From assembly GCA_944326095.1 (NCBI GenBank), contig CALVCO010000002.1:3386-67385 (forward strand): a stretch of 64,000 nucleotides of DNA, written 5' to 3'. Shown here piece after piece: positions 1-64,000 of this stretch (positions are counted from its first letter, which is position 1; every line of letters starts with the position of its first letter). The DNA comes from an uncultured Erysipelotrichaceae bacterium (GTDB taxonomy: Bacteria; Bacillota_I; Bacilli_A; Erysipelotrichales; Erysipelotrichaceae). The translations under genes and the position numbers were made by a program. The notes below the pieces were generated by a model. It was not told the DNA's origin. It did not search any database and saw only the letters and a list, made by a program, of their open reading frames with translations.

Positions 1-40
1 TATAAAAGAGAAAATAATAATTTTACAAGGAGTTAACCAA

Positions 41-715
41 ATGTTGATAAAAGATCTTCCAGAAATAGAAAAACCTCGTGAAAAAGCTTTAATGTATGGT
101 GTTCAATATTTGAGTAATAATGAATTGTTGGCACTTATTATTCGAAACGGTTATCAAAACACTAGTGCTATACAAATTGCTGAAGATTTAATTCATAAAG
201 CAAATGGTATTTCAAATATAAATAGTTTATGTATAAATGATTTATGTTCTATAAAAGGCATTAAAAAAGTTAAAGCTTTAGAATTAAAAGCCTGTTTTGA
301 ATTAGCTAGAAGAATGGCTTTAAGTGAAGTTTCAATGGAAACTAATTTAAATGATCCTCAAAAAATTGTAAAATGGTTACAATTAGAATTAGGTCATGAG
401 TCTCAAGAAAGATTTCTTGTTATTTTTTTAAATAATATGTGTCAATATCTTGCACATAAAGTATTATTTGTAGGTACAATTGATAAAAGTAATATCTATC
501 CTAGAGATATTATTGATGAGGCTTTAAAACAAAAAGCAATTAATATTATTTTAGTTCATAATCATCCAAGTAAAAATATCAATCCTTCAAAAGCAGATAG
601 AGAGGCTACTTTAATGATTATGAAAGCTATGAATCTTGTAGGTATAAGAGTTTTAGATCATTTGATTGTTTCAAATAGTGATTATTTTAGTTTTAAAGAG
701 CATTGTATTATATGA
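41..715 (+). CDS. radC: RadC-family JAB/MPN-domain protein
   Basis: 224 aa. JAMM-type motif ILVHNHPSKNINPSKADREAT near the C-terminus and an HhH-like N-terminal part. SD aaggag upstream of ATG 41; TGA stop. Confidence 0.85.
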   Translation: MLIKDLPEIEKPREKALMYGVQYLSNNELLALIIRNGYQNTSAIQIAEDLIHKANGISNINSLCINDLCSIKGIKKVKALELKACFELARRMALSEVSMETNLNDPQKIVKWLQLELGHESQERFLVIFLNNMCQYLAHKVLFVGTIDKSNIYPRDIIDEALKQKAINIILVHNHPSKNINPSKADREATLMIMKAMNLVGIRVLDHLIVSNSDYFSFKEHCII

Positions 716-764
716 AAAATGCAAAATTTATGATATACTCTTAAATATGAAAAGAGGAATTATC

Positions 765-1787
765 ATGAGAAAAAAAGTTGTTCAACTATTGATTGCTGTA
801 GTCTTATTGGTGCAATTAACAGGCTGTACTTCTTTAAATAATCAAGTTGCTTATACGGTATATCCTATAGGCTATATAATTCAAAGAATAACGCAAGATA
901 CTACTAGTTATCATTCTATACAAACTAATGATATAGTTCAAAGAGCTACTGTCGTTGATAATTATCAAGAAATTTTAGAAAATAGCGATGTTTTATTTGA
1001 AATAGGGCAAGTAGAACCTTACATTACTTTATATCGAACTAATATAAATCAAATGGTGGATGATATAGAATATTTATCGGTTTTAAATGCTACTTACTTA
1101 TTCCAACGATATACCCCTGTATATAATGGTACGGAAGTTACATATATAGAATCTCCATATTATGATTCGGAATTATTTGATAATGTAGATATTAATGAAA
1201 AAGATATGTATTTATGGATGGATCCTATTGCTATGTTGAGCATGGCTAAAGATATAACATCTTGGTATGAAGAACATTATCCTGATAATGCAAATATGTA
1301 TCGTGAAAATTGTGAAAAATTGGAAAATGAATTGGTTCAATTAGATGGCGATTATCAAAAATTAGCTTCAGAAAATTTATTAGAAAATAAATCGATTAAA
1401 TTTGTTAGTATGACAGCTAGTTTTGGTTCTTGGCAAAAAGCTTATAATATTGAAGTTTATCCGGTAATTTTAAGTAAATATGGATCATTACCTACTGAAA
1501 AGCAATTGGAAGTCATAATTGATAAAATTAGACAAGATAATGTGCAATATATAGCTTATGAACCAAATATGACTGATGATATGATTGAATTATTTAATAG
1601 AATTCAACAAGAATTGAATCTTACACGGGTAGATTTAAGTAATCTTAGTAGTTTGACTGAAGAACAACAAAGTCAAGGCAAAGATTATATTTCAATAATG
1701 TATGAGAATTTGCAGACATTAGAAGGTATGGCCACAAGTATTGTTCCTGAAGGAATGACGCAAAATTCAGATAATCTTGAACAATGA
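765..1787 (+). CDS. Lipoprotein, cluster A-I (ZnuA/PsaA/TroA-like) solute-binding protein homologue with degenerate metal site
   Basis: The ORF-track start at 666 overlaps radC. ATG 765 follows SD agagga and gives MRKKVV...LTGC (lipobox). Family blocks are present: YTVYPIGY, DMYLWMDP..YRENCEKLENEL, FVSMTASFGSWQKAYNI, YIAYEPNMTDDM. No ABC ATPase or permease lies adjacent. Confidence 0.6.
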   Translation: MRKKVVQLLIAVVLLVQLTGCTSLNNQVAYTVYPIGYIIQRITQDTTSYHSIQTNDIVQRATVVDNYQEILENSDVLFEIGQVEPYITLYRTNINQMVDDIEYLSVLNATYLFQRYTPVYNGTEVTYIESPYYDSELFDNVDINEKDMYLWMDPIAMLSMAKDITSWYEEHYPDNANMYRENCEKLENELVQLDGDYQKLASENLLENKSIKFVSMTASFGSWQKAYNIEVYPVILSKYGSLPTEKQLEVIIDKIRQDNVQYIAYEPNMTDDMIELFNRIQQELNLTRVDLSNLSSLTEEQQSQGKDYISIMYENLQTLEGMATSIVPEGMTQNSDNLEQ

Positions 1788-1811
1788 AGTAGATAATTCT
1801 GCTTCATTTTT
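1785..1811 (+). terminator. Rho-independent terminator after the lipoprotein gene
   Basis: Hairpin tgaagtag/ctgcttca (one G-U pair) followed by atttttat. Confidence 0.5.
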
Positions 1812-1845
1812 ATACTATATATACGAAAGGAGATACTAATAACTT

Positions 1846-4431
1846 ATGGAAAAAATGTTGATGGTTGATGGTAATTCCATGTTATTTAGAGCATTTTATA
1901 GTAATTCTTCTCAACTTTTAATGACAAGTAATGGAATATATACAAATGCGGTCTATGGATTTGCAATGATGTTTCAAAAGGCTATCGAAATGATTGAACC
2001 AGATTATGTATTCGTAGCTTTTGATGCAGGTAAACATACTTTTAGACACGATATGTTTGCTGATTATAAAGGGGGAAGAAAAGAGGTACCATCAGAATTA
2101 GTTGGACAATTCCAATTGATTCGCGAATATCTAGATGCTTTTAATATTAAGTGGTTAGAGATGCAAGATATAGAAGCTGACGATATTATAGGTTCCTTGG
2201 CTAAAAAATATCCACAGTGTCAAATGCATATATTATCGAGTGATAAAGATTTATTACAATTAGTTGATGATACCACAACTGTATGGTTAATGCGTAAGGG
2301 TGTGGGTAATATGGAAAAAATGGATGAAGAAGGAGTATTAGAACGCTTTGGTTTAAAGCCTAAGCAAATTATCGATCTTAAGGGGTTGATGGGAGATAGT
2401 TCAGATAATATACCAGGAATTTATGGCATTGGTGAAAAGACTGCAATTAAGCTTTTGCATGATTATAATAGTGTAGAAAATTTAATTGATCATGTTGATG
2501 AATTAAAAGGTAAGCTTAAAGAAAAAATAATTAATGGTAAAGAAAGTGCTTTATTAAGCAAAAAATTAGCTACGATAAAAACAGATGTTGATCTTAATTT
2601 AGAACTAAATGATTGCCTTTTTATACCAAATTATCAAACATTAATAAAATATTTAAAAAGTTTAGAAATGAATAGTTTAGTTGCTAAATATGAAGATAAA
2701 TTAGTAGATCAAGTAATAGAAAAAAATGATGAAGATATTAGCATAAATATTATTAAAACAATTGATCCTTTGAAATTTAAAGATGGTATAGCTATAGTAT
2801 TTGATCAAACAAGCCCTAGTTTTATGGATGCTAAAATAATTGGTGCAGCTATAGCTAATGGTAAGGAATGCTTTTATATTTATTTAGAAGATTTATTATC
2901 ACAATTAGATATATTAAAAGAAATTAATATTATAGGTTATGACGTTAAATATAATTATCATCTTTTAAGTAATACTAATATTGATCTTACATTTGCTTTT
3001 GATACAATGGTATCTTGCTTTTTAGTTAATTCTTTATTGAATAGTTGGGATAAAATTTTGATGGAATATCATTTACATCAAGATTTTGAACATAAGGATG
3101 TTTATGGTACAGAAGATAAATTAATTTTACGCGATGAACAAATGGCTTTAAGATATTGTTGCCAAAAAGCTAGTAATATTTATGAGCTTTATATACAAAC
3201 TAAAGATAAATTAACTCAATATGATTTAAATAAGCTTTTTTATGAAATTGAAATGCCTTTGACAAAGGTATTATTTAAGATGGAAAAAGAAGGAATCTTT
3301 GTTGATGAACAAAAGCTAGATGAAATAGCTCAAGATTGTAAACAACAAATTGATGCTGCTAGCAGTAAAATTTATGCATATGTTAATCATGAATTTAATT
3401 TAAACTCACCTAAACAATTAGCTAGTGTTTTATTTGATGAGTTACAATTGCCTAGTGGTAAAAAAAGAAGTACTTCCCAAGAAGTATTAGAAAAGTTGTT
3501 GGGTATGCATCCAATAATTGAATTGATATTAGATTATCGCAAATGGCAAAAAATATATTCTACTTATGCTCAAGGTTTAAAGAAATATATTTATAAAGAT
3601 CATAAAATTCATACAACATTTAATCAATGCATTTCGGAAACTGGAAGACTTTCTAGTTCTAATCCAAATTTACAAAACATCTCAGTAAGAAATGAAGAGG
3701 GTAGAATGATCCGTAAGGCCTTTTTACCTACTAAAGGAAATGTTTTAATCTCTAGTGATTATTCACAAATAGAATTAAGAATGTTAGCACATATGGCTGA
3801 TGAAAAAGCTTTGATTGAAGCATTTAATCATGGTTTAGATATTCATACTAAAACCGCCATGGATGTATTTGGGGTTTCTAAAGATGAAGTTGATGGTGAT
3901 ATGCGTCGTAAAGCTAAAGCAGTTAATTTTGGCATTGTATATGGAATTAGTGATTTTGGTTTAGCTACGCAATTACATATTTCTCGAAAAGATGCAAAAA
4001 GCTATATTGATGGTTATTTAGCTAGTTATCCAGGTATTCATAAATATATGGAAAATATAATTGATTATTGCGAAGAACATGGCTATGTAAAAACTATTAG
4101 TAATCGTAGAAGAATGATTCCAGAAATTTATAATAAAAGTTTTATGGTTAAAGAGTTTGGAAAAAGAGCGGCAATGAATGCACCTATTCAAGGATCAGCT
4201 GCTGACTTAATTAAAATTGCGATGATTAATATTGATAAAGCTATGGAAGAAAAAGGTTGTCGTTCTAAAATGATATTACAAGTTCATGATGAATTGATTT
4301 TTGATGTATATAAGGAGGAGGAAGAATTGATGAAAGATATAATTCGTGATGGCATGGAACATGCAATGAAATTGAAAGTTGTCTTAAAAGCTGATTGTAA
4401 AGTCGGAAAGACATGGTACGAGGCTAAATAA
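1846..4431 (+). CDS. polA: DNA polymerase I
   Basis: 861 aa. 5'-nuclease N-terminus (MLMVDGNSMLFRAF, GIYGIGEKTA). Pol motifs A (LISSDYSQIELRMLAH), B (RRKAKAVNFGIVYG) and C (QVHDELIF). The central 3'-5' exo-like region lacks DxE (VFDQTS), as in other Firmicute Pol I. Confidence 0.95.
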   Translation: MEKMLMVDGNSMLFRAFYSNSSQLLMTSNGIYTNAVYGFAMMFQKAIEMIEPDYVFVAFDAGKHTFRHDMFADYKGGRKEVPSELVGQFQLIREYLDAFNIKWLEMQDIEADDIIGSLAKKYPQCQMHILSSDKDLLQLVDDTTTVWLMRKGVGNMEKMDEEGVLERFGLKPKQIIDLKGLMGDSSDNIPGIYGIGEKTAIKLLHDYNSVENLIDHVDELKGKLKEKIINGKESALLSKKLATIKTDVDLNLELNDCLFIPNYQTLIKYLKSLEMNSLVAKYEDKLVDQVIEKNDEDISINIIKTIDPLKFKDGIAIVFDQTSPSFMDAKIIGAAIANGKECFYIYLEDLLSQLDILKEINIIGYDVKYNYHLLSNTNIDLTFAFDTMVSCFLVNSLLNSWDKILMEYHLHQDFEHKDVYGTEDKLILRDEQMALRYCCQKASNIYELYIQTKDKLTQYDLNKLFYEIEMPLTKVLFKMEKEGIFVDEQKLDEIAQDCKQQIDAASSKIYAYVNHEFNLNSPKQLASVLFDELQLPSGKKRSTSQEVLEKLLGMHPIIELILDYRKWQKIYSTYAQGLKKYIYKDHKIHTTFNQCISETGRLSSSNPNLQNISVRNEEGRMIRKAFLPTKGNVLISSDYSQIELRMLAHMADEKALIEAFNHGLDIHTKTAMDVFGVSKDEVDGDMRRKAKAVNFGIVYGISDFGLATQLHISRKDAKSYIDGYLASYPGIHKYMENIIDYCEEHGYVKTISNRRRMIPEIYNKSFMVKEFGKRAAMNAPIQGSAADLIKIAMINIDKAMEEKGCRSKMILQVHDELIFDVYKEEEELMKDIIRDGMEHAMKLKVVLKADCKVGKTWYEAK

Positions 4432-5249
4432 TGCCAGAATTACCGGAAGTTGAAACAGTTCTAAGAACCTTAGAAAATCGCATCAAAGATCAAGAAATAG
4501 TAAATATTAATATATTATATGAACCAATTGTTGGAAATAAAGATTTGTTTGTTAATAGTTTACTACATCAACATTTTAGAGATTTTTATCGTAGGGGAAA
4601 ATATTTAATCTTTAAAATGGATGATGTATATTTTGTATCTCATTTGCGTATGGAAGGAAAATATTATATTCAAAAACCAGATGAGCCTACAAATAAGCAT
4701 AATCATATTATTTTTACCTTAAGTAATGGCATGGAATTAAGGTATAATGATACTAGAAAATTTGGTAGGATGGAAATTTATCCTTTAAGTACTGATTTAA
4801 ATTATTTACATAATTTAGGAGTAGAACCACTTAGCGATAAATTCAATCTTGAATATTTAAAACCAATATTAAATAAAAGTTCCCATTCAATTAAACAAGA
4901 TTTATTAGATCAACATATTATTGCTGGAATTGGGAATATCTATGCTGATGAAATTTGTTTTTATGCTAAAATTAATCCAGCATGTAAATCTAAAAATTTA
5001 GATGATAAGACAATTAATTTATTAGTTGAAGGTACAAAAGAAATATTACAACAGGCAATAAAAGCAGGAGGAACAACTATTCGTTCATATACTTCTAGTT
5101 TAGGTGTAACTGGACGCTTTCAACTATCTTGTAAAGTACATCAAAAAGAAAATCAACCTTGTGATATCTGTGGATCTATAATCAAAAAAACAGTTGTAGC
5201 TGGAAGGGGAACTTATTATTGTCCTTCTTGCCAAAAAGAGGAAATATAA
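4431..5249 (+). CDS. mutM: Formamidopyrimidine-DNA glycosylase
   Basis: 272 aa. N-terminal MPELPEVETV and C-terminal zinc finger CDICG..x..YYCPSCQ. Its ATG overlaps the polA stop (TAATG). Confidence 0.95.
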   Translation: MPELPEVETVLRTLENRIKDQEIVNINILYEPIVGNKDLFVNSLLHQHFRDFYRRGKYLIFKMDDVYFVSHLRMEGKYYIQKPDEPTNKHNHIIFTLSNGMELRYNDTRKFGRMEIYPLSTDLNYLHNLGVEPLSDKFNLEYLKPILNKSSHSIKQDLLDQHIIAGIGNIYADEICFYAKINPACKSKNLDDKTINLLVEGTKEILQQAIKAGGTTIRSYTSSLGVTGRFQLSCKVHQKENQPCDICGSIIKKTVVAGRGTYYCPSCQKEEI

Positions 5250-5812
5250 TGAAAATTGCGATTTGTGGTACAATTGCTAGTGGAAAGAGTGAAGTATGTA
5301 AAGAAATTGCTAAAAAATATCCAGTATTAAATTGTGATGAATTAGCTAAACAATGTTATAATCCTAAACATGAAGCATATAATAAAATTGTTCAATTATT
5401 TGGTGAAGAAATACTGAATCAACAGTTGATTGATTTAAAGAGTATAGCTAAAATAATATTCGAAGATTCAAATAAAAGAAAAAGCTTGGAAAATATTATT
5501 CATCCCTATGTAAAAAAAGAAATTCTAGCATTAAATGATAGTTATAATTTTGTAGAAATTGCTTTATTATTTGAATGTGGATGGGAAGATTTATTTGATA
5601 AAATAGTCTTAGTTACTTGTGATATGCAAATTGCAATTGATAGGATGATTAAAAATCGTGGTTATGATTATAATCATGCATTAGCACGTTTAAATTCGCA
5701 ATTTGATCCTAAAGTACAAATAGCTAAGTCAGATTATGTTATATATAATAATTCAACTAAAGAGAATTTAGTTGTAGAAGTAGAAAAAATGTTAGAAAGG
5801 ATTATACAATGA
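5249..5812 (+). CDS. coaE: Dephospho-CoA kinase
   Basis: Start moved to ATG 5249 (MKIAICGTIASGKS, P-loop), which overlaps the mutM stop; SD aagagga. Classic polA-mutM-coaE synteny. Confidence 0.9.
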   Translation: MKIAICGTIASGKSEVCKEIAKKYPVLNCDELAKQCYNPKHEAYNKIVQLFGEEILNQQLIDLKSIAKIIFEDSNKRKSLENIIHPYVKKEILALNDSYNFVEIALLFECGWEDLFDKIVLVTCDMQIAIDRMIKNRGYDYNHALARLNSQFDPKVQIAKSDYVIYNNSTKENLVVEVEKMLERIIQ

Positions 5813-6975
5813 TGGAATTAAAAGCTAAAGATACATATCGAATTCAAGTCCAAGATTTTTTATCACCACTATTGAATTCATCACTATTATCTTTATATCA
5901 ACCAATCATTGGTCCTTATGCTACACTTTTATATCTAACTTTGATAAATGAAGGAATTCATCAAAGAAGCTTAGAAAATCATGGTAGACTATGTGAAATA
6001 TTAAATGTGAATATAGTAGACTTATATAAAGCTAGATGTAAATTGGAAGAGTTTAATTTGATTAATAGTTATGTAAAGACATCAGATGATCGTTGTAGCT
6101 ATATTTATAATATTAATTATCCTTTATCTCCAGATAGTTTTTTTAAAAATGAATTATTTATTAAATTACTTATTCGTTCTATTGGCACTAAACAATTTGA
6201 ATTAACTGCTAGTAAATTAATTAATAATAAAGCAAATTTAGAAGATTATAAAAATATTAGTTCTAAAATGCGAGATGATGAAATTGCTACTTTAAAATTA
6301 GATGAAATTAAAATTAATAAAGTTCGTCCTAAATATAGTTTTATTAATCAAGATAATATAAAATTTGATTATGATCGCTTTTTTAAGAAAATCAGTGCTT
6401 TAGTATTTCCTATTGAACTTAGAACGGAAACAAATTTAAAAATTATTGGAGAAATTGCTTGTTTAAATGGAATAAGTGTAGATGAGATGATAATTTTAGT
6501 AGGTAATAGTATTGATTTTCAAAAGAAAGAATTTAATATTGAATATCTTAAAAAAGCTGCTGCTAAAATAAGCAATGGTAAATTAAATACTAAAGATATT
6601 TATCAATCAAGTCCAATTGCTTTTTTACAAGCTAAGCAAAATGGTGTAGAGATTGCTAGTAGTGATAGAATGATCTTAGAATCTTTAGCATATAAACATG
6701 GTTTATCAAATGAAGTAATAAATACATTGATTGAATATGTTTTAAAAATTAATCAAAATCGTTTGATATATAATTTTGTAGATAAAATTGCTAGTGAATG
6801 GATTAGAGATGGTGTTAAAACACGAGAAGAAGCTCTTAAAGCTTGTAATAAAGATAATAATAAAAAAGGAAATAAGCCTATGCGCATTATGCCAGAATAT
6901 CATCAACAAAATGATGATGATACGGATCGTGATGCTTTATTAGCTAAACTTAAAAAGGAGTTTAATAATGGATAA
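5809..6975 (+). CDS. dnaB: Replication initiation and membrane attachment protein (Bacillus-type DnaB, DnaD-like domains; not the helicase)
   Basis: 388 aa. N-terminal LSLYQPIIGPYATLLYLTL block typical of the DnaB/DnaD family. Lies immediately upstream of and overlapping dnaI. Confidence 0.7.
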   Translation: MMELKAKDTYRIQVQDFLSPLLNSSLLSLYQPIIGPYATLLYLTLINEGIHQRSLENHGRLCEILNVNIVDLYKARCKLEEFNLINSYVKTSDDRCSYIYNINYPLSPDSFFKNELFIKLLIRSIGTKQFELTASKLINNKANLEDYKNISSKMRDDEIATLKLDEIKINKVRPKYSFINQDNIKFDYDRFFKKISALVFPIELRTETNLKIIGEIACLNGISVDEMIILVGNSIDFQKKEFNIEYLKKAAAKISNGKLNTKDIYQSSPIAFLQAKQNGVEIASSDRMILESLAYKHGLSNEVINTLIEYVLKINQNRLIYNFVDKIASEWIRDGVKTREEALKACNKDNNKKGNKPMRIMPEYHQQNDDDTDRDALLAKLKKEFNNG

Positions 6976-7855
6976 GATTAATTTAAAAATAGAACAAATT
7001 GATAATAGTCAATTGATTGAATATTTAAGTAAAGATCCATTGATAATTAAGCTTTTTAAACAAAAAGGATTTAAAAAAGAATTATTAAGTAAATATCCAA
7101 ATAAATTTTTACGTTATTTGCAAAATAATAGAATATGTCAAAATTGCCAAGGTTTAGAAAATTGTAAACAAAATTTAGAAGGTAAATATTTAGATATTGA
7201 CTTTGAAGGTATGTTGATTGAAACTTATCGTGATTGTAATTTTAAAAAGGAATACGCGAAAAGAATTGATCATTTAAAATATTATTATCAATGTGATTTA
7301 CCTAAAGCTCATTTAGATGTAGAATTTAAAAAAATTAATTTAGATAATGAAAATGCAAATTATCTTAAAGTGTTATGGCAATTAAATAATCTTTGTGAAA
7401 ATAATGAAAATGTATATTTATATGGAACAATGGGTAGTGGCAAGAGTTATTTAGCGGCTTGTGCTAGTAATTATCATGCAAAAAAGATGGAAAGAGTAGC
7501 ATTTGTTCATGTTCCTAGCTTTTCATTAAAATTAAAAAGCTTAATTAATAATAATGAATATGAACCTTTTGTTGATGAATTAAAAAGAGCGAAATTTGTT
7601 GTTTTTGATGATATAGGGGCTGAGAAGATTTCTGGATGGTTTAGAGATGATATCTTATTAACTATCTTAAATTATCGTATGGAAAATAATTTATGTACTT
7701 GGTATACCTCAAATGAAGATCTTAAAAGCTTAGAAAATCATTATTCTTTAGCTAATGATGATAAATTGAAAGCGGTTAGGTTGTTAGAAAGAATAAAAAC
7801 TAATACCAAAATAATCGAATTATCGCAAAAAGATAGAAGATTAATTTGTTTATAG
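6968..7855 (+). CDS. dnaI: Primosomal helicase loader DnaI
   Basis: 295 aa. N-terminal Cys-rich module (CQNCQGLENC), Walker A GTMGSGKS and Walker B VVFDDIG. Confidence 0.85.
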   Translation: MDKINLKIEQIDNSQLIEYLSKDPLIIKLFKQKGFKKELLSKYPNKFLRYLQNNRICQNCQGLENCKQNLEGKYLDIDFEGMLIETYRDCNFKKEYAKRIDHLKYYYQCDLPKAHLDVEFKKINLDNENANYLKVLWQLNNLCENNENVYLYGTMGSGKSYLAACASNYHAKKMERVAFVHVPSFSLKLKSLINNNEYEPFVDELKRAKFVVFDDIGAEKISGWFRDDILLTILNYRMENNLCTWYTSNEDLKSLENHYSLANDDKLKAVRLLERIKTNTKIIELSQKDRRLICL

Positions 7856-7900
7856 ATTATTAAAATGGTAAAATATTAATGTCATTAAAGGAGATTTCTT

Positions 7901-8863
7901 ATGGTTAGAAAAATTGGTATTTTAACTTCTGGTGGTGATGCTCCGGGTATGAACGCAGCAATACGTTCAGTGACACGTGTTGCATTAGCCAATGGTATTG
8001 AAGTGGTAGGAATAAGAGATGGATATCGTGGTTTGGTTAATGGTATGTTTGAACCACTTACTAAACGTGATGTTTCAGATATGGTAGATAGAGGAGGAAC
8101 AAAATTAGGCTCTGCTCGTTTACCAGAATTTAAAGATGATGACGTACAAGAAAAAGCTGTTAAACAATTGAATGAACATGGAATAGATGCGATTGTTGTA
8201 ATCGGTGGGGATGGATCATATCGTGGTGCTATGTCTTTGACAAAACGTGGTATAAACTGCATAGGTTTACCAGGTACTATTGATAATGATATTCCAGGTA
8301 CAGATTTTACCATCGGTTTTGATACGGCATTACAAACTTGTGTAGAAAATGTCGATAAATTGCGTGATACTTCAAGTAGCCACCATCGTTGTTCAGTGGT
8401 GGAAGTAATGGGTAATCATTGCGGTGATTTGGCAGTTTGGACAGCAATTAGTTGTGGTGCAGAAATAGTTATTACTCCAGAAACTGGCTATGATGAGCTA
8501 GATATTTTAGAGCGTTTACGTTATCTAGATAAAGCTGCTAAGAAAAATCATGCAATAGTTATTATTTCCGAAAAAATTACTGATTGTGAATCATTGGCAC
8601 GTAAGATTTCTTTAAATACTGGCTTTAGTGGCCGAGCAACTGTTTTAGGACATATCCAAAGAGGTGGAAGTCCAACACCAAGAGATCGTGTATTAGCTGC
8701 TCGAATGGGTGAAAAAGCTGTAGATTTATTAATGGAAGGCATTGGTGGACATTGTGTAGGTATTATCGACAATAAAATTATCTCAATGCCAATAAATGAA
8801 GCTTTAGAAACACCTAGAAGATCTAGAAAAGAATTTTATCGCTTGTTTGACAATTTAATTTAG
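7901..8863 (+). CDS. pfkA: ATP-dependent 6-phosphofructokinase
   Basis: 320 aa. Motifs GILTSGGDAPGMNAAIR, VIGGDGSYRGA, PGTIDNDI and LGHIQRGG. Confidence 0.95.
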   Translation: MVRKIGILTSGGDAPGMNAAIRSVTRVALANGIEVVGIRDGYRGLVNGMFEPLTKRDVSDMVDRGGTKLGSARLPEFKDDDVQEKAVKQLNEHGIDAIVVIGGDGSYRGAMSLTKRGINCIGLPGTIDNDIPGTDFTIGFDTALQTCVENVDKLRDTSSSHHRCSVVEVMGNHCGDLAVWTAISCGAEIVITPETGYDELDILERLRYLDKAAKKNHAIVIISEKITDCESLARKISLNTGFSGRATVLGHIQRGGSPTPRDRVLAARMGEKAVDLLMEGIGGHCVGIIDNKIISMPINEALETPRRSRKEFYRLFDNLI

Positions 8864-8871
8864 GAGGAAAT

Positions 8872-10293
8872 ATGTTAGGTAAAAAAACAAAAGTGGTATG
8901 TACTATCGGACCAGCAAGTGAAAATCCAGAAACAATTGAAGGATTAGCACGTGCAGGTATGAATATAGTACGTTTAAATTTCTCTCATGGCAGTCATGAA
9001 GAACATCTTAAACGTATTGAAATGGTTCGTGAAGTTAGTGATAGAACCGGTATTAACCTTGGTATAATGCTTGATACTAAAGGCCCAGAAATTCGTTGTG
9101 GTGCTTTTAAAAATGATGTTGAAGAATATACTAAAGGGGAAATTGTTTATGTTACAAAGGCCGATATTATCGGTACACATGAACGCTTCCATATTCAATG
9201 CCCAGAATTATTCAATGATATTAAGGCAGGCAATTATATTCTAATAAATGATGGTAAGATGAAACTTACAGTATTAGAAAATGATGGTAATGAATTAAAG
9301 TGTCGCATTGAAGTAAGTGGTCCAATTAGTACTAAAAAAGGATGCAATGTTCCTGGCGTAAAATTATCTATGCCATTCATTTCTGAAAAAGATGAATCTG
9401 ATATTCGCTTTGGTTGTAAGAATGATGTAGATTTTATCGCAGCTAGTTTTGTTAGAAGAGCTGAAGATGTTGACCAAATTCGTAAGATTTTAATTGAAGA
9501 AGGTAAACCAACTATTCAAATTATTGCAAAAATTGAAAACCAAGAAGGTTATGACAATATTGAAAGTATTTTAGATGCGGCTGATGGTGTCATGGTTGCT
9601 CGTGGTGATTTAGGAGTTGAAATTGAACCACAATTAGTACCTATTTATCAAAAACAAATTATTAAAATGGCTAATAAAGTTGGTAAACCAGTAATTACGG
9701 CAACTCATATGTTAGATAGTATGACAGCAAATCCTCGTTGTACTCGTGCAGAAGCAAGTGACGTTGCGAATGCTGTATTAGATGGCTCTGATGGTGTTAT
9801 GTTAAGTGCTGAAAGTGCAAGTGGTGAATATCCAATTGAAGCTTGTAAGATGATGGCAACGATTGCTGAAGCTGCTGAAAAGATTATTCCGTATCGTGAA
9901 AGACTTGATATTTCTAAACAATCAAGTAAACGTACAGTACAAGATGCTATTGGTATTTCTGTATCAGATGCAACATTAACCTTAGAAAATGTAGCTGCTA
10001 TCGTAGCATTTACGCAAGGCGGAACTACGGCTAGAAGAATTAGTAAATTTAGACCATGTGTTCCTATTTTAGCAGTAACATTTACTAAAGATACTCAACG
10101 TAAACTTGAATCTTATTGGGGAGTTACACCAATCTTATCTGATATTCAAAATGATTTAACAAATGATGATGAATTAGCAAGTACATTGGCTAAAGGATAT
10201 GGTGTTAAACCTGGACAATTAATCATATTAACAGCTGGTTATCCTACAGGAGAAGGTTCAGCTAATATGATGAAAATTATCGAAGTTAAATAG
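8872..10293 (+). CDS. pyk: Pyruvate kinase
   Basis: 473 aa. Motifs TIGPAS, NFSHG, MVARGDLGVEI and VMLSAESA. No C-terminal PEP-utilizer extension. Confidence 0.95.
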   Translation: MLGKKTKVVCTIGPASENPETIEGLARAGMNIVRLNFSHGSHEEHLKRIEMVREVSDRTGINLGIMLDTKGPEIRCGAFKNDVEEYTKGEIVYVTKADIIGTHERFHIQCPELFNDIKAGNYILINDGKMKLTVLENDGNELKCRIEVSGPISTKKGCNVPGVKLSMPFISEKDESDIRFGCKNDVDFIAASFVRRAEDVDQIRKILIEEGKPTIQIIAKIENQEGYDNIESILDAADGVMVARGDLGVEIEPQLVPIYQKQIIKMANKVGKPVITATHMLDSMTANPRCTRAEASDVANAVLDGSDGVMLSAESASGEYPIEACKMMATIAEAAEKIIPYRERLDISKQSSKRTVQDAIGISVSDATLTLENVAAIVAFTQGGTTARRISKFRPCVPILAVTFTKDTQRKLESYWGVTPILSDIQNDLTNDDELASTLAKGYGVKPGQLIILTAGYPTGEGSANMMKIIEVK

Positions 10294-10318
10294 ATGTCAT
10301 TAATTTGACATCTTTTTT
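10292..10318 (+). terminator. Rho-independent terminator of pfkA-pyk
   Basis: Perfect 8-bp stem agatgtca/tgacatct, loop ttaatt, then TTTTT. Confidence 0.8.
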
Positions 10319-10463
10319 ATTATTTCATAAGGGATAAACATGTGTCATGAAGTATAAAAAGATTTGATAAAAACTAAAATATATCTTCAATATATTCCAT
10401 TGATGAATCAGTAAATTCGACAGGCAATGAATAAAAATCGTATGTAGGAATAATGGAGAAAAC

Positions 10464-10571
10464 ATGCATAATATAAAAATTAATGGTAAAATAAGAGGGA
10501 CAAGTAAAGGAGAATATGAAAAACTAACTCATTTTGTAAATTCAGATAAAAAGGAGAAAGAAGATGAATAA
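10464..10571 (+). CDS. Possible 35-aa small ORF (MHNIKINGKIRGTSKGEYEKLTHFVNSDKKEKEDE)
   Basis: SD ggag 6 nt upstream of the ATG. Its stop codon overlaps the ATG region of the next ORF (gaagATGaaTAA). No recognisable family. Confidence 0.25.
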   Translation: MHNIKINGKIRGTSKGEYEKLTHFVNSDKKEKEDE

Positions 10572-10914
10572 TATGTATGGTGGGGAATGTATAGTCCCAA
10601 TTAATAAAAAAGGTATTGAAGAATTAGATGATATGTCTATTGAAAATTCGAAAAATTGGATGGTTTTTAAAGTGTCGAGTGAAGAAGTAGAAGATTTTTT
10701 CTTGAGCAATGATTCACCAATTACATATTTTTCTGAACTAGATGAATTAAGCTTTGATATTTATTTTGGAGAAACAGGATTAATTCCTTTTGAGTATGTA
10801 GGGCAATGTTTAGCTGTCATGCAACAACATAGCAAGTTTCCAGATGGTGCTATAGCTAAAGCGTTAAAAACAGCATTAAATTATGGAACTTGTGTTGAAG
10901 TAACAATTGCATAG
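10564..10914 (+). CDS. Hypothetical acidic 116-aa protein
   Basis: SD aggag 7 nt upstream. No signal peptide or TM segment and no motif I recognise. Bracketed by two terminators, so it is an independent small transcription unit. Confidence 0.5.
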   Translation: MNNMYGGECIVPINKKGIEELDDMSIENSKNWMVFKVSSEEVEDFFLSNDSPITYFSELDELSFDIYFGETGLIPFEYVGQCLAVMQQHSKFPDGAIAKALKTALNYGTCVEVTIA

Positions 10915-10925
10915 AATAATAATTT

Positions 10926-10948
10926 AGCGCAAAACATGCGCTTTTTTT
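10926..10948 (+). terminator. Rho-independent terminator
   Basis: Stem agcgca/tgcgct, loop aaaca, then a T-run of 7. Confidence 0.7.
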
Positions 10949-11335
10949 GTAGGAGGAATAAGTAATGTTTAGACTTATTTTGTATGAAAGCTAATGGCAG
11001 AAAAAAGGAAATCAATGTCCTACACAATCACATACGATTGAATATATAAAATCAAAAGGACAAGATGCTATATATTTATACAATTCAATAGGTAGAACTA
11101 CTCAAGAGTAGTAAAATTGTTGTTTGAAATTTTGTCCATAAATAATGAGGTTGTTTGCATTTGTGAGATGTATGGTTTAACTATTTGTGAACATATATTA
11201 TATTGCTTGTAAAATTACAACAATTCATATATATGATTTATTTACAAAGGATTTTCGTTATAGATGTTTTTAAGCATTTAAACTGTTATTTAGATTTTAA
11301 TATTGACATGTTATACTAATATTAGGAGTAAAATT

Positions 11336-11890
11336 ATGGATATATTAAATAATAATTTTGTTTTTTTAGATGTTGAAACACCTAATCATTATAATGATGC
11401 AATAAGTTCTATAGGTTTATATGTTTTAAAAGAAGATGGTGAGCTTATAGAAGATTATTATTTAGTGAATCCTGAAACAAGTTTTGATGATTTTAATATT
11501 AATTTAACTAATATTAATCCATTAATGGTTAAAGATAAACCTAATTTTTTAATGATTTGGAATAATATCAAAGATTATTTTAATGATGATGCTATAGTGG
11601 TTGCTCATAATGCCATATTTGATTTGAGCGTGCTCAATAAATGTTTTAAACATTATCATATTAAAAGTCCTTTGAATCGTTATATGTGCACTTATCAATT
11701 AACTAGAAAATATTTATCATTACCTTCATATCGATTAAATAAGGTTTGTGAATATTTCAATATTATATTGGATAACCATCATAATGCTTTGTGTGATACA
11801 AAAGCTTGTTTTGAAATATTTATGCATTTATATGATTTAAATGTTATTAAAACTACAGATATTTATAAATTGAAGAAGAAAGAGGATTAA
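11336..11890 (+). CDS. DnaQ-like DEDDh 3'-5' exonuclease (stand-alone epsilon-like domain)
   Basis: The ORF-track TTG start at 11303 is rejected; ATG 11336 follows SD aggag. Exo I FLDVETPN, Exo II VAHNAIFDLSVL, Exo III HHNALCDTKA. Confidence 0.8.
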   Translation: MDILNNNFVFLDVETPNHYNDAISSIGLYVLKEDGELIEDYYLVNPETSFDDFNINLTNINPLMVKDKPNFLMIWNNIKDYFNDDAIVVAHNAIFDLSVLNKCFKHYHIKSPLNRYMCTYQLTRKYLSLPSYRLNKVCEYFNIILDNHHNALCDTKACFEIFMHLYDLNVIKTTDIYKLKKKED

Positions 11891-11891
11891 T

Positions 11892-13382
11892 ATGGAAGAA
11901 CTTAAAATAATTGAGAATTATGAAGAAAAGATAGCTGCTTATGATTTAATGTTAAATACATTAATGTTTGATACTGAAACTATAGCTTGCAAAGATGGTA
12001 AAGAACATCGTTTAGAGGCCATTGAAATTTTAATGGAAGATTATTATAATCTAAAAAATGATGATAAAGTATATGATGCTTTAAAAAAACTGGAAAATTG
12101 TGATTTAGCTTATGATCAAAAAAGAAAAGTTAAATTATTATTAAAGGAATTTAATAAATTGAAGTCAATTCCAAAAGATTTATATTTAAAGATTCAAAGT
12201 GTGGCAAATAAATCACAAATGGTATGGGAAAAAGCAAAAGAAAATAATGATTATTCATTGTTTGCACCTTATTTAAAAGAATTAATAAAGTTAGATATTG
12301 AAGCTTGTAAATATCGTAATAAGGATTTAGATTGTTATGACTTATTGCTTGATGATCATGAAGAAGGAATGAATCAAGAAAAATATGATATCTTTTTTGA
12401 TATGATTAAAACAGAATTATTACCTATTATAAAGAAGATAAATGCTAAGAATAGTGAGCTTAATTTTAAAAATCTTAAAGGTAATTATAATATAAATAAA
12501 CAAAAAGAATTTATTAAAATATTAGCTGATTATTTACATTTTGATAATAGTTGGGGCTATATTGGTGAATATATGCATCCTTTTACGTGTGCAATTTCAC
12601 CTAATGATGTAAGAATTACTACCTATTATCGTCAAGATGATGTTGTAGATGGTATTTTTTCAACGATTCATGAAATTGGTCATGGTTTTTATGAACATCA
12701 AACTTCTGATAAACTAATGGATAGTATTTTATCATCTAAAAGTAATGCTATGCATGAATCGCAATCACGATTATTAGAAAATAATATTGCACGTAGAAAA
12801 GCTTTTTGGATAAATTTATTTCCAAAGCTAAAAGAAATATTTGCTAAGGAATTAGAAGATATAGATTTAGATGATTTTTGGCATAGCATTAATAAATCTG
12901 AATGTTCTTTGATTAGAACTATGGCTGATGAGTTAACTTATCCAATCCATATTTTAATTCGTTATGAATTAGAAAGAGAAATATTTGCTGGTAAATGTAA
13001 TTTGGATAATTTAAATATTTTATGGAATGAGAAAGTAGAGAAATATTTAGGAATTAAAGTAGATAAAGATAGTAATGGTATTTTACAAGATGTGCATTGG
13101 GCTTCTAATGAATTTGGTTATTTTCCTACTTATGCTTTAGGAAGTGCTTTTGCTGCTCAAATTTTTTATCATTTAAATAAAGAAATAGATGTGGATAATT
13201 GTTTAATTAATAATAATTTTATTAAAATTGAAAATTGGTTAAAAGAACATATTCATTGTTATGGAGGCTTATATGATGCGAATACTATATTAAAAAAAGC
13301 CTTAAATGAAGAATTTAATCCAAAATATTATATAGATTATTTAAAAGAAAAGTATCAAAAGTTATATGATATAATTAAATAG
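11892..13382 (+). CDS. Carboxypeptidase Taq-type (peptidase M32)
   Basis: 496 aa. HEIGHGFYE zinc motif plus the HPF and DVHWA..GYFPTYALGS blocks. Confidence 0.9.
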   Translation: MEELKIIENYEEKIAAYDLMLNTLMFDTETIACKDGKEHRLEAIEILMEDYYNLKNDDKVYDALKKLENCDLAYDQKRKVKLLLKEFNKLKSIPKDLYLKIQSVANKSQMVWEKAKENNDYSLFAPYLKELIKLDIEACKYRNKDLDCYDLLLDDHEEGMNQEKYDIFFDMIKTELLPIIKKINAKNSELNFKNLKGNYNINKQKEFIKILADYLHFDNSWGYIGEYMHPFTCAISPNDVRITTYYRQDDVVDGIFSTIHEIGHGFYEHQTSDKLMDSILSSKSNAMHESQSRLLENNIARRKAFWINLFPKLKEIFAKELEDIDLDDFWHSINKSECSLIRTMADELTYPIHILIRYELEREIFAGKCNLDNLNILWNEKVEKYLGIKVDKDSNGILQDVHWASNEFGYFPTYALGSAFAAQIFYHLNKEIDVDNCLINNNFIKIENWLKEHIHCYGGLYDANTILKKALNEEFNPKYYIDYLKEKYQKLYDIIK

Positions 13383-13400
13383 ATTAATGGAGAATATTAA

Positions 13401-14711
13401 ATGAAAATAGGTATAATATCTTTAGGTTGTTGTAAAAATTTAGTTGATAGTGAATATATCATCGGTTTATTAAAAGCTGCTGATATTGAAATTACTACTG
13501 ATTATAAAAAATGTGATGCTATATTAATAAATACATGTGGATTTATAAATCCTGCTAAACAAGAAGCAATCGATACTATATTAGAAATGGCAGAATTAAA
13601 GGCGAGTACAGGATGTAAGTTAATTGTTACTGGTTGTTTGGTTCAAAGATATAAGGAAGAACTTATTGAGGAATTGCCAGAAGTAGATGCTTTTATTAGT
13701 TTGGATGAATATCCTAATATGCATAAAATTATTGCAAAAGTATTAAATATTGATATTAAAGAAACATATGGTAAAACTACTAGGGTTCTATCAGGAAAGC
13801 CTTGGATGGCTTATTTGAAAATAGCTGATGGTTGTGATAATAAATGTGCTTATTGTGCTATTCCTTTAATTAGAGGTCCATATCGTTCTTTTAAAATGGA
13901 AGATATAATTGAAGAGGCTAAACGATTAGCTAAATTGGGAGTTAAGGAATTAAATTTAATTGCGCAAGATACTACAAGATATGGTATTGATATTTATCAT
14001 GAAAGAAGCTTATATAAGCTTTTAGAAGAGCTTGATAAAATTGAAGGTTTGAGATGGATAAGAATCTTATATATGTATCCTGATGAAATTGATGATATAT
14101 TATTGGAAACCATGCTTAAATGTAAAAAAGTATTACCATATTTTGATATTCCTATTCAACATGCTAATGATCGATTATTAAAATTAATGAATAGAAGAGG
14201 TTCTAAACAATTGATTAAACAACGTGTTGATAAAATACGTTCTATGTTCAGCAATCCAATATTAAGAACTACAATTATTGTAGGTTTTCCTAGTGAAACT
14301 AAAGATGAGTTTGAAGAAATGATTGATTTTACTAAAGAAGTTAAATGGGATCGTTTAGGGGCTTTTACATATTCTAAAGAAGAAGATACGCCATCTTATA
14401 TTATGGAAGATGATGTTAGTGAAGATGAAAAAGCAGTTAGACTTAATCGTTTAATGGATGTTCAAACTTCATTACAAGAGGCTATTAATCAACATTTAAT
14501 TAATAAAGAATTAGAAGTTCTAGTGGAAAATTATGATGGATTAACAAGAATGTATCATGGACGTAGCATATATAGTGCTCCGGATGGTGTTGATGGAGAA
14601 GTCTTATTTAGATATGATAATGAAATTAAGATGGGAACTTTTGTTAAAGTTAAGATTAAAAAGAATAAAAAACATGATTTAATAGCTGATTATATTGAGG
14701 AGGTAGGATGA
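13401..14711 (+). CDS. rimO: Ribosomal protein S12 methylthiotransferase (radical SAM MTTase)
   Basis: 436 aa. N-terminal GIISLGCCKNLVDSE, radical SAM CDNKCAYC and a C-terminal TRAM-like domain. RimO is preferred over MiaB on N-terminal pattern and length. Confidence 0.8.
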   Translation: MKIGIISLGCCKNLVDSEYIIGLLKAADIEITTDYKKCDAILINTCGFINPAKQEAIDTILEMAELKASTGCKLIVTGCLVQRYKEELIEELPEVDAFISLDEYPNMHKIIAKVLNIDIKETYGKTTRVLSGKPWMAYLKIADGCDNKCAYCAIPLIRGPYRSFKMEDIIEEAKRLAKLGVKELNLIAQDTTRYGIDIYHERSLYKLLEELDKIEGLRWIRILYMYPDEIDDILLETMLKCKKVLPYFDIPIQHANDRLLKLMNRRGSKQLIKQRVDKIRSMFSNPILRTTIIVGFPSETKDEFEEMIDFTKEVKWDRLGAFTYSKEEDTPSYIMEDDVSEDEKAVRLNRLMDVQTSLQEAINQHLINKELEVLVENYDGLTRMYHGRSIYSAPDGVDGEVLFRYDNEIKMGTFVKVKIKKNKKHDLIADYIEEVG

Positions 14712-15613
14712 TGGAAGAATATATTGGCATTGATTTAGGTGGTACAAATGTTCGCGTTTCTAAAGTTAATGAGGCAGGAGTGATTTTACAAACAGTAAAA
14801 GGCCCTTCATATGGCACTGAAGGTCCAGAGATTGTAATGCCTAATATCATTGAAATGATTAAGAAAATTGATAATTATCAAAAATGTGCAGGTATTGGTA
14901 TGGGAGTACCAGGGCCTGTAGATACTGCTAGAGGAATAATGTGTCTATCTAGTAATTTGTATGGTTTTACTGGTTATCCTATAGTACAACATTTACAAGA
15001 AAATTTTCATATGCCTGTTTACTTGGATAATGATGCTAATGTTGCCGGGCTTGCAGAAGCTTTAGTAGGAGCAGGTAAAGGGATGAACATCGTTTACTAT
15101 GTTACAATTTCGACAGGTATTGGTGGCGCATTGATTGCTAATGGAAGAGTAGTTAGTGGTAAAAATGGTTTTGCTGGAGAAATAGGTAATATTGTTATTG
15201 ATCGTAATCGTCCTAAGATCAATCATTTAAATGCTGGTGCTTCAGAATGTGAAGCTAGTGGAACTGCTATTGTTAGAAAAGCTAGAGAAAGATTGCCTTA
15301 TGCTACAATTAATCATGCTGGTGATGTTTTTGCTTTGGCAAGCAATAATGATCAAAATGCAATTGCTTTAGTTGATGAAATTACTACAGATTTAGCTTAT
15401 TTATTTTCAATAGTTGCGCATGTTTGTGATCCATTTGCTTTTGTAATTGGTGGTGGAGTTATGAAGTCGAAAGATTTATTTTTACCATTAGTAGTGGAAA
15501 AATATAAAAATCTAGTTCATGAAGGAATGCGTAATACTTTATTCTTGGAAGCTCAATTAGATGAACCAGGAGTTATAGGAGCAGCAATGTTACCTTTATC
15601 AATGAAAGGGTAA
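14708..15613 (+). CDS. ROK-family sugar kinase (glucokinase-like) lacking the zinc motif
   Basis: 301 aa. Motifs IGIDLGGTNVRV, DNDANVAGLAE and GIGGALI. The usual GH..CxCGxxGCxE is replaced by GEIGN...NHLNAGASECE. ATGA overlap with rimO. Confidence 0.8.
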   Translation: MMEEYIGIDLGGTNVRVSKVNEAGVILQTVKGPSYGTEGPEIVMPNIIEMIKKIDNYQKCAGIGMGVPGPVDTARGIMCLSSNLYGFTGYPIVQHLQENFHMPVYLDNDANVAGLAEALVGAGKGMNIVYYVTISTGIGGALIANGRVVSGKNGFAGEIGNIVIDRNRPKINHLNAGASECEASGTAIVRKARERLPYATINHAGDVFALASNNDQNAIALVDEITTDLAYLFSIVAHVCDPFAFVIGGGVMKSKDLFLPLVVEKYKNLVHEGMRNTLFLEAQLDEPGVIGAAMLPLSMKG

Positions 15614-15619
15614 ATAAAT

Positions 15620-16852
15620 ATGAATAATGAATTATTAAAAAAATATGCTAAATTAATTGTTCGTAATGGGGCAAATGTTCAAGAAGGTCAATATGTACTT
15701 ATTAAGGCGCCAATCCATGCTGCTGATTTTGCTAAAATGTGCGTAAAAGAAGCATATGATGCTAAAGCTTGCTATGTTGATCTTAGATATAATGATGATG
15801 AATTGTCTAAACTTCATTATCTTTATGCTGATGAAGAAAAATTGTGTGAAGTACCTAAGTGGCAATTAGATAGAAATCAATATGAAATTGATAATAAATA
15901 TTGTGCAATCAATATAATTAGTGATATGCCTGATGTTTTTGATGATGTTGATAGCGAATTATTAGCTAAAGTAAATCTAGCTAGAAGAAAAGCTTCTAAG
16001 CCATATCAATACTATTTTATGAACAATGTAGGCCAATGGACTATTGCTGCCTTTCCTAATGAAAAATGGGCTAAAAAGATATTTCCTGAATTATCTTCAA
16101 AAGATGCTTTAGAACAATTATTTAATAAGATTTTGGAATCAGTTAGAGTTAATGAAACTGATGATCCTCTGGAATTATGGGATAAACATAATAAAGAATT
16201 GATAAATCATTGTTTAAAAATGAATGAATTTAACTTTAAATCATTACATTTTACTAATAGTTTAGGAACAGATTTACACGTAGGTTTAGTTTCAAATCAT
16301 ATTTGGCAAGGTGGTCAAGATGTAACCCCTACAGGAATTAGATTTAATCCTAATTTACCAACTGAAGAAATATTTACGATGCCCGATAGAAATAATGTAA
16401 ATGGAAAAGTAGTTGCGACTTTACCACTTAGTCATAATGGTAAATTATTTAAAGATTTTTCCTTTACTTTTAAAGATGGCAAAATTATAGATTTTGATAG
16501 TAAAACTGAAAAAGATTTTTTAGAGAAAATATTAAATATGGATGAAGGTTCTTCTAGAATAGGGGAAGTAGCTTTAATTTCTTATAATTCACCAATAAGC
16601 AATCAAAATATTTTATATTATAATACCTTATTTGATGAGAATGCCTCATGTCATTTAGCATTAGGGGCTTGTTATCCTACAAATATTAAAGATGGTGAAA
16701 ATATGGATGAAAATACTTTACTAGCACATGGTGGTAATATATCTATGAATCATATTGATTTTATGTTTGGTAGCAAGGATATGAATATTGTTGGGACCAC
16801 GGTTGATGGTAAACAAATTCAAGTTTTTAAAGATGGTAATTTTTGTTTTTAG
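15620..16852 (+). CDS. Aminopeptidase, peptidase M29 family (AmpS/PepS-like)
   Basis: 410 aa. N-terminal LLKKYAKLIVRNGANVQEGQ and C-terminal HLALGACYP..HIDFMFG blocks typical of M29. Confidence 0.85.
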   Translation: MNNELLKKYAKLIVRNGANVQEGQYVLIKAPIHAADFAKMCVKEAYDAKACYVDLRYNDDELSKLHYLYADEEKLCEVPKWQLDRNQYEIDNKYCAINIISDMPDVFDDVDSELLAKVNLARRKASKPYQYYFMNNVGQWTIAAFPNEKWAKKIFPELSSKDALEQLFNKILESVRVNETDDPLELWDKHNKELINHCLKMNEFNFKSLHFTNSLGTDLHVGLVSNHIWQGGQDVTPTGIRFNPNLPTEEIFTMPDRNNVNGKVVATLPLSHNGKLFKDFSFTFKDGKIIDFDSKTEKDFLEKILNMDEGSSRIGEVALISYNSPISNQNILYYNTLFDENASCHLALGACYPTNIKDGENMDENTLLAHGGNISMNHIDFMFGSKDMNIVGTTVDGKQIQVFKDGNFCF

Positions 16853-16861
16853 GAATAAGTC

Positions 16862-18334
16862 ATGTATCATATCTCAGATGTAAAAAAATATTTACGATGT
16901 CCTTTGCTTTTTTATAATCATGTGCATAATAAGGAAGAAAAGTATCGACCTTATGTGCGTTTAGATGAAAAGCTAACAGAATTAGCGCGTCAAAAATTAA
17001 ATGTTGAAGAATATTTTTTAGGACAAAAAAATGATGATAAACAATTAGCTATTGATGCTTTAAAAAAATATGATTGGTTGATGAAAGCTCGCTTTGAATA
17101 TGATAATCTAAGAATTAAAGTTCCATTTTTACATCGTACAAGTTTAGGATATGATGTTTATTTTGTATACTGTGGAAATTATCCTAAAAATGATGATATC
17201 TTATTTTATTCTTTAACTTTGTGGGTATTAAAAAATAATCATATTTATATTAATGATTGTTTTATTATGCATTTTAATGCTAATTATGTTAGACAAGAAC
17301 AATTAGATCCTCAGGAATTATTTATTATTAGTGATTGTTTTTATAATGATGCTAATTCAAAACAATATAATATTAAAGAAACAATTTTTAGTAAAATGCG
17401 TAATTATTCTATTGTTTTAAAAGAAATGTTAGCAGTTGAAAATGGGGAAAAACCTAATGCATTAAGAACTAATAAGTGTACTAAAAGAAGTAAATGCTTA
17501 TATTATGATCAATGTTTTAAAGAAGAAAAGGAAATAGAAGCTAATTCGATATTAACTTTAGTAACTTCTCAATATAAATATAAAATGTATGAAAGTGGTA
17601 TTAAATATTTAAAAGATGCTAATATTGATTTATTAGAAGGTACTAATCAACAATATGCGCAAATACAAGCTGATAAAGATGGTGGTATTTTTGTTGATAA
17701 ACATGCTTTAAAGGGTTGGCTTTCTAATATTCGTTATCCTATTTTCTTTATAGATTTTGAATGGGATACATATGCTATTCCTCCTTATAAGGGAATGAAA
17801 CCATATGATGTATTATGCTTTGAATATAGTATTCATGTTTTAAATGAAGATGGTTCAATAGATCATCATGAATATCTTGGTACTCATGATTGTCGCCAAA
17901 AATTAATTGAAAGCATGATTAGTAATTTAGGTAAAAAAGGTAGCATTATTGCTTATAATGCTAATGGGGCTGAGAAAATACGTTTACAAGAGATGATATT
18001 CCAGTTTCCTCAATATGCTAATGAGCTATGGCATATCTATTATCGTATGGAAGATCTTCAAGTGCCATTTATGATGGGAATGGTTTATAATACCAAAATG
18101 CGTGGTACTTATTCTTTAAAAACATTAATGTCTGTTGTAGATGAAAAAGCATATAAATCTTTAGATATCAATCAAGGTATGGATGCAGTATTCAATTGGC
18201 GACAAATTGATTATGGAGAAGATGTTGATAATGAAGAAGTAATAAAGCATCTTAAACAATATTGTGCTATGGATACTTATGCTATGATTGTAGTATTTAA
18301 AAAGTTGCAAGAACTAGTAGCAGATTTCAGATAA
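16862..18334 (+). CDS. DUF2779-type protein: Cas4-like Cys signature plus C-terminal DEDD/RNase H-like domain
   Basis: 490 aa. Cys13 (YLRCPLLFY) plus CTKRSKCLYYDQC (C-x6-C-x5-C). C-terminal blocks FFIDFEWD, AYNANGAEK and YCAMDTYAM. Confidence 0.7.
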   Translation: MYHISDVKKYLRCPLLFYNHVHNKEEKYRPYVRLDEKLTELARQKLNVEEYFLGQKNDDKQLAIDALKKYDWLMKARFEYDNLRIKVPFLHRTSLGYDVYFVYCGNYPKNDDILFYSLTLWVLKNNHIYINDCFIMHFNANYVRQEQLDPQELFIISDCFYNDANSKQYNIKETIFSKMRNYSIVLKEMLAVENGEKPNALRTNKCTKRSKCLYYDQCFKEEKEIEANSILTLVTSQYKYKMYESGIKYLKDANIDLLEGTNQQYAQIQADKDGGIFVDKHALKGWLSNIRYPIFFIDFEWDTYAIPPYKGMKPYDVLCFEYSIHVLNEDGSIDHHEYLGTHDCRQKLIESMISNLGKKGSIIAYNANGAEKIRLQEMIFQFPQYANELWHIYYRMEDLQVPFMMGMVYNTKMRGTYSLKTLMSVVDEKAYKSLDINQGMDAVFNWRQIDYGEDVDNEEVIKHLKQYCAMDTYAMIVVFKKLQELVADFR

Positions 18335-18392
18335 TTATCACCAATTAATTATATTAATAGTGTATAATATGGTTAACAGGAGGTACAATTTT

Positions 18393-18920
18393 ATGAGATT
18401 TGAAATTGTCGGAAAAAATGTAACAGTTACGGAAGGAATGCGCGAAAAAATTGAAGCTAAATTAGGATTTTTAGATAAATATATCTTAATTGATCCTAAT
18501 ACAATTGCTAGAGTTGTTTGTCGTGTATATCCAAATACTCAAAAAATTGAAGTAACTATTCCAACAAAAGTTGGTATTTTAAGAGCTGAAGTAGAACATG
18601 AAGATTTCTATGCAGCTATTGATTTAGCTATTGATAAATTGGAAGATCAAGTTAGAAGACAAAAAACTAGATTGTCTAGAAGACATAAAGAATCATTAGC
18701 TGAAAGTTTTATTGAACAAGATGATAGTTTATTAGGTGAAAAAGATACACCTGTTAAAACTAAAACTGTTAATCCAGAAAGAATGGATTTAGAAGAAGCT
18801 ATTATGAGAATGGAAATGTTAGGACATAGTTTCTTTATTTATACTGATAGTGAGGAAGATTGTATTTCTGTCGTTTATAAACGTAATGATGGAAAATATG
18901 GATTAATTGAAACAGAATAA
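18393..18920 (+). CDS. hpf: Ribosome hibernation promoting factor, long form
   Basis: Start moved to ATG 18393 after SD aggagg. Begins MRFEIVGKNVTVTEGMREKIE; C-terminal dimerisation domain (MLGHSFFIY..YKRNDGKYGLIE). Confidence 0.9.
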   Translation: MRFEIVGKNVTVTEGMREKIEAKLGFLDKYILIDPNTIARVVCRVYPNTQKIEVTIPTKVGILRAEVEHEDFYAAIDLAIDKLEDQVRRQKTRLSRRHKESLAESFIEQDDSLLGEKDTPVKTKTVNPERMDLEEAIMRMEMLGHSFFIYTDSEEDCISVVYKRNDGKYGLIETE

Positions 18921-18931
18921 AAAAAGAAAGA

Positions 18932-18957
18932 GGGCATTCTTAAGGGAATGCCTTTTT
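18932..18957 (+). terminator. Rho-independent terminator of hpf
   Basis: Stem ggcattc/gaatgcc, loop ttaagg, then TTTTT. Confidence 0.75.
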
Positions 18958-18969
18958 AAGGGAAAAAGT

Positions 18970-19803
18970 ATGAGTAAAAAGATTTTATTAATTAATGATA
19001 TGCCAAGTTTAGGTAAAGTAGCATTAAATGCAATGATACCTATATTATCATATCGAGGGTATGAATTATTTGCATTACCTAGTTGTTTGATTAGTAATAC
19101 TTTAGATTATGGAAAGCATAATATAGAGGATACTACTGATTATTTAATAAACTGTTTAAAAACATACAAATCTTTAAATTTTAATTTTGATTGTTTATGC
19201 ACAGGTTTTATAATTAATAAAAAACAAGTAGAAATTATAAAAAATATTAAAAAAGAAAATCCAAATATCTTATTGATAGTAGATCCTATAATGGCTGATG
19301 ATGGAAAATTATATAATAGTATGAATGAGGAAAATATCGCATATTTTCAAGAATTATGTAAAATAGCGGATGTTATTATACCTAATTATACAGAAAGTTT
19401 ACTATTAAGTAATCAAGATATAGATAATATAAAATGTGATAATTTTAAAATTAATAATATAATAAATGAATTACGAAAAATATGTACTTCTTCAATAGTT
19501 ATTACTAGTTGTATTTTGGAAGATAGTAGTCATGGTGTATATGGATATGATTGTAAAAAAGAAAATAATTTTTTCGTGCCTTATGAATATATAGATGTTA
19601 GGTTTGCAGGAAGTGGAGATATTTTTTCGGCATTATTAACGAACTATTTATTACAAGAATTAGATTTAGAAATGGCTACTTTAAAAGCAGTAAAAGGTAT
19701 TGGTGAATTGATTAAACAGAATATGGAAATAGATGCATCGATGCCTAATGGGCATTTTAAGCAAGTACAAATTGAACCTTTTTTATCTAAAATTTTCTTT
19801 TAA
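18970..19803 (+). CDS. pdxK: Pyridoxal/pyridoxamine kinase (PfkB fold)
   Basis: The ORF-track start at 18907 lies inside the hpf terminator, so ATG 18970 is used (MSKKILLINDMPSLGKVALNAM). VDPIMADDGKLY and AGSGDIFSALL blocks. Confidence 0.7.
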   Translation: MSKKILLINDMPSLGKVALNAMIPILSYRGYELFALPSCLISNTLDYGKHNIEDTTDYLINCLKTYKSLNFNFDCLCTGFIINKKQVEIIKNIKKENPNILLIVDPIMADDGKLYNSMNEENIAYFQELCKIADVIIPNYTESLLLSNQDIDNIKCDNFKINNIINELRKICTSSIVITSCILEDSSHGVYGYDCKKENNFFVPYEYIDVRFAGSGDIFSALLTNYLLQELDLEMATLKAVKGIGELIKQNMEIDASMPNGHFKQVQIEPFLSKIFF

Positions 19804-19806
19804 GAT

Positions 19807-19835
19807 TTTACAAAAACTTTACATTTCTATAATAT
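19807..19835 (+). promoter_or_regulatory. Putative pst promoter with Pho-box-like direct repeats
   Basis: TTTACA (19807-19812) and TTTACA (19818-19823) repeat with 11-bp periodicity. The first is 17 nt from TAATAT (19830-19835). This matches the B. subtilis PhoP half-site pattern TT(A/T/C)ACA-N5. Confidence 0.45.
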
Positions 19836-19892
19836 ATATTTGATTTTTAGTTGTTTAAATATATAACGTACCAAGAAGGTATGGAGGAAAAT

Positions 19893-20840
19893 ATGAAGAA
19901 AATTTTATGTGTATTATTTAGCTTGATGCTTCTTGCAGGCTGTTCAAGTACTCCTGCTACAGAAGCACCTGCATCTACAGAGAGTGCTCAAGAACCTACA
20001 ACTGCTACGAGTACGATCAACGTTTATACTCGTGATGCAACTAGCGGAACTCGTGAAGCATTCGAAAAGGCAATTGGTCTTGAAGAATTAACAGCTACAG
20101 CTATCGAAGTAAGTAGCAATGGTGATATGGCTACTAAAGTTGGTGCAGATGAAAATGGTATCGGTTATGCATCATTAAGTACTGATTTTGAAGCAAATAA
20201 TGTTAAACCTTTGAACTTTGAAGGTGTTGCACCTAGCGAAGAAACTGTATTAGATGGTTCTTATGGTATGCAAAGACCATTCTCTTATGTAACTAGAGCT
20301 GCTGGTGATTTTGGCTCAGATGAAAAAGAACAATTAGTTGCTGCATTCATCGATTATCTATGCAACTCTACTGAAGGTATGTTGGTTGTTGAATCAGCTG
20401 GTGGTGTTGTAGATACATCTGCAGGTACTCCTTGGGCTGAATTAGCAGAAAATCATCCAATCGTAAATCAAGATAATAGTGGTATTACTATTTCAACTGC
20501 AGGTTCTACAAGTGTTGAAAAAACATTATCTGCTGCTTTAGAATCATTCGTTCCAATGGCTGGTAACTTCCAATTCGTTATGAATCAAACAGGTTCAGGT
20601 GATGGTCATAAACGTGTATTAGGTGAAGAAAAAGATGGTGTTAATGCTGCAGATATCGGTTTCGCTTCTCGTAGCTTCAATGAAGACGAAGATGTATCTG
20701 GCGCAATGGCTAGTGGTCAATATGCAATCGATGCTGTTGTAACCATCGTAAATGCTAATAATCCATTAACTGATATCACAGCTGATAGCTTGAATCAAAT
20801 CTATTCTGGAACTTTAACAGATTTTAATGCGGTGAAATAA
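19893..20840 (+). CDS. pstS: Phosphate ABC transporter substrate-binding lipoprotein, apparently circularly permuted
   Basis: Start at ATG 19893 after SD ggagg. Lipobox LLAGC. All PstS ligand motifs are present but in rotated order (TRDATSGT and GIGY first; AGSTS, GSGDG and ADIGFAS last). Sits at the head of pstCAB-phoU. Confidence 0.85.
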   Translation: MKKILCVLFSLMLLAGCSSTPATEAPASTESAQEPTTATSTINVYTRDATSGTREAFEKAIGLEELTATAIEVSSNGDMATKVGADENGIGYASLSTDFEANNVKPLNFEGVAPSEETVLDGSYGMQRPFSYVTRAAGDFGSDEKEQLVAAFIDYLCNSTEGMLVVESAGGVVDTSAGTPWAELAENHPIVNQDNSGITISTAGSTSVEKTLSAALESFVPMAGNFQFVMNQTGSGDGHKRVLGEEKDGVNAADIGFASRSFNEDEDVSGAMASGQYAIDAVVTIVNANNPLTDITADSLNQIYSGTLTDFNAVK

Positions 20841-20842
20841 TT

Positions 20843-21763
20843 ATGATTAATGCAAGTAAGGAGAAAAAGAATAAAATAATTGATAATATATTCAAATTCT
20901 TCTTCTTGGCAATGGCGATATTATCTAGTAGCTTTATAGTTATCTTAGTTCTCTTCATTTTTATGAAGGGAATTTCGCCATTTTTACCAGGTTATGAATT
21001 TGGACAAGTAGATATCATTAGCTTTTTATTTGGAACAACTTACCGTCAAGATCAAGGCATTTATGGAGTTGGATTTATCGTTATCAATACGATAATTAGT
21101 GCTTTTGCAAGTTTACTACTATCATTTCCAATAAGTGTATTATGTGCACTATTTATTGTGAAAATTGCCCCTAAGAAAATAGGCGAAATCATGAAGAGCG
21201 TAGTTGAGCTTCTAGCAAGTGTTCCTAGTATTGTATATGGTGTATTTGCAAGTGGTGTTATTGTAATATTTGTTAAATGGCTAGCTTCAATATTTGGGGT
21301 TACTACAGCTGGTGGTAGTAGTTTATTAGCGGTAATTATTTTATTAGCTATAATGATTTTCCCTACGATTACAAGTATGTCAATTACTGCTATTCAAGCT
21401 GTCGATAAAGATTTGGAACATGCTTCATTGGCTTTAGGTGCTACTAAAACCCAAACTAATTTTAAAGTTGTTTTAACAAGTGCTAAAAGTGGTATTTTTG
21501 CTGGAGCAATTTTAGGAATTGGTAGAGCTTTTGGTGAAGCTACTGCAGTTAGTATGGTTGCTGGTAATAAATTATTTGGACCAACTTTTGATTTATTTGA
21601 CATTACTAGAACTTTAACTAGTACAATGCTTGCTGGTTTAAAAGAAACTTCTGGTTTAGATTATGATATACGTTTCTCTGTTGGTATTGTTTTGTTATTT
21701 GTTATCTTCTTTTCTAACTGGTTATTAAATTTACTAAAAGATAGGATTGGTAAGAACTCATGA
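20843..21763 (+). CDS. pstC: Phosphate ABC transporter permease PstC
   Basis: 306 aa polytopic protein. EAA-type loop ALGATKTQTNFKVVL..GRAFGE. Confidence 0.9.
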   Translation: MINASKEKKNKIIDNIFKFFFLAMAILSSSFIVILVLFIFMKGISPFLPGYEFGQVDIISFLFGTTYRQDQGIYGVGFIVINTIISAFASLLLSFPISVLCALFIVKIAPKKIGEIMKSVVELLASVPSIVYGVFASGVIVIFVKWLASIFGVTTAGGSSLLAVIILLAIMIFPTITSMSITAIQAVDKDLEHASLALGATKTQTNFKVVLTSAKSGIFAGAILGIGRAFGEATAVSMVAGNKLFGPTFDLFDITRTLTSTMLAGLKETSGLDYDIRFSVGIVLLFVIFFSNWLLNLLKDRIGKNS

Positions 21764-22965
21764 GTAGACAAGTAAAAGATAATATTTTAAATGGCATAAC
21801 ATACTTATGTGCATTTTTGGGAGTATTATTCTTAGGATCAATTTTAGTATATGTGCTAACTAATGGGCTTAAATTAATAAATTGGGATTTAATTAAAAAT
21901 GATTATTGGTCACAAAACTATTTGGTAGCTGTTACTGATAATGAACCTAAAGAATTTACCTGTGATAGTTGTAATGGTTATTTTTCAACTAAATGGGGGG
22001 TTAGTTTTACTGATGAAGTGACTTCTCATAAAGAAAATGTAATTACAATTGAATATATTGCACCAGGTAGTCCTTTTGAAAATTTAACTAGTTTAACTGC
22101 TGGTGATATGTATGGTACTACTATTCCTGTTGATGAGGGCTATATGATTGAAAAACTTGATTATATAGATAGTCAAGGAAATGCGGCAATTGGTGGTAAA
22201 ATTTTAAAACAGGATGCTAAGGCTTTACAAGAGAGTTTAGATGATGCTAGTGAAATAACCAGCATTTATATTCAATCACCTGGAGAAGGTATTAGAGGAT
22301 CTTTAATTGCCACATTATATTTAATTTTAATAAGTTTAGTTATTTCCTTGCCAATTGGTATTGCTAGTGCTATTTATTTAAATGAATATGCTGATAAGAG
22401 CAAAATGAATCGTTTGATTCGTCAAGGTATTGAAACTTTGACGGGTGTTCCTAGTATTGTTTATGGCTTGATGGGTGTTTCAGTTTTATTCCCAGTTACA
22501 ACTGTTTTTGGTGCTACAGGAACAAGTATCTTATTAGGTGGTTTGACAATGGCTATTATATTATTGCCTACGATAATTAGAAGTGTAGAGGAAGCATTGA
22601 TTGTTGTTCCACAAAGTCTAAGAGATGCTTCATTATCACTTGGTGCGACTAAGTCTCAAACTATTTTTAAAGTTGTTTTACCATGTTGTATGAATGGTAT
22701 TTTAACTGGTGTTTTATTAAGTATAGGGCGTGTTATAGGTGAAAGTGCTGCTTTGATTTATACGATGGGTACCTTTATTAGTGATAATCCAGTTGTCAAT
22801 GGACCAGCAACTAGTTTATCTTTGATGATTTGGTCATTTATGTCAGCTGAACAACCTAATTTTGAATTAGCTTGTGCAATTTCCATCATAATCTTAGCTG
22901 TAGTATTAGTATTAAATATTATTGTTAAGATAGTTGGTAAAAAATTAAGCAAGAATTTTGTATAG
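21760..22965 (+). CDS. pstA: Phosphate ABC transporter permease PstA with enlarged TM1-TM2 loop
   Basis: 401 aa. Blocks IYLNEYA and SLGATKSQTIFKVVLP..GRVIGE. About 120 extra residues lie between TM1 and the conserved GIRGS block. ATGA overlap with pstC. Confidence 0.9.
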   Translation: MSRQVKDNILNGITYLCAFLGVLFLGSILVYVLTNGLKLINWDLIKNDYWSQNYLVAVTDNEPKEFTCDSCNGYFSTKWGVSFTDEVTSHKENVITIEYIAPGSPFENLTSLTAGDMYGTTIPVDEGYMIEKLDYIDSQGNAAIGGKILKQDAKALQESLDDASEITSIYIQSPGEGIRGSLIATLYLILISLVISLPIGIASAIYLNEYADKSKMNRLIRQGIETLTGVPSIVYGLMGVSVLFPVTTVFGATGTSILLGGLTMAIILLPTIIRSVEEALIVVPQSLRDASLSLGATKSQTIFKVVLPCCMNGILTGVLLSIGRVIGESAALIYTMGTFISDNPVVNGPATSLSLMIWSFMSAEQPNFELACAISIIILAVVLVLNIIVKIVGKKLSKNFV

Positions 22966-22980
22966 AAGGGATAAATAAAA

Positions 22981-23736
22981 ATGGATACATGTTTTGATGT
23001 AAAGAATTTAAATTTGTATTATGGTGAAAAACAAGCCTTAAAAAATATAAATATTGATTTATATAAGAATAAAGTTACTGCTTTTATTGGGCCAAGTGGT
23101 TGTGGAAAATCTACATTTCTTCGTTGTTTAAATCGTATGAATGATTTAATTGAAAATTGTAGAATTGAAGGTACTATCTTAAAAGATGGAGTAAATATTT
23201 ATGAGCCTAAAACTGATGTAGTTGAATTAAGAACTAAAGTTGGAATGGTTTTCCAAAAACCAAATCCATTTCCTATGTCAATTTATGAAAATATTGTTTA
23301 TGGACCTAAATGCCATGGTTTAAAAAATAAAGCAGAATTAAATCAAATTGTAGAAAAATCTTTAAAACAAGCAGCTCTTTGGGATGAAGTTCATGATCGT
23401 TTACATGAAAGTGCATTAGGTTTATCTGGTGGACAACAACAAAGATTATGTATAGCTCGTGCAATTGCTATGCAACCTGAAGTTATCTTAATGGATGAAC
23501 CTACAAGTGCTTTAGACCCAATCGCAACAAGTAAGATTGAAGAATTGATAGAATCATTGAAAAAAGATTATACTATTATCATTGTTACGCACTCTATGCA
23601 ACAAGCAAGTAGGGTAAGTGATTATACAGCATTCTTCTTACTTGGAGATATGGTGGAATATGATACTACTTCAATAATATTCCAAAATCCAAAGGATAAA
23701 CGTACAGAAGATTATATTACAGGAAGGTTTGGTTAA
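22981..23736 (+). CDS. pstB: Phosphate ABC transporter ATP-binding protein
   Basis: 251 aa. Walker [10 protein letters not shown], signature LSGGQQQRL and Walker [12 protein letters not shown]. Confidence 0.95.
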
Positions 23737-23741
23737 TATTT

Positions 23742-24377
23742 ATGGTAAAGATGGATAATAAATTAGATAATTTAAAACAAGTTGTCTTACATATGGCTAC
23801 ATTAATTAATAAAATGTATGGACAAGTTTATGAATGCTTAGAAACAATGAATGTTGATAAAGCATTAGAAGTAATTAAAATGGATGAATTTGTCAATCGC
23901 TGTGAAGAAGATGTAAATGATACAGCTATTGAATGCCTAGCTTTATTATCACCTGTAGCTAGTGATTTAAGAAAAGTTATTGCAGCTATTAAAATTACTA
24001 CTGATCTTGAAAGAATTGGCGATTATTCAAAGAATATTGCTAGTTTCGTAATTAAAAATCATGAATTAGATGATGATACAAAGAAAATGACTAAAGAAAT
24101 TATGGATGAATTTCTTACAATGCTAGATCATGCGATGGATGCATATGCTAAAGAAGATAGTAAATGGGCTATGCAAATTCCTAATGAAGATGAAGTTATC
24201 AATAAAAAATTCAAAGAAATTTCAAGAAATTTACGCAATAAACCTGAATATACTACCGAAAATATTATTAATATTGCAGAAATGCTACGTAATATTGAAA
24301 GAGCAGGAGATCATACTAAGAACATTTGCGAACATATTATTTATCAAGTAAAAGGACAACACATAGAATTTGATTAA
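23742..24377 (+). CDS. phoU: Phosphate signalling regulator PhoU
   Basis: 211 aa. Two PhoU repeats (DLERIGDY, NIERAGDH). Immediately follows pstB. The alternative start at ATG 23751 cannot be excluded. Confidence 0.9.
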   Translation: MVKMDNKLDNLKQVVLHMATLINKMYGQVYECLETMNVDKALEVIKMDEFVNRCEEDVNDTAIECLALLSPVASDLRKVIAAIKITTDLERIGDYSKNIASFVIKNHELDDDTKKMTKEIMDEFLTMLDHAMDAYAKEDSKWAMQIPNEDEVINKKFKEISRNLRNKPEYTTENIINIAEMLRNIERAGDHTKNICEHIIYQVKGQHIEFD

Positions 24378-24385
24378 TATAAAAA

Positions 24386-24420
24386 GACTCATAGATTAAT
24401 TTCTATGAGCCTTATTTTTT
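24386..24420. terminator. Bidirectional terminator between phoU and phoR
   Basis: Stem ctcataga/tctatgag, flanked by an A-run upstream and a T-run downstream. Confidence 0.7.
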
Positions 24421-24452
24421 TAAGGATTAAAATGTTTAATTACCTACGATTC

Positions 24453-25739
24453 CTATTTTAATTTTTTAGGAAATTTTAAATAAAAGGTTGTTTGAATACC
24501 TAAATCGCTATCACATTCAATAGATCCATGATGTAATCCTACACCGTGTTTTACTATTGATAATCCTAAGCCAGATCCTTCTATTGCTGTATTATGAGAT
24601 TTATCTACACGATAGAAGCGTTCATAAATTCTAGGTAATTCTGCTTTACTAATTCCAATACCAGTATCTTTAATCTTGATTAAAACATTATCTTTATCTT
24701 CACTTAAGTTGATAAATACTGTTCCATTAGTTTTATTATATTTGATAGCATTTTGAATCAAGTTATATAAAATATCTTCCATTACATATACTATGCATTC
24801 ACCATATATATTTATATGATGATATATAACTTTTATATTTTTATCAAATATAAATTTATCTAATTTTTCAATGCAGCTAGTTATTAATTGATCATAATTT
24901 GCCATTTCAATTTCTAAATCTATTTTGTTTTCATCTAATTTAGATATTTTTATAATATCATTTATTTTATTAATTAGATTGTGTGATTCATTATAAATTT
25001 TATTAGCAAACATGCGAATATCTTCTTCTTTGGCTATACCATTTGCCATTATTTCAGCATAGCCACTAATAGATGTTAATGGGGTTTTTAGCTCATGTGA
25101 TACATTTGCACTAAATTCTTTACGCATTTCATTATGTAAATTCAAATTATTTACTAATGGCACAAGCTCTGGATAAATTGTGTCAGCATTTGGATGAGCT
25201 AAATTTAATTCATTTATTGGTTTAACTATGGCATTAGCTTGATGCCCGGCTACAAATAAACATATGATAATAATAAATATTAAGATTACTAAAGAAATAA
25301 TAAATACGGGTATTAGAATACCAAAGAAACTTGAAGTTACCATGGCTACACGTAAAATATTGCCATCATCTAATCTTAAAGCATAATAATACATATTTTG
25401 ATCGATAGTATCAGAATTTCGCAATGATTCGCCGACGCCATTTTCAATTGCGGATTTAATCTCTGGGCGATCTAAATGGTTTTCTAAATTGTCATGTTGA
25501 TTATCAAATATTACTTCTCCAATAGGAGATATTAAAGTAATTCGTGGATTAATTAAAGAAATATTATTAATATTGTAGCCAGTATCTAACAAGCTTTTTA
25601 ATTCAATTGTTTCTCTTCTTACTTCATTTTTAACATTATCAGATAATAAATATGTTAAAAAACCTGATATTAAAATGCTAAAAAATAATAGGGCAATTGA
25701 AGTAATACTAATTATGGTAGTAAATATTCTTTTTTTCAT
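24453..25739 (-). CDS. phoR: Sensor histidine kinase, PhoR-like
   Basis: 428 aa. Two TM segments flank an extracytoplasmic domain. H-box FSANVSHELKTPLTSISGY, N-box NAIKYN and G-boxes DTGIGI and GSGLGLSIVKH. Adjacent to the pst operon. Confidence 0.75.
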   Translation of the reverse strand: MKKRIFTTIISITSIALLFFSILISGFLTYLLSDNVKNEVRRETIELKSLLDTGYNINNISLINPRITLISPIGEVIFDNQHDNLENHLDRPEIKSAIENGVGESLRNSDTIDQNMYYYALRLDDGNILRVAMVTSSFFGILIPVFIISLVILIFIIIICLFVAGHQANAIVKPINELNLAHPNADTIYPELVPLVNNLNLHNEMRKEFSANVSHELKTPLTSISGYAEIMANGIAKEEDIRMFANKIYNESHNLINKINDIIKISKLDENKIDLEIEMANYDQLITSCIEKLDKFIFDKNIKVIYHHINIYGECIVYVMEDILYNLIQNAIKYNKTNGTVFINLSEDKDNVLIKIKDTGIGISKAELPRIYERFYRVDKSHNTAIEGSGLGLSIVKHGVGLHHGSIECDSDLGIQTTFYLKFPKKLK

Positions 25740-26398
25740 TAGCCAATTTTATATCCTACACCACGAATAGTTTCAATATAATTTTGATTATCATTTAGTT
25801 TAGAGCGTAGAGTTCTAATATGAACATCAACAGTTCTTGTTTCTCCATAATAATCATATCCCCAGATATCTTCTAATAATTGTTCGCGAGTCATAACTAT
25901 TCCTTGATTTTCAAGTAATTTTTTTAATAATTCATATTCTTTTAAAGTAAGAATAATCTTATTATTATTTACATATACATTATGACTATTGTCGTCTAAT
26001 ACAATATCTTTGAATTGTAAGACATTAGAACGATTATTATTGCGGCGTAATACGGCTTTAATTCTAGCTATTAATTCCATGATACCAAATGGTTTAGCTA
26101 TATAATCGTCAGCTCCTAAATCTAAACCTAATACCTTGTCATATTCACTAGATTTAGCAGTAAGCATTATTACTGGAATTTTTTGATAAATACTATCTGC
26201 TTTTAATTTTTTTAGAACATTTAAGCCACTATCATCAGGTAACATTATGTCTAATAAAACTAATTCACAATTCTTTGGGTCTAAGGCATCAAAAAAATCA
26301 GCAACGCAAGTAAATCCAATTGCTTCAAAACCAGTTTGTTTTAAGGAATATACTACTAATTCCTGAATGTTTAAATCGTCTTCTACTATATATATCAT
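25739..26398 (-). CDS. phoP: OmpR-family response regulator, PhoP/PhoB-like
   Basis: 219 aa. Receiver (DDLNI..LLDIMLPD..KPF) and winged-helix output (RTVDVHIRTLRSKL..RGVGYK). Its stop overlaps the phoR start. Confidence 0.75.
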   Translation of the reverse strand: MIYIVEDDLNIQELVVYSLKQTGFEAIGFTCVADFFDALDPKNCELVLLDIMLPDDSGLNVLKKLKADSIYQKIPVIMLTAKSSEYDKVLGLDLGADDYIAKPFGIMELIARIKAVLRRNNNRSNVLQFKDIVLDDNSHNVYVNNNKIILTLKEYELLKKLLENQGIVMTREQLLEDIWGYDYYGETRTVDVHIRTLRSKLNDNQNYIETIRGVGYKIG

Positions 26399-26570
26399 AC
26401 ATTTATTTTAGGGCAAATCTCTTTTTTAGTGAATAGACTTTACGTAAAATTTACATATTTTTTTCAATTTATCAATAAAACTTATTTAACTTAGAAATTA
26501 GAGTCATCCATTTGCAAGAAATTGATAGGTATAATATAATAAACTGCAATAGAAATGTTAGGTAATAAAG

Positions 26571-27248
26571 ATGGAAAATAACAAAGAAATACTTGAAATG
26601 ATTAAAAATAATGATATTAGAGGTTATGAATTATTGAAAGATATAAAATTATTTTGTCCTATACGCTTTGTTAATCAAATAGTTAAGGATAAATTTGGTA
26701 ATATTTCTACAAGTAAAGATAACAAAGTTATATTTGGAATGATTCATGATGAAAATAAATCATATTATTTAGCCTATACTGATCAAGAAAAAGCAAAAGG
26801 TATACCTCATGAATTAATGGTAATGTATTTGCATGACTATTATAAATTATTTTGTCAGGATGATTGTAAGGCTAGTGGTATCGTTATTAATTTAAATAGT
26901 GATAATATAATCATCGATAAACAAATGGTTGCTCAGTTAGGTTATAAAGCGATAAATGAGAAAATAAATATTAGTAATTTAAATGTATATCCTAGTGATG
27001 TTATTGAAGTAATAAAAGAATTTGGTAAAAGAAATCGGGATTTAAAGGAATGTTATTTATTAAATTATATTAAGAATGATAATTTACATTTTCGCTTTAT
27101 TATTGCAGGAATAAAACCTAATAAATTAATAAGACAATTAAATGATTTAATAGTAGATAAGATTAAAAATATTCCATATGATATTACAATTAAAAATGAA
27201 GAAAATGCTTCTTTATGTATGCAAAATATTTTGGTAGATAAAACATGA
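26571..27248 (+). CDS. Hypothetical protein, possibly SseB-like
   Basis: 225 aa. The pattern YYLAYTDQEKAKG ... GIVINLNSDNIIID ... ECYLLNYI resembles my memory of SseB N and C domains; unverified. Confidence 0.35.
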   Translation: MENNKEILEMIKNNDIRGYELLKDIKLFCPIRFVNQIVKDKFGNISTSKDNKVIFGMIHDENKSYYLAYTDQEKAKGIPHELMVMYLHDYYKLFCQDDCKASGIVINLNSDNIIIDKQMVAQLGYKAINEKINISNLNVYPSDVIEVIKEFGKRNRDLKECYLLNYIKNDNLHFRFIIAGIKPNKLIRQLNDLIVDKIKNIPYDITIKNEENASLCMQNILVDKT

Positions 27249-27275
27249 TTTAAATATATGGTCAAAGGAGGAAAA

Positions 27276-28832
27276 ATGATTAAGGCTATTATAAATGCAA
27301 ATATATATGGTAGTGAATTTCATAATATCGTATTTGATGAAAAGAGTATCATATATATAGGGGATGATATTTCTAAGTTTCAAGTTGATGAAACTATTGA
27401 TGCTTGTAAGATGAGCGTTTATCCAGGGTTTTATGATTCGCATATGCATCTTTTAGGTTTTGGTTTTTATTTGGCTAATCTTGATTTAAAAGATTGTAAA
27501 AATTTTGATGATATAAAAAAAATATTATTAACTAGGGTAAATGATGATAAATATCCTTGGATTATAGCTAGAGGTTTTAATGAAGATAAACTTGAAGAAA
27601 AAAGAATTATAACTAAACAAGAACTAGATGAAATTTGCGATAGTAAACCAATTTGTTTAACTAGATGCTGTGGACATATCATGGTATGTAATAGTAAAGC
27701 ATTACAACGTAGTGGAATGGAAAATGATGTAGAGGCAGATGGCTATGTAATTAATATAAATAGTGGTATTGTTAAAGAGAATGCTATAGAAGATGTTAAG
27801 ATGGCTTGGCCTTTAGCAGATGTAAAGACAATTAGTGAATATATTTTATTAGCATGTAAAAAATGTAATGAATATGGAATTACAGCAGTTGGAAGTGATG
27901 ATTTTATTTCAATAACTAGCGAATATGATGAAGTATTAGAAGCATTTGAAAAATTAGCTTTTCAACAAAAACTAACAGTTAGAGTAAATGAACAAGCTCA
28001 TTTTAATACTATCGAAGATTTCCAACGCTTTTTACATGATGGATATACATATGATGTTGGTAATGATTATTTTAGAATAGGACCTTTAAAACTTATTATG
28101 GATGGTTCTTTGGGAGCTAGAACTGCTTATTTATCTAAAAATTATGCAGATGCACCAAATACTAATGGATTTAATTGCTTATCACCTAAAGAATTAGAAG
28201 CATATATGACTTTAGCACAATATTATAATATGCCTTTTGCAATTCATGTTATTGGTGATAAAGCATTAGATATGGTTTTAGATACTTATGATAAAATAAA
28301 AATTGAAAATAATATCTTACCTAATGGTTTAGTTCATGTTCAAATTACCCGTAAAGATCAATTAAAAAGAATAATTGATAATAAATTACATTGTTATATT
28401 CAAAGTATTTTTATTGATTATGATGGAACAATTTTGAAAGAAAGAGTAGGTGATTTGGCTAAGAATAGTTATGCTTTTAAAACCTTATATGAGAATACAA
28501 ATGTATCTAATGGAAGTGATTGTCCAGTTGAGATGCCAGATGTCATAAAAGGAATAGACAAGGCTGTTAATCGAAAAGATGTTAATGGAAATTTAGTTAA
28601 CGAAGATGAAGCTTTAAGTGTGAAACAAGCTATCGACTCATTTACTATAAATGGTTATAAGATTTCTTTAGAAGATGGTGATAAAGGAAAGATTGCGGTA
28701 GGTTATAAACCAGATTTAGTAATATTAGATCAAGATTTAGAAAATATTCCTAAAGATAAGATTATTGATACTAAAGTAATAATGACTATTTTTGATGGTG
28801 AGGTTGTTTATGATCGTTACCAAAATAAGTAA
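27276..28832 (+). CDS. Metal-dependent amidohydrolase (Amidohydro_3, YtcJ-like)
   Basis: Start at ATG 27276 after SD aaaggagg. PGFYDSHMHLLGFG motif, HVIGD block and C-terminal GSDCPVE. Confidence 0.8.
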   Translation: MIKAIINANIYGSEFHNIVFDEKSIIYIGDDISKFQVDETIDACKMSVYPGFYDSHMHLLGFGFYLANLDLKDCKNFDDIKKILLTRVNDDKYPWIIARGFNEDKLEEKRIITKQELDEICDSKPICLTRCCGHIMVCNSKALQRSGMENDVEADGYVININSGIVKENAIEDVKMAWPLADVKTISEYILLACKKCNEYGITAVGSDDFISITSEYDEVLEAFEKLAFQQKLTVRVNEQAHFNTIEDFQRFLHDGYTYDVGNDYFRIGPLKLIMDGSLGARTAYLSKNYADAPNTNGFNCLSPKELEAYMTLAQYYNMPFAIHVIGDKALDMVLDTYDKIKIENNILPNGLVHVQITRKDQLKRIIDNKLHCYIQSIFIDYDGTILKERVGDLAKNSYAFKTLYENTNVSNGSDCPVEMPDVIKGIDKAVNRKDVNGNLVNEDEALSVKQAIDSFTINGYKISLEDGDKGKIAVGYKPDLVILDQDLENIPKDKIIDTKVIMTIFDGEVVYDRYQNK

Positions 28833-29295
28833 AGAAGATTATCAACAAGTTCTTGATATTTATAATTACTATATTGAAAATACGACTAGTACTTTTGAAA
28901 TTGAAAAATTGAATTTATTAGAATTTAGTAAAAGAATTGAAAGTATTAAAGAAAAATATCCATATTTAGTTATAAAAGATGATGATGTTGTATTAGGATA
29001 TGGTTATCTTAATTATTTTAATGAGCGCAAAGCTTATGATATTACTGGTGATTTATCAATATATATCGATCCTAAAAAATGTCATAAAGGTTTGGGGAAA
29101 AAGATTTGGCTAGCCTTACTTCTAGAAGCAAAAAAAATGGGATTATGTAATATTATTTCTATCATTACTTTAGAAAATGAAGCTAGTATCAATTTTCATA
29201 AAAAAATTGGTTTTTGCGAGGTTGGAAAGTTAACTGATGTAGGCATAAAATTTAATCGCAAACTTGGAGTAGGTTTTTATCAGTATAAAATATAG
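28810..29295 (+). CDS. GNAT N-acetyltransferase, phosphinothricin/MnaT-like subfamily
   Basis: Start at ATG 28810, overlapping the amidohydrolase 3' end by 23 nt. Blocks IYNYYIENTTSTFE, GLGKKI and NEASINFHKKIGF..G. Confidence 0.8.
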   Translation: MIVTKISKEDYQQVLDIYNYYIENTTSTFEIEKLNLLEFSKRIESIKEKYPYLVIKDDDVVLGYGYLNYFNERKAYDITGDLSIYIDPKKCHKGLGKKIWLALLLEAKKMGLCNIISIITLENEASINFHKKIGFCEVGKLTDVGIKFNRKLGVGFYQYKI

Positions 29296-29347
29296 AACAT
29301 TTTATAAATAAAGTGTTATAATAACAAACAGAAAGAAGAGGTTATTT

Positions 29348-30712
29348 ATGAAAACAGTTTGGGAAAAACATGAAAATTATAACGAAATTATGAATTTTAA
29401 TGAACAATATAAGGCTTATTTGAATGCTGCAAAAACGGAAAGAGAAGCTACAGATGAGGCATTGGCCTTAGCAATTGAACATGGTTTTAAATCATTAGAT
29501 AGCTATGAGGCTTTAAAACCAAATGATAAGGTATATTATGTAAATCGTAATAAGAATATTTGTTTATTCGTAATTGGTGAAGATAGCATATTAAAAGGTA
29601 TGAATATTCTTGGTGCTCATATTGATTCACCTAGAATTGATTTAAAACAAAATCCTTTATATGAACAAGATGGTTTAGCTTTATTTGATACTCATTATTA
29701 TGGTGGTATCAAGAAATATCAATGGGTTGCTTCTCCTTTAGCGATTCATGGAGTAGTATGCAAGAAAGATGGTAGCATTGTAAAGATTAGCGTTGGTGAA
29801 GATGATAATGATCCAGTTGTTGGTATTAGTGATTTATTAGTTCATCTTGCTGGTGATCAAATGCAAAAGAAAGCTAGTGTAGTTATTGAAGGTGAAGATT
29901 TAAATGTTTTAGTTGGTAGTATTCCTGCTAAAAATAGTGAAGAAAAAGAATTGGTTAAGCAAAATATTTTAAATCTTTTAAAAGAAAAATATGATATAGA
30001 AGAAGATGATTTTATTAGTGCTGAATTAGAAATAGTTCCTGCCGGAAAAGCTCGTGATTATGGCTTAGATCGTTCAATGATTATGTCTTATGGTCAAGAT
30101 GATAGAGTATGTGCTTATACAAGCCTAAGAGCTATTTTAGATGTTGAAAATGTTAAGCGAACAGCTTGTTGCATTTTAGTGGATAAAGAAGAAGTTGGAT
30201 CTATTGGTAATACAGGAATGCATTCACGCTCATTTGAAAATATTGTTTCTAAAGTATTAGATAAATTAGGTGTTTATTCTCCATTAAATTTAAATGAATG
30301 CTTCAGAAATTCATATATGTTATCTAGTGATGTAACTGTAGCATTTGATCCAAATTATCCTTCAGTATCTGAACCAAAAAATAGTGCATATTTTGGTAAA
30401 GGATTATGTTTTGCAAAATATACCGGTTCTAGAGGCAAGAGTGGTTGTAATGATGCTAATGCTGAATTTATGGCAAAGATTCGTAAAGTTATGGATGATA
30501 ATAATGTATACTTCCAAACTAGTGAGTTAGGTCGTGTTGATCAAGGTGGTGGCGGAACCATTGCTTATATTCTTGCTCAATTAGATATGGAAGTAATTGA
30601 TGCTGGAATTGCTGTTCAAAATATGCATGCCCAATATGAAGTTACTTCTAAAGCTGATGTTTATGAAGGCTATTTGGGCTATAAAGCATTCTTGAAAGAT
30701 ATGGATCGTTAA
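29348..30712 (+). CDS. Aminopeptidase, peptidase M18 family
   Basis: 454 aa. Blocks GAHIDSPRIDLK, DKEEVGS, QDDRVCAY and AVQNMHA. Confidence 0.85.
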   Translation: MKTVWEKHENYNEIMNFNEQYKAYLNAAKTEREATDEALALAIEHGFKSLDSYEALKPNDKVYYVNRNKNICLFVIGEDSILKGMNILGAHIDSPRIDLKQNPLYEQDGLALFDTHYYGGIKKYQWVASPLAIHGVVCKKDGSIVKISVGEDDNDPVVGISDLLVHLAGDQMQKKASVVIEGEDLNVLVGSIPAKNSEEKELVKQNILNLLKEKYDIEEDDFISAELEIVPAGKARDYGLDRSMIMSYGQDDRVCAYTSLRAILDVENVKRTACCILVDKEEVGSIGNTGMHSRSFENIVSKVLDKLGVYSPLNLNECFRNSYMLSSDVTVAFDPNYPSVSEPKNSAYFGKGLCFAKYTGSRGKSGCNDANAEFMAKIRKVMDDNNVYFQTSELGRVDQGGGGTIAYILAQLDMEVIDAGIAVQNMHAQYEVTSKADVYEGYLGYKAFLKDMDR

Positions 30713-30736
30713 GATACCGCTTGCGGTATCTTTTTT
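30713..30736 (+). terminator. Rho-independent terminator
   Basis: Stem gataccgc/gcggtatc followed by TTTTTT. It ends exactly at the next ATG. Confidence 0.8.
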
Positions 30737-31282
30737 ATGGAAGAATATTTAAAGAATGCTTTCTTAAGATATCAGCGAAAAAATAAAATACTTTTTAATA
30801 AAAATGATTATATTATTGAATATATTCAATCATTATTAAATCAATATGATCGTCCTTGCATAACATTATGGGCATTAACTCTTGCTCAAGAAATGGCAGA
30901 TTATTTATTTTCAATTAATTCAAAAGAATTACAATTTTTAAAGACAGTAGATATATGCAAATTATGGGCACAGGGAAAATGTAAAATGCCAATTGCAAAA
31001 AAGGAAATTTTAATATCTCATCAATTAGCTAATGATTATAATACTGAAAATAATTGTTTTATTCATGCATTAGCACAAGGGTGTAGTGCTTGTCATACTA
31101 TCAAACATGCGATAGGTTATCCAATATATGAATTAAGTGGTTATGTTTATAAGTATGGATTTGAAAATGTGGAGTATCATATTAAAAATCGTATAAAATA
31201 TTATGAAGAATTATTGATTGAATGTGATAATAAAAAAGATTCAATAGTTTGGGCAAAATTTATAACAAATAAAAAACCATAA
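30737..31282 (+). CDS. All-alpha hypothetical protein, resembles Imm-5-like putative immunity proteins
   Basis: 181 aa. The pattern LWALTLAQEMADYLF ... KLWAQGKCKMPIAKKEIL..H..A ... ALAQGCSACHTIKHAIGYPIY fits my memory of that family. No SD, and the ATG abuts the upstream terminator T-run. Confidence 0.4.
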   Translation: MEEYLKNAFLRYQRKNKILFNKNDYIIEYIQSLLNQYDRPCITLWALTLAQEMADYLFSINSKELQFLKTVDICKLWAQGKCKMPIAKKEILISHQLANDYNTENNCFIHALAQGCSACHTIKHAIGYPIYELSGYVYKYGFENVEYHIKNRIKYYEELLIECDNKKDSIVWAKFITNKKP

Positions 31283-31303
31283 CTTTCAAAATGATAGTTA
31301 TGG
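31271..31303 (-). terminator. rpsD terminator
   Basis: Stem ccataact/agttatgg, with the T-run on the minus strand (A-run 31271-31276 on +). Confidence 0.65.
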
Positions 31304-31320
31304 TTATATTTTTAAGCTTA

Positions 31321-31923
31321 TTATCTATTGTAGAATTCAACTACTAATAATTCGTTAACTTCTTGATTTAATTCGCTTCTTTCAGGTAATCTAACATATT
31401 TACCTTTTTTATTTTCTTTGTCTACTTCAACGAAAGCAACAGTATTTAAAGTTGCTTCTAAAGCTTCATTGATTGCTTTCATGTTACGACTAGTTTCTTT
31501 TACTTCAATTGTAGAACCAGGTTTAACGATAAAGCTAGGGATATCAACTTTATTACTATTTACTAGAATGTGACCGTGGTTAACTAATTGTCTTGCAGCA
31601 CGTCTAGTTCTTGCAAAACCTAAACGATAAACTAAGTTATCTAATCTTGATTCTAATAAGAATAAGAAGTTACTACCAGTAACGCCTTCCATTTTAGTAG
31701 CTCTTAAGTAAGTATTCTTGAATTGACGTTCATTTAAACCATATAGGTTTCTGATACGTTGTTTTTCTCTTAACTGAATACCATAGTTACTTAATTTTAC
31801 ACGTTTTGTTGGTCCGTGTTGACCAGGAGCATAAGCTCTCTTTTTTAATTCTTCGCCAGTTTCTAAAATTGAAAAACCTAAACGTCTTGATGTTTTCCAA
31901 ACTGGTCCAGTGTTTCTTGCCAT
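31321..31923 (-). CDS. rpsD: 30S ribosomal protein S4
   Basis: 200 aa. Begins [16 protein letters not shown]; contains an S4 RNA-binding domain ([30 protein letters not shown]). Confidence 0.97.
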
Positions 31924-32086
31924 TTTCTTCCTCCTTGTTATTTTGGCTCATAATAACAGGTGTAAATCATTTTATAGGGGTGTTGATATTAAGCTATTTC
32001 GCTTATTGCAGCAAGTTACTTTAGCAACAGCTATACTGATATCAACGCAAACAATATAAAACTTTACATGCTGCCATCATTGACGC
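31924..32086 (-). promoter_or_regulatory. Structured 5' leader of rpsD (candidate S4 autoregulatory element)
   Basis: About 160 nt lie between the predicted -10 and the ATG. There is a nested helix GUUGAUAU...AUAUCAAC enclosing AGCU/AGCU. A hairpin CCUGUUAUU...AAUAACAAGG pairs with part of the SD (AAGGAGG). Confidence 0.45.
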
Positions 32087-32092
32087 TGTAAA

Positions 32093-32121
32093 ATTGTATC
32101 AAATAGATTGCTTAATGTCAA
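32093..32121 (-). promoter_or_regulatory. rpsD sigma-A-type promoter
   Basis: On the minus strand: TTGACA (32121-32116), 17 nt, TACAAT (32098-32093). Confidence 0.6.
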
Positions 32122-32186
32122 TTTTTTTTACCCATTATTGTTAAAAATATGATACTATAGTAAACGTATGAGAGGGTGTTTATTTA

Positions 32187-33914
32187 ATGGATGCTGTAAT
32201 TAGTTTCTTATCAAGGATTGAAGTAATCATTGCGATAATTGCATTGATAATTATATTAGTTGTTTATTTAATAGTACATAGAATGACTATTAGTAGATAT
32301 CGTAAAGAATTTAATAAATTAGAAGTACGATATAATTCAATTAAAAGTATACCTTTACCATTTAAGTTAAATAAAGCGGTAGCGATTGCTAAAGTTGATA
32401 GTAAGATTATGGAGAGTGTTAATAATTGTCAATTAGATTTTGAACAATGTCAAAATAATCTTCGTTCTATTGCTGAAGAATTAGCAGATGCTGATGATAA
32501 TCTTGTGATGGGTAAGACTAAACCAGTTAAGCAAATGCTACTTGATTTAGAAGCAGCAATTGATTTAGGGGAAAAACAAGTTGATAAATTAAATGTTTTT
32601 TTAGATAGCATTTTAGAAAAAGAAACAAATCAAAGAGCGAAAGTTACAGCACTTAAAGAACAATTTAGAAATTTAAAAAGTGTTGCTAATGATAAGAGCC
32701 AATTAGTTGCTTTTTCTTGGCCTCAATTTGAATTGAAGCTTAGTGATGTTGAAAAGATGTTTTCTGCTTTTGAAGAGTGGATGTATGCTTCAGATTATGA
32801 AAAAGCAACTCAAGAGCTTAAATTGATAGAATCTTCAATTGGACAAATTGAATATTTAAATGAGAATTTAGCTAAGATTATCCAAGCTGCTAGATATACT
32901 TTGCCTGATTATATGGCAGATATTAATAAGCGCTATAATCAATTAAAGGAAAAAGATATAGTTTTAACTCATTTAGAGGTTGAAAATAAGCTAAATGAAA
33001 TTGCTACTAGTTTAAAATATGATTTAGATAAGATTAAAAATTGTGAGCTTGATGGCATTAAAGATAATTTAAAAGATTATCATGAACGCTTAGTTAAACT
33101 TGATGAAGATTTACAAAAAGAAGATAGTTCTTATAGTGCGATTAACAAGATTAGAGATGATATAAAGAGTATTTTAAAAGAATCTAGTCAATCGATGTCT
33201 TATATTAAAGATGAATTTGAAAAAGCTAAAATTCGCTTTGGTATTGAAAATTTGGAAGAATTATTAGAAATTGCAGAAAAAACAACAAAAGAAATCCAAG
33301 ATGATGTTGATAAAATCTATGAACAAATAAATGAAGAAGAGTTACCATATAGTGTTGCGAGCGATAAACTTGAAGAATTATTGCAAAAGGCTGAAGATAT
33401 AAATAAACAACTTAAAGAAAATCAAGATCGTTTGAATATGGCAAAAGGCGATGAAGAAAGAGCTAATAAACAATTGTTAAAATTGCAAATAATCATGAAT
33501 CAAATGCAAGTTAAGATTCGTACTAGTCGCTTACCTTCTATTTCTTCACAATATGAAGAAGATTTGAGTAAAGCTTTTGAATATATCTATAGTATTAAAA
33601 CTTTAATTGCTGAAACACCTTTAAATGTTAAACTTCTTAATTCTACTTTGAATGATGCAATAGATTTTATATATAAATTGTGGAATAATGTTAATAATGT
33701 AGTTGGAACTGCTTTAATGGTAGAAAATACTATTGTGTTTGGTAATAAATATCGTTCTACTTATGCAGATATTGATTCTGAATTGACTAGAGCGGAATTG
33801 TGTTTTAGAAATGGTGAATATACTCAAGCATTAAAAATTGCGATTGCAACAATTGAAAAGATTCATCCAGGAAGTTATGAAAAATTAATTAAGGAGAATT
33901 CAACAAGTGCGTAA
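32187..33914 (+). CDS. ezrA: Septation ring formation regulator EzrA
   Basis: 575 aa. Single N-terminal TM, then long coiled-coil repeats. Divergent from rpsD and upstream of nifZ-thiI, as in Bacillus and Staphylococcus. Confidence 0.85.
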   Translation: MDAVISFLSRIEVIIAIIALIIILVVYLIVHRMTISRYRKEFNKLEVRYNSIKSIPLPFKLNKAVAIAKVDSKIMESVNNCQLDFEQCQNNLRSIAEELADADDNLVMGKTKPVKQMLLDLEAAIDLGEKQVDKLNVFLDSILEKETNQRAKVTALKEQFRNLKSVANDKSQLVAFSWPQFELKLSDVEKMFSAFEEWMYASDYEKATQELKLIESSIGQIEYLNENLAKIIQAARYTLPDYMADINKRYNQLKEKDIVLTHLEVENKLNEIATSLKYDLDKIKNCELDGIKDNLKDYHERLVKLDEDLQKEDSSYSAINKIRDDIKSILKESSQSMSYIKDEFEKAKIRFGIENLEELLEIAEKTTKEIQDDVDKIYEQINEEELPYSVASDKLEELLQKAEDINKQLKENQDRLNMAKGDEERANKQLLKLQIIMNQMQVKIRTSRLPSISSQYEEDLSKAFEYIYSIKTLIAETPLNVKLLNSTLNDAIDFIYKLWNNVNNVVGTALMVENTIVFGNKYRSTYADIDSELTRAELCFRNGEYTQALKIAIATIEKIHPGSYEKLIKENSTSA

Positions 33915-35034
33915 GTTGTATCTTGATTGTGCAAGTACTACAAAGGTTCATCCAGAAATTTATAATGCTTATATTAAACTTTTAGCTGATGAATATTATA
34001 ATGTTGATGCATTATATGATGATGCTACAAAAGTTAAAAGCATGATGGAAAAAAGTAGGGATGCTATTGCTAAAATGTTAAATATTAAAAGTGATGAAAT
34101 CATTTTTACAAGTGGATCTTCAGAAGCTAATAGTACAGCTATTAAAGGAGTAGCTTTAAAATACCAAAGTGTTGGTAAACATATTATTACTTCGGCTTAT
34201 GAACATGCTAGTGTATTAAATGCTATGCAACAATTAGAAAATGATTTTGGTTTTGAAGTGACATATTTGAAACCAAATAAACAAGGTATTATCAGTGTTG
34301 AAATGGTTAAGAATGTGATAAAAGATAATACTATATTAGTTAGCATTATGCATGTAAATAATGAGATAGGGGCAATTAATCCTGTTGAGCAAATAGCTCA
34401 TTATGTGAAATATAATAGTAAAGCTTTTATGCATGTTGATGAAACGCAAGCTATAGGTAAATTACCTATAAATCTCAAAGATATAGATTTAGCTAGTATT
34501 TCTGCTCATAAAATTGAAGGCTTAAAGGGTAGTGGAATTTTAGTTAAGAAAAAACATGTTAATTTATTGCCTTTAATTAATGGTGGACAACAGGAACAAA
34601 ATTTACGTGGAGGTACTAGTAATTCTTTAGTAAATATTTTATTTGCGAAGACCTTACGAATTGCCTTTGAAAATCAACTAAAGTATCATGAAAAGATGAT
34701 CGAGTTGCATGATCATCTTTTAGCTATGTTAAAAAATATCCCTCAAATAACTATTAATAGTTTGGAACCTAGTGTACCTTCAATTATTAATATTTCATGT
34801 AGTTCTTTAACTAGTGAAGTTATGTTAAATGCATTAAATGCTAGAGGTATAATGGTTAGTGCCTTAAGTACGTGTCATTCTAAAATGAATACATCACATG
34901 TATTAGAAAGTTTAGGATATGACTATCAAAGAATTATTCATAGTTTACGTATAAGTTTTGACTATCATACTACTATTGATGATTTAGACTATTTCATTAA
35001 GAATTTAAAGGAGATTATAAATATATATGATTAA
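33907..35034 (+). CDS. nifZ: Cysteine desulfurase (class V aminotransferase) partnered with ThiI
   Basis: 375 aa, GTG start after SD aaggag. PLP lysine block SISAHKIEGLKG and Cys loop LSTCHS. Overlaps thiI. Confidence 0.8.
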   Translation: MRKLYLDCASTTKVHPEIYNAYIKLLADEYYNVDALYDDATKVKSMMEKSRDAIAKMLNIKSDEIIFTSGSSEANSTAIKGVALKYQSVGKHIITSAYEHASVLNAMQQLENDFGFEVTYLKPNKQGIISVEMVKNVIKDNTILVSIMHVNNEIGAINPVEQIAHYVKYNSKAFMHVDETQAIGKLPINLKDIDLASISAHKIEGLKGSGILVKKKHVNLLPLINGGQQEQNLRGGTSNSLVNILFAKTLRIAFENQLKYHEKMIELHDHLLAMLKNIPQITINSLEPSVPSIINISCSSLTSEVMLNALNARGIMVSALSTCHSKMNTSHVLESLGYDYQRIIHSLRISFDYHTTIDDLDYFIKNLKEIINIYD

Positions 35035-36214
35035 ATATGATACCGTATTGATAAGATATGGCGAATTAAGTACCAAAGGTAAAAATCGCAAACAATTTGT
35101 AACAAAATTGCTTAATAATATAAAAAATTCGATGAGCGATCTTGATAAGTTAGAATATCGTCAAACTTATGAAAGAATTTATATTAAATTAAATGATACA
35201 GATCCAAAGATTGTTTCTGATCGTTTAAAGGAGGTTTTTGGAATTAGTTCTTTTTCTTTAACACAAAAAGTTAAAAGTGATATCGATGTTATAGTAGAAG
35301 CAAGTTATAAAGCTTCTTTGGAAGAAAAAGGAACTTTTAAAGTAATTGCTAGACGTAATGATAAGAGTTTTCCATATATTTCTGATCAAATAAATCGTAT
35401 GGTTGCTTCAAAGATTTTAAAAGAAACTGAGCATAAAGTTGATGTTCATAATCCAGATTTTAAAATTTATATTGAAGTTTTTGAAGATGGTACTTATATT
35501 ACATGCAACAAGATTGAAGGAGCTCATGGTTATCCTACAGGTATTAATGGTAAAAGCTTAATGTTATTATCTGGAGGAATTGATTCTCCTGTTGCAGGAT
35601 ATTTGATGATGAAAAGAGGTATAGCATGTGAGGCTATTCATTTTGCTGCTCCTCCATATACTTCAAATTTAGCAAGGGAGAAAGTTTTATCTTTAGCCTC
35701 AATTATCAGTAAATATCAAGGTGGAAAGATGAAGGTTCATATTGTTAATTTTACTTCATTACAAAAGGCTATTTATGATAATTGTCATGATGCTTATGCT
35801 ATTACTATAATGCGTAGAATGATGGTTAGAATCGCGGAAATTATAGCTAAACAAAATAATTGTCTAGCAATAAGTACCGGAGAGAGTTTAGGACAAGTAG
35901 CATCACAAACTTTAGAAAGTGTTCAATGTATAAATGAAGTAACTAATTTTCCAATTATTCGTCCGGTTGTTACTTATGATAAAGAAGAAATTATTGATTT
36001 AGCTAAAAAAATAGGTACTTTTGAAACATCTATTCTTCCTTATGAAGATTGTTGTACTATTTTTGATCCTAAGAATCCGGTTACTAAACCTACAATTCAT
36101 AAAGCACAAGAGTTAGAATGTCGTTTTGATTTTCAATCTTATATTCAAGAATGTATTGACAATATAGAAACAATTTGTGTTAATATGAATGAGAAAGATG
36201 AAGATTATTTATAG
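35027..36214 (+). CDS. thiI: tRNA 4-thiouridine synthase ThiI (no rhodanese domain)
   Basis: 395 aa. THUMP-containing N-terminus and PP-loop LLSGGIDSPVA. Confidence 0.92.
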   Translation: MIKYDTVLIRYGELSTKGKNRKQFVTKLLNNIKNSMSDLDKLEYRQTYERIYIKLNDTDPKIVSDRLKEVFGISSFSLTQKVKSDIDVIVEASYKASLEEKGTFKVIARRNDKSFPYISDQINRMVASKILKETEHKVDVHNPDFKIYIEVFEDGTYITCNKIEGAHGYPTGINGKSLMLLSGGIDSPVAGYLMMKRGIACEAIHFAAPPYTSNLAREKVLSLASIISKYQGGKMKVHIVNFTSLQKAIYDNCHDAYAITIMRRMMVRIAEIIAKQNNCLAISTGESLGQVASQTLESVQCINEVTNFPIIRPVVTYDKEEIIDLAKKIGTFETSILPYEDCCTIFDPKNPVTKPTIHKAQELECRFDFQSYIQECIDNIETICVNMNEKDEDYL

Positions 36215-36222
36215 GTATTATT

Positions 36223-36462
36223 ATGTTTAGAAAAAAGGATAAAGCATTTGCTGCAAAAGTAGAAAAAGTTATTAATGCAAATATTCATGATGAAACTCGT
36301 TTTCATCAAGCTTTGATGGAATTAGGATCTATTGTACAAAATAAAGATAATATTTCGGAAAATCAGAAATTGATTATATATGATTTAATTGCTAGATTGC
36401 AAAATAGTTTATCAGATAAAGATCGTCAAAAATTAATAAAAAAATTAATAAAAAAATTTTAA
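36223..36462 (+). CDS. Hypothetical 79-aa protein
   Basis: An open frame directly after thiI with a Lys-rich C-terminus (KLIKKLIKKF). No recognisable family. Confidence 0.35.
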   Translation: MFRKKDKAFAAKVEKVINANIHDETRFHQALMELGSIVQNKDNISENQKLIIYDLIARLQNSLSDKDRQKLIKKLIKKF

Positions 36463-36468
36463 AAAATA

Positions 36469-36500
36469 CCCTTATAGTCCAATTTGCTATAAGGGTTTTA
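36469..36500. terminator. Bidirectional terminator
   Basis: 9-bp stem cccttatag/ctataaggg, with an A-run upstream and a T-run downstream. Lies between convergent genes. Confidence 0.7.
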
Positions 36501-37358
36501 TTAATATGTTGTTGTAGTTTCTTCTTGATGATTTAAGCGATATAAAACAATTTCAGGATATGCAAGAAAGCGTGCCGAACTACCAATACTTCCAACTCCA
36601 TTTGATATATCTAAGATATAATTATCATTTACATTATGTTTTCCACTAAGAGCTAAATTGGCTTGTTCAACTTCATAGGTTGTACCAAAAATATAATTAA
36701 TTTGGCCACCATGAGTATGACCGGCAATAAAATAATCAATTCTATCATCTGGTAGTTCTAATACCGTATCAGGAGTATGAGAGATTACAATATTATAACT
36801 ATTTGGACCTACATCAATAAAAGCATCAGAAATATTATCATAATTACCAATAGTACAATCTATACCAATAAGGGTAATACTTTGAGAACCGGTATTGCGG
36901 ATTTTTAAAGCTTTATTAGATAATATTTCAATATTACTATTTTGCATTATTTGTATGACTAAATCAATTTGTTGATGATCATATTCACCTAATACGGCAA
37001 ATTTTCCAAGTCTTGCATCTATGGAAGAGAGTGCAGAAGTTATTTCGTCAATTTGTTCTTGGGTATAACTTTCATCACTAATTAAATCACCACCAAATAA
37101 TAAAATATCTGGTGCACAATTATTAATAGTATCAATTAGTTTTTGTAGTCTAGTTCCATGCATATTACTTCCATAATGAAGATCACTAAAATAAACTATA
37201 TTAATATCATTTAGTTGTTCTGGTATTTTTTCATTGCTAAGAGTTTCATAACGAACGTTAAAACGACTTGGCGCAACATATATAGAATCGTACACCAAGC
37301 TAATTGTTAATATGGTAAGTATCAGTAAAATAATAATAATTTTTTTTATTACGCTCAT
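36501..37358 (-). CDS. Membrane-anchored metallophosphoesterase (YkuE-like)
   Basis: 285 aa. N-terminal TM. Motifs SDLHYG, GGDL, GEYDH and GHTHGGQ. Confidence 0.85.
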   Translation of the reverse strand: MSVIKKIIIILLILTILTISLVYDSIYVAPSRFNVRYETLSNEKIPEQLNDINIVYFSDLHYGSNMHGTRLQKLIDTINNCAPDILLFGGDLISDESYTQEQIDEITSALSSIDARLGKFAVLGEYDHQQIDLVIQIMQNSNIEILSNKALKIRNTGSQSITLIGIDCTIGNYDNISDAFIDVGPNSYNIVISHTPDTVLELPDDRIDYFIAGHTHGGQINYIFGTTYEVEQANLALSGKHNVNDNYILDISNGVGSIGSSARFLAYPEIVLYRLNHQEETTTTY

Positions 37359-37414
37359 ATTACTCCTAGCATTTAAAACTATTATATTATACTATATTAT
37401 ACATGAGGTAGGTT

Positions 37415-38182
37415 ATGAAAAATAAATTTTATATGATTGATTTAGATGGCACAATGTATTTAGGTACCAAGCGAATTAAAGGCGCAAAAACTTTTATAGA
37501 TTATTTATTAAATAATAATATTGATTTTATCTTTTTGACTAATAATTCTTGTCGTACTCAAATTCAAGCTGCTAATCATATGTTAAAAATGGGATTTGAA
37601 GGTATTCGCCCAGAGATGTTTTATACTAGTGCAATGGCTGCTAGTGATTATATTGCTAGGACTTATCCTACAAAAAGAAAAGTTAATTTTATTGGTGAAA
37701 AGGGAATGTATGAAGCCTTGATAGAAAATAATTTTATAATTGATTCTAATAATCCTGATTTTATCTTTGTTGGATTAGATCGTAATGCATCATATCAAGA
37801 TTATAGTTTGGTATTAAGATCTTTAGTGCACGGAGCAAGATTGATTGGCACAAATGATGATAGAATTTTACCTAGCGAACAAGGGGAAAATATTGGTAAT
37901 GGCAGTGTGGTTAAGATGTTTGAATATGCTTGCCAACAAGAAGCTATTAAGATAGGCAAACCTCATAATGTTATGATTGAACAAGCTCTTCGTTATGCCA
38001 ATGTTGCTAAAGAAGATGTAATTATTGTAGGGGATAATTTGGAAACAGATATTAAAATGGGTAATAATGCTAATATTGAAACTGTTCTTGTAACAACTGG
38101 TATTCATAATATGGAGGATTGTTATCGTTTAAATATTAAACCTACATATATAGTGGCTAACCTTATAGGGTTAATAAAATAA
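37415..38182 (+). CDS. HAD-IIA family hydrolase (NagD/YutF-like)
   Basis: 255 aa. Motifs MIDLDGTMY, LTNNS, GKP and GDNLETDI. Confidence 0.8.
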   Translation: MKNKFYMIDLDGTMYLGTKRIKGAKTFIDYLLNNNIDFIFLTNNSCRTQIQAANHMLKMGFEGIRPEMFYTSAMAASDYIARTYPTKRKVNFIGEKGMYEALIENNFIIDSNNPDFIFVGLDRNASYQDYSLVLRSLVHGARLIGTNDDRILPSEQGENIGNGSVVKMFEYACQQEAIKIGKPHNVMIEQALRYANVAKEDVIIVGDNLETDIKMGNNANIETVLVTTGIHNMEDCYRLNIKPTYIVANLIGLIK

Positions 38183-38184
38183 AA

Positions 38185-38199
38185 AGGACCATAGGTCCT
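38185..38199. terminator. Short hairpin between convergent genes
   Basis: Stem aggacc/ggtcct with a 3-nt loop, preceded by AAAAA. Weak. Confidence 0.35.
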
Positions 38200-39140
38200 T
38201 ATTGTTCAAGATCTTTACCTTGATAAGTATTTAAATAAGCCATTTTTTTGTCAATTTCATTTAATACTTGGGTCTTATTTAATACCCAATTAGGAGCGAT
38301 AAGCTCTTTTTTTATTGGATCACCAGTTAATCTTTCAATTACTACATTAGGTGATAAATGTTCTAATTGTTTAATGACAATATCTACATATTGTTCAAGA
38401 GTTAATAAATCCCAACTGGTTTGTTTATACATATTGGCTAAAATGGTATTTTGACTTATATGTAGCATATGAATTTTAATACCGAATATATTTAAATCAT
38501 TAACATCTTTAATGGTTTGCATCATATCCTCAGTAGTTTCATTGGGTAAACCGTTGATAATATGTATTACCGTTTTTATATTTGTTTTATTTAATTTATT
38601 AACTTGTTCTTTTAAACAGGCAAAATCATGGCCTCGATTGATAAATTTAGCTGTTTGATCATTAGATGATTGTAATCCTAATTCTAGATATATATCTAAA
38701 TATTGGCATAGATTATTTAAATAAGCTATTTTTTCATCGTCTAAACAATCTGGTCTAGTTGCAATGGCAATTGCACATACTTTTGGATAATTTATAAAAG
38801 GTTCTATACATTTTTTTATTTTTTCTAAAGGCCCATAAGTATTGCTGAATGATTGAAAATAGGGAATAGTTAAACTATTAGGCCATTTAGCTTCCATCAT
38901 TTTTTTATTAGTTTCAAATTGCATGACTATATCATTAATATTTGAAGCTGTAAATTCTCCTGAGCCTTTTGAAGAGCAAAATATACATCCACCATATCCG
39001 CAAGTTCCATCACGATTTGGACAAGAAAAATTGGCATCTAAAGGAACTTTATATACTTTTTGACCATAGTGATGGCGCAAATAGTAATTAAAAGTATGAT
39101 AACGTTTATTATCATCACTAAATTTAAATGGATTAATCAT
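38199..39140 (-). CDS. Radical SAM protein, TIGR01212 (YtqA-like) family
   Basis: 313 aa. Blocks FSCPNRDGTCGYGGCIFC and YFQSFSNTY typical of this family. Confidence 0.8.
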   Translation of the reverse strand: MINPFKFSDDNKRYHTFNYYLRHHYGQKVYKVPLDANFSCPNRDGTCGYGGCIFCSSKGSGEFTASNINDIVMQFETNKKMMEAKWPNSLTIPYFQSFSNTYGPLEKIKKCIEPFINYPKVCAIAIATRPDCLDDEKIAYLNNLCQYLDIYLELGLQSSNDQTAKFINRGHDFACLKEQVNKLNKTNIKTVIHIINGLPNETTEDMMQTIKDVNDLNIFGIKIHMLHISQNTILANMYKQTSWDLLTLEQYVDIVIKQLEHLSPNVVIERLTGDPIKKELIAPNWVLNKTQVLNEIDKKMAYLNTYQGKDLEQ

Positions 39141-39141
39141 A

Positions 39142-39969
39142 CTATTTAGCTACACTTTGAATTGCAACACATTCTGGACCACCTTGAGCTATAAAAGCAC
39201 ATGATAAATCTAGGATTTTAATTTCTAAATTTTTAAATTTATTTTCAAACATTAATTTTGCTTTTTCAGCTTTATCTAAACAAAAAGCATGAGAAATATA
39301 TAATATATGATTATTTAATTTTCCTTCATAATGACTAATTAGTTTTTTTATCGCTAGTTCATATGATCTACAAGTAGCGAATTTATCTAGACGTTTGCCA
39401 TCTTTTGTTTGTACGACAATTGGTTGAATTTTTAATAATCCTCCTAACGCTGCAGCTAGAGGAGTACATCTTCCACCTCGTTTTAAATAATCAAAATCTG
39501 CTGGTAATAAAAATGATTCGATTGTTTCAATTTTTTGATTTATTTTTGCCAAAATATCTTGAATATTATGATTATCTTTAATCATTTGTAAAATCATTTC
39601 TACTAAATATTGATGAGGACCACATAGGGTTTTACTATTAACTACATGAATTTTGGCATTATCAAAGTGTGATGCAGCACTTAAACAAGTTTGATAAGTA
39701 CCACTTAAGCCATCTGCCATAGTTAATAAAATAATCTCATCATTGACATTAGCTTCAATACTATCAATTATTTCACCGATGGCAGGCTGAGATGTTTTGG
39801 CTTGAGCACCTTCATTAATTAATTCAACAAATTCATGGGCATTTATTTCTTCAAACTCATGATATGTTTTTTGATTGATAGTTATTGATAATGGATTTAC
39901 AACAAATCCCATTTTCTTTGCTTCTTCTTTTGAATATAGACAAGAAGTATCTGTTATTAGTTTTAGCAT
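39142..39969 (-). CDS. DegV-family fatty-acid-binding protein
   Basis: 275 aa. Begins MLKLITDTSCLY; also contains TSQPA and LSGTYQ. Confidence 0.85.
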   Translation of the reverse strand: MLKLITDTSCLYSKEEAKKMGFVVNPLSITINQKTYHEFEEINAHEFVELINEGAQAKTSQPAIGEIIDSIEANVNDEIILLTMADGLSGTYQTCLSAASHFDNAKIHVVNSKTLCGPHQYLVEMILQMIKDNHNIQDILAKINQKIETIESFLLPADFDYLKRGGRCTPLAAALGGLLKIQPIVVQTKDGKRLDKFATCRSYELAIKKLISHYEGKLNNHILYISHAFCLDKAEKAKLMFENKFKNLEIKILDLSCAFIAQGGPECVAIQSVAK

Positions 39970-39987
39970 ATTATATTTCCTTTCACA

Positions 39988-40638
39988 TTAAACCATATAA
40001 TTCAAACAAGCAATTCCATGAAATAAAGTTCCTATCAAAATGAAGATGTGAAATAGTTCATGAAATCCAAAACTCTTTGTTAAATTTGGTTTTTTAACTA
40101 TATAAATTATACCACCAATAGTATAGGCTATACCACCTATAGTTATTAATAATAAACAAGAACTAGGTATTATGGCAAAACTTTTAAAATCAAATATTAC
40201 TGCCCATCCCATCATTAAATATAGTAAAGTATATAAGATTCTAGGACTATTTAACCAACAGAATTTTAATATTATGCCAACAAAAGCAATTGACCATATT
40301 ATAGCTAAAAAGGTGATAGCGTGATTTATTTCTAGAAATCTTAAACAAACGGGAGTATAAGATCCAGCTATCAAAATATAAATCATTGAATGATCTAATT
40401 TTCGAAATAGTAAAAAATGTTTACTATTCTTGGGAATATAATGATAGAAAGAACTAGCTGCATATAGTAATATTATGCTTAAAGCAAATATTATTGAGCC
40501 TAAAATTGTTAATAAGTTGGAGTTATCATAAATTCCTTTAGCAATATAAGCAAGCATAAGAATAATTCCCATAATGACACCAAGAAAATGGGAAAAAGAA
40601 CTTATATAATCACGAGCATTTTGAAAATATTTAATCAT
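39988..40638 (-). CDS. Hemolysin III / PAQR-family membrane protein
   Basis: 216 aa with 7 TM segments. Motifs SSFYH, LDHS and FHELFHIF. Confidence 0.85.
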   Translation of the reverse strand: MIKYFQNARDYISSFSHFLGVIMGIILMLAYIAKGIYDNSNLLTILGSIIFALSIILLYAASSFYHYIPKNSKHFLLFRKLDHSMIYILIAGSYTPVCLRFLEINHAITFLAIIWSIAFVGIILKFCWLNSPRILYTLLYLMMGWAVIFDFKSFAIIPSSCLLLITIGGIAYTIGGIIYIVKKPNLTKSFGFHELFHIFILIGTLFHGIACLNYMV

Positions 40639-40700
40639 TTTACCACTTCTTTCATTTATTTAATATTACAAGTTTATATTGTTCTTAGCAATATTTTTAA

Positions 40701-40728
40701 TTGACTTTTTTACATAATTTGATATTAT
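40701..40728 (+). promoter_or_regulatory. Promoter of the leuS leader
   Basis: TTGACT (40701-40706), 16 nt, TATTAT (40723-40728). Confidence 0.5.
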
Positions 40729-40734
40729 TTATTT

Positions 40735-40930
40735 ACCGTGATGAATTTGAAGTAGTAGTAGTGAAAGATATATAGAAAGCTATGGGTTGATGGAACATAG
40801 CTATTGGAAACTATGAACTTGTCAATGGAGCGTAAGTGGTATATTCTGCCTTAAAGAATAATAAAGTGCACGCTTTGTGAATTAAGGTGGTACCGCGTAT
40901 ATTACGTCCTTATATTAAGGATTTTTTTTA
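40735..40930 (+). promoter_or_regulatory. T-box leader (Leu specifier) with terminator
   Basis: Stem I GA/AG-type elements (AGUAGUAG..GUGAAAGA). Candidate Leu specifier codons CUA (40811-13) and CUU (40818-20). Conserved T-box AAUUAAGGUGGUACCGCG (40880-40897). Terminator UCCUUA-UAU-UAAGGA plus a U-run (40908-40929). Confidence 0.85.
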
Positions 40931-40949
40931 TTTTAAGGAGATATTGTTT

Positions 40950-43343
40950 ATGTATGATCATACGAAAGTAGAAAAAAAGTGGCAAGAATATTGGGAAAAG
41001 AATAAAACATTTAAGACCGATGTTTATGATTTTTCTAAGCCAAAATTTTATGCATTGGATATGTTTCCATATCCATCAGGTGTAGGTTTGCACGCTGGTC
41101 ATCCTGAAGGCTATACAGCTACCGATATTGTTTGCCGCATGAAAAGAATGCAAGGCTATAATGTTTTACATCCAATGGGATTTGATTCTTTTGGTTTACC
41201 TGCAGAACAATATGCAATTCAAACTGGAAATCATCCTGAAACTTTTACTTTAAGAAACATTGAAACATTTAAAAAACAATTAAAAATGCTAGGTTTTTCT
41301 TTTGACTGGTCTAAAGAAATTAGCACATGTGATCCTTCTTACTATAAATGGACACAATGGATTTTTAAACAATTGTATAATGATGGATTGGCTAAATATG
41401 TTGATGTGCCTGTAAACTGGTGTGAAGAATTACAGACGGTTTTAGCTAATGATGAGGTCATTAATGGTAAAAGTGAAAGAGGTGGCTATCCTGTTGTTCG
41501 TAAAAATATGAAACAATGGGTAATTGATATTTGTAAATATGCGGATAAACTATTAGAAAATTTAGATGAGATAGATTGGCCAGAAAGTACTAAAGAGATT
41601 CAAAGAAACTGGATTGGTCGTTCTTATGGAGCACATGTTGATTTTAAAGTAGATGGCTTTGAAGATAAATTTACGGTATTTACTACTAGATGTGATACAC
41701 TATTTGGTGCTACATATTGTGTATTAGCGCCAGAACATGAATTAGTTAAAAAGATTACGACTGAAAAACAAAAAGAAGAAGTAGCTAAATATTGTCAAGA
41801 ATGTGCTTGTAAATCAGAATTTGAAAGAACTGAATTAAATAAAACTAAAACTGGTGCATTTACTGGAGCATATGCAATTAATCCTGTAAATAATAAGAAG
41901 ATTCCTATTTGGATTAGTGATTATGTTTTGGCTAGCTATGGGACTGGAGCAATCATGGCTGTTCCCGCTCATGATGAAAGAGATTATGAGTTTGCTAAAA
42001 AATTTGGTATTGATATTATCCCTGTTTTAGAAGGTGGAGATATTACTAAGGAAGCTTATACTCAAGATGGTCCACATATTAATTCAGAATTTTTGAATGG
42101 TATGGGAAAAGAAGAAGCTATTGATACCATGATTAAATGGCTAGAGGAACATAATTGTGGTACTAAGAAAGTTAACTATCGTTTAAGAGAGTGGATATTT
42201 GCTCGTCAACGTTATTGGGGAGAACCAATTCCTATTGTTCATTTTGACGATGGTACTAGTGTAGCTTTAGAAGATGATGAATTACCACTTGTTTTACCTG
42301 AATTAGAAGATTATCGTCCTACACCTTTAGGTTCACCTTTAGAAAAGGCTACTGATTGGGTAAATATTGAATATCATGGTAAAAAAGGTAAACGTGAGAC
42401 TAATACAATGCCTGGTTCAGCTGGTAGTTCTTGGTATTATTTAAGATACATTGATCCTAAAAATGATAAGATGTTTGCTGATCCTGAATTGTTAAAACAT
42501 TGGATGCCAGTTGATTTATATGTTGGTGGTCCAGAACATGCCGTTGGACATCTATTATATTCTAGAATGTGGAATAATTATCTTTATGATAAAGGTTTAG
42601 TATTTACTAAAGAACCTTTCAAAAAATTAGTACACCAAGGATATATACTAGGAGCTAATGGTATCAAGATGGGTAAAAGATATCCAGAATTTGTTGTTAA
42701 TCCTAATGATATTACTAAACAATATGGAGCAGATACTTTAAGAGTATATGAAATGTTTATGGGTCCATTAGAAGCTGATAAGCCATGGTCTACCCAAGGA
42801 GTTGAGGGTACTAGACGTTGGTTAGATCGTGTTTATCGTCTATTTATGGAAATGGATAAACTTACGGATGAAAATGATGGCAAATTGGATTTTGTTTATA
42901 ATCAGACAGTTAAAAAAGTTACAGAAGATATTGAAAGTTTAAATTTAAATACAGCTATTAGCCAAATGATGATTTTTATTAATGAATGTTATAAACAAGA
43001 TAAAATTTATCGTGAATATGCAATTAATTTTATTAAGATGTTTAGTTGTTTTGCTCCACATTTAGGTGAAGAAATGTATAATGCTTTAACTAATGAAGAT
43101 ACAGTAGCTTATGCTAAATGGCCTACATATGATGAAAAGAAACTAGAAGTAGCCACTATTGAAATAGTAGTTCAAGTTAATGGTAAAATGCGTGGAAAGT
43201 TAAATGTTGCGAAAGATTTACCAGCTCAAGAACTTGAAAAAATGGCTTGTGAATTAGATAATGTTAAAGCTCACTTAAGTGATAAACAAATTGTTAAAAT
43301 TATTACTATTCCTAATAAAATAGTTAATATTGTTGTAAAATAG
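40950..43343 (+). CDS. leuS: Leucyl-tRNA synthetase
   Basis: The ORF-track start at 40887 lies inside the T-box/terminator; ATG 40950 follows SD aaggag. HIGH-type motif HAGHPEGY and KMSKS-type KMGKR. Confidence 0.97.
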
Positions 43344-43363
43344 TGCTTTTGCACTATTTTTTT
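43341..43363 (+). terminator. leuS terminator
   Basis: Stem tagtgc/gcacta, loop tttt, then a T-run of 7. Confidence 0.75.
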
Positions 43364-43405
43364 AGCAAATATTTTTAAATATGATATAATTTTCTGGGTG
43401 AAAAA

Positions 43406-44128
43406 ATGAGTTTTAAGATAACGATAGAACAATTTGAAGGTCCATTGGATTTAATGCTTCATCTTATCAAAGAAAATAAATTAGATTTATTTGATTTAGA
43501 TATAAGTAAACTTACTGATCAATATTTGACATATTTAGATCAAATGCAGGATATGCATTTAGAAATTGCTAGTGAATATATGGTCGAATTAGCAAGCTTA
43601 ATAGAATATAAAAGTAAGAAGCTTTTACCTAAAGAAGATAATCAATTAGATGATGATTATGAAGAAGATCCTAAGGAGCGTTTAGTAGCTAGACTATTGG
43701 AATATCAACAATATAAAGAGGTAACTAAACAACTTGAAGAACTTTATCTTTTAAGGCAACAATCTTATAGTAAACCATTATCTATTGAGACAGAAGAATG
43801 GATTCAACAATCACCCGATGCTAAATTTGAAGGCACACCATATGATTTGGTTAAAGCTATGAATAAGGTATTAAGAAGATTTCAATTATCTAAACCTTTA
43901 GAGACTAAATATACACGTAAAGAGATTTCCATGGAGGAAAGAAGTTTACAGATAAAGGCTAGATTAGCTTCTTTACCAAATGTATTTACTTTTGATACTT
44001 TAATTGATGATTGTGAAGATCAAATTAGTATAATTGTTACCTTTTTAGCTATATTAGATTTAGCAAGACTTCATTTTTTAACATTTACAACAGATGATCA
44101 AGATAATATATATTTTCAAAGAGGTTAA
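43406..44128 (+). CDS. scpA: Segregation and condensation protein A
   Basis: 240 aa. Begins FEGPLDLMLHLIKENKLDLFDLDISKLTDQYL. Confidence 0.9.
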   Translation: MSFKITIEQFEGPLDLMLHLIKENKLDLFDLDISKLTDQYLTYLDQMQDMHLEIASEYMVELASLIEYKSKKLLPKEDNQLDDDYEEDPKERLVARLLEYQQYKEVTKQLEELYLLRQQSYSKPLSIETEEWIQQSPDAKFEGTPYDLVKAMNKVLRRFQLSKPLETKYTRKEISMEERSLQIKARLASLPNVFTFDTLIDDCEDQISIIVTFLAILDLARLHFLTFTTDDQDNIYFQRG

Positions 44129-44132
44129 ATAG

Positions 44133-44681
44133 ATGGATAGTAAACAAGTCATTCCCATTTTAGAAGGATTATTATTTATATGTGGTGATGAAGGGCTTAG
44201 CTTACAAAATGCTAGCGCTATATTGGAAATTAGTGTTAAAGAATGTGCTAAATATTTTGATGAGTTACAAGCTTATTATTCCCAAGATGATAGAGGCATA
44301 GAAATTGAGCGTTACAATGATAATTATAAATTTATATCAAAAGCAAGAATTCATCCTTATGCCAAAAAATTATTTACTAATAATAAAACTAATACCCTAA
44401 GTCAATCTGCATTAGAAACTTTAGCTATTATTGCTTATAAACAACCTATTACACGCGTAGAAATAGAAGAGTTAAGAGGGGTTGGAGCTGATATGATGTT
44501 AAGAAAGCTTTTAGCTAGAAATTTAATTAAAGAAGTAGGGCGTAGTGAGGCAGCTGGAAGACCTATCTTATATGAAGTAACTGATGAATTTTTAGATAAT
44601 TTTAAATTATTAAGTTTAGATGAATTGCCAGAGTTGCCAGATTATGGAAAAGATGAAGAAAATGAAGAATTATATGATTAA
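44133..44681 (+). CDS. scpB: Segregation and condensation protein B
   Basis: 182 aa. Blocks ILEGLLFICGDEGLS and LETLAIIAYKQPITRVEIEELRGV. Confidence 0.9.
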   Translation: MDSKQVIPILEGLLFICGDEGLSLQNASAILEISVKECAKYFDELQAYYSQDDRGIEIERYNDNYKFISKARIHPYAKKLFTNNKTNTLSQSALETLAIIAYKQPITRVEIEELRGVGADMMLRKLLARNLIKEVGRSEAAGRPILYEVTDEFLDNFKLLSLDELPELPDYGKDEENEELYD

Positions 44682-45414
44682 ATTTATATTAATGATTAGT
44701 TTATTGTTGCTTGGAGGTTGTCAAAATACTAAAATGAATGCTAATTCCATGCAAGAATATAAAACTTCTTGTTTTAAGATTACATCATATGATTATAGCG
44801 TAAGTGTACCATCAAGTGATAGAGTAGATGCTAGTTATTATGATGATGCAATTTTTGTCGGTGATTCACGTATGGGCTCACTAGATTTATATGGTTCATA
44901 TGATAATCAAGAAGTTTATTATATTGAAGGATTATTTTTAAATAAGGTATCAATTACTCAATTACCTGATGGTGATACTATTCTAGATAAGATAAATGCT
45001 TCAAATAAACATAATTTATATTTAATGTTTGGATTAAATGAATTAGGATGGAACGATTATCAATTGTTTGTTGACCAATATGATGCATTTATAAAGCAAA
45101 TTAAACAAAATAAACCAGATATGAATATTTATGTTTTCTTATTATATACTCCTGATCATACTTCTACTTTTAGTAGTGATGAGATTGTTGATGTAGTTTA
45201 TGAAGATAATATTATGCTTAAAAAAATGTGTTATGATAATCAGGTATACTGTTTAGATATTGAGCCTTATTTTGCTTTAAATAGTAGTAAAATTGATGAT
45301 TCTTTAGCTTTTGATGGAATTCATTTTAATGTCGATGGCGTAAAATTATTTGAAGAATTTATTGAGTATCATGTAGTTAAGGAGAATGATTATGTTAAAG
45401 AAGTTTGTAATTAG
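44674..45414 (+). CDS. SGNH/GDSL-type hydrolase lipoprotein
   Basis: Start at ATG 44674, an 8-nt overlap with scpB. Lipobox LLGGC, block I FVGDSRM and block V DGIHFN. Confidence 0.6.
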   Translation: MIKFILMISLLLLGGCQNTKMNANSMQEYKTSCFKITSYDYSVSVPSSDRVDASYYDDAIFVGDSRMGSLDLYGSYDNQEVYYIEGLFLNKVSITQLPDGDTILDKINASNKHNLYLMFGLNELGWNDYQLFVDQYDAFIKQIKQNKPDMNIYVFLLYTPDHTSTFSSDEIVDVVYEDNIMLKKMCYDNQVYCLDIEPYFALNSSKIDDSLAFDGIHFNVDGVKLFEEFIEYHVVKENDYVKEVCN

Positions 45415-45826
45415 TTTGATGATTTTAGTAACTTTAGTTGGTTGTTCAAGTAGTACTGAAAGTGATGAATTAACTGCTAAAAGTTTATATGATGATTTAT
45501 GTGCTAATATTACTTTTGAAGGCACAGAGCTTACAGTTGAACAGGCTTCTAGTATTTTATTTTTGGATAATAATGCTAGTGAAGTATATGCTTATATAGC
45601 AAATGATTTGTCAAGTAATATTATTGCGGTAGTTAAAACAAATAGTACGATATCTACTATTGATAATCTTAATCAATATATTGCATCAATTAATCAAACT
45701 GCAATGAATTATAGTCCAGAGGAATTAGAAAAGATTGATAATGCATTTTTAAAAGCATTGAATAATGAAATCGTAGTATTTGTTATTTGTGATGATATTA
45801 GTGAAGTAGAACGAATAATTAATTAA
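45392..45826 (+). CDS. Small lipoprotein (possibly DUF4358-like)
   Basis: Start at ATG 45392 after SD aaggag. Lipobox LVGCSS. The family guess is from memory of gene context only. Confidence 0.45.
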   Translation: MLKKFVISLMILVTLVGCSSSTESDELTAKSLYDDLCANITFEGTELTVEQASSILFLDNNASEVYAYIANDLSSNIIAVVKTNSTISTIDNLNQYIASINQTAMNYSPEELEKIDNAFLKALNNEIVVFVICDDISEVERIIN

Positions 45827-45834
45827 AAATATAT

Positions 45835-45863
45835 TTGCATTTACATGGGTAATTAGATATCAT
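45835..45863 (+). promoter_or_regulatory. Promoter of the pur leader
   Basis: TTGCAT (45835-45840), 17 nt, TATCAT (45858-45863). Confidence 0.5.
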
Positions 45864-45877
45864 ATTCGTGTAAATTA

Positions 45878-45942
45878 TCTTGTATAAATGTTTATTTTTG
45901 GCAAACATGTTTCTACCCACAAGCCTATTGTGGACTACAAGA
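45878..45942 (+). promoter_or_regulatory. Purine riboswitch aptamer, guanine/hypoxanthine class
   Basis: P1 UCUUGUA/UACAAGA, J1-2 UAUAAA, P2 hairpin with L2 ..UUGG, J2-3 GUUUCUAC, P3 CCACAA/UUGUGG with L3 GCCUA. The discriminator context after P3 is A-C, which indicates C74 and guanine specificity. Confidence 0.85.
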
Positions 45943-45957
45943 AGTGCAAGGTTTTTT

Positions 45958-45983
45958 ACATATCAGTTTCTGATATGTTTTTT
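45958..45983 (+). terminator. Riboswitch expression-platform terminator
   Basis: 9-bp stem acatatcag/ctgatatgt, loop ttt, then TTTTT. Confidence 0.8.
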
Positions 45984-46008
45984 AATTTAGGAAAAGGAGA
46001 CCATAAAA

Positions 46009-46713
46009 ATGACAATGTTGTATGAAGGTAAGGCAAAACAAATTTTTTCTACAGAAGATCCAAATGAAGTGGTAATTCATTATAAAGATGATGCAACAGC
46101 TTTTAATGGATTAAAAAAAGATACGGTTGAATCTAAAGGAATTTATAATAATAAAATTACTACATATCTTTATGAAGAATTAAATAAAAGAGGAATACCT
46201 ACGCATTATATTAAAACCTTGAACGAACGAGATCAATTGTGTAAAAAATGTATGATTATTCCTTTAGAAGTTATAGTTAGAAATATTATTGCTGGTAGTA
46301 TGGCTAAAAAATTCAATATTGAAGAAGGTACATTACCAAAATGTACTATCAATGAAATTTGTTATAAAGATGATGCTTTAGGAGATCCAATGATTAATGA
46401 TTCTCAAGCAATAGGAATGGGCTTTGCTAGTGAAGAAGAATTAAAAACAATTTATGATCTTACTAATCGCATTAATGAAATTTTAAAAGAAATCTTTTTA
46501 TCTGTTAATGTTAAATTAGTTGATTTTAAATTAGAATTTGGTAAAGATGCAAATGGAAATATTGTTTTAGCAGATGAAATTAGTTGTGATACTTGTCGCT
46601 TTTGGGATGCTACAACTAATGAAAAATTAGATAAAGATCGTTTTAGAAGAGATATGGGCGATGTTATTGGCGCATATAAAGAAATTTGGAAACGATTAGA
46701 ATCAAGAGGATAA
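46009..46713 (+). CDS. purC: SAICAR synthetase
   Basis: 234 aa. Blocks [18 protein letters not shown] and [14 protein letters not shown]. Confidence 0.95.
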
Positions 46714-46719
46714 AAAAAG

Positions 46720-48132
46720 ATGGATGAAATTAAGTATCTATTAGGCAATAAAATAAATGAAGAATGTGGAGTATTTGGCATTTATAATGTAGACGATGCT
46801 TCAAGTTTAACTTATTTTGGTTTACATGCTTTACAACATCGTGGACAAGAAGCTTGTGGTATTGCTACAAGTGATGGTGAAGAAATAACTTGTTATAAAG
46901 GAAAAGGATTAATTTCTGAAGTATTTAATAATGATATTATTACAAGTATGAAGGGTAAATATGCTATTGGGCATGTTAGATATTCTACACAAGGTGGTAA
47001 TGTTATAGAGAATGTACAACCACTAATGGTTAGAGCGCATACTGGACATTTTGGAATTGTTCATAATGGACAAATTGTAAATGCTAAAGAAATTAAAATT
47101 GCTTTAGAAGATGAAGGAAGTATTTTCCAAGGTTCAAATGATAGTGAAGTATTAGTTCACTTAATTCAAAAAGAATCTGGTACAATGGTGCAAAAAATAA
47201 TGAAAGCTTGTGCTAAATTAGAAGGTGCATTTGCTTATATTATTATGACTAAAGATTGTATGTATGCAGTTAGAGATAAAAATGGTTTACGACCTTTATC
47301 ATATGCAAAAGTAGATAATGGTTATTGTATTTCCAGCGAAACATGTGCTTATGATATTGTAAATGGTAAATTTGTTAGAGCTTTAAATCCTGGAGAAGTT
47401 GTACGTTTTGGTAAAGAAGGAATACAATCATTTAATTATTGTGAACCAGAAAAAATTCAACATCGTATGTGCGCAATGGAATATATTTATTTTGCACGAC
47501 CTGATAGTGTTATTGAAAATATTAATGTTCACAATATGCGTAAAGAATCAGGAAGAATATTAGCTAGAAAAGATCGTGAAGATAATATTGAAGCTGATAT
47601 GGTCATTGGGGTGCCTGATAGTAGTTTAAGTGCAGCAATTGGCTATGCGGAAGAAAGTGGATTACCTTATGAGTTAGGTTTAATTAAAAATCGTTATGTA
47701 GGTAGAACCTTCATTCAACCAACACAACAATTAAGAGAACGTGGTGTAAGGATGAAATTAAGTGCGATAAGTGCTATTGTTAAAGATAAAAATATTATCA
47801 TGATTGATGATTCAATAGTACGTGGAACAACTAGTAGACGTATCGTTCAATTATTAAAGGATGCTGGAGCTAAGAGTGTTCATGTTCGTATCGCTTCACC
47901 TGCCTTTGTTTCGCCATGTTTTTATGGTGTAGATACATCTACTTATGATGAGTTAATTAGTGCTCAATTGAGTGTTGATGAGTTATGTAAATATATTAAT
48001 GCTGAATCATTGAAATTTATGAGCTTAGAAGAATTATCACAAGCATGTAATGATATTGGTTTATGCACAGCATGTTTTTCAGGAAAATATCCTACAGAAT
48101 TATATAGTTTAAAAGACGTATTGAAGAGGTAA
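46720..48132 (+). CDS. purF: Amidophosphoribosyltransferase
   Basis: 470 aa. Propeptide followed by the catalytic Cys (NEECGVFGI), PRPP loop IMIDDSIVRGTT and Fe-S Cys residues. Confidence 0.95.
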   Translation: MDEIKYLLGNKINEECGVFGIYNVDDASSLTYFGLHALQHRGQEACGIATSDGEEITCYKGKGLISEVFNNDIITSMKGKYAIGHVRYSTQGGNVIENVQPLMVRAHTGHFGIVHNGQIVNAKEIKIALEDEGSIFQGSNDSEVLVHLIQKESGTMVQKIMKACAKLEGAFAYIIMTKDCMYAVRDKNGLRPLSYAKVDNGYCISSETCAYDIVNGKFVRALNPGEVVRFGKEGIQSFNYCEPEKIQHRMCAMEYIYFARPDSVIENINVHNMRKESGRILARKDREDNIEADMVIGVPDSSLSAAIGYAEESGLPYELGLIKNRYVGRTFIQPTQQLRERGVRMKLSAISAIVKDKNIIMIDDSIVRGTTSRRIVQLLKDAGAKSVHVRIASPAFVSPCFYGVDTSTYDELISAQLSVDELCKYINAESLKFMSLEELSQACNDIGLCTACFSGKYPTELYSLKDVLKR

Positions 48133-48135
48133 AAA

Positions 48136-49431
48136 ATGCTAAATCGTTATTCAAGAAAAGTAATGCGTGATATATGGAGTGAAGACGCAAAATTTAATGC
48201 CTATTTAAAGGTAGAAATATTGGCTTGTGAAGCTTGGAGTAAACTTGGAGAAATTCCAAGTGAAGATGTCGAAGCTTTATGGAAAAATGCTAGTTTTAAT
48301 ATTGATAGAATATATGAAATTGAACAAGAAACTAAACATGATGTAGTTGCTTTTACTCGTGCTGTTAGTGAAACATGTGGTGATGAAAAAAAATGGGTTC
48401 ATTATGGTTTAACTAGTACTGATGTTGTAGATACAGCATATGGTTATCTATATAAACAGGCAAATGCTATACTTTTAGAAGACATCGAAAAATTTATGGA
48501 TGTTTTAAAAAGTAAAGCTTTAAAATATAAAGATACAGTAATGATGGGTAGAACTCATGGAGTACATGCAGAAATTACTACATTTGGTTTAGTATTTGCT
48601 TTATGGTATGAAGAAATGAAGCGTAATTTAGCACGTTTTAAGGATGCTTGTCAAGATGTAGAATGTGGTAAAATTTCTGGGGCAGTTGGCACATTTGCTA
48701 ATACACCACCATTTGTACAAGATTATGTTTGTGAAAAATTAGGTATTAATTCAGCAAATATTTCTACCCAAGTTTTACAACGTGATCGCCATGCACATTA
48801 CTATGCTACCTTAGCTTTAATTGGTTCTTCATTAGAGAAAATGGCTACAGAAATTCGTCATCTACAACGTACTGAAGTTCGTGAAGTTGAAGAATATTTT
48901 AACAAAGGACAAAAAGGTTCTAGTGCAATGCCACATAAAAGAAATCCTATTGGTTCTGAAAATATTTGTGGATGTTCTAGAGTTTTAAGAGGCTATATGT
49001 TAAGTGCTTATGAAAATATACCTTTATGGCATGAAAGAGATATTTCTCATTCTAGTGCGGAAAGAATTATTAGTGCTGATGCAACAGAATTATTGGATTA
49101 TATGTTAAATCGTTTTACTAAAATTATTGATACTTTAACTGTATTTGAAGATAATATGTATGAAAATATCTTTAAAACATATGGTGTTATATTCTCTCAA
49201 AGATTCATGCTTAAATTAATTGAAAAGGGTATGTCTAGAGAAATGGCATATGATACAGTACAACCAAATGCGATTAAGTCATGGGAAAATAAATTGGATT
49301 TTAAAACATTGATGGAACAAGATGAAAGGGTAAAAAATACTTTAACTCAAGAAGAAATTGATGATTGTTTTGATCCAAAATATCAAGTTAGAAATGTAGA
49401 TATCATTTTTAAAAGAGTAGGTATTTTATAA
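48136..49431 (+). CDS. purB: Adenylosuccinate lyase
   Basis: 431 aa. Fumarate-lyase signature [11 protein letters not shown]. Confidence 0.95.
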
Positions 49432-49440
49432 TAATCTTTG

Positions 49441-49470
49441 CCTCAAAGATTTATTCTTTGAGGTTTTATT
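49441..49470 (+). terminator. purCFB terminator
   Basis: Stem cctcaaag/ctttgagg followed by ttttatt. Confidence 0.75.
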
Positions 49471-49513
49471 ATGCACATAAAAGATAGTATTTTTTCACTA
49501 TAAAATATTGTTG

Positions 49514-49522
49514 TGTTATAAT
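49514..49522 (+). promoter_or_regulatory. Extended -10 element upstream of sufC
   Basis: TGtTATAAT, 27 nt upstream of ATG 49549. Confidence 0.4.
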
Positions 49523-49548
49523 TTATAAGGTTTGAGGTGATAGATAAG

Positions 49549-50367
49549 ATGAGTACATTAAAAATTAGTAATTTACATGTAGCAATAGATGATAAAGAAA
49601 TTCTTCGAGGAATTGATTTAGAAATTAAAGAAAATGAAATTCATGCATTGATGGGACCAAATGGTAATGGTAAGTCAACATTATTACAAACAATTATGGG
49701 ACATCCAAGATATACAGTAACTCAAGGTAGTATCTTCTTAGATGATAAAAATGTTTTAGAAATGAGTGTTGATGAAAGAAGTAAAGCTGGATTATTTTTG
49801 GCTATGCAATATCCTTTAGAAATTCCTGGAGTTACCAATTCTGATTTTTTAAGAGCGGCTTTAAATGCGCGTAGCGAAACTCCTGTTTCTTTATTTAAAT
49901 TTATTAAAGAAATGGAGAAGAATATTGCAGAATTACAAATGAAGCCTGATTTAGCTCATCGTTTTTTAAATGAAGGATTTTCTGGTGGAGAAAAGAAAAG
50001 AAATGAAATATTGCAAATGAGGATGTTAAAACCTTCATTAGCTTTATTAGATGAAATTGATAGTGGATTAGATGTAGATGCTTTAAAAGTTGTAGCTAGT
50101 GCTATAAAGTCTTTACAAGAAGAAACTAAGATGGGACTTGTAGTAGTTTCGCATTATGAAAGATTTTATGATTCTATTAAGCCTACGCATGCTCATGTTT
50201 TAATTGATGGCAAAATTGTAATGTCTGGTGAACAAGAATTAGTTGCTAAAATTGATAGTGAAGGATACGATTGGTTATATAAACAATTAGATATTAAACC
50301 TATTAAAGAAGAAAATACTAGACCAGTTATTAGTTTAGGTACTTGTGGAGCAAAAAGAGGTAAATAG
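49549..50367 (+). CDS. sufC: Fe-S cluster assembly ATPase SufC
   Basis: Start at ATG 49549 after SD gaggtga. Motifs GPNGNGKST, FSGGEKKR and LALLDEIDSGLD. Confidence 0.92.
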   Translation: MSTLKISNLHVAIDDKEILRGIDLEIKENEIHALMGPNGNGKSTLLQTIMGHPRYTVTQGSIFLDDKNVLEMSVDERSKAGLFLAMQYPLEIPGVTNSDFLRAALNARSETPVSLFKFIKEMEKNIAELQMKPDLAHRFLNEGFSGGEKKRNEILQMRMLKPSLALLDEIDSGLDVDALKVVASAIKSLQEETKMGLVVVSHYERFYDSIKPTHAHVLIDGKIVMSGEQELVAKIDSEGYDWLYKQLDIKPIKEENTRPVISLGTCGAKRGK

Positions 50368-50368
50368 G

Positions 50369-51172
50369 ATGTTCAAGTTACAAAATGAGTGTGAAAATAT
50401 CGTTGTTAATGAAGAATATCTAGAATTAGAAGTTGATGTTGATAATCGACTTGATTTAAATGTTGCGAATAAAAAAAGTTGTTGTGTATTTATAAAAATT
50501 AAAAGAGCTAAATCAATTAATGTTAGTGTTGAAGTAAAAGAAAATACTCATTGTACTTATCTAATTTATAATGATAATAAAACTTTAATTAATACCAATG
50601 AATTATTTAAAGTTAAGACAAATGCGACTTTAGATTTTGTTATTTGTGATATAAATAAGCAAGCTTGTAATAGAAATATTAAAGTTGACTTAATTGCACC
50701 ATATGCAAGATGTAACTTTAAGAGTGCAGTATTATGTAATGGGGAAAATAATTATAATATTTCTATTAATTCTTGTCGTGCAAATACGGCAGGTTATATG
50801 GAAAATTATGGTGTAGTATTAGAAAATGGAAAATATTATATGGATGCAACAGGTAAAATAGATAAGGGAGCTCATGGTTCTATATCTCATCAAGCATCAC
50901 ATGCTTTATGTTTTGAGAGTAAACAACAAGCTACAATTCGTCCCCAATTATTAATAGATGATAACGATGTTGAAGCTAGCCATGCTACAACTGTTGGAAG
51001 CATTGATGATAATCAATTATTTTATATGCAATCAAGAGGGTTAAGTGTTAAAGCAGCAGCAGCTTTATTGACCATGGGATATTTATCATTTATTACAAAT
51101 GTTATTCCAAATGAAAAACTACAAGCATATTTATCTCAAGAAATTGAAAGTAAGGTAAATGATATATGTTAG
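50369..51172 (+). CDS. sufD: Fe-S cluster assembly protein SufD (short form)
   Basis: 267 aa from ATG 50369. C-terminal block EASHATTVGSIDDNQLFYMQSRGLS is paralogous to Suf[24 protein letters not shown]. Lies between sufC and sufS. Confidence 0.75.
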   Translation: MFKLQNECENIVVNEEYLELEVDVDNRLDLNVANKKSCCVFIKIKRAKSINVSVEVKENTHCTYLIYNDNKTLINTNELFKVKTNATLDFVICDINKQACNRNIKVDLIAPYARCNFKSAVLCNGENNYNISINSCRANTAGYMENYGVVLENGKYYMDATGKIDKGAHGSISHQASHALCFESKQQATIRPQLLIDDNDVEASHATTVGSIDDNQLFYMQSRGLSVKAAAALLTMGYLSFITNVIPNEKLQAYLSQEIESKVNDIC

Positions 51173-52395
51173 ATGTTGACAAAATAAAAAATGATTTTCC
51201 AATGTTTAAAAATCATCCAGAATTAGTATATCTTGATAATGGAGCTACAACATTTAAACCTAGTTGTGTTATTGAAATGATTAAAAAGTATTATGAATCA
51301 TCTAGTGTTAATGTTGAAAGAGGAGATTATTTATTGAGCCATGAAGTTTCTAGTGCATATGAAAAGGCTAGAAATACGGTTGCTAAATTTATTAATGCTA
51401 GAAAAGATGAAGAGATTGTTTTTACTTCTGGAGCGACTGATAGCTTGAATATGGTTGCATACGGCTTAATTGATAAACTTAATAAAGATGATGTAATCTT
51501 ACTTACTTATGCTGAACATGCAAGTAATATTTTATGTTGGTTTGATGTTGCGAAAAGAAAAGGTTGTAAGATTGATTATATTGATTTAGAGCCAAATGGT
51601 AGAATGCGTTTAGATACTTTAATTGATAAACTTAATTTTTATGGTAATAAAACTAAAGTAGTTAGTATAGCGCATATTTCTAATGTTTTAGGTTATAAAC
51701 AAGATATTAAGGAAATAGCTAAAATAGTTCATCAATATGGAGCTTTATTAGTAGTTGATGGTGCCCAAAGTGTTCCACATATTAAAACAGATGTTCAGAT
51801 GTTAGATATTGATTTTTTAGCATTTAGTGGACATAAAATGTGCGGACCTACAGGTATTGGTATATTATATGGTAAATATGATTTGTTAGATCAATTGCAT
51901 CCTATGCGTTATGGTGGAGGAGCTAATTCTCGTTTTGATATCAATGGGAATATTATTTTACAAATAACTCCACATAAATTTGAGGCTGGAACACCTAATA
52001 TTGCAGGTGCATTAGGATTGGCTGCGGCAATTGATTATTTAAATGATATTGGTATGGATAATATTGAAGCTTATGAACAAGAACTAAAAGCTTATATGAT
52101 TGAAAAATTATCTAAACTAGAAAATATTCATATATATAATGCTGATACTACTAGTGGAATAGTTGCATTTAATGCTATAGATGTTTTTGCTCAAGATGCT
52201 GGTAGCTATTTAAGTACTAAAAATATTTGTGTTAGAAGTGGTAATCATTGTGCTAAAATTTTACATAATTTAATTAAGACAGATCAGACTTGTAGAGCTA
52301 GCTTATATTTTTATAATACTAAAGCTGATATTGATAAATTTGTAGCTGAATGTGCAAATCTTAATATCGAAAATTGTATTAATATATTCTTTTAG
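51166..52395 (+). CDS. sufS: Cysteine desulfurase SufS
   Basis: 409 aa. Blocks YLDNGATTFKP, FSGHKMCGPTGIG and RSGNHCA. Confidence 0.9.
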   Translation: MLDVDKIKNDFPMFKNHPELVYLDNGATTFKPSCVIEMIKKYYESSSVNVERGDYLLSHEVSSAYEKARNTVAKFINARKDEEIVFTSGATDSLNMVAYGLIDKLNKDDVILLTYAEHASNILCWFDVAKRKGCKIDYIDLEPNGRMRLDTLIDKLNFYGNKTKVVSIAHISNVLGYKQDIKEIAKIVHQYGALLVVDGAQSVPHIKTDVQMLDIDFLAFSGHKMCGPTGIGILYGKYDLLDQLHPMRYGGGANSRFDINGNIILQITPHKFEAGTPNIAGALGLAAAIDYLNDIGMDNIEAYEQELKAYMIEKLSKLENIHIYNADTTSGIVAFNAIDVFAQDAGSYLSTKNICVRSGNHCAKILHNLIKTDQTCRASLYFYNTKADIDKFVAECANLNIENCINIFF

Positions 52396-52410
52396 GAAGA
52401 AGGGTTAATT

Positions 52411-52845
52411 ATGACTAATATGTTAAAAGATCCAGCAGTATTAAGAGAATTAATTATGGATCATTATAAATATCCACGTAATCATGAATTAGTAGAAGAT
52501 GATAGTTATGACTCAAGACATATGGCAAGTGATAGTTGTATTGATGATATAACTGTGCAAAGTAAGATAGAAGATGGTATCATCAAAGATATACGTTTTG
52601 ATGGAGTTGCATGTACTATATGTACAGCTAGTACTTCAATAATGACTGAATTATTAAAGGGTAAGTCTATTGATGAAGCAAATGTCATAATTGAAAATTA
52701 TTTTAATATGATGAATGAAAAAACTTATGATGAGGATATCCTTGAAGAAGCTATTGCAATGATGAATGTTCATCGACAAGCAAATCGTATTAAGTGTGCC
52801 ACTATTGGTTGGAAAGCAATTAAAGAAATGATAGATAGGAAATAA
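52411..52845 (+). CDS. sufU: Sulfur acceptor/scaffold SufU
   Basis: 144 aa. Blocks LIMDHYKYPRN, CIDD, GVACTICTAS and RIKCAT. Confidence 0.85.
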   Translation: MTNMLKDPAVLRELIMDHYKYPRNHELVEDDSYDSRHMASDSCIDDITVQSKIEDGIIKDIRFDGVACTICTASTSIMTELLKGKSIDEANVIIENYFNMMNEKTYDEDILEEAIAMMNVHRQANRIKCATIGWKAIKEMIDRK

Positions 52846-52848
52846 GTT

Positions 52849-54246
52849 ATGGATGATAAAGCATTTTTAAATGAAGATTATAAATATGGCTTTAAGGATG
52901 AAGATATAAGTGTCTTTAAGACGCAAAAAGGTTTAAATGAAGATATTATTAGAGAAATATCTAATATTAAACAAGAGCCTCAATGGATGCTTGAATTTCG
53001 CTTAAAAGCCTATGAAATGTTTAGAAAATTAAATAATCCTAAATGGGGTCCAAATTTAAATTCAATTGATTTTGATGATTTTACTTATTATATTAGACCA
53101 AGTGAAAAAACTGAATCAAGTTGGGAAGATGTTCCAGATACAATTAAGAATACTTTTGATAAATTGGGTATACCAGAAGCTGAAAAGAAATTTTTAGCAG
53201 GAGTTTCTACTCAATATGAGTCTGAAGTGGTTTATCATAATATGTTAAAAGAAGTTCAAGAAAAAGGAGTTATATTTTTAGATACTGATAGTGGTCTTAA
53301 ACAATATCCTGAATTATTTAAAGAATATTTTTCTAAAGTAGTTAGTTATGCTGATAATAAATATGCAGCATTAAATAGTGCTGTATGGTCTGGTGGTTCA
53401 TTTATTTATGTGCCCAAAGGAGTTAAATTAGATAAGCCTTTACAATCATATTTTAGAATTAATTCTGAAAGAATGGGGCAATTTGAAAGAACATTAATTA
53501 TTGTTGATGAGGGGGCAGATGTTCATTATGTAGAAGGTTGTACCGCTCCTCAATATTCAAAGGAATCTTTACATGCTGCTGTTGTTGAAATATATGTTAA
53601 AAAGGGTGGTAAGTGTCGCTATTCTACAGTTCAAAATTGGAGTGGAAACATTATTAACTTAGTTACTAAAAGGGCTTATGTTGAAGAATATGGCACAATG
53701 GAATGGATAGATGGTAATATCGGTTCACAATTGACTATGAAATATCCTGCATGTGTATTGGCTGGAGAATATGCTAAAGGAATGTGTATTTCTATTGCCG
53801 TAGCAAGAGAAAATCAATTGCAGGATGCTGGAGCTAAAATGATTCATTTAGCGCCTCATACTTCTAGTAATATTATTTCTAAATCCTTAAGTCGTAATGG
53901 AGGAAAAGTTAATTATCGTGGGGAAGTAAGACATGGTCCAAATGCAGCATATGCTAAAAGTAAAGTTGAATGTGATACTTTAATTTTAGATAAATATTCG
54001 ACTTCAGATACTATTCCTACAAATATTAATCAAACTAATACTAGTACAATAGAACATGAAGCAACCGTTTCAAAGATTTCTGAAGAACAACTATTCTATT
54101 TAATGTCTCGTGGTTTATCAAATCAAGAAGCAACAGAAATGATTGTTATGGGTTTCTTGGAACCATTTACCCGTGAATTACCAATGGAATATGCTGTTGA
54201 GCTAAATCAACTATTAAAATTAGATATGAGTGAATCAATTGGATAA
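52849..54246 (+). CDS. sufB: Fe-S cluster assembly protein SufB
   Basis: 465 aa with strongly conserved SufB blocks: [41 protein letters not shown]. Confidence 0.95.
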
Positions 54247-54270
54247 GGTTTCTTTATGAAACCTTTTTTT
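54246..54270 (+). terminator. suf operon terminator
   Basis: Stem aggtttc/gaaacct, loop tttat, then TTTTTT. Confidence 0.7.
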
Positions 54271-54282
54271 AGGAGAAATTAA

Positions 54283-55050
54283 ATGGATATAAAGAATAAA
54301 ATTGCTAATTTTAAAGATATAATGGCATCTGATAAATATGCTTTAACGCCTTATATAGTAAATGGAAATGATCCTAAACCTTTTGCACTTATTTTACCTG
54401 GAGGAGGTTATGGGATTATTATGAGTAGCGTAGAGGGAGAACCATATGCAACAAGAATTAATGAAATGGGGTACAATGCTTTTGTTTTAAGATATGGCAT
54501 AAAAAAAAGAGCTAGATATCCCATACCTTTAGAGGATGTAGCCAGAGCCTTAAGATATATTCGAACTAACGCTAAACGATTTAATGTATTAAAAGATGAA
54601 TATGCAATTTGGGGATCTAGTGCTGGTGGGCATTTAGCTGCAATGTTTGCTACTAAAACATTGGGATATGAGTATTATCAATTACCTAAACCAACATGTT
54701 TGATTTTATGTTATCCAGTAGTTAGTGCAATGGTTGCAACGCATATTCCAAGTATTGATATGATAATTGGTCTAAAATGGACGGATGATAAGAAAAAGAT
54801 GGTTAGTGTAGAATGCAATATGGATAAAGATTTTCCGCCAACATTTATTTGGAATAGCTTAGAAGATGATGTAGTTCCGCCTATTAATAGTATGCTTTTG
54901 AATCAAAAATGTGACCAATTAGGTATTATTCATGAATATCATCAATTTACTCATGGTCATCATGGAAAAGGTTTAAAAGAAAATAGTGAGTGGTTTGATT
55001 TTGCAATGAGATTTTGGAAAAGTAATATGAAAAAAGCTTCAAATGATTAA
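54283..55050 (+). CDS. Alpha/beta-fold hydrolase (esterase-like)
   Basis: 255 aa. Oxyanion-type LPGGGY, nucleophile elbow GSSAGGH and C-terminal HG.H block. Confidence 0.7.
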   Translation: MDIKNKIANFKDIMASDKYALTPYIVNGNDPKPFALILPGGGYGIIMSSVEGEPYATRINEMGYNAFVLRYGIKKRARYPIPLEDVARALRYIRTNAKRFNVLKDEYAIWGSSAGGHLAAMFATKTLGYEYYQLPKPTCLILCYPVVSAMVATHIPSIDMIIGLKWTDDKKKMVSVECNMDKDFPPTFIWNSLEDDVVPPINSMLLNQKCDQLGIIHEYHQFTHGHHGKGLKENSEWFDFAMRFWKSNMKKASND

Positions 55051-55072
55051 ATAATCATAAGAAGCTTTTTTT
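55034..55072. terminator. Bidirectional terminator between the hydrolase gene and purA
   Basis: Outer stem aagcttc/gaagctt enclosing atgatt/aatcat, with A-run and T-run flanks. Confidence 0.6.
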
Positions 55073-55073
55073 A

Positions 55074-56390
<1,317 letters not shown>

Positions 56391-56465
56391 TTAACTAATT
56401 GAATGTATATATTTTGCTTTTTTGTTATTTTTTTATTAAAATGATTAATGGAAAGAAGGTTGAAT

Positions 56466-57275
56466 ATGAGTTGTAATCATGATTGTGCAAATTGCGATCA
56501 AAAACATGAAGAAGGATGTTTTTTAATTGAACCGCATAAAGATAGTAGTATTAAAAAAATTATTGGTATTGTTAGTGGAAAAGGTGGAGTAGGAAAAAGT
56601 TTTGTAACTGCATCACTTGCTAGTATGATGCAAAAACAGGGATATAATTGCGCTGTTTTAGATGGCGATATTACCGGACCTAGCATGGGTAAAATGTTTG
56701 GTATTACTAGTAAAGCTGTAGGCGATGAAACTTGTATATATCCAGCAATTACTTCAAGTGGAATTCAAGTTATCAGTACTAACATGTTATTAGAAGAAGA
56801 TGAAATTCCAGTTATATGGCGTGGTCCAATTATAGCTAATATGGTTAAACAATTTTATACTGATGTAGTATATACTGATGTTGATTATATGTTTATTGAT
56901 ATGCCTCCTGGAACTGGTGATGTACCTTTAACAGTATTTCAATCAATACCATTAGATGGTATTATCATCGTTACTAGTCCTCAAGAATTAGTTAGTATGA
57001 TTGTTACTAAGGCATATAATATGGCTAAAGAAATGAATATTCCAGTTATGGGAATTATTGAAAATTTCAGCTATGTTGAGTGTGATCAATGTCATAATAA
57101 AATGTATATCTTTGGTGAAAGTAAAGTAGATGATGTAGCTGCAAAATTAAATGTTCCAGTTTTAGCTAAATTACCTATTAGAACAGAGGTAACTAAATTA
57201 AGTGATATGGGTAAAATTGAATTGGCTAATATCCCAGAATTAAATGAAGTTTTAGAAAAAATAAAAAAATTGTAA
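56466..57275 (+). CDS. mrp: Mrp/NBP35/ApbC-family Fe-S carrier ATPase
   Basis: Start at ATG 56466. Deviant Walker A VSGKGGVGKS and DMPPGTGD. Cys-rich N-terminus CNHDCANCDQKHEEGC and a CDQC pair near the C-terminus. Confidence 0.85.
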   Translation: MSCNHDCANCDQKHEEGCFLIEPHKDSSIKKIIGIVSGKGGVGKSFVTASLASMMQKQGYNCAVLDGDITGPSMGKMFGITSKAVGDETCIYPAITSSGIQVISTNMLLEEDEIPVIWRGPIIANMVKQFYTDVVYTDVDYMFIDMPPGTGDVPLTVFQSIPLDGIIIVTSPQELVSMIVTKAYNMAKEMNIPVMGIIENFSYVECDQCHNKMYIFGESKVDDVAAKLNVPVLAKLPIRTEVTKLSDMGKIELANIPELNEVLEKIKKL

Positions 57276-57330
57276 TTAATTCACAATAAATACACTTTGG
57301 CTATGTATAATAAAAATACAGAGGTATATT

Positions 57331-57999
57331 ATGGCAAAGATATTGATTGTAGATGATGAAGCAAAGATTAGAGAACTTATAAAAAAATATGCAACATATG
57401 AAGGCTATATTTGTGATGAAGCTCCAGATGGTGAAGATGCTATAAAGCTTTGCGAGACAAATGATTATGATCTTATTATCATGGATGTTATGATGAATAA
57501 TATCGATGGTTTTGAAGCTGTTAAAGTAATTAGAGAAAAAAAAGATATACCAGTTATTATGTTGACGGCTTTAAATGAAGAATATGATAAGATAAAAGGC
57601 TTTAATCTTGGCATTGATGATTATGTTGTTAAACCATTTTCGGTTAAAGAATTAATGATGCGCATTAATGCTATTTTAAAGCGTACACAAAAAAATAATA
57701 ATTCTAAACATTATCATTACAAAGGTCTTGATATTGATTTTTCAGCTAGAATTGTAGAGATTAATTCCCAACGTATTAAACTTTCTTTAAAAGAATATGA
57801 ACTTTTAACCTATTTAATCAATAATAAAAATATTGCATTAACAAGGGAACAGATTTTATCTGTTGTATGGGGTTATAATTTCTATGGTGATGATCGTACT
57901 TTAGATACGCATATAAAACTTTTGCGTAAAAATTTAGGTGAATATGGAAAGTGCATCGTTACCTTAAGAGGGGTAGGATATCGTTTTGAAGAAAACTAG
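57331..57999 (+). CDS. OmpR-family response regulator
   Basis: 222 aa. Receiver (ILIVDDE..IIMDVMM..KPF) and winged-helix output (RTLDTHIKLLRKNL..RGVGYRF). Confidence 0.9.
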   Translation: MAKILIVDDEAKIRELIKKYATYEGYICDEAPDGEDAIKLCETNDYDLIIMDVMMNNIDGFEAVKVIREKKDIPVIMLTALNEEYDKIKGFNLGIDDYVVKPFSVKELMMRINAILKRTQKNNNSKHYHYKGLDIDFSARIVEINSQRIKLSLKEYELLTYLINNKNIALTREQILSVVWGYNFYGDDRTLDTHIKLLRKNLGEYGKCIVTLRGVGYRFEEN

Positions 58000-59395
58000 G
58001 AAGCTACAACTTAATTTATTGTTGTATATATTATTATTTGTTGTTGGTTTATTATTATTTGTTTGGATTTTTGAAGTAACTTTTTTACAAAGATTTTATG
58101 AAGATACTAAAGTTAAAGAAATTAAAGAATTAAGCTCACAAATTATTGAAATATTAGACGATCAACAAATGGAAGTTTATTTAAATAGTTTAGCTAGACA
58201 AAATGATGCATGCATTAGAGTTATAGATCAAAATTATGATAAGTTTGCTTCTAATAGAGCTGGTTGTCAATTAAATAATTTAACATATAATGATATGTAT
58301 TATTTAATTGTAAAAGCTCAAGAAAATGGAGGATCTTATTCAACATTAATTAATGATAAATTGTTGATATATGAACCTTTTGTAGGTAATATTTTTTTAA
58401 TAGATAATGATAATATCAAGAATTTAACCTATGCGCAAATTGTTGATGATAATACTTTTATATTAATTGAATCACCAATTACCCCGATGGTAACTACAAT
58501 TAAAACAATTCAAACCCAAATTATTTATATTAGTATTTTTGTTATAATCGCTACAATAATATTAGTATATTTATTAAGTAAAAAAATTGTTAAACCTATT
58601 GAAAAAATTGATCATGCGGCTAAAGCATTAGCTAATGGTAAATATGAAAATGAAATGACTGCTAGTTATCGTGAGGCTAATGATTTAAATAAGACCTTAG
58701 CAAATGCAGCTATAGAAATCCAAAAAGCTGATAAAGCTAAACGTGATTTAATATCTAATGTTTCTCATGATTTAAGAACACCTTTAACTATGATTAGTGG
58801 TTATGGAGAGTTGATGATTGATTTTCCTGAAGAAAAAACGGATGAAAATATAAAGATTATTATTGAAGAAGCTAATCGCTTAAATACACTAGTTAATGAT
58901 CTTTTAGATCTTTCAAAATTACAAGATAGAAAAATTAAATTGATTATAAATCGATTTAATATATCAAATATGCTTAAACAAATTTTTGAAAGTTATCAAA
59001 TTCTAGCAAAAGATGCAAATATATCTTTAGAATGTGATGATGATATATTAGTTAATGGTGATCAAGAGCGATTAAAACAAGTTATTCATAATTTTATTAA
59101 TAATGCGATTAATTATTCTCAACAAAAACCAATTATTATCAAATGTAAAAAAGATGATGATATGGTTATAGTAAGTGTAATAGACCATGGTGAAGGTATT
59201 GCAAAGAAAGATATTCCATATATTTGGGATCGTTATTATAAAGTTGATAAGACCCATATTAGAAGTAGTGTAGGTAGTGGAATAGGTTTAGCTATTGCAA
59301 AGGAAATTTTAGAATTACATGGTTTTGAATATGGGGTAAAATCTAAACTTAATGAAGGTAGTACTTTTTATTTTAAATTACCAATATGCAAATAA
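57986..59395 (+). CDS. Sensor histidine kinase (2 TM, extracytoplasmic domain, HAMP)
   Basis: 469 aa, TTG start overlapping the RR gene. H-box LISNVSHDLRTPLTMISGY, N-box NNAINYS and G-boxes DHGEGI and GSGIGLAIAKE. Confidence 0.85.
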   Translation: MKKTRKLQLNLLLYILLFVVGLLLFVWIFEVTFLQRFYEDTKVKEIKELSSQIIEILDDQQMEVYLNSLARQNDACIRVIDQNYDKFASNRAGCQLNNLTYNDMYYLIVKAQENGGSYSTLINDKLLIYEPFVGNIFLIDNDNIKNLTYAQIVDDNTFILIESPITPMVTTIKTIQTQIIYISIFVIIATIILVYLLSKKIVKPIEKIDHAAKALANGKYENEMTASYREANDLNKTLANAAIEIQKADKAKRDLISNVSHDLRTPLTMISGYGELMIDFPEEKTDENIKIIIEEANRLNTLVNDLLDLSKLQDRKIKLIINRFNISNMLKQIFESYQILAKDANISLECDDDILVNGDQERLKQVIHNFINNAINYSQQKPIIIKCKKDDDMVIVSVIDHGEGIAKKDIPYIWDRYYKVDKTHIRSSVGSGIGLAIAKEILELHGFEYGVKSKLNEGSTFYFKLPICK

Positions 59396-59996
59396 TTGCA
59401 AATGATAAATAGGGCGCAAATTTGATTTTGCGCTTTTTTGTTATTATTAGGGCAATTAATGAAGCTATAAAAAGTATTAAACACATTTGATATAAATCGA
59501 ATATTAAACTATAGATAGCTAATAATTTTATATCTCCAAAGCCTATTAAATTGTTTATACTTAAAAATATACCAATAAATAAAATGAATAAACATAGTTT
59601 TAAATCGATTGAATAATGAGTAATTATTAAAATAAATAAAATTATTAATAAGCTATCATAAATTATTCCATGTCTAATATCTGATATGCTGATGGCTAAT
59701 AAAACAATTATATTTGAGGCAATAAAAAAAGTAAAATTTTGATAACATAATACAAAAGTTATACCAGATATTATTTCAAATATAGGATAACGCCATGAAA
59801 TTTTATGTTTACAATAAGCACATTTTCCTTTTAATATAATATAACTTAAAATAGGTATCAAATGATAGAATTTAAGTTCATTATGGCAATAGGGACAAAT
59901 ACTTCTTGAATGATTAAAGAAGTTAGGATAATTATCTAGAATACATAAATAAAATGAGCCAAAGCACGCTCCTAAAATAAAATTTAATATATACAT
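59373..59996 (-). CDS. Type IV prepilin peptidase (A24 family, ComC/PilD-like)
   Basis: Start at ATG 59996 after SD aagagg (the ORF-track TTG at 60002 is rejected). Zn motifs CPYC...CAYC, catalytic Asp contexts ISDIRHGIIYD and GFGDIKLL, and C-terminal KFAPYL. Confidence 0.8.
   Translation of the reverse strand: MYILNFILGACFGSFYLCILDNYPNFFNHSRSICPYCHNELKFYHLIPILSYIILKGKCAYCKHKISWRYPIFEIISGITFVLCYQNFTFFIASNIIVLLAISISDIRHGIIYDSLLIILFILIITHYSIDLKLCLFILFIGIFLSINNLIGFGDIKLLAIYSLIFDLYQMCLILFIASLIALIITKKRKIKFAPYLSFAIICILVI
59414..59439 (+). terminator. Terminator of the RR-HK operon, embedded in the 3' coding end of the convergent peptidase gene
   Basis: Stem gcgcaaa/tttgcgc, loop tttgat, then TTTTTT. 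The same bases on the minus strand encode ...KRKIKFAPY... Confidence 0.6.
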
Positions 59997-60063
59997 AATC
60001 AAACCTCTTTGTATTATGTTAATATATATACGGAAAGTGTTATTTTTCCTGAAAGGATTTAAT

Positions 60064-60765
60064 ATGTTACAAATAAATAATTTAAAAAAAAGCTATGGTG
60101 ATAAAGAAGTTTTAAAAGGCATTAATATTAATGTTGATGATGGTAAAATTTTTGGTTTTATTGGCCATAATGGTAGTGGAAAGACAACAACAATTAAAGC
60201 TATTGTTGGTATTCATGATTTTAATGAAGGAGAAATTTTAATTGATGGTAAATCAATTAAAACTCAAGCTATTGAATGTAAAAAAATAATGGCATATATT
60301 CCAGATAATCCTGATATATATGAAAATATTAAGGCAATAGATTATTTATATTTTATTGCGAATGTTTTCCAATTAGAAAAGAATATGGTTGATACTAAAA
60401 TATTACAATTAGCTAAAGATTTTGAAGTAGAAAATTGCTTGGGAGATAAAATTAAAGCGTTAAGTCACGGAATGAAGCAAAAGATTGTTTTAATTGGTGC
60501 TTTTTTGCATGAACCTAAATTATTAGTATTAGATGAACCTTTTGTTGGTCTTGATCCAAAAGCTTCTTTTGTTTTAAAACAAAAGATGAAAGAATTATGT
60601 GCTAATGGAAGTAGTATTTTTTTTAGTACTCATGTTTTGGAAGTGGCTCAAAAGTTATGTGATAGTGTAGCAATTTTAAAAGATGGTAAAATTGTTTTAA
60701 ATGATAATATTGATAAGATTATTGCGAAAGGTCAAACATTAGAAGAATTATTTTTGGGGATGTAA
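60064..60765 (+). CDS. ABC transporter ATP-binding protein (ABC-2 type)
   Basis: Start at ATG 60064. Walker A GHNGSGKTT, signature LSHGMKQK and Walker B LVLDEPFVGLD. Confidence 0.9.
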   Translation: MLQINNLKKSYGDKEVLKGININVDDGKIFGFIGHNGSGKTTTIKAIVGIHDFNEGEILIDGKSIKTQAIECKKIMAYIPDNPDIYENIKAIDYLYFIANVFQLEKNMVDTKILQLAKDFEVENCLGDKIKALSHGMKQKIVLIGAFLHEPKLLVLDEPFVGLDPKASFVLKQKMKELCANGSSIFFSTHVLEVAQKLCDSVAILKDGKIVLNDNIDKIIAKGQTLEELFLGM

Positions 60766-60767
60766 TT

Positions 60768-62336
60768 ATGCGAGAGTTATTATTATTAATCAAGATTAAT
60801 ATTTCGGATTTATTAAATAGTAAATTTAAGCATCGAATATATTTATTATTACTTGGTATTTGTATAATGATGTTGATGTCCATTTATACGATGGCTTTAA
60901 TTAAAAGTCTTCCAAGTAATTTATATTATATAGTTCCTTATATCATGGGATTTGGGCCGCTTTTTTTGATTTTTTTCCTTACTATAACTTTAGCTTTTGG
61001 CTATGTTATTGGTTTTAAAGATTATGATTTTCTATTAAGTTTACCATTAAATAAAACAAATATTTATCTTAGTAAAATTCTAGGTTTAGTAATGATAAAT
61101 ATCTTATATTATCTTTGCTTTATGTTACCATCAATGATTTGTTATGGAATTGTAGCCAAGATGAATTTTATTTTTTATTTATCATTATTATTGGGTATAA
61201 TATTTCAACCTCTAGCCATTATTTCTATTGCATTATTCATTTCTTTATTATTTGTAAAAATAAGTGGTAATAGTCGATATCGTAAGTTAATTTCTAATAT
61301 TTTAAATGTTGTTTTTATTATTGTTGTTTTTATTATGAGTTTTAGTTTTTCAAGTATGAGTGAAAGTAGTCAATTAACTAATATTTTTTATAGCTTATAT
61401 GAGAAGATTAAAACTATCTTTCCTAGTTTATATTGGTTTATTTCTGGTTGTATTATCAATGATTTTTTAAAACTTTTATTAAGTATAATTTTTAATGTAG
61501 CTATATTTATAATAATTGTATTATTTAGTCGAAATTTAGTCTTTGAGCTTAATCAAAATTATGCCATAGAATATCATAATAGTAATTATAAAATAAAAGG
61601 TCTAAAAACTAATTCTCAATTTATTACATTATTTAAAAGAGAATGGAAAAATTTTATATTAAATTTTAATTATGTATTAAATTTGGGTGTTGGTAGTTTA
61701 TTAGGTATTTTAATTATGATTTATATAATATTTAAATCCTATGATGAATTAAGTATGCTAATAGGAATGATGCCAAAAAATATCATAGACTTACTTTTTT
61801 TGTTAGGAACTTTAATTATCGTGGGAATTAATATGATTGATTGTACTAGTTGTGTTTCTATTTCATTAGAAGGTAATAATATATGGATTTTAAAGAGTTT
61901 ACCTATTAAAATTATAGATGTTTTTAAAGCTAAGGTTCTGGTTAATTATATAGTGGTTTTTATTGGCACAATATTACCAATGTTGTTGCTTTGGTTTATT
62001 TTACCAGTTAATTTAATTTATGCTATATTGGCTTTATTATATATTTTAGTAGTTAGTATTTTTGTTGGTTTATTTGGTCTAGTTATTAATCTTAATTTTC
62101 CAAAACTTGAATGGGATAGAGATGTTATAGTTATTAAGCAAAGTTTATCTTCTTTTTTAGCTATTATAGCTTTGTTAATGATTGCTTTAATTTTAGGATT
62201 TATGGGATATTTTATTTCTAATCAATTGAGTATAATGAGTACTTGGATTATATTGATAATTTTTATGGGCTTAGTAGATATTTTGTTATATCTATTATTA
62301 AAGAAGTGGGGTATAACTAAATTTATAGCTTTATAA
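60768..62336 (+). CDS. Large polytopic membrane protein, putative fused ABC exporter permease
   Basis: 522 aa with about 12 hydrophobic segments. Two halves each carry an ..SLP(L/I).....(F/Y)..K(I/V)L motif. Follows the ATPase gene after a 2-nt gap. Confidence 0.6.
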   Translation: MRELLLLIKINISDLLNSKFKHRIYLLLLGICIMMLMSIYTMALIKSLPSNLYYIVPYIMGFGPLFLIFFLTITLAFGYVIGFKDYDFLLSLPLNKTNIYLSKILGLVMINILYYLCFMLPSMICYGIVAKMNFIFYLSLLLGIIFQPLAIISIALFISLLFVKISGNSRYRKLISNILNVVFIIVVFIMSFSFSSMSESSQLTNIFYSLYEKIKTIFPSLYWFISGCIINDFLKLLLSIIFNVAIFIIIVLFSRNLVFELNQNYAIEYHNSNYKIKGLKTNSQFITLFKREWKNFILNFNYVLNLGVGSLLGILIMIYIIFKSYDELSMLIGMMPKNIIDLLFLLGTLIIVGINMIDCTSCVSISLEGNNIWILKSLPIKIIDVFKAKVLVNYIVVFIGTILPMLLLWFILPVNLIYAILALLYILVVSIFVGLFGLVINLNFPKLEWDRDVIVIKQSLSSFLAIIALLMIALILGFMGYFISNQLSIMSTWIILIIFMGLVDILLYLLLKKWGITKFIAL

Positions 62337-62374
62337 TTTTTATTAGGTTATAATAACAATAGGAGGAAAAATTC

Positions 62375-62917
62375 ATGAAAGATTTAAAAGGTACAAAAAC
62401 AGAAAAAAATTTATTAGAAGCTTTTGCAGGTGAAAGCCAAGCTAGAAACAAATATGATTATTTTGCTTCAAAAGCTAAAAAGGAAGGCTATGAGCAAATT
62501 GCTGAATTCTTTAGTTTAACTGCTGCAAATGAAAAGGAACATGCAAAATTATGGTTTAAATTATTACAAGGTGGCGCTATTAAAGGTACTGTTGAGAATT
62601 TAAAACAAGCTGCTGAGGGTGAAAATTTTGAATGGACAGATATGTATGAGCGCATGGCAAGAGAAGCTGATGAAGAAGGGTTCCCTGAAATTGCTGAAAC
62701 AATGAGAGGTGTTGCGGCTATTGAAAAAGAACATGAAGAACGTTATTTAAAACTTTTAGCAAATATTGAAAATAATGAAGTATTTGTTAGAAAAGATGAA
62801 AAAACATGGCAATGCCGTAATTGTGGACATATTTATGTTGGTAAAGAAGCTCCAGAAGTATGTCCAGTATGTGATCATCCAAAAGCATATTTTGAATTAT
62901 TAAGAACTAATTATTAG
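62375..62917 (+). CDS. rbr: Rubrerythrin
   Basis: 180 aa. Diiron helices (E..A..KY.., [23 protein letters not shown]) and a C-terminal rubredoxin CRNCG..CPVC. Confidence 0.92.
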
Positions 62918-62930
62918 TAATAAAATATAT

Positions 62931-62956
62931 AAAAGTGAGCTTAATTGCTCACTTTT
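62931..62956 (+). terminator. rbr terminator, overlapping the last codons of the convergent lipid kinase gene
   Basis: 10-bp stem aaaagtgagc/gctcactttt with loop ttaatt. Confidence 0.6.
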
Positions 62957-63858
62957 GTATTATTCATTTTATAAAAATGATGATATGTTGGTAATTGATA
63001 TCTTATGGCCTTATGTAGATTATTAATTTTGAAAGAATCACTATAGAAAGATTCACCATCTGATTGACTGATAATTTGTTTATCTGTGGTTATTCTTATG
63101 TCTTTAGCTTTATAGATGCGGATATATGGCACATTATCAATCTTGCCTAAGAAATACTTAGGTAAATACCAAATTAATTTATATGAAGGTATTTTATCAA
63201 TTATACATACATCAAAATAACCATCAAGCATATCTACACTTTTAAATGGAGAAACACCATTACCATAATATTTACCATTCATTATGGCAATTAATAGACA
63301 TTGTTTTTCAATAATTTTGTCATCTAAATTGATTTTAGCTTGATAATAATCTGGTTTACAAATAGCCATAATAGCAGCAATAAAATATAAAAAAGGTTTA
63401 GGTATGATTGTCTTTTTTAATAGGGTACAAACAATATCATTGACCTTTGCATCAATACCAATGGTGGTAGTATTTAAAAAATAATGATCATTACATTTTC
63501 CATAATCAATATTGATTATATTACCTAATATAGTTTGTTCAATCATATATTCTATATTATTTACAATAGGAGCTATCATTCGATAAAAATCATTTCCAGT
63601 ACCAAAAGGTAAAATAGAGAAAGTTGCATATTTAATACCGTTGATTATATCATATGCACTTCCATCGCCACCAATAGCATAGATGATATTATCTTTTTTA
63701 TCATTTTTTTTGGCAATAGATGTTGCATGATGAGCATATTGTGTATGTATAATTTGGTATGAAATATGATTTTTGTCACAAATCTGTTGAATTAAATTTG
63801 TTATTTTTTGAAAATTATAACGACCTGCATTAGGATTAATAATAAAAATGTGTTGCAT
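62941..63858 (-). CDS. Diacylglycerol-kinase-family lipid kinase (DagK/YegS-like)
   Basis: 305 aa. Blocks IINPNAGR, IGGDGSAYDIING and PFGTGNDF. Confidence 0.85.
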   Translation of the reverse strand: MQHIFIINPNAGRYNFQKITNLIQQICDKNHISYQIIHTQYAHHATSIAKKNDKKDNIIYAIGGDGSAYDIINGIKYATFSILPFGTGNDFYRMIAPIVNNIEYMIEQTILGNIINIDYGKCNDHYFLNTTTIGIDAKVNDIVCTLLKKTIIPKPFLYFIAAIMAICKPDYYQAKINLDDKIIEKQCLLIAIMNGKYYGNGVSPFKSVDMLDGYFDVCIIDKIPSYKLIWYLPKYFLGKIDNVPYIRIYKAKDIRITTDKQIISQSDGESFYSDSFKINNLHKAIRYQLPTYHHFYKMNNTKVSN

Positions 63859-63928
63859 ATAATATCTCCTCGTATTAGAATATGATGGATAATATTCTTA
63901 AATATTATATAACATTTATAGGGTGGTT

Positions 63929-64000
63929 ATGAAAACATTTAGAGAAAAACTATACAATAAGTTTAATACATCACAACTTTTTGTTTTATCTTTTGCATTA
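63929..64000 (+). CDS. 5' end of an unidentified CDS, truncated by the window edge
   Basis: ATG 63929 after gggtgg. The 24 codons read MKTFREKLYNKFNTSQLFVLSFAL. This resembles the N-termini of TrkH/KtrB-type transporters but is too short to call. Confidence 0.3.
   Translation, partial: MKTFREKLYNKFNTSQLFVLSFAL

Follow-up and report, generated by a model that had tools for sequence, protein, structure and literature searches.

At the head of a pst operon in a 64-kb window of DNA from an uncultured Erysipelotrichaceae bacterium (the window being the whole stretch of 64,000 nucleotides that was analysed) lies a gene for a PstS-like lipoprotein whose conserved blocks do not follow the canonical order. 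The locus raises the question of whether this protein is a circular permutant of PstS, as a preliminary description made from the sequence proposed, whether it could still serve as the binding subunit of a phosphate importer, and how such an order might have come about. The canonical chain can be written as three segments, B-H-T, in which B comprises the GSTS, GSG, and DIGxxSR blocks together with the hinge strand and helix, H comprises the R...SGT strand, IGY, and QRPF, and T comprises the C-terminal helices; the protein of this window, hereafter the query, reads H-T-connector-B. The block order that the preliminary description gave for E. coli PstS is the canonical one, and the motifs on which it relied lie where it had placed them, namely LLAGC at residues 13-17, INVYTRDATSGTREAF at 42-57, GIGYASLS at 89-96, ITISTAGSTSV at 198-208, QTGSGDG at 232-238, ADIGFASR at 253-260, and the C-terminus ...TLTDFNAVK315. 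The features of the locus are collected in Table 1.

Table 1. Features of the pst locus; positions refer to the window and residue numbers to the pstS product.
Feature	Position	Strand	Evidence
Possible promoter: Pho-box-like direct repeat TTTACAaaaacTTTACA (19807-19823), then TATAAT (19828-19833)	19807..19833	+	
Shine-Dalgarno GGAGG; ATG at 19893, 5 nt downstream	19883..19887	+	sequence
pstS, 315 aa, H-T-B circularly permuted S-type lipoprotein, predicted to bind phosphate	19893..20840	+	HMM, alignment, model
Lipoprotein signal peptide, lipobox LLAG/C, residues 1-17	19893..19943	+	weak LPAM_1 match; C17 invariant
Ala/Thr/Glu/Pro-rich tether, residues 18-41, predicted disordered	19944..20015	+	AlphaFold pLDDT 55-61 over residues 1-40
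Segment H, residues 42-137, canonical middle part	20016..20303	+	TIGR02136 HMM 161-291; 4Q8R chain 120-215
Segment T, helical part, residues 138-173, canonical C-terminal helices	20304..20411	+	predicted helices 143-158, 160-168
Connector, residues 174-197, from old C-terminus to old N-terminus	20412..20483	+	pLDDT 98-99, A1 consensus
Segment B, residues 198-315, canonical N-terminal part	20484..20837	+	PF12849 HMM 9-124; 4Q8R chain 5-111
pstC permease	20843..21763	+	TIGR02138, 216.5 bits (cutoff 196.45)
pstA permease, 401 aa	21760..22965	+	TIGR00974, 235.4 bits (cutoff 193.45), residues 175-397 only
pstB ATPase	22981..23736	+	TIGR00972, 433.7 bits (cutoff 343.2)
phoU	23742..24377	+	TIGR02135, 175.3 bits (cutoff 130.25)
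Terminator-like hairpin, bidirectional, separating phoU from the convergent kinase gene	24384..24413	.	
PnpS/PhoR-like histidine kinase (24453-25739) and PhoB/PhoP-like response regulator (25739-26398)	24453..26398	-	

The swapped order of the chain is evident from comparison with the family models. Instead of a single colinear alignment, two matches in exchanged order were obtained: residues 39-170 correspond to the late positions of TIGR02136 (161-291 of 295, E 1e-33) and residues 198-312 to the early positions of PF12849 (9-124 of 267, E 5e-24), the latter family being matched with 85.9 bits, above its gathering score of 27. Each of the solved canonical structures 4Q8R, 4GD5, and 1TWY was likewise matched in two pieces, residues 199-312 with chain 5-111 and residues 42-137 with chain 120-215. 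When the mature sequence was doubled by self-concatenation, one colinear alignment ran across the C-to-N junction and covered canonical proteins end to end; with residues 31-306 of the canonical-order relative P0132, the doubled sequence shared 47% identity at 248 bits, compared with 151 and 106 bits for the two separate pieces, and alignments across the junction were also obtained with P0206 (56-293), P0259 (32-259), and P0225 (53-291). Rotation in silico, with residues 198-315 placed before 38-197, gave a single TIGR02136 match in which residues 1-288 correspond to HMM 1-291. The proposal of the preliminary description is thereby confirmed: relative to canonical PstS, the chain of the query is circularly permuted, and the swapped order is far beyond chance. 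Its new termini lie in the loop between the canonical "...IYxGxxxxW/F" helix and the "IxVxxR..SGT" strand, the last element of segment B being the helix that canonically precedes segment H. The old termini are bridged by the 24-residue connector, which is structured in the model (short helices at 181-185 and 189-192), carries a conserved PWxEL...HP motif in the consensus of an alignment of 122 permuted homologues (A1), and is equivalent in sequence to the C-terminal tail (...APIWENIRSNHPIVDRQ) of P0132.

That this order could be an artefact, produced by misassembly, by a frameshift within a tandem pair, or by fragmentation of a double gene, is scarcely credible, although such cases do exist in databases, as with the split double gene P0441 and the contig-edge fragments P0221 and P0219 discussed below. 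The gene is preceded by a Shine-Dalgarno sequence of its own, the product begins with a signal peptide and lipobox (MKKILCVLFSLMLLAG/C, with C17 invariant in A1, which places the product among the lipoproteins), and the stop codon lies just before pstC. A protein identical over all 315 aa has been recorded from other, independent metagenome contigs, and its colinear homologues number more than 300, some of them from complete genomes. Moreover, a crystal structure with the same H-T-B arrangement exists, that of pneumococcal PstS2 (SP_2084, PDB 4H1X, released 2012). Residues 37-315 of the query align by phmmer with chain 6-265 of 4H1X in one colinear stretch (E 4e-16), and 4H1X is also the best Foldseek match of the AlphaFold model (E 3e-24, target-normalised TM 0.87, rmsd 2.5 over 288 columns), so that the query matches the permuted PstS2 along its full length in both sequence and predicted structure.

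The AlphaFold model was built from an alignment and has a pLDDT of 92.4 and a pTM of 0.84. In Foldseek, which depends on sequence order, the canonical structures 1TWY and 4GD5 were aligned over only 86-92 columns (rmsd 1.3-2.7); these partial alignments, together with the sequence, suggest that the fold is the same as that of canonical PstS. Segment H contains R47, the S51-G52-T53 loop, GIGY 89-92, and R128 of the MQRPF block, and segment B contains G204-S-T-S207, G234-S235, D254-I-G-F-A-S259-R260, and D280. Across the 122 permuted homologues in A1, R47, S51-G52-T53, R128, G204-S-T-S207, G234-S235, S259-R260, and D280 are invariant. In S-type PstS, a Ser replaces the Asp that forms a low-barrier hydrogen bond (E. 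coli D56), accompanied by a conserved triad of Thr in the N-terminal block, Asp in the hinge strand, and Arg in the QRPF block (PMC13614923). The corresponding residues of the query, S259, T206, D280, and R128, are among those invariant in the 122 homologues and align to the matching blocks of the S-type proteins 4Q8R and 4H1X, so that, judged by sequence alignment, the query is of the S type. All phosphate-ligand blocks are retained, as had been claimed, and the further claim of a functional-looking protein and not a fragment agrees with these blocks, with the end-to-end match to a permutant, and with the intact operon, since pstC, pstA, pstB, and phoU each exceed the curated equivalog cutoff.

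The product would be classed with the short TIGR02136 S-type proteins, as the lipid-anchored subunit that binds substrate for a phosphate ABC importer of the Pst type, with a fold and a phosphate site that the permutation leaves unaltered. HPO4(2-) would be clamped between the two lobes by ligands contributed from both segments and then passed to PstC/PstA. In the pneumococcus, Pst2 transports Pi and is expressed constitutively (PMC4913102), and the query would perform the same task as the colinear PstS2 within it; phosphate binding is thus suggested by ligand conservation and by analogy with the pneumococcal genetics. The whole explanation, in which a permuted S-type phosphate-binding subunit keeps its fold and site, most plausibly arose by duplication, fusion, and trimming, and carries a probably neutral permutation, is given high confidence.

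Over the whole protein the native query scores 116.8 bits with TIGR02136, short of the curated cutoff of 206.6, and lower selectivity has been reported for S-type than for D-type PstS proteins (PMC13614923), both of which would suit a ligand other than phosphate (phosphite, arsenate, or phosphonate), with the permutation marking a change of specificity. Such a change is very improbable, given that every S-type phosphate ligand is invariant, that PstC, PstA, PstB, and PhoU surpass their cutoffs with a PhoR/PhoB-like pair alongside, that the pneumococcal homologue works in Pi uptake, and that the score of canonical P0132, 143 bits, equals that of the rotated query. Permutation as the sole cause of the low score and of the generic names given to such proteins was also considered and rejected, as the rotated sequence, which matches in a single end-to-end stretch, scores only 142.9 bits against 116.8 for the native one and is still below the cutoff. 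Since P0132 reaches no more than 143 bits in its natural canonical order, the shortfall is mostly due to divergence of the clade and only partly to permutation. Pneumococcal PstS2 scores 179 bits in two pieces, and in its case permutation may be decisive.

The rarity implied by the preliminary description did not survive a survey of homologues. In a scan of species genomes, the order was H-T-B and pstC was the next gene at all of the best 80 loci, with pstA, pstB, and phoU also following in most of them. Proteins of H-T-B order are found in Erysipelotrichaceae, many Clostridia, Lactobacillales, some Actinomycetota, and Spirochaetales, so the arrangement is lineage-wide, as it had been suggested to check, and extends across many phyla. 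It is present in hundreds of bacterial species, and with a solved structure also in hand, the pstS of this window is an ordinary member of a common variant. The pneumococcal protein had been given as canonical, which holds for PstS1 (4EXL/4LAT) and fails for the permuted PstS2. The preliminary description also knew of no described permuted PstS, which may still hold in the sense of a paper; a literature search, outside which most subscription journals lay so that absence is not proof, found no describing paper, although the 4H1X structure and the Pst2 genetics (PMC4913102) exist. The PstS variant with swapped halves is thus already structurally solved and little discussed. A second, canonical pstS was sought in the 64-kb window and was not found.

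Comparison with known systems places the query more precisely. Like the query, pneumococcal PstS2 is a lipoprotein with the same ligand residues at the head of a pstCAB-phoU operon, whereas core identity between the two is only about 29-32% and the PstS2 connector is shorter and unrelated in sequence. The canonical short S-type proteins, Clostridium perfringens PBP-1 (4Q8R/4GD5) and that of Vibrio cholerae (1TWY), have the order B-H-T in place of H-T-B; both of their halves are homologous to the query, with 32-35% identity over structurally aligned blocks, and they share its S-type phosphate site and operon role, while the query has its 24-residue connector where they have free termini. E. coli PstS (1IXH), which gave no significant sequence match to the query, shares the Venus-flytrap type II fold and the PstSCAB role, but is a longer, periplasmic, non-lipidated, and non-permuted protein of the D type, with the Asp56 low-barrier hydrogen bond where the query has Ser259. 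Natural permutation of ABC binding proteins has precedents in the type I protein TpMglB-2 of Treponema pallidum (PMC4990184) and in the type II protein OpuAC of B. subtilis relative to ProX and molybdate-binding proteins (PMC2395249), both of which show that such proteins tolerate permutation with ligand binding kept. OpuAC is the next Foldseek match after 4H1X (TM 0.41-0.50). These precedents belong to other families, with other ligands and other breakpoints than the query, and neither three rotations nor stable tandem fusions within one family are described for them in the passages of the two papers considered here.

Three rotations of a single cycle, canonical B-H-T, H-T-B, and T-B-H, occur in the PstS family, all of them in lipoproteins. 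The best 150 cluster representatives at 50% identity include 66 of H-T-B, 36 of canonical, and 10 of T-B-H order, as well as some 10 fusions of two or three canonical units and 5 doubles of H-T-B order; the 10 T-B-H representatives have their own lipoprotein signal peptides. The gene neighbourhoods that were read, those of H-T-B genes and fused doubles, all place the gene at the head of a pst operon, the doubles being found there in Haploplasma axanthum and other genomes, and at one locus two separate H-T-B genes lie side by side. The most plausible route to a new order is that pstS was duplicated in tandem, the copies became fused in frame, and the outer partial copies were then lost, a sequence of events that would have been repeated several times in the family, with the stable double and triple in-frame fusions (for example, in Acholeplasmataceae) persisting as raw material for new rotations. 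Truly half-trimmed intermediates were not found, the candidates being a split gene or contig-edge fragments. P0441 (472 aa, reading T-B-H-T-B) comes from a double gene interrupted by a stop codon, of which it is the downstream portion; the upstream 123-aa ORF carries the signal peptide and the first H. P0221 (H-T-B-H-T) and P0219 begin in mid-protein at contig edges.

Gene order in this family does not follow sequence relatedness, which indicates that the arrangement has changed repeatedly. In the core, the query is 50% identical to P0132 (B-H-T) and 51% to P0141 (T-B-H), compared with 32% to the pneumococcal H-T-B protein, and pneumococcal PstS2 shares 45% identity with canonical P0259; pairs of different order can be closer still, as with P0187 (T-B-H) and P0192 (H-T-B) at 66%, and P0139 (T-B-H) and P0140 (H-T-B) at 60%. 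In a phylogeny based on distances (neighbour joining and quartets over 219 columns, with a sample biased toward the query), the quartets were supported by 983-1000 of 1000 bootstraps overall, and all 1000 grouped the query with P0132 and pneumococcal PstS2 with P0259. As the nearest sequence relatives of PstS2 are of canonical order and do not include the query, the two proteins may be independent permutants. The breakpoint of the H-T-B proteins lies in the same loop in Erysipelotrichaceae and in Streptococcus (TIGR02136 HMM about 155-161), for which a single origin would be the simplest account, the mixed orders in the tree then resulting from distance methods, saturation, or recombination of halves, and the tree evidence consists of neighbour joining and quartets only. 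A single origin is nevertheless quite unlikely in view of the identities and bootstraps given above, and several later re-rotations would be needed even then. With repeated change of order preferred, the order would have switched several times among close relatives (50-66% identity), and we lean slightly toward regarding the short S-type PstS family as a natural hot-spot of recurrent circular permutation, marked by three rotations, fusions, and repeated switches.

The permutation itself is probably neutral in function. It could instead be adaptive, as the N-terminus, lipid anchor, and tether would be moved from lobe I to lobe II, altering presentation to PstCA or the opening of the clamp, possibly in co-evolution with an extra extracytoplasmic domain of PstA. 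All three rotations are found in lipoproteins, and a like idea has been raised for the permuted, tethered glucose-binding TpMglB-2 (PMC4990184). In the clade of the query, PstA does contain an insertion of about 130 aa (residues about 45-175) that matched no Pfam family; in the H-T-B operons read outside the clade, a set without the pneumococcal pst2 locus, PstA is ordinary, of about 265-320 aa, and has no insertion. The insertion in the clade of the query counts for the adaptive reading, and the ordinary PstA of the other H-T-B operons counts against it. In addition, canonical, H-T-B, and T-B-H proteins within one clade are 50-66% identical in the core, and the H-T-B and fused-double operons that were read have the same pstCAB-phoU layout, which argues that the order can flip with its partners unchanged. 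An adaptive role is thus unlikely, and neutrality is favoured.

For this stretch in itself the result is of little import, as a normal-looking phosphate-binding subunit serves a normal Pst importer. Its wider consequences concern annotation, where permuted PstS proteins match the family models as two out-of-order pieces and many of their records are named merely "substrate-binding domain-containing protein"; in the clade of the query, sequence divergence weighs more than permutation in this poor annotation, while the hot-spot reading, if true, would account for the generic names of many such proteins, pneumococcal PstS2 included. PstS alignments and trees that are blind to rotation misalign half of each permuted sequence, which affects the comparison of pneumococcal PstS1 with PstS2. 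The family also supplies closely related natural triplets of circular permutants together with fused doubles. The hot-spot pattern, if true and genuinely undescribed, would be among the clearest examples in living organisms of "permutation by duplication". Such sets of permutants and doubles could be used in studying how the folding and dynamics of Venus-flytrap proteins, and their docking to the transporter, depend on chain connectivity, and in picking split or insertion sites for phosphate biosensors.

Two further observations concern the flanks of the operon. Upstream of pstS, a promoter scan returned TTTACA-17-TAATAT, and the direct repeat listed in Table 1 may be a PhoP box, by comparison with the B. 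subtilis PhoP consensus. The pattern TTTACA-N5-TTTACA occurs at 2 sites in the 64-kb window against 0.45 expected, and 9 of 100 shuffles reach 2, so that the repeat is well placed, statistically unconvincing, and of use as a lead only. Beyond the hairpin downstream of phoU, the convergent kinase and regulator genes have PnpS (229 bits) and PhoB (231 bits) as their best NCBIfam matches, both below the equivalog cutoffs, and the same gene pair adjoins the operon in relatives.

The PstS phosphate-binding lipoprotein encoded in the window is circularly permuted relative to the canonical order, in which an N-terminal segment (B) is followed by a middle segment (H) and the C-terminal helices (T), its own order being H-T-B. 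The Pfam model PF12849, whose gathering score is exceeded, matches residues 198-312 with model positions 9-124, and TIGR02136 matches residues 39-170 with model positions 161-291, at a score below its cutoff and with the colinearity assumed by that model also failing. The canonical short-type structures of C. perfringens (4Q8R/4GD5) and V. cholerae (1TWY) are each matched in two swapped pieces, with residues 199-312 corresponding to chain positions 5-111 and residues 42-137 to positions 120-215. When the mature sequence was concatenated with itself, one colinear alignment (198 to 315, then 38 to 193) spanned canonical-order proteins end to end, reaching 47% identity and 248 bits against residues 31-306 of the homologue P0132, the separate pieces scoring 151 and 106 bits. 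After reordering in silico (198-315, then 38-197), residues 1-288 gave a single match to TIGR02136 positions 1-291. The permutation proposed in the preliminary description is thereby borne out, and since no PstS model aligned with the native chain in one colinear stretch, the observation stands.

The reading frame lies where it had been placed, with all quoted motif positions correct. Its ATG is preceded by GGAGG ending 5 nt upstream and yields a lipoprotein signal peptide of textbook form, MKKILCVLFSLMLLAG/C; a TTG start at 19851 in a mechanical ORF list (extension 19851-19892, 329 residues) was considered less credible, as the Shine-Dalgarno sequence and signal peptide belong to the ATG. A protein identical in length and sequence is recorded from other contigs, and the nearest named relatives, from an Erysipelotrichaceae MAG (90%) and Anaerorhabdus (73%), assign the window to an Erysipelotrichaceae bacterium. 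The stop codon ends three bases ahead of the next gene, and the gene indeed heads an intact pstCAB-phoU operon. No second pstS was found within the window.

Features of the pst region (window positions)
Feature	Position	Strand	Remark
pstS	19893-20840	+	ATG 19893, 315 codons, stop 20838-20840
pstC	20843-21763	+	above curated NCBIfam cutoff
pstA	21760-22965	+	above curated NCBIfam cutoff
pstB	22981-23736	+	above curated NCBIfam cutoff
phoU	23742-24377	+	above curated NCBIfam cutoff
Terminator-like hairpin	24384-24413		after phoU
PnpS/PhoR-like kinase and PhoB-like regulator pair	24453-26398	-	convergent with pst operon

A direct repeat, TTTACAaaaacTTTACA, located 4 nt upstream of TATAAT at the -35 position (19807-19833), bears a likeness to PhoP/Pho-box half-sites; the window contains 2 sites of the Pho-box-like pattern where 0.45 would be expected, a difference that is statistically unconvincing. 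The inverted layout of the PhoR/PhoB-like pair recurs in 1 of 80 related loci; in most of these loci such genes follow phoU on the same strand, RR and HK genes both being recorded downstream in 35 of 80. Farther upstream on the pstS strand (16862-19803) lie an unassigned ORF of 490 residues, one of 186 residues that we take to resemble a long-form ribosome hibernation factor, and one of 298 residues, presumably akin to pyridoxal/pyridoxamine kinases.

PstS proteins have been divided into a D-type, exemplified by E. coli, in which Asp56 forms a low-barrier hydrogen bond, and an S-type, such as C. perfringens PBP-1 (4Q8R), in which Ser occupies the Asp56 position together with a conserved Thr/Asp/Arg triad (PMC13614923). 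In the alignment to 4Q8R and to the pneumococcal PstS2 structure 4H1X, Ser259 stands at the position that separates the two types and the triad is made up of T206, D280 and R128, so that all defining residues of the class are present; the protein is therefore of the S-type, and its site is complete, with ligands supplied by both rearranged segments. R47, S51-G52-T53, R128, G204-S205-T206-S207, G234-S235, S259-R260 and D280 are invariant across 122 permuted homologues. The suggestion that the permutant is functional is sound. The colinear PstS2 serves pneumococcal Pst2, a functional Pi transporter that is constitutively expressed (PMC4913102), and the window protein may operate by the same clamp-and-deliver mechanism. 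Since the affinity of S-type proteins is reported to be micromolar, not nanomolar (PMC13614923), a moderate-affinity phosphate system would be expected.

The alignment-based AlphaFold model (pLDDT 92.4, pTM 0.84, mature part at least 96) places a disordered tether (pLDDT 55-61) at the mature start, followed by the strand and loop carrying R47 and SGT and then by the canonically second half. The connector, residues 174-197, is well ordered (pLDDT 98-99) with a conserved PWxEL...HP motif, and the canonically first part is built last. Because the chain starts at the R...SGT strand and ends in the helix that canonically precedes it, the new termini adjoin each other in a former surface loop.

This arrangement is neither confined to the window nor rare, as had been supposed. 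One PDB chain is colinear with the native protein (residues 37-315, E 4e-16): 4H1X, "phosphate-binding protein PstS 2" of S. pneumoniae (SP_2084), released in 2012. It is also the best Foldseek match of the model (E 3e-24, TM 0.87 by target, rmsd 2.5, 288 columns), and the window protein accordingly falls within the PstS2/SP_2084-like permuted group; for canonical 1TWY and 4GD5 the alignment extends over 86-92 columns only, the short span that an order-dependent aligner would be expected to give with a permutant. The earlier description of pneumococcal PstS as canonical therefore holds for PstS1 (4EXL/4LAT) only. Homologues of 4H1X with the same order fill Streptococcus (including S. pneumoniae, S. 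dysgalactiae, S. equi, S. iniae and S. parauberis) and other Lactobacillales (Granulicatella, Trichococcus, Carnobacterium, Bavariicoccus). A scan with one genome per species yielded 571 stretches encoding relatives, and all of the 80 best loci read have the permuted order with pstC directly after, pstA, pstB and phoU also following in most. Their hosts span many lineages: Erysipelotrichaceae, Lachnospiraceae, Oscillospiraceae, Peptoniphilaceae, Christensenellales, Peptococcaceae, Varibaculum, Slackia and Spirochaetales MAGs.

Natural circular permutation has precedents among transporter binding proteins, namely T. pallidum TpMglB-2 (PMC4990184) and glycine-betaine-binding OpuAC relative to ProX and molybdate-binding proteins (PMC2395249); OpuAC is the next Foldseek match after 4H1X. 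No mention of PstS permutation was found in the open-access literature, including PstS1/PstS2 comparisons and structure listings. The window gene is a new representative of a known, structurally solved kind of permuted PstS. Any novelty may lie at the level of the family, in its three rotations, its persistent fusions and the repeated switching of order, a pattern that merits a proper phylogenetic and structural survey.

Segment HMMs built from the permuted alignment (H, residues 38-137; T, 138-197; B, 198-315) were applied to the best 150 representatives of 50%-identity clusters from an exhaustive search, a sample biased toward the window protein. H-T-B was assigned to 66, the canonical order (B-H-T, or B-H where the tail has diverged) to 36, and a third rotation, T-B-H, to 10 (P0139, P0141, P0144, P0162, P0187, P0194, P0197, P0198, P0203, P0244); about 10 are canonical double or triple fusions (527-789 residues) and 5 are H-T-B doubles (589-642 residues). 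The T-B-H proteins are genuine full-length products, since each has its own signal peptide and lipobox, leading directly into the T helices, and stops immediately beyond the QRPF strand; core identity between some of them and H-T-B proteins is 60-66%. A dedicated search for doubles added 22 clusters, mostly Acholeplasmataceae. In-frame doubles of the form H-T-B-H-T-B (591-620 residues) occur in Haploplasma axanthum (locus L082, 5001-6776) and at locus L081 (4540-6402), and a pstC-pstA-pstB-phoU-regulator operon begins with such a double both in Haploplasma axanthum and in the case of the double closest to the window protein (58% identity); such fused doubles are real and stable. Triple in-frame canonical fusions were also seen (P0175, 789 residues; P0455, 813 residues).

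In distance-based trees, order does not track sequence similarity. Over the B+H core (219 columns), the window protein is 50% identical to canonical P0132 and 51% to T-B-H P0141 but only 32% to PstS2, which is 45% identical to canonical P0259. The window protein grouped with P0132, and PstS2 with P0259, in 1000 of 1000 bootstraps, and quartets such as P0187 (T-B-H) with P0192 (H-T-B) against P0139 (T-B-H) with P0140 (H-T-B) received 983-1000; no such quartet can be explained with fewer than two changes of order. The simplest reading is that pstS was repeatedly duplicated in tandem, fused in frame and trimmed of its outer parts. The connector is found again at the C-terminal end of P0132, where it forms a tail (...PIWENIRSNHPIV...), and its placement fits fusion, since joining two copies would put that tail between T and B. 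Both H-T-B groups are broken in the same loop (TIGR02136 positions about 155-161), which could reflect convergence on the sole tolerant loop or, alternatively, an older common origin followed by re-rotations. Among the candidate half-trimmed intermediates there was no true example, these being a split gene and contig-edge fragments: the apparent T-B-H-T-B protein P0441 (L083, 2607-4419, Mycoplasmatota bacterium CP076021) comes from a double pstS that a stop codon interrupts just past its first H segment, either a pseudogene or a sequencing error. At locus L043, from a Eubacterium sp. MAG, two separate H-T-B pstS genes are adjacent (with ORF starts near codon positions 1980 and 2407, + frames), the kind of tandem that could fuse.

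PstA of the window operon, 401 residues long, carries an insertion of about 130 residues (about 45-175; 21892-22284) that separates the first transmembrane helix from the conserved core, and TIGR00974 matches residues 175-397 only. The insertion contains a CxxC motif (FTCDSC) and had no match in Pfam. It is confined to the clade of the window operon, where PstA has 400-428 residues (L001-L015 and L081-L083), PstA in other permuted-PstS operons having 265-320 residues without it.
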